DNA from: Octopus bimaculoides
Lineage: Eukaryota
DNA length: 39,175 nt
Direction of reading: 5' to 3'
Assembly: GCF_001194135.2 (NCBI RefSeq)
Contig: NC_068985.1
Coordinates: 119,031,204 to 119,070,378 of the forward strand
Shown in pieces: positions 1 to 39,175 of this stretch; the first letter of the stretch is position 1; each line of letters begins with the position of its first letter. The position numbers and the translations under genes were made by a program. Below the pieces are notes generated by a model that saw only the letters and a program-made list of their open reading frames with translations, did no database searches and was not told the DNA's origin.

Positions 1-112
1 GTGGTGGTGGTAGTAGTGGTGGTGATGGTGGTGGTGGTGATGGTGGTGGTGATGGTAGTGGTGGTGGTGGTAGTAGTGGTGGTGATGGTGGTGGTGGTGG
101 CAGTGTGACGGC
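1..112. repeat. Imperfect (GGT/GAT/AGT)n trinucleotide repeat
   Basis: Direct reading: gtggtggtggtagtagtggtggtgatggtg... Confidence 0.95.
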
Positions 113-245
113 GATAGCGTTTATGATTCTGGTAGTGTTGATGTAGTTGAATGGACGGGGAGATGTCTGAAAAGAATGATTGAGGACTGTGGAGAATGAA
201 TCTGGACGTGTGAACGTATGTGTGTGCGTATGTGTGTGCGCATGC

Positions 246-276
<31 letters not shown>

Positions 277-282
<6 letters not shown>

Positions 283-489
283 CTTTACTACCCACAAGGG
301 GCTACACACAGAGGGGACAAACAAGGACAGACAAACGGATTAAGTCGATTATATCGACCCCAGTGAGTAACTGGTACTTATTTAATCGACCCCGAAAGGA
401 TGAAAGGCAAAGTCGACCTCGGCGGGATTTGAACTCAGAACGTAGCGGCCGACGAAATACCGCTAAGCATTTCGCCCGGCGTGTTAACG

Positions 490-495
<6 letters not shown>
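277..495 (-). mobile_element. tRNA-derived SINE (here family B) with a Tx1-LINE-like 3' tail
   Basis: The minus strand reads cagaaacgttaacacgccgggcgaaatgcttagcggt...gttctgagttcaaatcccgccgaggtcgactttgcctttcatcctttcggggtcgattaaataagtaccag. It has a B-box-like GAGTTCAAATCC, the same body recurs at 7318, 14355, 16812, 19585 and 19732, and it is flanked by (GT)n. Confidence 0.85.
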
Positions 496-542
<47 letters not shown>

Positions 543-735
543 ATGCATGCATATGTGCACACGTGTGAGTGCAAGTGATTACTATAAAACATATATAACA
601 TTCGACAATATACGTATTATATAGCTGTAGTGATGATGATAATGGTGATGATGACGATGATGTTAGTGGTAGTAGTGATAAAAACAAGAGAACCTCTGTG
701 AGTATGTTTGTGGTTGTATGTATAATGTGAGTGTA

Positions 736-773
<38 letters not shown>

Positions 774-829
774 TGTGTGTGTGTGTGTGTATGCATGTAT
801 ACTATATTTGTATATATGGGTAAACAGCT

Positions 830-960
830 TATAAGTTAGACATGGTATATTGAAAATACGACTATTCCAATAAAATCCAGTTGCAGAAACAATCGAAATC
901 ATATCAGATGATCTATATAAACTCCAAAAATATAACCACCCTATGATACCAGCCAAATAA
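830..960 (+). mobile_element. Penelope-like element (PLE) RT remnant, segment 1
   Basis: Decayed frame ...PVAETIEIISDDLYKLQKYNHPMIPA resembles the PLE RT region after the first catalytic Asp motif (SLDxxxLFTNVPVxETIxII). It continues at 1287 once the MITE is removed. The left boundary is approximate. Confidence 0.6.
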
Positions 961-1286
961 GGTAAATTTTCAGATTAACACCCGCACGATTTTCACTAGG
1001 GTGTTAAGGTTAGGGTTTTAGGGTCAGGGTTTGGGTTTTAGGTTTAGGGTTAGGGTTAGGGTTAGGATTACGGTTAGGGTTAAGGACGGAATTCCCTAAC
1101 CCTAACCCTAAAACCCTAACCCTAACCGTAACCGTAAACCCTAACCCTAACCCTAACCCTAAAACTAACCCTAAAACCCTAACCCTGACCCTAAAACCCT
1201 AACCCTAAAAACCCAACCCTGACCCTAAAACCCTAACCCTAACACCCTAGTGAAAAATCGTGCGGGTGTTAATCTGAAAATTTACC
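961..1286. mobile_element. MITE with 46/47-bp TIRs, 8-bp TSD and head-to-head telomeric repeat arms (putative Merlin-type)
   Basis: TIR ggtaaattttcagattaacacccgcacgattttcactagggtgtta (961-1006) is mirrored at 1240-1286 with one T-run indel. TSD ccaaataa lies at 953-960 and 1287-1294. The interior is degenerate (TTAGGG)n, then GGAATTCC (1088-1095), then (CCCTAA)n. GG termini plus an 8-bp TSD fit the Merlin/IS1016 superfamily (inference). Confidence 0.92.
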
Positions 1287-1506
1287 CCAAATAATTACAA
1301 ATATGCTAGTAATCGACACACCGAAGTAACTTTTCGCTGCCCATAATGTAAGCTATATAAACGAAAAGATGGAGTAGCTTTGCTTTCTCCTCTTAGATAC
1401 GCGTTTGCCACTTTCTATTTAGATATACTAAAATTCAAAATAATACCTGAGCACAAATATATAATATGAACGAGATACATAGACAATATACTAGTTATAA
1501 TGGGGG
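1287..1506 (+). mobile_element. PLE RT remnant, segment 2 (catalytic core)
   Basis: LYKRKDGVALLSPLRYAFATFY (from 1353) matches YxQxDGVAMGSPLxPxxANxY. In-frame RYIDNI (1473-1490) is a decayed RYVDD. One in-frame stop lies between them. Confidence 0.8.
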
Positions 1507-1813
1507 TATAGTGATGTCAGGGTTATCCATTTTTGGTGGTAACGTTGGCTTAGTCAGTATGAGAGAAAGAGGAGTCACCATCTTGTTCGCAACAACAAGA
1601 AAATAGAAATTCACGAGACACTTGTAATAAGTCATAACTTTTGTTATTAGAGGTAATGCGTTAACATACAACGTTAATTGAAGGAAAGCTTATAACATTA
1701 CATGAATATGTTCTGTTTGCCGTCACGTCTCCAAGTATGTAAAGCGAGCATGTGCGCGAGCGGACGCAAAGTGCGGCGGCTTGACTCAATGCCAACCTAA
1801 GGCTAGACAGACA
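1507..1813 (-). mobile_element. Solo LTR 1, 3' part (split by a LINE)
   Basis: Terminus TATAGTGA (decayed TGTAGTGA) is the inverted match of the terminus TCACTACA at 5904-5911. A 4-bp TSD GGGG lies at 1503-1506 and 5912-5915, and removing 1507-5915 restores the PLE frame ...ILVIMGASEDVGK. Confidence 0.7.
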
Positions 1814-4800
1814 CGGAATATTTCTTTATTTGCCTATAATGGCATACATAGATATAACAACAAAGAGGGGTCGTGGACAAACAATGGACAGTCTTACAGG
1901 GGTGGGGATGGGGTCCATGCTGTTGTGATTACAATATGAGGATCAAGATGATAAAAACGTTATGGTTTAAAAATTTTAATGAATGTATAGTTAAAAATAT
2001 TAAATTTTATGTCACTTTCCCTCCAAGTTCTATTCCAATACGCTAGTTTCGAAACTTCATTTTTTCCTTTATTATTTGGCCGAGAGAAATTGTTTTCCTC
2101 CTTCTTCGTTGACTGGCTACACCAGCACGGCCCCATACATACGCAACTTTCTTACTATATTTTCCCATTTTTTTCTCATACACGCTATGAGGCAGGTACT
2201 TTCTCTCCAGACGGATCTTCCTCACAAGGTGGAAGTTGAACCAACTTCCCAACCCGTGTCCGGAGATGAAGTGACCTGTCTCAATCCCTTTTGCTCTTGT
2301 TCGCCACACTGTCTCTTTCAGTATGGCTACTACGCAGAAGAAAGGCTGCCATCCTTTCTTTGTTAAAGGAGGGAGGCGGTACGGTCTTAACTATGTACTC
2401 AGTCCAGAACGTACTCTTTTCCCATCCGACATCAGTTCTTCGACATAGGTCACTAACCCCATCAACTCTCTACAATGTACGAAGGCATATGCGACAGTTT
2501 CACTGATGCGTCCGCACCTCGGACATGTGGTGGGGAGGTTATAACCGTATCTGGACAACCTCTCCTGAACTGGTAACACCGAACGATAGTACAACCAAGC
2601 CAAGGATTTCTGGAAATTATCCAGGTACCTCGGCCCGAATGCCCTCGCGAACAGGCCGGTTAGTTGTTCGTCGTCAAAGCCCAGAGTGTCCCTAAGGACG
2701 TCGTCAGACTTACACTCTACCAACCCTCTATAAAAATCTGCAGTGGTAACCTCACTGCCCGTAATACTTGCTCGGGAGAACATACTGAGTGCTTGTCTGC
2801 ACGCTCTCTGCCATTCCCCATCTTAGGCCTCTGCCTGACCCACGTGCCTAAGTCCTGATGGGACTCCAATTGTGGAAAAAGTTGCTTGGCATGCGGTGAC
2901 CACATTTGCTCACCATCCAAGTAGCGCCGGAGGTGTCTCAGCCTCAACGCATATTTGTGCATCATCAGCCAAGGCATCCCCAGTCCACCCGTTAGCGGTT
3001 TCTGACAACAAATGGAACGCCTCTCAAGTGGCGGTTTCCCCTTGCACAAAAAGTGCAAAAGGATCCTTTTCAGCTTGTTCAGTCACAAACCGAGGCAAGG
3101 CACGATGGTTAGNNNNNNNNNNNNNNNNNNNNNNNNNNNNNNNNNNNNNNNNNNNNNNNNNNNNNNNNNNNNNNNNNNNNNNNNNNNNNNNNNNNNNNNN
3201 NNNNNNNNNNNNNNNNNNNNNNNNNNNNNNNNNNNNNNNNNNNNNNNNNNNNNNNNNNNNNNNNNNNNNNNNNNNNNNNNNNNNNNNNNNNNNNNNNNNN
3301 NNNNNNNNNNNNNNNNNNNNNNNNNNNNNNNNNNNNNNNNNNNNNNNNNNNNNNNNNNNNNNNNNNNNNNNNNNNNNNNNNNNNNNNNNNNNNNNNNNNN
3401 NNNNNNNNNNNNNNNNNNNNNNNNNNNNNNNNNNNNNNNNNNNNNNNNNNNNNNNNNNNNNNNNNNNNNNNNNNNNNNNNNNNNNNNNNNNNNNNNNNNN
3501 NNNNNNNNNNNNNNNNNNNNNNNNNNNNNNNNNNNNNNNNNNNNNNNNNNNNNNNNNNNNNNNNNNNNNNNNNNNNNNNNNNNNNNNNNNNNNNNNNNNN
3601 NNNNNNNNNNNNNNNNNNNNNNNNNNNNNNNNNNNNNNNNNNNNNNNNNNNNNNNNNNNNNNNNNNNNNNNNNNNNNNNNNNNNNNNNNNNNNNNNNNNN
3701 NNNNNNNNNNNNNNNNNNNNNNNNNNNNNNNNNNNNNNNNNNNNNNNNNNNNNNNNNNNNNNNNNNNNNNNNNNNNNNNNNNNNNNNNNNNNNNNNNNNN
3801 NNNNNNNNNNNNNNNNNNNNNNNNNNNNNNNNNNNNNNNNNNNNNNNNNNNGGCTAACACCTTGGCCAAAATCTTTAACTCTGAAGTTTAGTAGAGTTAT
3901 GGGCCTAAAATCATCCCCTTTGCTCGTGTCTTTCTTGATCAGTGTCACAACTCCTCGGCTCACAGATTTGTTGCCAATTCGCGTAAACACTGGCCAGTAT
4001 GTTCCCGAACAAGTCTGGCATACTCTTATAAAATTCATAAGGTAGACCATCTAATCCCAGCGACTTGTCCCCGGGGCACTCGGAAAGCACCTCTATAACC
4101 ACCTTTGCCGTGATCGGCTCTTCACAGCGCTCAGCGTCGCGCGCAGAAAGACGCGGGCCGCTGGCCAGGAAATCCCGTAGGGTATCCACATGGTCCAACA
4201 TCCCTCTCCTCCCGAACAACGTAGCAAAGTGCTCGTGGAAGGCCTTGCACATCTCTTCCTGTCCTTCGATCTTCTGTCCTTGTTAGTTAACCACAGATCT
4301 AATCGTAGCATCCACGCCACGTTGGGTTTCTACCGAGTGAGCCCACCCAGCAACGTTGATACCCTCGCGACCCAATGCACGTACTTTAGCCCAAACTCTG
4401 CAACCTTCGTGTTTGGCATTGAGGTGTCGGTCCAAACCCGATCTCGCCGTAACTAAATCCCTTTCTACTCTAGTCTGCGCTAAACTTAGCTCCTTGCTAA
4501 ATCTAGTTGACTCAATACGAATGGCTTTTTTGAGGGCACTCCACCACCGGTTATTTAATACAGTGCCGGTTAGTACCCTCATAACTAGCACCTTAATCTG
4601 ACTACAGTAAGCTTCACGATCCAATGGGGACTTGTTCAACTTCCAGTAGCCAAATCCCTGTCTATGAACCTTATCTATATGCACCCTACACGTCACTAAT
4701 TTGTGATCCGTGTAGGGTACACAGGTAAACTGTGGACAACTAACACTAGATTTATCTCTAGTATTAACTAAGATCCTATCTATATAGACCTGATTGATCC

Positions 4801-5716
4801 GTCGTGATTCGTCCACGTCCACATTAGCACGTTCGGGTTATCAAGTCTGAATCGATCTGCCAGCCTAAATCGCTTCAGCAGATCGACGAGGCGTGAGTCA
4901 CATTTCCTAGTGTTCGAGGCAGCGCTATCCATGCTCCTGCAGTCTTCACTTTCGTTTACCTCATCTGCAATCCTCTCCACCAACACCACGTACCTCATCA
5001 CAGCCCATAACACCACAAACACCACACATATTCTACCACGGGTGCCAGATAGTCGTACCTTACCTTCGGCCCCAGCAGGTTTACTTCGTCACCGAAGCTT
5101 GCCTTTAGTTTTTTTTTTAAAGTTTTTAATGTCTGTCAGTATACTTTCCATACCTGGAACTCGTATGTTGTCCTTCTCTGCAACTCTTGTAACTGATTTT
5201 ATCTTTTCGATTTTTTCCTCGATGGACACATTTGTCCAGCAGTGCATTACATACACCCTATGTTTGTAATTGTTCAGTGTTACTTGAGGGTCTGCTGGTG
5301 TGTATTCGATTGGAGAATTTGTACTGTCTGTGTTTGTTTGTGTATACCTACCTGAATTTTCTGAACCGTCTGTGAGTACTTGTGAATATTTTACTGGAGT
5401 TATTGGGCTGTTTTTGCCTGGTTGTGTATATTTAGTTGGGGATTCTGAGCTGTCTGCGGTATTCTTGTGTGATTGTTGGAATGTAGAATGCTATGTGTGC
5501 GTTTGTGTGTCAGTTCTTTCTTATTCTTTTTCTTTTTATTTTTGGAGCATCTTCTGGTCTTCATCTCTGCTCTCCGCATCTATCTTCTCCGTACCATCCT
5601 TTGACTTCTCGTTCCTGCTACAAGTCAAACAATCGCCAACAAATAGTAAACAAAGAGCAACTTATCCGTCATGATGCAAAAATCAACTGGGAATCACAAT
5701 ACAAAATCAACTGAGC
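1814..5716 (-). mobile_element. Tx1/L1-clade non-LTR retrotransposon, degenerate and internally deleted
   Basis: Minus-strand frames give APE endonuclease (RLADRFRLDNPNVLMWTWTN; YIDRILV...YTDHKLV; GYWKLN), the linker KSLGLDGLPYEFY, the RT start (GVVTLIKK...DFRPITLLN), GGLGMP and a C-terminal zinc finger (CPRCGRISETVAYAFVHC). AATAAA lies near the 3' end. A 9-bp TSD agacagaca lies at 1805-1813 and 5717-5725. Part of the RT falls in gap 3113-3851. There are several frameshifts and stops. Confidence 0.88.
5100..5480 (-). pseudogene. Probable ORF1 N-terminal remnant of the Tx1 LINE
   Basis: Open minus-strand stretch STFQQSHKNTADSSESPTKY...KYSQVL...NNYKHRVYVMHCWTNVSIEEKIEKIKSV lies downstream of a 5' end beginning gctcagttga and inside the TSD-bounded insert. 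No diagnostic domain was recognised. Confidence 0.4.
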
Positions 5717-5911
5717 AGACAGACAGGCACGGAGTGGCACAAATTTAGAATTTATTTCCTTTATATAAGGGATGGACCGGAAGTCCCCGACTTCAACGTA
5801 AACCGGAAGCTTCCAGGAAGGTCTCGAACATTCTAGAAGCTCGAGGGAGATTACTCTTGTTAAATCCCTTTTCCGTTTTGCTTCCCGTCGTAGCCGCCAG
5901 GGGTCACTACA
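5717..5911 (-). mobile_element. Solo LTR 1, 5' part
   Basis: The minus strand starts TGTAGTGACCCC and carries a TATA-like cttatataaagg plus AATAAA near 5750-5770. It is bounded by the GGGG TSD. Confidence 0.7.
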
Positions 5912-6163
5912 GGGGCATCAGAAGACGTTGGGAAATGAGAGGATCTAGAGAACAACTCTACTAAAATTCGACATTCAAAGCAATACTAATACAATGTCAT
6001 CTCTAGACACAAACATATAGATTAAAAATAAGAAGTACACGGCGAAAGGCACAAACAAACGCATAAACCTCTCCGGAGATAAGGAATGTCCCCGTAACTA
6101 CAAAATGTCTGTGATAAAAATCACTAAGATTCCTTCACAAATAAAATACTAGATAAAGAGATC
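5912..6163 (+). mobile_element. PLE RT remnant, segment 3
   Basis: LKFDIQSNTNTMSSLDT and ECPRNYKMSVIK (about 6084-6119) resemble the PLE motifs LKFTxE...FLD and SECPxRYKxSVI. Confidence 0.75.
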
Positions 6164-6800
6164 TGTAGCGGGCTGGACGTGATGTGCCATATCAGTTCGA
6201 TATGAGTTAGCCTACTACTGAATGTAGCGTGTAAATGTAACGCTCCTAGGTTCTCGCGTCGGAGTAACCAGTGAACATCGAAGAATCAAGAAGGAAGAAA
6301 TATCATTTACATATATTTATTCGTTTGCTCGACAGGTAGTTAAAGAGACAGTAGCAATTCTAGTGATAGTGACAACAAGGATGGCTCGCTGGTTAGTAGT
6401 TGATAGTGTAGAAAAAGGTTGTCTGTCAGTAGAGAGTGAAAGAGTAAGGAATGCACGGTGCTGACTAGAAAGGATAGAGGTGGCATCGTCTTTCTTGCGG
6501 CCGAGGAAAGTGCTGCTTTTGGTCATGGTTGACGCAAAGAGCGGGTGCTGCTCCTTGGTCATAGCTGACACATAAGAAGAAGAGAGAGGAAATTCTCTTT
6601 GTTATATAGACTATGGTCAGTAATGTAGGTCAAACCTTAAACAAAAGACTGACGTTTCCTTGATCAGCACAGGTTCTATGGGGTCGAGTGTTTCCTCATC
6701 AATCAACTGGTGTGGAGAGGATTTCCTGCTCGTTTTGACAAGCAATAAGCGGGTGGATTTGGCTTCAAATCTCAGGCAGGGGTCAAGCTAGATCCCTACA
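6164..6800 (-). mobile_element. Solo LTR 2 (637 bp, probably Gypsy-type)
   Basis: Termini TGTAG...CTACA, with a 4-bp TSD GATC at 6160-6163 and 6801-6804. A minus-strand TATA-like motif (about 6605) precedes AATAAA (about 6318). Excision restores the PLE frame LDKEIHRIKSTLINN. Confidence 0.85.
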
Positions 6801-7317
6801 GATCCACAGAATAAAATCAACATTAATTAACAACTTGTGGAGCAAGCTACTGATGAATATAGACAGAAATATAATGTAACAAATACGTGACGCACTACCT
6901 TTACTAAATATACACATATTACATACTAAGTGTATTCTTTGAATCAAAAGTATGCTCGTTATAGAATAAACGACCCCATTATCGAGAATCTCATGAAACG
7001 AAGTACAAAATGCTTCATACTAAAGCCATTAACTGACATTAAAATATATCACAGAAATGTTAAGATCAAAAGCCTCCTAGCATACAACAAGCATGTAAAT
7101 TCCAGAACAAGCTTCAGATGACCAACATAATTTATAAATTTTACTGTAAAAGTGAAAGTTACAAACTTCATGAACCAAACTTTAATATTGGCCAGACAAG
7201 TATAGCTCTCTCTTTCGTTAGCTCACAATGCATTTACAAGGAGTAATCGCAACAGACTACAGCACACACTATAAAACGAAGCTAGACAGGGAAAAACTAG
7301 TTTCAAATTTTGAGAAG
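6801..7317 (+). mobile_element. PLE remnant, segment 4 (thumb and GIY-YIG endonuclease)
   Basis: QLVEQATDEYRQKY, then in-frame NIIYKFYC (7124)...IGQT (7187), then after a frameshift LTMHLQG...KLDREKLVSNFE. This is the GIY-YIG layout typical of PLEs. Confidence 0.75.
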
Positions 7318-7484
7318 GTAAGTCGATTATATCGATCTCCAGTGTTCAACTACTACTTATTTTATCGACTCCGAAAGGCTGAAAGGCACAGTTGGTTCTG
7401 GCGGCATTTGAACTCAGAACGTAGATTTGTAAGATATACCGCTAAGCATTTCCCGGCGCGGTAACGATTCTGCCAGCTTGCTGC
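7318..7484 (-). mobile_element. SINE family B copy
   Basis: Homologous to 277-495 over head and body (ttgaactcagaacgtag...ccgctaagcatt...tgccagcttgctgc). Confidence 0.8.
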
Positions 7485-7570
7485 ATTAAATAGGAAAATA
7501 TTAACAGATAATACATCCATACTTTATAGAATTCTTCAGAAAAATACATGCTTATAGAAGCACTGCCCGC
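7485..7570 (+). mobile_element. Possible second PLE GIY-YIG C-terminal fragment
   Basis: LNRKILTDNTSILY...LIEAL motifs. They duplicate the motif position of 7280-7315, so this is probably a different copy. Confidence 0.35.
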
Positions 7571-8029
7571 CCCAAACAGTAAGCAGTACTTGTATGTGAA
7601 TGTGTGTGGGTGGTGGAAGAGTCTTAGCAACTAATGAAGGAAGAAATGCTTTCTGACTTTAATTTTCTATTCTTTGTCATGTGGTTTTGTCTGTTTTAAC
7701 TATGTGGGGGTTGCCGCAAGAGACAACCAAAGATTGTGTTTCGTTTGCTTGCAGAGCTAAAATCAATTCCCATGAAAATAGCTTGGAGAGGAAACGTGCT
7801 CCACCAAATAAACGTACTCAAAATAAGCTATATTAGAACTGTGGCTTTGCTAGATCTCTTCTAATACAAACAATTATGAGACTAGCTACATGCTGAGTTT
7901 TTAAGATCTTCAATCAACTATTCTATGATTTGTAGGTGGCTGAGGATTCCATAGATACGTGTACCCTTAACGTAATTCTAGGGCGAAATCAGTGTGAGAT
8001 AGTGTTTGAGAAAATTGTACCTTTGCGTA

Positions 8030-8190
8030 TGAGATACGGTTGGTGTGACAGGTTTCCACACAGTTTCTGTCTACCCAGTTTTGCCCACAAAGCATGAGTT
8101 GACCTGAGAGACTTGCCTTAAAAAAGGCCATGTGTGATTGAATTTGGGGTCTCATGAATGTGAAATGAACGTCTTAACCACATGGCCATT
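8030..8190 (-). mobile_element. Old, decayed CORE-type SINE head (family A)
   Basis: The minus strand reads tggccatgtggttaag...ggcaagtc...ggtagacagaaactgtgtggaaacctgtc and parallels the family A head at 24600. Confidence 0.45.
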
Positions 8191-8427
8191 TGTTTGCACA
8201 TACATACATGCACTTATACATACATACATACATACATACAAACATACATACATACATATGTTTCTTGCAACTTACCGCACCAGTCTAGTCTGGTAAGAGT
8301 GTCGGTTTACTCGCTGACGACTCGATCATGCAGCAGGTTGTACTGGATTCCACGTTACCAGTGAGACTCATGAGAGTGCTCACAAGTGACCATGCATACA
8401 TACATACATACATACATACATACATAC

Positions 8428-8820
8428 TATTCTATCCAGATTACAAATTCAGGTTTATACCTGTAATTATTGGGGCACTGGGATATGTAACACACTACCT
8501 AAGTACCAACCTTGAGAAATTAGGCTTTTCGAAAACAGAAAGGGGAAAGCTGATTCGAAGACTACAGGTCCAAAACATCATTGGAACTGTAAAACTCTGT
8601 AAAACTTTCCAGAAGTTTAACATTTAAGTATATATGACATGCAACTATATGCATGAGAATACATACATATAACAAACCATACAAATCTACACATATACAT
8701 ACATAAATAAAAAATTACTCTATTGATGTTGTAGAAACTCGAATGAAGGAGCCTTGGATCTAGGTTAGAAACCGGTTCTTTCTCTAGTGGAAAGAAATTT
8801 TGAAATAAAACTGAATAATC
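8428..8820 (+). mobile_element. 5'-truncated Dong/R4-clade LINE 3' end
   Basis: C-terminal frame YPDYKFRFIPVIIGALGYV...LGF...KLIRRLQ...GTVKLCKTFQKFNI* followed by a 3' UTR. It is flanked on both sides by (CATA)n. The clade call is from motif recall. Confidence 0.7.
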
Positions 8821-8901
8821 ACATACATACATACATACATACATACAAACATACATGATGGCTGTATTCCAAATAATGGCATTGCTTGACTGTTCTCTTA
8901 A

Positions 8902-9400
8902 CCCATTAAGTGCCAAATTTTTATTCATATTTTTTAGCTTTACCAGGTGTATATAGTATCTAATTTATAGCATTTGTATTTAGATTTTATTCATATGTGA
9001 ATTATTTTGGAAATTATAAATTTTTCGAAAAGTCCCTAATGGGGATCGCTGTAAAAAAGCATGTTTATCGTTTTCTATTTAATTGCAATAATAAACATTT
9101 TATTACTTTTTTTAACTATAGTATTAAATGCGAATGTATAAAATATCAACGAATGCAAAAAAAAAAAAAAGAAATCGCTTTCAAAGCAATATTTTTGTAG
9201 TTCAAAAATTGCAATTTATGACATAAAATGTCCTCTAGAATTAGCCAGAGCTAATAATGACAAACTTTAACTACTAAATATTGTTAAATACACCTCTGCA
9301 AATGGAATATACATAAGCAATTCACTTTAGATACAACGAACAACCGGCAGTGAAATTGTTTTTAGCAGATCCCCAAATGGGGCTCATAGCAGGCAATGGG
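8902..9400. mobile_element. piggyBac-type MITE (499 bp)
   Basis: TTAA at 8898-8901 and 9401-9404. Termini CCCATT...AATGGG; the imperfect TIR matches 10 of the first 14 nt. AT-rich non-coding interior. Confidence 0.65.
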
Positions 9401-10019
9401 TTAAACATAAGTAGCACAGGTGTCGCTTTTCATTCCTGCACAAGTGTGGTACCGATGGACCCGTCTTGCTGCAGAGACCTTAAACAGCCGTGCTGACACC
9501 TGCCTTCATTCCATCATGGAATTTTTCATTAATCATTTTGCCTTTTTCAGCTACGACCAACCATATTAGGTAACACATAATAGGAAATTTATTGGAGATG
9601 TTGAATATCAAGTGATGTCTGTTTTTTTTTAGGAAAGGCCTTGCACAGGGCCTATCCCGCTATCTAAACAATGTATACATTTGCCTCAAAAGAAAGAACT
9701 AGTCTACGTTATTGGATCCAAACGAAGTCACAGACTTTAAATCCGAGCAAGCATGAAGAGCTTGCAGGCCGAAAAGTAAAACTTGTCAAAGGACAGATAA
9801 ACTTAGTAGCTGAGAGGGAGAGATCCTTAGTCTTTGTTTAGATATCTCTGTAGGAGAAAAAAAAAACATACACACAGGTGCCACTTTGGCGTGTGATCTG
9901 CAATTTAAAGGGAGATTACTTTAGGTTACATTTTAGTTTACTTTGTGTTAGTGCTACTTTGCCGTATGACCTACGTGAGCGAATTTACTTTGGTGGGTGA
10001 TCTACGTGCTTATCTTAAT

Positions 10020-11163
10020 TGTGGGTGCGCTGAAAGTGTAGCTGCTAGAATAAGAATAGCCTGGGCAAAGTTTAGAGAGCTCTTACCCCTGCTGGCGACA
10101 AAGGGACTCTCACTCAGAGTAAAAGGCAGACTGTATGACGCATGCGTACGAACAACCATGCTACATGGCAGTGAAACATGGGCTGTAACTGCTGAGGACA
10201 TACGTAAGCTCGCAAGGAATGAAGCCAGTATGCTCCGTTGGATGTGTAATGTCAATGTGAATACCCGTCAGAGTGTAAGTATCTTGAGAGAAAAGCTGAA
10301 CATTAGAAGCATCAGTTGTGGCGTGCAAGAGAGACGATTGCGCTGGTATGGACATGTGGTGAGAATGGANNNNNNNNNNNNNNNNNNNNNNNNNNNNNNN
10401 NNNNNNNNNNNNNNNNNNNNNNNNNNNNNNNNNNNNNNNNNNNNNNNNNNNNNNNNNNNNNNNNNNNNNNNNNNNNNNNNNNNNNNNNNNNNNNNNNNNN
10501 NNNNNNNNNNNNNNNNNNNNNNNNNNNNNNNNNNNNNNNNNNNNNNNNNNNNNNNNNNNNNNNNNNNNNNNNNNNNNNNNNNNNNNNNNNNNNNNNNNNN
10601 NNNNNNNNNNNNNNNNNNNNNNNNNNNNNNNNNNNNNNNNNNNNNNNNNNNNNNNNNNNNNNNNNNNNNNNNNNNNNNNNNNNNNNNNNNNNNNNNNNNN
10701 NNNNNNNNNNNNNNNNNNNNNNNNNNNNNNNNNNNNNNNNNNNNNNNNNNNNNNNNNNNNNNNNNNNNNNNNNNNNNNNNNNNNNNNNNNNNNNNNNNNN
10801 NNNNNNNNNNNNNNNNNNNNNNNNNNNNNNNNNNNNNNNNNNNNNNNNNNNNNNNNNNNNNNNNNNNNNNNNNNNNNNNNNNNNNNNNNNNNNNNNNNNN
10901 NNNNNNNNNNNNNNNNNNNNNNNNNNNNGGCACATAAAAGACACCATTTCGAGCGTGGCCGTTTTCGTGCGGGTGACACGTAAAAGCACCCACTACACTC
11001 TCTGAGTGGTTGGCGTTAGGAAGGGCATCCAGCTGTAGAAACTCTGCCAAATCAGACTGGAGCCTGGTGTTGCCATCCGGTTTCACCAGTCCTCAGTCAA
11101 ATCGTCCAACCCATGCTAGCATGGAAAGCGGACGTTAAACGATGATGATGATGATGATGATGA
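10020..11163 (+). mobile_element. 5'-truncated RTE-clade LINE
   Basis: GCAESVAARIRIAWAKFRELLPLL...MLHGSETW...MLRWMC...RRLRWYGHVVRM is the RTE ORF C-terminal region. After gap 10370-10928 come a 3' UTR (taaaagcacccactacactc...ggaagggcatccagc) and a (GAT)n tail. Confidence 0.88.
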
Positions 11164-11325
11164 TTCTTGGTTTCTTATTACCATTTACCAAGACATAGAT
11201 AAAACATGGTTTTCTTGTCATTAGAATAGTAAGAATTTTGAAAAAATACATTTACAATGTCCTACAGTAATCTCCCTTGTAAATAACACGCCAAAGTGAC
11301 ACATACATACATACATACATACATA

Positions 11326-11470
11326 CAATCTATTAGTGGCACAGTGAAGATTTGTAAGACACTCCAAAGATTCTCCATTTGAGTTTCTTATGTGAATAGA
11401 TGCACACACCTGGGTGTATGCATCAACAGCTCAGTCAACACATCAACTCAACCACATATTTACAAACACC
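11326..11470 (+). mobile_element. Second Dong/R4 3'-end fragment
   Basis: QSISGTVKICKTLQRFSI* (stop 11380-11382) begins immediately after (ACAT)n at 11301-11326 and has the same terminal motif as the 8428 copy. Confidence 0.6.
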
Positions 11471-11479
11471 AGGAACTCT

Positions 11480-11960
11480 CTGAACTCAAAAAGTCTTGTC
11501 GCTTTGTTGACGACCGGCTTAAACTCTCAAGAAGAACTTAAAACTCACAGAAAAATCTCTTTTACATGAGACAGTACGTTATAAAAAAAAAACTTTCAGG
11601 GTAAGTGTTTATAAGAAGATATTGGCATAAAAAATCTCAATTTTTATTGCAGAGATCTGATTACACTACATGAAAAGAATTGAAGAGTGCTTTAGAAATG
11701 GCATTTACAAAAATCTAACCAAACTATTCAAGCCAAAAATTATTATCCAATAACCCTACGTCAAGTATAAGATCAATACTGGTTATATGAACCTGTTCTT
11801 ATACGGTCATTATGCTATCTCCGAAGTTTTGCTCTATACACCTGAACAAGCTGGGAGAAAGAAAAAAGTATGAAACTGCATAGAATGGTTAGTTATTGAT
11901 CCAAGAGGAATCAGCAAAGAGCTGTAAGAATTTAATCATAAGATGGCAGTAGCATGGCAC
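11480..11960 (+). mobile_element. Decayed Dong/R4-like RT N-terminal fragment
   Basis: Scattered motifs RYWHKK, AKNYYPIT and EQAG...CIEWLVID resemble YWxKKL / NYRPIT / EQxG..K...CxxQLLID. Many stops and frameshifts. Confidence 0.5.
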
Positions 11961-12257
11961 GGGTTCTTGACTTTTGGGGGTAAGGTTGCTTTTGGTGTTT
12001 CACTTTCGCCTGTTCTGTGTATCACATTTGATATACAGGACATGTTTCCTTGACATGCATACATCATACAGTCACACCACTAGTGTAACTTGGAACTTAA
12101 CATACACCAAAACAAATAGTGTGCTCAGCTGCTTCCACTCTAATGACCGCGATGACGTTGCCGCGGAGAATGGCCAGTGACACTCGCTACAGCAGCCATT
12201 CTACCTCGTGGAGTTCATTTTTTTTGGTTTCAAATGAACAACTGGATGCTTTTTAAG

Positions 12258-12505
12258 TACTCTTTTACACTTTTACTTGTTTCAGTCATTTGACAGCGGC
12301 CATGCTGGAGCACCGCCTTAAAGCGTTTTTTTAGTCAAAGAAATCGACCCTAGGACTTATTCTTTGTAAGCCTAGTACTTATTTTATCGGTCTCTTTTGG
12401 CGAACTGTTAAGTTACGGGGTGCATAAACACATTAACGTCGGTTGTCAAGTGATGGTGGGGAGACAAACATAAAGACAAAGACATACACACGCATATATA
12501 TACAT
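12258..12505 (-). mobile_element. SINE family A, 3' half
   Basis: acttgtttcagtcatttgacagcggccatgctggagcaccgcc...aagttacgggg...gttgtcaag recurs at 12578, 16370, 24886 and 39060. Confidence 0.85.
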
Positions 12506-12576
<71 letters not shown>

Positions 12577-12577
12577 C

Positions 12578-12760
12578 TCTTACTCTTTTACTTATTTCAG
12601 TCATTTGATTGTGGCCATGCTGGAGCACCGCCTTTTGGTCGAGTTAATCGACCCCAGGACTTATTCTTTGGAAGCCTAGTACTTATTCTATCCATCTCTT
12701 TAGCCGAACCGCTAAGTTACGGGGACGTAAACACACCAGCATCGATTGTCAAACGATGTT
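12578..12760 (-). mobile_element. SINE family A, 3' part, truncated at the inverted-duplication breakpoint
   Basis: Homologous to 12258-12470; homology stops at aaacgatgtt, where the duplicated segment begins. Confidence 0.85.
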
Positions 12761-13116
12761 TAGTTTTATTCCAAGGATATTAAAACCCACATCACCCTCA
12801 GCCTTGACTGGAAGCTTCAACAAAAATAGTAATACTCACATGTTCTATCTCAAAAGAAAATATGGAGAGAGAAGCTTCAGATCGGTCCATACAGACTTTT
12901 AATGTCATATAGAAGCAACCAAAAAATTTTTCCAAACTACAGCAGATTAACACAGTGTTTAAAGTGATATAACATGCTTTGAATCAAAACTGAACTAGGC
13001 ACAGTTGTGGCTGTATGGTAAGAAGCTTGCTTCTCAACTACAAGGTTCCGGGTTCAGTCACACTGCGGGGCACCTTGTGCAAATATCTTCTACTATGGCC
13101 TCGGCCGACCAAAGCC
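12759..13116 (+). repeat. Left arm of a 358-bp inverted duplication (includes a family A SINE head at about 12997-13116)
   Basis: Reverse complement of 13997-14354, with the same length and about 4 substitutions by eye. Confidence 0.95.
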
Positions 13117-13955
13117 GGTAATTCCCGGGAAAGCGGGGCTTATCCCTTGGTTTCGTTCTCATAGTTGTTTCGCTAATCCAATAACAACAATACAAAGTAT
13201 GTAGCTCTTAGAAGGGCTTTTGTACATTTACAGAGAATACCAAACTGTCTTTCACAAGACCTTGTTTTTAGGAATTCCCAATAAGTTATGAATACCCAAA
13301 TTGTGAAGTCAGTTACGTAAAAACTTGAAATTAGTTACCCGATAGTAAGAATTCAAATAAAGTAGCCCCGAAAAGGGCTTTAATGCGTCCCCAGAGTTTA
13401 TAGAACTTAGGAGGAAATACTGATAAGGTATGTATACTAAAATCGTGAAACATGTTACGTAATAACGGGCTAATCAGATATGAGATAATAAATATTCAAA
13501 GTAAATAACTCTGAAAAGGGCTTTTGGGCGTTCCCAGAGAATATTACTTTCAGCGGCGCTAGTGTTGGTATATTCGTGAATAAGTCACTAGCTGAAATAA
13601 GTACATCTATTGTTTAGGAAAATACTATTTACTTGTTGAAGGGTTGTACTGGATAAATTGCGAAAATAACAGTTCAAATACTACGAAATAAGCATACTCA
13701 ATTTGATTTATACTAAATGATTTAGGAAAATGAATGGGTTATTTCCCTTGGCTGTTAAAACGAAATATATTAGATATATATATAAGGATCCTTTCCAGGG
13801 GCCCTATTATCGATTTTTTTCCTACAATCTGAGTATGCCATGAGGTTTCCAGACATGAGCTGTACTCACGTGTCAAGTTTTCTCAAAATCGATAAAACTA
13901 TGTAGGAGGAGTTATCTAACAACTCCCCAAACACACCCACTGACAGAATTTCCCA
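13117..13955 (+). mobile_element. Non-autonomous element, probably Helitron/Helentron-like, with internal degenerate subrepeats
   Basis: A 5' mini-hairpin CCCG-ggaaag-CGGG, three diverged copies of gtagc...aagggcttt...cagag, and a 3' block gtgtcaagttttctcaaaatcg. A second, inverted, truncated copy lies at 35666-35915. No TSD is seen. Confidence 0.55.
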
Positions 13956-14117
13956 ACGGGCTACTTTCCGTTTCCGTCTATCAAATCCACTCATATGGCT
14001 TTGGTCGGCCGAGGCCATAGTAGAAGATATTTGCACAAGGTGCCCCGCAGTGTGACTGAACCTGGAACCTTGTAGTTGAGAAGCAAGCTTATTACCATAC
14101 AGCCACAACTGTGCCTA
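13954..14117 (-). mobile_element. SINE family A head (tRNA-like plus CORE-like domain)
   Basis: The minus strand reads ggcacagttgtggctgtatggtaa...ggttcagtcacactgcggggcaccttgtgcaaatatcttctactatggcctc...gcccgt. The ggcaccttg-gcaag-cttc block resembles the CORE domain of MIR-type SINEs. Confidence 0.8.
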
Positions 14118-14354
14118 GTTCAGTTTTGATTCAAAGCATGTTATATCACTTTAAACACTGTGTTAATCTGCTGTAGTTTGGAAAATTTTTTTGGTTGCTT
14201 CTATATGACATTAAAAGTCTGTATGGACCGATCTGAAGCTTCTCTCTCCATATTTTCTTTTGAGATAGAACATGTGAGTATTACTATTTTTGTTGAAGCT
14301 TCCAGTCAAGGCTGAGGGTGATGTGGGTTTTAATATCCATGGAATAAAACTAAA
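13997..14354 (-). repeat. Right arm of the 358-bp inverted duplication
   Basis: Reverse complement of 12759-13116. Confidence 0.95.
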
Positions 14355-14522
14355 GCGGCGAGAAGGCTGAACCATTAGCTCGTCGGGCAGAATGCTTAGC
14401 AGCATTTCTTCCGTCTTTACGTACTGAGTTCAAATTCCGCCGGGGCCGACTTTGCCTTTCATTTCTTTTGAGGTAGATAAAATAAATACTAGTTTGGACT
14501 TGTGCCAAAATTTGAAACCAAT
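14355..14522 (+). mobile_element. SINE family B copy with the ...gtgccaaaatttgaaacc tail
   Basis: gcggcgag...aatgcttagc...tgagttcaaattccgcc...ttgcctttcat...ttgtgccaaaatttgaaacc. Confidence 0.8.
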
Positions 14523-15395
14523 ATCTATGGAATAAACTATCTTCAATATTAGTCCCATTTCCGGCCAAGGAAAATTCTTGCAGGATATTGTCGTGTTATC
14601 AAATGGAAAATTTCAGCTGCTTTATTTTTGAGTCCCAGGTCAAACCCTATCAAAAGCGTTCCACCCATAACCATCTCATCTTTTATTTATTTATTCATTT
14701 ATTTATTCATTGTATCAGAAATATACTGTCCGATATTGACTTGTTTTAAAGACGACTGCGTATGATGTGAGAAAGAGAGAGAGAGAGCGAGAGAGTGAAG
14801 GAGAGAGAGTTGGCTGCTATTTATTGCTATCGAATAAAGTGCGGTGACATGCTTTTTAGTCCCTATGTATGTATGACCAGCTAGTGAATATTTTCAGTAT
14901 AGTATAGGCCAAATCAATCATCTTACACAGCCTCTTTAATCTCAAATCCTAAACACCGAAACAAGCAATAAATATATTAACGTCTCTCACGAGAAAATGT
15001 CAACGACCTTTGTGTTTACGCTTTTTAAATGGACGCCCACGACACACCAGCATCAGTCTTTCAACAATTTCAGAACGCACTAAATAAGACAGGTAATTTT
15101 CAGCTTGTGAATTTCAGCTATCATCAAACTATCTCGGACGCTGCGCACTGTTTGATAAGATCTTGACTATGAATTTAAGATATTCAAAACGCTGGACAGG
15201 AAGCAGCCTTTCTTTCCATATATTTGATCTGCCATCATGGATGTATAAAGGAAATCGTTAAGCATAGTGACAAATATGAATAACGTGCGCACGCACGCAC
15301 ACACACACACACAAACGCGAGCGTGTGGATATGTTTATATATATATGTGCGTGCGAGTGCGTGTGCGTGTGCGCTTGTGTGTGTGTGTGTGTGTG

Positions 15396-15545
15396 ATTTA
15401 GAAGCTCACATTGCAGCCACGTGGTTTCGGGTTAGGCCTTACTGCGCAGCACCTTGAACCAGTGTCATCTACTATGACTCCGTACCGAACAAAGCCCTGG
15501 GAGTAGATTTGAGAGAAGAAAGCTGAAAGAAGGTCGTCGTACACA
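15396..15545 (+). mobile_element. Decayed SINE family A head
   Basis: ...gcagcaccttgaaccagtgtcatctactatgactc...aaagctgaaagaaggtcgtcgt parallels 24600-24770. Confidence 0.6.
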
Positions 15546-15554
15546 CACACACTG

Positions 15555-15808
15555 AGACCCCCTTCGGTCATGACTGGCCATGGGATTGCACCTAGAGAGT
15601 TACCCTCCGAGGTACAAGTCGGGGCAAGGATGTTTATGGAAGACCAGCAGTCGCCCATGCATGCTAGCCTCCCCTCTCCACGCCACCAGTGTTATCCAAG
15701 GGAAAGGCAAAGGCTGATACAGCTTGGCACCTATGACGTCGCAACTCATTTCTACAGCTGAGTGAACTGGAGCAACGTGGAATAAAGGGTCTTGCTCAAG
15801 AACACAAC
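15555..15808 (-). mobile_element. SINE family D (head lost in gap)
   Basis: The minus strand reads gttgtgttcttgagcaagaccctttattccacgttgctccagttcactcagctg..., followed by a block also present at 20335-20505 (pseudo-ORF MGDCWSSIN...). Confidence 0.65.
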
Positions 15809-16035
15809 NNNNNNNNNNNNNNNNNNNNNNNNNNNNNNNNNNNNNNNNNNNNNNNNNNNNNNNNNNNNNNNNNNNNNNNNNNNNNNNNNNNNNNNNNNNN
15901 NNNNNNNNNNNNNNNNNNNNNNNNNNNNNNNNNNNNNNNNNNNNNNNNNNNNNNNNNNNNNNNNNNNNNNNNNNNNNNNNNNNNNNNNNNNNNNNNNNNN
16001 NNNNNNNNNNNNNNNNNNNNNNNNNNNNNNNNNNN

Positions 16036-16308
16036 ATATATATATATACGTAATAATACAAATGATATATGAGCATATGCATGTATACATACATATATAT
16101 ATATGCATACCTACATCTACATGTATATATAGATGCATATCCGGGTACAGGACGTCAAAAAACGTGGACAAAAAAGGAACGGGAGCATAAACAAAGCACA
16201 AAAACGGACTTTTTTTTACGGACAACAGAATGAACACATAGGAAAACACACAGGCTACATAGAGAACATTTCCTTCATCAGCTGCCACCATTCTAAAACT
16301 AAGCGTTT
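16036..16308 (-). mobile_element. Dispersed repeat with gtggcagctgatgaagg motif (probable PLE terminal repeat)
   Basis: Homologous to 27065-27230 and 34645-34860. The PLE assignment is inferred from hammerhead-like motifs. Confidence 0.55.
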
Positions 16309-16319
16309 ATATATATATA

Positions 16320-16355
16320 TACTAGCAGAGATACCCGGACTTGCTCGGGATTAAA
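16320..16355 (+). mobile_element. Helitron/Helentron-like 5' stub
   Basis: tACTAGcagagata-CCCG-gacttgct-CGGG directly after (TA)n, a start-plus-hairpin pattern typical of Lep1/HINE-like elements. Very short. Confidence 0.35.
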
Positions 16356-16369
16356 ATGGCATAGTTCTT

Positions 16370-16505
16370 TTTTTATTGTTTTACTTGTTTCAGTCATGTG
16401 AATTCGGCCATGCTGAAGCACAGCTTTTGGTCGAACAAATCGACCACGAGATTTATTCTTTGTAAGCCTAGTACTTATTTTATCAGTGTCTTTCGTCAAA
16501 CCGCT
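16370..16505 (-). mobile_element. SINE family A, 3' part
   Basis: Homology to 12258-12420. Confidence 0.75.
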
Positions 16506-16529
16506 TAGAATTTCTGACGTAGAACACGG

Positions 16530-18000
16530 TGTACTCTGAACGTATTTGACTAAACTTCTAAAAGAAAAAATAAAAGAGGAATCATTCAACAAAGAATTGT
16601 CAAAAATCAGTGAAGAAATAAGTCGTTTTAGACCAAGAATAGGAATTTGTGAAGGAATATTTAACTTAGACATATATCAAACTGCCCTAAACATAAAACA
16701 AAATGTCTACATATGTTTTATAGAATATACTAAATGTCAGACAGTAAAACATACAAAGATAATCGAATGTCTATCAGGATTTGGGATATGTAAAAACACT
16801 GAAATATTGGCTTCAAATTTTGGTACATGGCTAGCAGGTTCGAGGGAATGGGAAAGTTGGTTACATCAACTCCAGAAGTCAACTGGCACTTATTTTATCG
16901 ACTTCCGGGAGGATGAAAGGCAAAGTCGATCTCAGCGGAATTTCAACTCAGAATGTAAGGGCAGACAAAATGCCGCTAAGCATTTTGCACGGCGTGATAA
17001 CATTTCTGCCATCTCGTCACCTTAGGCACAATCCGAAATTTTGCGGTGAGGGTGGGTTAGTCGATCACATCGATCCCAGTATTTGACTGGTACTTATTTC
17101 ATCGACCTCGAAAGGATGTGAGGCACAAATAATAATGAAAATATTCTGTGCGCAATCAACAGTGGTGTGCGTCAAACAGGGAAAACCTCAAACTTTAAAA
17201 TGAAGAACGGAGTCATGCAAGGTTGTGTACTATCTTCTAGCCTATTACACTTATACATTATACATGAAGTACAAGGCATACTAAGAGTATCAGTAAGAAG
17301 GGTGAACATCGACAATCGTGGTTATGCAGACGATAAGAGCAGTGATCTACAGAAACTTGTGACTACTGTAAATGACAAACCAGAGTCTTATTGAATGGAA
17401 TGAAGGTAAAGAGACGAAAATCAATGTTAATCAGCAAGAAACATGAGTTACCAAAAATAGATATTACAATCATAGGGAAAATTAATTGAACAGATATCGA
17501 AGATTAATATACCTACGATATAAATTGGAAATGTAGTGCAGAAATCAAAAGAAGGATTGAGATAGCGAGGAAGACCTTTGCAAAAAAACAAAAAACAAAA
17601 AAATCAAATATACTAACATAAGAAACATCAATTGCGAAAGTAGAAAAAGAAGATTATTAAAGTGTTATGTATGGTCTACTCTAGAATATAGAGCTGAAAC
17701 AGAGGCATTAACAATAGGATAATTAAACTACAAATCTTTGAGACGTAGGTGTATGAACATTTTTGAGAATATCGTGGATAGAGCACCAAATCAATGACAA
17801 AAATACTATGACAAAAGCAAAGAAAATGTTGCAAGACACTGTGAAAGAGGAGAAAACTAAAATATTTATCTTGGCCACTTAATTAAAAGAAACAGTTTGC
17901 AGATGTTTGGTAGAAGCTAGAATGAATGGGGAAAAAACGAAATTTACGTAGATAAATATCAGGAATTGGACAGACTAAAATATAATAAGTGTATAAGGAC
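16530..18000 (+). mobile_element. Decayed RTE-clade LINE RT region, interrupted by SINEs at about 16812-17125
   Basis: EGIFNL...VYICFIEY.K, GVMQGCVLS, GYADD, AEIKRRIEIARKTF and LLKCYVWSTL are collinear RTE RT motifs with many stops. Confidence 0.8.
16812..17125 (-). mobile_element. Two adjacent SINE family B copies (16812-17022 and partial 17023-17125)
   Basis: Both carry the ctggtacttatttt-atcgac...gaaagg core; the first retains the head. Confidence 0.8.
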
Positions 18001-18199
18001 ATCACAAAAAAAGATTTATTTTATTTAGCCTGCTGAGAGTGGACAGTACCCGTTGATGATGGGTGTAGGTGAGATTGTGGTATTGTTGATAGTGGTTTGG
18101 TTGGGGTGATAGGGGCAATGGTGATAGTTTTATTATTGCTCTTGTTATTGGTGTCGTTACTGTTGTTGTTGTTGCTGTTGCTGCTGTCTTCATTATTGT

Positions 18200-19545
18200 T
18201 ATGTAACTACAGGTCAGCTCTAATCGCAAAGACTTAATGAATGCAGCTAGTGGACGAAATGACGACACTCGGTCCACCGATCGGTCTTTTCAGTTGTACC
18301 ACGTTTCTTCTTTAGCTGAAGACCTAACTGCACATTCCAGTGGGCAGTGATGATTTAAATAAGGCGCAGTGTAACAATCTGATAATACTGCAACCTCTCC
18401 ATTGTCCAGTCTATGTCTGCATTGCCGTAGATTCTGATGATAGCAACTACGGCAGCAGGTGAGGTGGAATTGGTCGGCTCACGACAGGAACTGTTCCTCA
18501 GCGCTAATCGTTTGTTGCGAGCATTCCCGCACAATCATTGGGGCCCAATGAGGTTACTGGTATTATTACTATCTCTTTGTACGTGCATTTTTTCTTTGTG
18601 CTTGTCTGGGTTGAGTGAGAGAGATAGTGTTTTTTAGGATGCTGGTGTAGCAGCTGCTCTGGCATGTTGTATGCTGTCTGGGTGTTTGGAAGTAGTTTTC
18701 CAATTAGTGACATTTACTGTTGGAGCTGAAGCTTAATGCGGGAACAAACTGTAATCATTGCATATCCAGGTGTGTTTTTTGTTTATTTGTTAGTTGTTTT
18801 TTTTTATCTCATTTTGAGCAGCTTTGCTTCTTTGTGTAGGTAGTTTGTGGGTGTGATCTGTACCTAACCTGTTATGATGCGCATTGCGCTGTTATGTTTA
18901 CTTGGTAGTTTATTGTAGTTTGTTTTGAAGAGTGAGTGAGTGAATGAATGAGTGAGAGAGAGACACACAGACAGACAGAAGAGAGAGAGGAGAGAGGGAG
19001 ATGAGAAAGACAGACAGTAGAGACAGACAGGATTAGTGGCGTAGTCCATGATGGCTCTAATGCGTTGTTTGTATATCAATGCCGCCATTTCTTTCTGTTG
19101 GCCAAATATAGTACCTGTGGTTGCTCTGATTGCTTTCAACGTATTTTTGCTATCTTTACTATGTTATCTGTATGAATGCTGTAGAGAATATGTATGTAAC
19201 CTGTATGTAGCATTAGTCTTCTTCTTGGTGTGTGGGTGTGTGGGTGTGCGTGCGTTTTCCTATTCGGTTGTATTTCATGTTTTCTGATGTAGCTGGTAAG
19301 GAATCAGTGGATTTAGTAGGTGCCACTTTAAGTCTACTGCTGTAGAACCACATTTCTAAGTGATTAAAGTAGGGATGGAATAGCCGAGCATCAGTGTCTA
19401 GGGAATGGGGTAAGCTATGAACGTCATGTTATCTAAGCAGGAAGCTGTCTGTATACTTTATAAAGGTATGAGGTCTTGTATTTACGTTATACTTATATTG
19501 AAATTGTTGTAGATAACATTTGTAGATAACTGTGTGATGTTTGTA
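18200..19545 (-). mobile_element. Decayed I/Jockey-group LINE (RT C-terminal half and 3' end)
   Basis: Minus strand: HLEMWF..RLKVAPTKS, KAIRATTGTIFGQ...LIYKQRIRAIMDYA...YNKL...NSAMRIITG, HLDM..LQF. Boundaries are approximate. Confidence 0.6.
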
Positions 19546-19584
19546 AAATGCTTTACATAATTGTAACTATAAGCAATATTCATT

Positions 19585-19900
19585 GATTTCAAATTTTGGC
19601 ACAACACCACTAATTTCGGGGGAGGGAATTAGTCAGTCACATCGACCCCAGTGTTCAACTGGTACTTATTTTATTGACCCCGAAAATATGAAAAGCAAAG
19701 TGGACCTCGGCGGTTTCTGAACTCAGAAAAAGGTTTCAAATTTTGGCACAAGGCTAGAAATTTCGGGAGAGGGAGTAAGTCAATTACTTCGACCCCAGTA
19801 TTCAACTGGTACTTATTTTATCGACCTCAAAAGGACGAAAGGCAAAGTGAATCTCAGCGGAATTTCAATCGAGAACGTAAAGACAGACTAAATGCCGCTT
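19585..19900 (-). mobile_element. Two tandem SINE family B copies (19585-19727, 19732-19900)
   Basis: Each reads ttcaaattttggcacaa...tcgaccccagt.ttcaactggtacttatttt...gaaaggcaaagt...gagaacg on the plus strand. Confidence 0.85.
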
Positions 19901-19959
19901 ATACATACAATATATTTTACAATGTAGTATACATTTTATACTCTATATTCGTTCGGCAG

Positions 19960-20320
19960 TCTGATAGGCTTCTTGTTAACCAACGTTTTGTGTTGTTTCT
20001 TAAGGCGTTGTGGAATACTTTTGTTTTCTTTTGCATGCATGGATAACAAGGAATGGAGTCGAAAACTGTCGATTGTAATGGGAGTTAGAATAGAGATTTT
20101 TGTAAGATTTCACGTTGTTAAAGACGTCGTGTAATTTTCTGTGACAAGTTCGTGAGCTGAGTGGTAGCTGAATATAGTGACCAGATCCGGGTTGGCAATT
20201 TAGCATGGTGGGTGTACAGATTAATGAACTCAATGCTAAAATGTTTTGTTGTTGTGAATAGCAGAATGATGAATCTGTATGATGTTCCCTCACTTGGATT
20301 TTTGTAGGGTTTTAAAAAAC
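19960..20320 (-). mobile_element. Possible PLE RT fragment
   Basis: Minus-strand FINLYT...SQKITRRL*QREILQKSLF resembles the PLE RT motif DxxxLYTNIP and its downstream helix. Weak. Confidence 0.4.
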
Positions 20321-20334
20321 GTAAAAACTCCACT

Positions 20335-20505
20335 TCTGTCATGAATGACCATGAGATTGCACCTCGAAAGTTACCCTCCGAGGCACAAGTCCAGGCAAGG
20401 TTGTTTATGGACGACCAGCAGTCGCCCATTCATACCAGCCTCCCCTCTCCACACAAAACTGATGTTATCCAATAGAAAGGCAAAGGTCGATACAGCTTGG
20501 CACTG
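20335..20505 (-). mobile_element. SINE family D fragment
   Basis: Homologous to 15560-15730. Confidence 0.7.
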
Positions 20506-21404
20506 ATATTAAGAAATACAAGAAGATCATTAGGGTTAACATATTTCGATTTTCTCTTACAATTTCTAGTTGATAGTAATCCTGTATAGCTCTATTTCAT
20601 TCTTTTTAGAAACCTTCAGTATGGTTTAACCCGTAACTTATTAATAAACATATTACGAAGAGAGACATGTTTTGCTGGTAGTTATCTGATTCTGTATTTC
20701 CGTGGTTGATTTTGTTGTTGTTGCTGTTTCTTGTTTGGTTGTTTCTTACAGTTTTATTTCTTTTGTATGTGGTTTTGGGTGCATAGTGTTTGAAGTTGTC
20801 TCTGCATTTTTACGAAGGTGGCTATTTCTGGTATGTAATTTGTATGCGTGCGAGTGGCTGTGTGTGTGTTTATTTGTGCATATGTATATGTGTGCGTGTG
20901 TGTTTGTGTATGTATGCATGTACACGCAATGCATCCATGCATTGTTGATAACGCCTATTGAGACCGAAACATGTGTCCACGACTATCCTCTCTTGTATAG
21001 ACAATAAGCCCAGCCTTTTCCTTAATGGCATGTCACTTTAATCTTGAGGTTATCTCCCCCTCTCAAGTGGGGCTGGTCTTAGTTGCTATTTGGTAATTAT
21101 GACGCATTCTCTAGAAGCGGAGATAGTTTTAATAAATCAAGAATGTGTTGTATAGTATGTGACATACTTGTTTTTGTGTTATTCAAATATATGCCACTGG
21201 TTACTTTGAGTTATTTCTCTTAATTCATTTTTTTCTGAAATTAGGCATACATATATCCGTAGATATAGAGTAATCTTGCTGTTAAAGCGAGAAACAAAGC
21301 AATAACACAAATATATATTATGGTAGAAATGCGCAGAGATAGCGCTGGGTATCAGTTATTACGTCAAAAGTTTATGAAATATAATCAAGTATGTATCCAT
21401 GTGT

Positions 21405-33419: not shown

Positions 33420-34309
33420 TTCACCCCCGCTGCCTCCATCGACACCACCTCCACCATCAAGCCCTAACCCGCTCCTGCAACCAACGTTACATCATCCTCA
33501 CCACCGCATTCATCGTTACCATATTCTTCGCAACCACTGCCAAACAACGCGAAAACAATCATCGTCATCGTGGTCATCAGCANNNNNNNNNNNNNNNNNN
33601 NNNNNNNNNNNNNNNNNNNNNNNNNNNNNNNNNNNNNNNNNNNNNNNNNNNNNNNNNNNNNNNNNNNNNNNNNNNNNNNNNNNNNNNNNNNNNNNNNNNN
33701 NNNNNNNNNNNNNNNNNNNNNNNNNNNNNNNNNNNNNNNNNNNNNNNNNNNNNNNNNNNNNNNNNNNNNNNNNNNNNNNNNNNNNNNNNNNNNNNNNNNN
33801 NNNNNNNNNNNNNNNNNNNNNNNNNNNNNNNNNNNNNNNNNNNNNNNNNNNNNNNNNNNNNNNNNNNNNNNNNNNNNNNNNNNNNNNNNNNNNNNNNNNN
33901 NNNNNNNNNNNNNNNNNNNNNNNNNNNNNNNNNNNNNNNNNNNNNNNNNNNNNNNNNNNNNNNNNNNNNNNNNNNNNNNNNNNNNNNNNNNNNNNNNNNN
34001 NNNNNNNNNNNNNNNNNNNNNNNNNNNNNNNNNNNNNNNNNNNNNNNNNNNNNNNNNNNNNNNNNNNNNNNNNNNNNNNNNNNNNNNNNNNNNNNNNNNN
34101 NNNNNNNNNNNNNNNNNNNNNNNNNNNNNNNNNNNNNNNNNNNNNNNNNNNNNNNNNNNNNNNNNNNNNNNNNNNNNNNNNNNNNNNNNNNNNNNNNNNN
34201 NNNNNNNNNNNNNNNNNNNNNNNNNNNNNNNNNNNNNNNNNNNNNNNNNNNNNNNNNNNNNNNNNNNNNNNNNNNNNNAGCTCAAAACCTGAAATTTTGT
34301 GGAAACTGT

Positions 34310-34390
34310 TAATAATGATGATGAGGAGGAGGAGGAGGAGGAGGAGGAGGGGGAGGAGGACAATGATGATGATGATGATGATGATAACCG
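34310..34390. repeat. (GAT)n/(GAG)n trinucleotide repeats
   Basis: Direct reading. Confidence 0.95.
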
Positions 34391-34644
34391 TCATTGTCGT
34401 CGTAGTCGCTGTCGGCGGTGTTACTTGCCGGCTTTGGCGGGTCCTCTTCTTCCTGCGATCGACGATGCGATGCGAGATGTAGGCGGGAGTGAGAGACTGC
34501 TTCGCTCAAGTAAACCGAGACTATTAAAAGTTGCATCAGAGTGCTTCCTTGTGTAGTGTATGTTGTGAGTGAGCGTGCGTGCGTGTGAGTGTGCGCGCGT
34601 GTTTGCGCATATGTATTACATGTGTGTCGTGCGCGTGTATATAT

Positions 34645-34860
34645 GTGGCAGCTGATGAAGGGGATGTTTCTATGTGGCCTGCTTGTTTGTTGCACCTTGT
34701 TTACCATTTTGTCCTTGTTCTTTTGCCACGTCATGTACCCAGTTATGTATCTATATGTACATGTAGATGAACGTATATACATACATGTACATATATATGC
34801 ATATACTCATATATTGTTTGTATCACGACAAAACGCACGCGTTACCTTTATACAGTAAGT
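34645..34860 (+). mobile_element. Third copy of the gtggcagctgatgaagg repeat family
   Basis: Homology to 27085-27230 (ctatgtggc...cattttgtcc...tgtaccca...atgcatatactcat). Confidence 0.55.
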
Positions 34861-34862
34861 TT

Positions 34863-34898
<36 letters not shown>

Positions 34899-35351
34899 GG
34901 TTGTGTGATGTCCATGTGTATGGATATATGAATGTGTCTGGTTATGTATTGCTATGTGTGTTTATCTGTATGTGTTTGTATATTTGCGTGCGTGTATTTG
35001 CATTTGCGCGCGCGTGTTTTCAAAGATCTGAAGGAAAATTAGATGAGAGAACACACACACACACACATACACAGACACAGACACAGACACAGACACACAC
35101 AAAAGAAGAGAGAAACAGAGAATGAGAGAGATAGGGGGGAGAGGAAATAAAAGAGAGAGGGAGGGAGGTAGAGGAAGAGAAAGAGAAGGGGGAGGGGAGA
35201 GAAAAGAAGAGAACAATGAGAGAAAGCGGATTGTGTGTATGGGCATGTAAAATCGGTGGGATAGGAATACAGCAGAATAAAACATGAATTTGATAGTTTG
35301 CAAGTTAAATGATATAAACTTTCCACATGTGCGCGCACACATACATACACG

Positions 35352-35391
<40 letters not shown>

Positions 35392-35665
35392 CACACACAT
35401 GAGCACAATCTATATGCATAGATGCAACAGCATAAACTACAGAAACTGCTATATATCCCTTCATGCAGATTAGAACAAAAGAAATGGATAGTGGGCCGCT
35501 TAGCATAAGCCTGCTTGAAGTGTTGAACTGGGGTCCTACTCCCTTGTTAGAACCAAAAGGGAGGATTCTATGGTAATNNNNNNNNNNNNNNNNNNNNNNN
35601 NNNNNNNNNNNNNNNNNNNNATATATACACACACAACACACATAAATATATGTACTACATATGTG

Positions 35666-35915
35666 GGAAATTCTTCTGTGGGTGTGTTTGTGGAGTTGTT
35701 AGCTAGCTTCTCCTACATAGTTTTATCGATTTTGATGAAACTTGATGTCTGGAAACCTCATGGCATATTCAGATTGTTGAAAGAAATCGATAATAGAGCC
35801 ACTGGAAGGGATCTTTATATATATCTAATATATATTTCATTTTAACAGTCAAGGGAAATAACCCATTCATTTTCCTAAATCATTTGGTATAAATCAAATT
35901 GAGTATGCTTATTTC
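35666..35915 (-). mobile_element. Truncated copy of the 13117-13955 element
   Basis: Reverse-complement homology to about 13685-13953 (ggaaattc...catagttttatcgattttga...aatcaaattgagtatgcttatttc). Confidence 0.8.
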
Positions 35916-36738
35916 CCTGCGCCCTTGTAGACACAACTCATCTCTGTAAGACACTAGGTCGGTCACACGTGCATAGAGAAAGTTGTTTGTCCCTTACGAT
36001 GCGCCAGCATGCCATACTTTTGCTCCTGCACGGACATATTCAATACTGTCCACTGTATTTGTAATCAATGCACTAGCCTTACTGCCTCAACCTGTTGCAC
36101 ACATGCACACTCATCTCCATTATGCATCTGCTGCCTTGTTTTGCAACACGTCTGCGTCAGCTCAATTCTTCTCCCGACTCAAAGCACGTCGGATGTTCAC
36201 ATGCTCTGCGCTCATGTTTTGACATAATTTCCCCCTGTTATGCCCCTGTTTAGTCACGAAATTAATAGAGAAAATTATCTGTCTCGCACATCACTCCAGC
36301 ATGCTTACACTGTCGTCCTTGCTAATTTAGCGATTAACCACGACAACAGCACCAGACGTACTTCACTTTATAAACACATTCCAGGCATTTCACACACTGC
36401 GACCCTGCATGAAGATCTTTCATCTCACGGATTGAGAATACACTCACTCGCTTACCTGAGCTTATTTTCCAGTGAATATTGGTACGTGCATCTGCACTCC
36501 TGTATACGCCCTCACGCGCGCACACACACGTTCATTTACTGTACTGCCCAGTCACTGACTGCACACATTTTGACACGCAAAGCGACACCGCTGTTCGAAC
36601 TAATCCGAATAGAAAACTATCCTGTATACACTTCAATGGTCCTCTCTCCTGATATGCAAAATTTCTCTTCAACCATGCATTTCTTTCTCCTTCCATCGTT
36701 CGTTTCCTTTCCCGGAACCTCACTGGCGAGGGGAGTGA

Positions 36739-37827
36739 TGTAGTGAATCTTGCAGGTATAAAGTGGATTCGATCCACCATAGTCAAATTTAAATTAACAC
36801 TTCAATAGAACTTTTCTCGCGGAAAAACAATAGTGTTTCTGTTATAGCAGTTTTACATTTGCCAGATTGCCTTAGCTCGGCCGAAATAATGTCTTCACCA
36901 ATTGACCCTTTCTAACCTATTCTACTTTACCAAAAGCTAGAATATCACAGTACCACCAACGAAGCCCATTGGGATCTTTTTTAAAACGGGGGCCACATTT
37001 TTCATTAATGTTTTACGTAGTGTTTTTGGTACCGAAAGACTTTCAAACTTCGTATACTTATCTATTTTGTGTTATAGAACAGAAAAATATTTTTGTATTC
37101 GAATTTATTTCATGTAAAAAATTGTCTTATTTCGATAATTTCAACCAATCACTGACAAGTATTCAGTTGTTTATATTTACTCCTTTGGCTGATTAAGCCA
37201 TAGCTTCGTTTTATTTGCTTTTTTCATTTTAAATTTGCTTTTTTCATTTTCTTTTTTTTTTCTTCGTTTTATTTGCTTTTTTCTTTTTAAATTTGCTGTT
37301 TTACCCTAACCCTAACCCTATCACCGATAGAATTGTTTCAAAATCGTTTGTTTATGTAGTCGGCACTTAATGTATATCGGTTGAATGGACGTCAGTGATT
37401 GGTTGAAATTACAGAAATACGACAACTTTAACATGGAATAACTTAGGGATTTCTTTATTTTTTAAAGAAGACTAAGAGAAAAAGATGTTTTATATGACAC
37501 ATTCTACCAGTGTTCCAAGTTTCAAAGTGTTTCGTTAATGAAAAATGTGGCCCCCGTTTTAAAAAAGATCCGCCCATTGTTCTCAACGATATGTCTATTC
37601 TTCTGGGTAGTTATAAAAGCAAGAATCCCCGAGCGAAGAGACATTCAGTCTGCTTGTGACAACTCAATAAGTTAGCGAATGACAACCGAGTCAGAGACAA
37701 CTATTATCAGTTAGGGGGCGGAACGCTAGAATCATATTCACAATCAAGGCAGCTACTAAAGACAATGGTCAGCAAGGGAAATGAAATTTATTGTCAGCAA
37801 CTGTGAGACAACTCCCACAACCCTACA
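36739..37827 (-). mobile_element. Possible solo LTR 3 hosting the 36972 MITE
   Basis: Termini TGTAG (36739) and CTACA (37823-37827), about 480 bp net of the MITE, with a minus-strand TATA-like tttataac. No TSD match (gtga vs actt). Confidence 0.35.
36972..37571. mobile_element. 600-bp MITE with perfect 37-bp TIRs, 8-bp TSD and an internal (CCCTAA)3 (putative Merlin-type)
   Basis: TIR ggatcttttttaaaacgggggccacatttttcattaa at 36972-37008 and inverted at 37535-37571. TSD gcccattg at 36964-36971 and 37572-37579. accctaaccctaacccta at 37303-37320. Confidence 0.92.
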
Positions 37828-38277
37828 ACTTTCACTGGCTCTATCTTTGTTCTCTTACAACATCTTTCTATCGCTATCGATGGCTGAGGACGTGTACACA
37901 AAACTATACAAAAAAAAAAAAAAAATTCTACCACATCTTTCTTTCGCATGCTCTCGGATTTTTTAACCTGCCCAACGAGGCAAGGTATTTTCAATATAGC
38001 GGTAAATAAATACTTTCTTAAAGCTTCATGCATTGTTTATCTTTCACATCCTACAACATGTCGTTATAACAACAAATTTTTATCGTCACAATTGCTGACT
38101 GAGACATTTCATATCATTGTGTACCTAATCTACCTTAACCGTTTCATATATATATATAAATTTCACGGACCCCAGTACTACCTTTGCGAACCACAGGCTG
38201 GAAACCGCTGGACTAAACCCTGTACGGTTGAAGCAAGTAGAAGATAAAAGATAATATAGACAGACAGCCAGCCAGCC

Positions 38278-38334
<57 letters not shown>

Positions 38335-38335
38335 C
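38278..38335. repeat. (GATA)n microsatellite
   Basis: Direct reading. Confidence 0.95.
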
Positions 38336-38966
38336 ACACACATACGGGCATACATGTGCACATGCATACACACACGCGCGCGCGTGCACACTCAGACATG
38401 TATATGTATAAATGTATTTATGTAAGCATGTATGTATATATTTCTATGCGTATATGTATGAGTGTGTAGGTTGCAGTGACCAAACATCTGTTTATTTCTT
38501 TCTGTGTAACGAAGCGCCCACATACACGCATAAGGCAAATTTTCTCACACTTGCTCGGACATAGGTACACAAACCTCCTCTTACCGTCACCCTACTGTCA
38601 CCACCTCTTTCAAGCAATCAACAGCGCTCTTCTATCCCATGACATTTCATTCACTAAATTACTCCCCTTCGCTCTACTCACGCTATAACTTTCTCACACA
38701 CTCTCTCTATATATATATGTGTGTGTAAGCTTGTGCATGTGTGCGTGTGCAGTGGGTGTATGTGTGTGTGGATGCGTGCGGTGTTTGTGTGTGTACCTAA
38801 CGCTCAGAAACAACTACAAAATATAAAATACATAAATACATACAAATGGATACAGATGCCTTGTTAACTTTTTCCCATCACCGCCATCCGATCAAGCAAC
38901 AGTAACTGTTCTTCCGATCACTTACGCAGACACATTGATACATATAACTATATACACGCAATGATG

Positions 38967-39003
<37 letters not shown>

Positions 39004-39059
39004 ACATACACACACACAAACACATTCACACGCACACGCACACAAACTCACACATTCTT

Positions 39060-39118
39060 TTATTTTTTCTCTTGTTTTAGTCATTTGACTGCGGCCATGC
39101 TGGAGTACCGCCTTAAAG
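39060..39118 (-). mobile_element. SINE family A 3' tail fragment
   Basis: tagtcatttgactgcggccatgctggagtaccgcctt. Confidence 0.7.
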
Positions 39119-39175
39119 ATTATATATATATATATATATATTTATTTAGTGACTACCGTCATATATATATATATA

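What the first reader, a model, noticed from the sequence alone, without database searches (positions are those of the whole stretch)
953..1294. A transposon that delivers a ready-made telomere-fusion mimic: MITE with head-to-head (TTAGGG)n/(CCCTAA)n arms
Seen: the 326-bp element is almost wholly a foldback. It has unique 46/47-bp TIRs, then degenerate TTAGGG units (variants TTTTAGGG, TCAGGG, TTACGG) pointing inward to a central GGAATTCC, then CCCTAA units. The variant order is mirrored for roughly the first 35 bp of the repeat arms. An exact 8-bp TSD (ccaaataa) flanks it, and removing it rejoins a Penelope RT remnant. Established: (TTAGGG)n-(CCCTAA)n is the orientation left by end-to-end chromosome fusion (e.g. 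the human chromosome 2 fusion site), TTAGGG is the widespread metazoan telomere repeat, and GG termini with 8-9-bp TSDs characterise Merlin/IS1016 transposons. Inference: this is a mobile interstitial telomeric sequence. It could scatter G-quadruplex/cruciform-forming, TRF-bindable sites and telomerase seeds in both directions through the genome, and it would be mis-read as a fusion scar. I do not know of this being described in cephalopods, but cannot exclude it.
Basis: partly seen in the sequence, partly recalled or inferred. Interest (0 to 1): 0.8.

Follow-up and report, generated by a model that had tools for sequence, protein, structure and literature searches.

The report
Octopus jumping element carrying telomere-like repeats
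A 326-base non-coding "jumping gene" in an octopus genome consists almost entirely of two head-to-head blocks of telomere-like repeats, so stretches that look like scars of chromosome fusion can be spread by transposition.

Summary
Window 961-1286 is a 326-bp foldback element with 46/47-nt terminal inverted repeats (TIRs) that start with GG. An exact 8-bp target-site duplication (TSD), CCAAATAA, flanks it. The interior is only (TTAGGG-like)n, then GGAATTCC, then (CCCTAA-like)n. It is a bona fide TIR-transposon insertion and most likely a Merlin-type MITE.

New evidence:
- The same TIR type bounds a TSD-flanked 3.1-kb foldback in Octopus sinensis.
- A second GG-terminus, 8-bp-TSD foldback MITE in this window (36972-37571) carries (CCCTAA)3 near its centre.
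- A relative of that second MITE in O. bimaculoides carries head-to-head arrays. The left one is collinear, variant by variant, with the left arm of this element (85% identity).
- The arrays are a degenerate, inherited module with a 20-bp period, not fresh telomerase product.

Not supported: the "Penelope RT remnant" at the insertion site.

Untested:
- Copy number of this exact family, because no cephalopod genome could be searched whole.
- The autonomous partner.
- G4 formation, TRF binding and telomerase seeding.

Verdict: a new variant of a known kind, of moderate interest.

The parts
953..960 (.). Left copy of the 8-bp target-site duplication CCAAATAA
   Evidence: Identical to 1287-1294.
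961..1006 (+). Left TIR of E1, GGTAAATTTTCAGATTAACACCCGCACGATTTTCACTAGGGTGTTA. The first 38 nt are the core shared with an O. sinensis element.
   Evidence: 46/47 match to the right TIR. 34/38 identity to both termini of L001:161-3272.
1003..1085 (+). Left array of 13 TTAGGG-type units, G-rich strand running towards the centre
   Evidence: TRF periods 6 and 20. Unit parse. Collinear with L005:5897-5971, 64 identical positions across the 75-nt L005 segment (87 alignment columns); 0/1000 unit-order shuffles reach the score.
1088..1095 (.). Central palindrome GGAATTCC, the symmetry centre of the foldback
1094..1243 (+). Right array of 23 CCCTAA-type units, mirror of the left array with internal expansions. 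The 20-bp period consensus is CCCTAACCCTAACCCTAAAA.
   Evidence: TRF score 164 at period 20 versus 145 at period 6. Unit parse.
1240..1286 (-). Right TIR of E1
1287..1294 (.). Right copy of the TSD CCAAATAA
36972..37571 (.). E2, a second foldback MITE of 600 bp. It has perfect 37-nt GG-initiated TIRs and the 8-bp TSD GCCCATTG at 36964-36971 and 37572-37579.
   Evidence: Other copies exist in O. bimaculoides L005: 4505-4602 at 99% and 5575-6284 at about 86%.
37304..37321 (+). (CCCTAA)3 just right of the centre of E2, in the same orientation as the right arm of E1
   Evidence: This and E1 are the only two loci in the window with TTAGGG dimers (0.07 expected by chance).

Best explanation
E1 (window 961-1286) is a non-autonomous foldback DNA transposon, a MITE. 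A DDE transposase supplied in trans, most probably of the Merlin (IS1016/IS1595-related) superfamily, recognised its roughly 38-47-nt GG-initiated TIRs. It excised the element and pasted it into a staggered 8-bp cut at CCAAATAA, creating the duplication.

The whole interior is an inverted pair of one roughly 80-bp telomere-derived minisatellite module. The module is made of TTAGGG-type units with a 6+6+8 = 20-bp higher-order period. Its G-rich strands point to the centre, so the element looks like a miniature telomere-telomere fusion.

The module is inherited cargo, not telomerase product made at this locus. A collinear copy sits at the centre of a different TSD-flanked foldback MITE family in O. 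bimaculoides. The right arm of E1 later expanded by slippage.

Shown: element boundaries, TIR, TSD, foldback, array structure, homology of the array with L005, recurrence of the TIR type in O. sinensis, and the hallmarks of true Octopus Merlins.

Inferred: Merlin as the mobilising enzyme, insertion of TIRs and arrays together as one unit, and the ultimate telomeric origin of the module.
For: - Structure and TSD. Chance control: 0 hits in each of 30 shuffles. Hairpin z = -19.8.
- No ORF longer than 22 aa lies inside the element.
- L001:161-3272 in O. sinensis has termini that are 34/38 identical to E1 and an exact 8-bp TSD, AAAAAAAT.
- E2 in the same window has GG termini, the 8-bp TSD GCCCATTG and (CCCTAA)3 right of centre.
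- L005:5575-6284 in O. bimaculoides is a 710-bp foldback with TSD TAACGTTG. Its arms are about 86% identical to E2. Head-to-head arrays sit at its centre in the same orientation as in E1.
- The left array of E1 aligns to the left array of L005 at 64 identical positions across the 75-nt L005 segment (87 alignment columns), including the rare run TTAGGA-TTACGG-TTAGGG-TTA. No unit-order shuffle of 1000 reaches that score.
- In three of the four arrays scanned (E1 right arm, L005, L004), a 20-bp period scores best; in the left arm of E1, periods 6 and 20 score about equally, 82 and 80.
- Merlin is defined by 5'-GG termini, 8-9-bp TSDs and TIRs of 24-462 bp. O. bimaculoides has 191 Merlin sequences (PMC8101967).
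- A complete O. sinensis Merlin, L013:9557-11176, has GGCAC... termini, the TSD AAATTCAC and a 301-aa PF12762 ORF.
- TTAGGG is the only experimentally determined cephalopod telomere motif (PMC13218726).
Against: - Only one copy with this exact TIR-plus-array structure was seen. The O. sinensis element with E1-type TIRs has no telomere-like units.
- None of the Octopus Merlins fetched has E1-type termini. They start GGCAC... or GGCGATG....
- hAT, P, Zisupton and some Mutator elements also make 8-bp TSDs (my own knowledge).
- How the same array module came to lie between different TIRs is unexplained. No E1-like TIR flanks the arrays in L005, E2 or L004.
- This assembly is gap-rich, with 11 N runs. 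Repeat counts inside a 326-bp palindrome may be inexact.
Confidence: 0.75

Rival explanations
1. Same kind of element, different enzyme. E1 is a MITE mobilised by another superfamily that makes 8-bp TSDs (hAT, P, Zisupton or Mutator/Foldback), not by Merlin.
For: No transposase with E1 termini was found among the Octopus loci examined. E1 has no sequence similarity to the Merlin TIRs seen in L013 and L001-L004 beyond the initial GG. An 8-bp TSD is not unique to Merlin (my own knowledge).
Against: Terminal GG together with an 8-bp TSD is the published Merlin signature. hAT and P termini are usually YARNG or CANRG (my own knowledge). All four TSD-flanked GG-terminus foldbacks seen here have exactly 8-bp TSDs. 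Merlin is unusually abundant in Octopus.
Confidence: 0.18
2. In-situ origin. A short palindromic MITE inserted here, then broke at its centre. Telomerase extended both 3' ends and the ends were rejoined. On this view the arrays were made at this locus and are not mobile cargo.
For: The arrays sit exactly at the palindrome centre. Their polarity, with the G strand running 5'->3' towards the centre on both sides, is what 3' extension of a central break would give. The arms are unequal, 131 versus 195 bp. The E1-type TIR exists without arrays in L001.
Against: The units are degenerate. Their order is mirrored between the arms (I2) and is collinear with an array at another locus in another MITE family. 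A shared 20-bp higher-order period is not expected from independent telomerase synthesis.
Confidence: 0.07
3. Assembly fold-back artefact. The palindrome is a chimeric or collapsed product of short-read assembly.
For: The window is a gap-rich draft with 11 N runs. Palindromes and simple repeats are error-prone in such assemblies.
Against: An exact 8-bp TSD and unique 46-nt TIRs are not produced by chimeras. The nearest gap is about 1.8 kb away, at 3113. Structurally equivalent TSD-flanked foldbacks occur in independent assemblies of O. bimaculoides and O. sinensis.
Confidence: 0.03
4. Genuine scar of an ancestral end-to-end chromosome fusion, or a fusion-type interstitial telomeric sequence.
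For: Head-to-head (TTAGGG)n-(CCCTAA)n is the orientation of fusion sites such as human 2q13 (PMC6410037).
Against: The arrays total only about 230 bp. They are bounded by unique inverted repeats and an 8-bp TSD. Homologous arrays lie inside other MITEs.
Confidence: 0.01

Closest known systems
Merlin superfamily DNA transposons and their MITEs (Feschotte 2004, as summarised in PMC8101967)
   Same: 5'-GG termini, 8-bp TSD and TIR length within the 24-462-bp range. Non-autonomous derivatives exist. The superfamily is abundant in Octopus bimaculoides.
   Different: No DDE_Tnp_IS1595 partner with these termini was identified. The interior is nothing but an inverted telomere-like minisatellite. I found no description of that for Merlin in the papers searched.
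Foldback (FB-type) elements of Drosophila and other animals and plants (my own knowledge)
   Same: Almost the whole element is two long inverted arms built from short tandem subrepeats. It folds into one hairpin.
   Different: The TSD is 8 bp, not 9 bp. The subrepeats are telomere-type hexamers and octamers. The superfamily is probably different.
Tandem-repeat-carrying non-autonomous elements of molluscs, such as Helentron-borne satellite-like arrays in the Pacific oyster (PMC7492417, seen) and bivalve tandem-repeat MITEs (my own knowledge)
   Same: Mobile elements that disperse short tandem arrays through a mollusc genome.
   Different: In those the arrays run in one direction and are not telomere-like. 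Helentrons move by rolling circle and have no TIR or TSD.
Ciliate Tel-1 and TBE1 transposons bounded by telomeric repeats (my own knowledge)
   Same: Transposons that carry the host telomere motif in inverted orientation.
   Different: In ciliates the repeats form the outermost termini, with polarity like a free chromosome end. Here they are internal to unique TIRs and point inwards.
Fusion-type interstitial telomeric sequence, e.g. human 2q13 (PMC6410037)
   Same: Head-to-head (TTAGGG)n-(CCCTAA)n.
   Different: Fusion sites lack TIRs and TSDs, are flanked by subtelomeric DNA and are single historical events.

Membership tests
Merlin superfamily (DNA/TIR) | TIRs begin with 5'-GG | tested here: met
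   GGTAAATTTT... at both ends. Criterion from PMC8101967.
Merlin superfamily (DNA/TIR) | 8- or 9-bp target-site duplication | tested here: met
   Exact 8-bp CCAAATAA. A true Octopus Merlin, L013, also has an 8-bp TSD.
Merlin superfamily (DNA/TIR) | TIR length 24-462 bp | tested here: met
   46/47 nt, with a 38-nt core shared with L001.
Merlin superfamily (DNA/TIR) | Mobilised by, or derived from, an element encoding a DDE_Tnp_IS1595 transposase with the same termini | tested here: inconclusive
   No Merlin remnant in the window (tblastn). The Octopus Merlins fetched have other termini, GGCAC... and GGCGATG.... Only about 133 kb of Octopus DNA outside the window could be examined.
MITE | Short, non-coding, with TIRs and a TSD | tested here: met
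   326 bp. The longest internal ORF is 22 aa. TIR and TSD.
MITE | Many homogeneous copies in the genome | tested here: inconclusive
   One copy in the window and one element with E1-type TIRs in O. sinensis. The viral, metagenome and prokaryote collections give 0 hits but hold no cephalopod genomes.
Foldback (FB-like) elements | The arms form nearly the whole element and are built of tandem subrepeats | tested here: met
Foldback (FB-like) elements | 9-bp TSD and FB/MuDR-type transposase, as in Drosophila FB | tested here: not met
   The TSD is 8 bp. The transposase could not be tested.
Fusion-type interstitial telomeric sequence | Head-to-head arrays joined directly to subtelomeric DNA of two chromosome ends, with no transposon hallmarks | tested here: not met
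   Unique TIRs and a TSD bound the arrays.
Telomerase-inserted short ITS (break repair) | Near-perfect repeats in one direction, inserted without TIR or TSD | tested here: not met
   Two orientations. Degenerate units with a 20-bp higher-order period, collinear with another locus.
   Pfam six-frame scans with E up to 1 give only the LINE zf-RVT about 1.3-1.4 kb away.

The most novel reading that the evidence does not exclude
These octopus foldback MITEs may be fossils of real chromosome-end events.

The proposed sequence is as follows. A transposon end came to lie next to a healed or eroding telomere. Sister-chromatid (telomere-telomere) fusion or hairpin replication then turned 'TIR + proximal telomere variants' into a perfect palindrome with two TIRs. 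The transposase could then mobilise that palindrome.

On this reading the element literally carries a captured telomere-fusion junction. Such elements, rather than karyotype change, would be a main source of interstitial telomeric sequence in octopus genomes.

Three observations are compatible with this:
- Every array-bearing element is a whole-length palindrome with the arrays at its centre.
- The TTACGG variant is mirrored near the centre of E1.
- The two arms of the L001 foldback are each a composite that contains a Merlin end with no TSD of its own. This suggests that a whole arm was duplicated in inverted orientation.
Probability: 0.15. Interest if true: 0.75.

Novelty: new variant of a known kind. 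Interest (0 to 1): 0.5.

Why it matters
Interstitial TTAGGG tracts in animal genomes, molluscs included, are routinely read as traces of chromosome fusion or fission (for example PMC12506671). [quoted passage not shown]

Here two different TSD-flanked MITE families in Octopus carry head-to-head telomere-like arrays. This gives a concrete, testable case in which such tracts are spread by cut-and-paste transposition.

If these elements are abundant they would have several consequences:
- They would confound fusion-scar and telomere-motif scans of cephalopod assemblies.
- They would seed hairpin- and G4-prone sites across the genome.
- They would offer a natural system for asking whether telomere proteins or telomerase act on dispersed sites.

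The functional consequences are entirely untested.

Tried and rejected
1. TIR pattern scans. Scans of viral contigs, metagenome contigs (two patterns) and genome contigs gave 0 hits. These collections hold no cephalopod genomes, so the result is uninformative.

2. Protein database, TIR-encoded peptides. A search meant to catch ORFs called on other copies gave nothing.

3. Protein database, window ORFs. A window LINE ORF gave nothing. Exact look-ups of window ORFs found none on record.

4. Merlin loci from ENA and Logan (L006-L012). They share no Octopus SINE or MITE sequence with the window; L012, fetched later, was only read by eye and shows no E1-like termini. They were set aside.

5. An inference I made and then rejected. 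I first took E2 to be a deletion derivative of the Merlin that encodes P0004, because 98 nt of E2 are 99% identical to DNA beside that gene. The junction shows otherwise. The Merlin's own GGCAC... terminus abuts position 98 of another E2 copy. This shows only that E2 is multi-copy.

6. Nested-E1 hypothesis. I tested whether the arrays in L005, E2 and L004 come from nested, decayed E1 copies. The sequences flanking those arrays have no significant similarity to the E1 TIR.

7. E1 versus E2 termini. Their similarity is weak: 66 of 2000 shuffles reach the observed score.

8. Rfam. E1 gives only sub-threshold, generic miRNA-hairpin hits.

9. Pfam. The flanks give no Penelope, RT or GIY-YIG signal.

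Full report
**1. The observation**

Window 961-1286 is a 326-bp element. An exact 8-bp direct repeat, CCAAATAA, flanks it at 953-960 and 1287-1294. Its ends are unique inverted repeats. They match at 46 of 47 positions, with one 1-nt indel in a T run, and 33 nt are perfect (I13).

Between the TIRs there is nothing but repeats:
- 13 TTAGGG-type units on the left (1003-1085), 6 of them perfect;
- the palindrome GGAATTCC at 1088-1095;
- 23 CCCTAA-type units on the right (1094-1243), 17 of them perfect.

The inverted identity runs on from the TIR into the arrays. Positions 990-1051 and 1195-1256 are 94% complementary (I2). So the same order of variants (TTAGGG, TTTTAGGG, TCAGGG, TTKGGG, TTTTAGG) is mirrored. 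The rare TTACGG variant also occurs near the centre in both arms.

The arms are unequal, 131 versus 195 bp. The right arm carries extra copies of a 20-bp (6+6+8) higher-order unit.

As single-stranded DNA the element folds into one hairpin, -124 kcal/mol, z = -19.8.

A mechanical search for 10-nt perfect inverted termini plus an exact non-palindromic 8-bp TSD gives 3 hits in the window, 2 with GG termini. It gives none in 30 shuffles.

The nearest assembly gap is at 3113. There is no internal ORF above 22 aa.

The structural observation is therefore confirmed and far beyond chance.

**2. The one claim that fails**

I joined the flanks and scanned all six frames of window 601-2400 against Pfam at E up to 1. 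The only hit is zf-RVT, the C-terminal zinc knuckle of a LINE reverse transcriptase encoded on the minus strand at about 2250-2400. That is roughly 1.3-1.4 kb from the insertion. No RT or GIY-YIG signal lies near 960/1295. The immediate flanks are single-copy within the window.

**3. Which genome**

The public DNA collections that can be scanned hold no cephalopod genomes, and TIR patterns found nothing there.

I reached Octopus DNA by another route:
- I took an O. bimaculoides Merlin protein from the supplement of PMC8101967.
- I searched the protein database with it.
- I fetched the loci encoding the Octopus hits: L001, L003, L004, L013 and L014 from O. sinensis, L002 from O. vulgaris, and L005 from O. 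bimaculoides.

The window shares SINE copies at about 90% with these loci. It also shares a 98-nt stretch at 99% with O. bimaculoides. It is therefore an Octopus genome, most likely O. bimaculoides.

TTAGGG is the only experimentally determined cephalopod telomere motif (PMC13218726).

**4. Evidence that the element type is mobile**

(a) In O. sinensis, L001:161-3272 is a 3,112-bp foldback. Both of its termini, GGTAAAATTACAGATTATCACCCCCACGATTTTCACTA, are 34/38 identical to the E1 TIR. It has its own exact 8-bp TSD, AAAAAAAT. It has no coding ORF (the few ORFs of 70 aa or more listed are low-complexity repeat translations) and no telomere-like units.

(b) The window holds a second foldback MITE, E2 (36972-37571, 600 bp). 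It has perfect 37-nt GG-initiated TIRs and the exact 8-bp TSD GCCCATTG.

(c) E2 is multi-copy in O. bimaculoides. L005:4505-4602 is 99% identical to E2 positions 1-98. L005:5575-6284 is a 710-bp relative, with arms about 86% identical and its own 8-bp TSD, TAACGTTG.

**5. The telomere-like arrays are a shared, inherited module**

The only two places in the 39-kb window with TTAGGG dimers are E1 and the centre of E2 (0.07 expected by chance). E2 has (CCCTAA)3 just right of its centre, the same polarity as the right arm of E1.

The E2 relative in L005 is a palindrome over its whole length. Its centre is a head-to-head pair of degenerate arrays, G strand at 5888-5965 and C strand at about 5975-6030. 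This is again the polarity of E1.

The left array of L005 aligns with the left array of E1 at 64 identical positions across the 75-nt L005 segment (87 alignment columns), and in the same order of variants. The order is TTAGGG, TTTTAGGG, T(C/G)AGGG, TT(T/C)GGG, TTTTAG....., TTAGGA, TTACGG, TTAGGG, TTA(A/T)G... None of 1000 permutations of unit order reaches the observed score (z = 4.4). This is as strong as the control comparison of the two arms of E1 with each other (z = 3.5).

A third array, in a decayed O. sinensis foldback (L004:7392-7490), shows weaker collinearity (9 of 1000). Its polarity relative to its foldback is opposite.

In three of the four arrays scanned (E1 right arm, L005, L004), Tandem Repeats Finder scores a 20-bp period above the 6-bp period; in the left arm of E1, periods 6 and 20 score about equally, 82 and 80.

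The arrays are therefore a telomere-derived minisatellite that is transmitted as sequence. They are not telomerase product laid down independently at each site.

I could not explain how the same module lies between different TIR families. The DNA next to the arrays in L005, E2 and L004 has no significant similarity to the E1 TIR, so simple nesting of E1 copies is not supported.

**6. Superfamily**

The literature defines Merlin by 5'-GG termini, 8- or 9-bp TSDs and TIRs of 24-462 bp. It reports O. bimaculoides as the protostome with the most Merlin sequences, 191 (PMC8101967).

A complete Merlin fetched here shows these hallmarks in Octopus. L013:9557-11176 is 1,620 bp, with TIR GGCACTGTCATGCC..., TSD AAATTCAC and a 301-aa PF12762 ORF.

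E1, E2, the L001 foldback and the L005 MITE all have GG termini and exactly 8-bp TSDs.

However, none of the Merlins I could fetch has E1-type or E2-type termini. The window has no Merlin remnant.

I first thought E2 derived from the Merlin that encodes P0004. The junction shows instead that this Merlin's own GGCAC terminus abuts position 98 of another E2 copy, so I withdrew that inference.

Merlin membership is thus a well-motivated inference, about 0.6 on its own. It is not a demonstration.

**7. Mechanism**

The best-supported account is cut-and-paste insertion of a non-autonomous foldback element by a trans-acting DDE transposase, probably Merlin. The enzyme recognises the roughly 38-47-nt TIRs and makes 8-bp staggered target cuts. 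The inverted telomere-like module is carried as cargo. The right arm later expanded by replication slippage.

Rivals:
- Another superfamily that makes 8-bp TSDs. This is plausible.
- In-situ telomerase healing of a break at the palindrome centre. The mirrored, degenerate variant order shared across loci argues against it.
- Assembly artefact. The TSD, the unique TIRs and equivalent elements in independent assemblies argue against it.
- A true fusion scar. The TIRs and TSD refute it.

**8. A more novel reading that is not excluded**

Every array-bearing element is a whole-length palindrome with the arrays at the centre. In L001 each arm is a composite that even contains a Merlin end without a TSD of its own. 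This suggests that a whole arm was duplicated in inverted orientation.

A transposon end lying next to a healed or eroding telomere, followed by sister-chromatid fusion, would produce exactly TIR-(TTAGGG)n-(CCCTAA)n-TIR. That structure could then be mobilised. I put this at about 0.15. Section 9 and the next-steps field say how to test it.

**9. Comparison, novelty and limits**

The element works like a Merlin-type MITE and looks like an FB-type foldback. Its cargo resembles a fusion-type interstitial telomeric sequence.

Full-text searches found no description of a TIR element carrying head-to-head telomere repeats in cephalopods or elsewhere. [quoted passage not shown] Curated repeat libraries such as Repbase and Dfam could not be consulted, so prior curation cannot be excluded.

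I rate it a new variant of a known kind, with interest about 0.5. It is real and tidy. It is relevant to how interstitial telomere repeats are interpreted in mollusc genomes (compare PMC12506671).

The following remain untested:
- genome-wide copy number;
- the autonomous partner;
- every proposed functional effect (G4 or cruciform formation, TRF binding, telomerase seeding, rearrangement hotspots).

Noticed in passing
window 36972-37571: Second foldback MITE (E2). It has perfect 37-nt GG-initiated TIRs, the 8-bp TSD GCCCATTG, T-rich tandem repeats and (CCCTAA)3 near its centre. Other copies occur in O. bimaculoides L005.
   Followed up: yes
window 12759-14354: A 1.6-kb long inverted repeat (palindrome) whose arms are alignable over about 800 bp (623 of 887 columns identical). 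The termini start TTTAGTTTTATTCC, not GG. No clear TSD was worked out.
   Followed up: partly
window 2391-4822 (minus strand): LINE-type retrotransposon remnant with the end of the endonuclease, RT pieces and a zf-RVT tail, interrupted by an assembly gap at 3113-3851. This is the only RT-related signal near the finding.
   Followed up: partly
window 278-495, 7319-7472, 14369-14494, 16854-17008, 19625-19899: Several copies of a roughly 200-bp SINE-like repeat, about 80-90% identical to each other and to copies in the O. sinensis loci. This helped to place the window in Octopus.
   Followed up: partly
window 31403-31774: An ORF whose C-terminus reads like the end of a Tc1/mariner transposase. 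This was judged by eye only and not scanned.
   Followed up: no
L001:161-3272 (O. sinensis): A 3.1-kb foldback with E1-type TIRs. Its two arms are 91% identical and each holds roughly 120-bp subrepeats that contain a TIR-like ATTTTCAC motif. Further in, each arm holds a GGCAT-type Merlin end with no direct TSD, as if a composite arm had been duplicated in inverted orientation.
   Followed up: partly
L013:9557-11176 (O. sinensis): Apparently complete 1,620-bp Merlin: TIR GGCACTGTCATGCC..., 8-bp TSD AAATTCAC, and an intact 301-aa DDE_Tnp_IS1595 ORF.
   Followed up: yes
L001, L002 and L003, about 4265-12996: An 8.7-kb element present at three loci in O. sinensis and O. vulgaris at 98-99.6% identity. 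It has roughly 354-bp TIRs starting GGCGATGTTTCGC and carries the Merlin gene P0077. A 470-bp derivative with TSD CAAAAGAG/CAGAAGAG lies at L004:10779-11248.
   Followed up: partly
L005:4494-4602 (O. bimaculoides): The GGCAC-type terminus of the Merlin encoding P0004 abuts position 98 of an E2 copy (target CTATTTTG). The left end of that Merlin and the rest of that E2 copy were not found in the 8-kb contig.
   Followed up: partly
window 1088-1095 and L001 around 285: The centre of E1, ACGGAATTCC, resembles CCGGAATTCC inside the subrepeats of the L001 element with E1-type TIRs. This may be a remnant of shared ancestry or may be chance.
   Followed up: no
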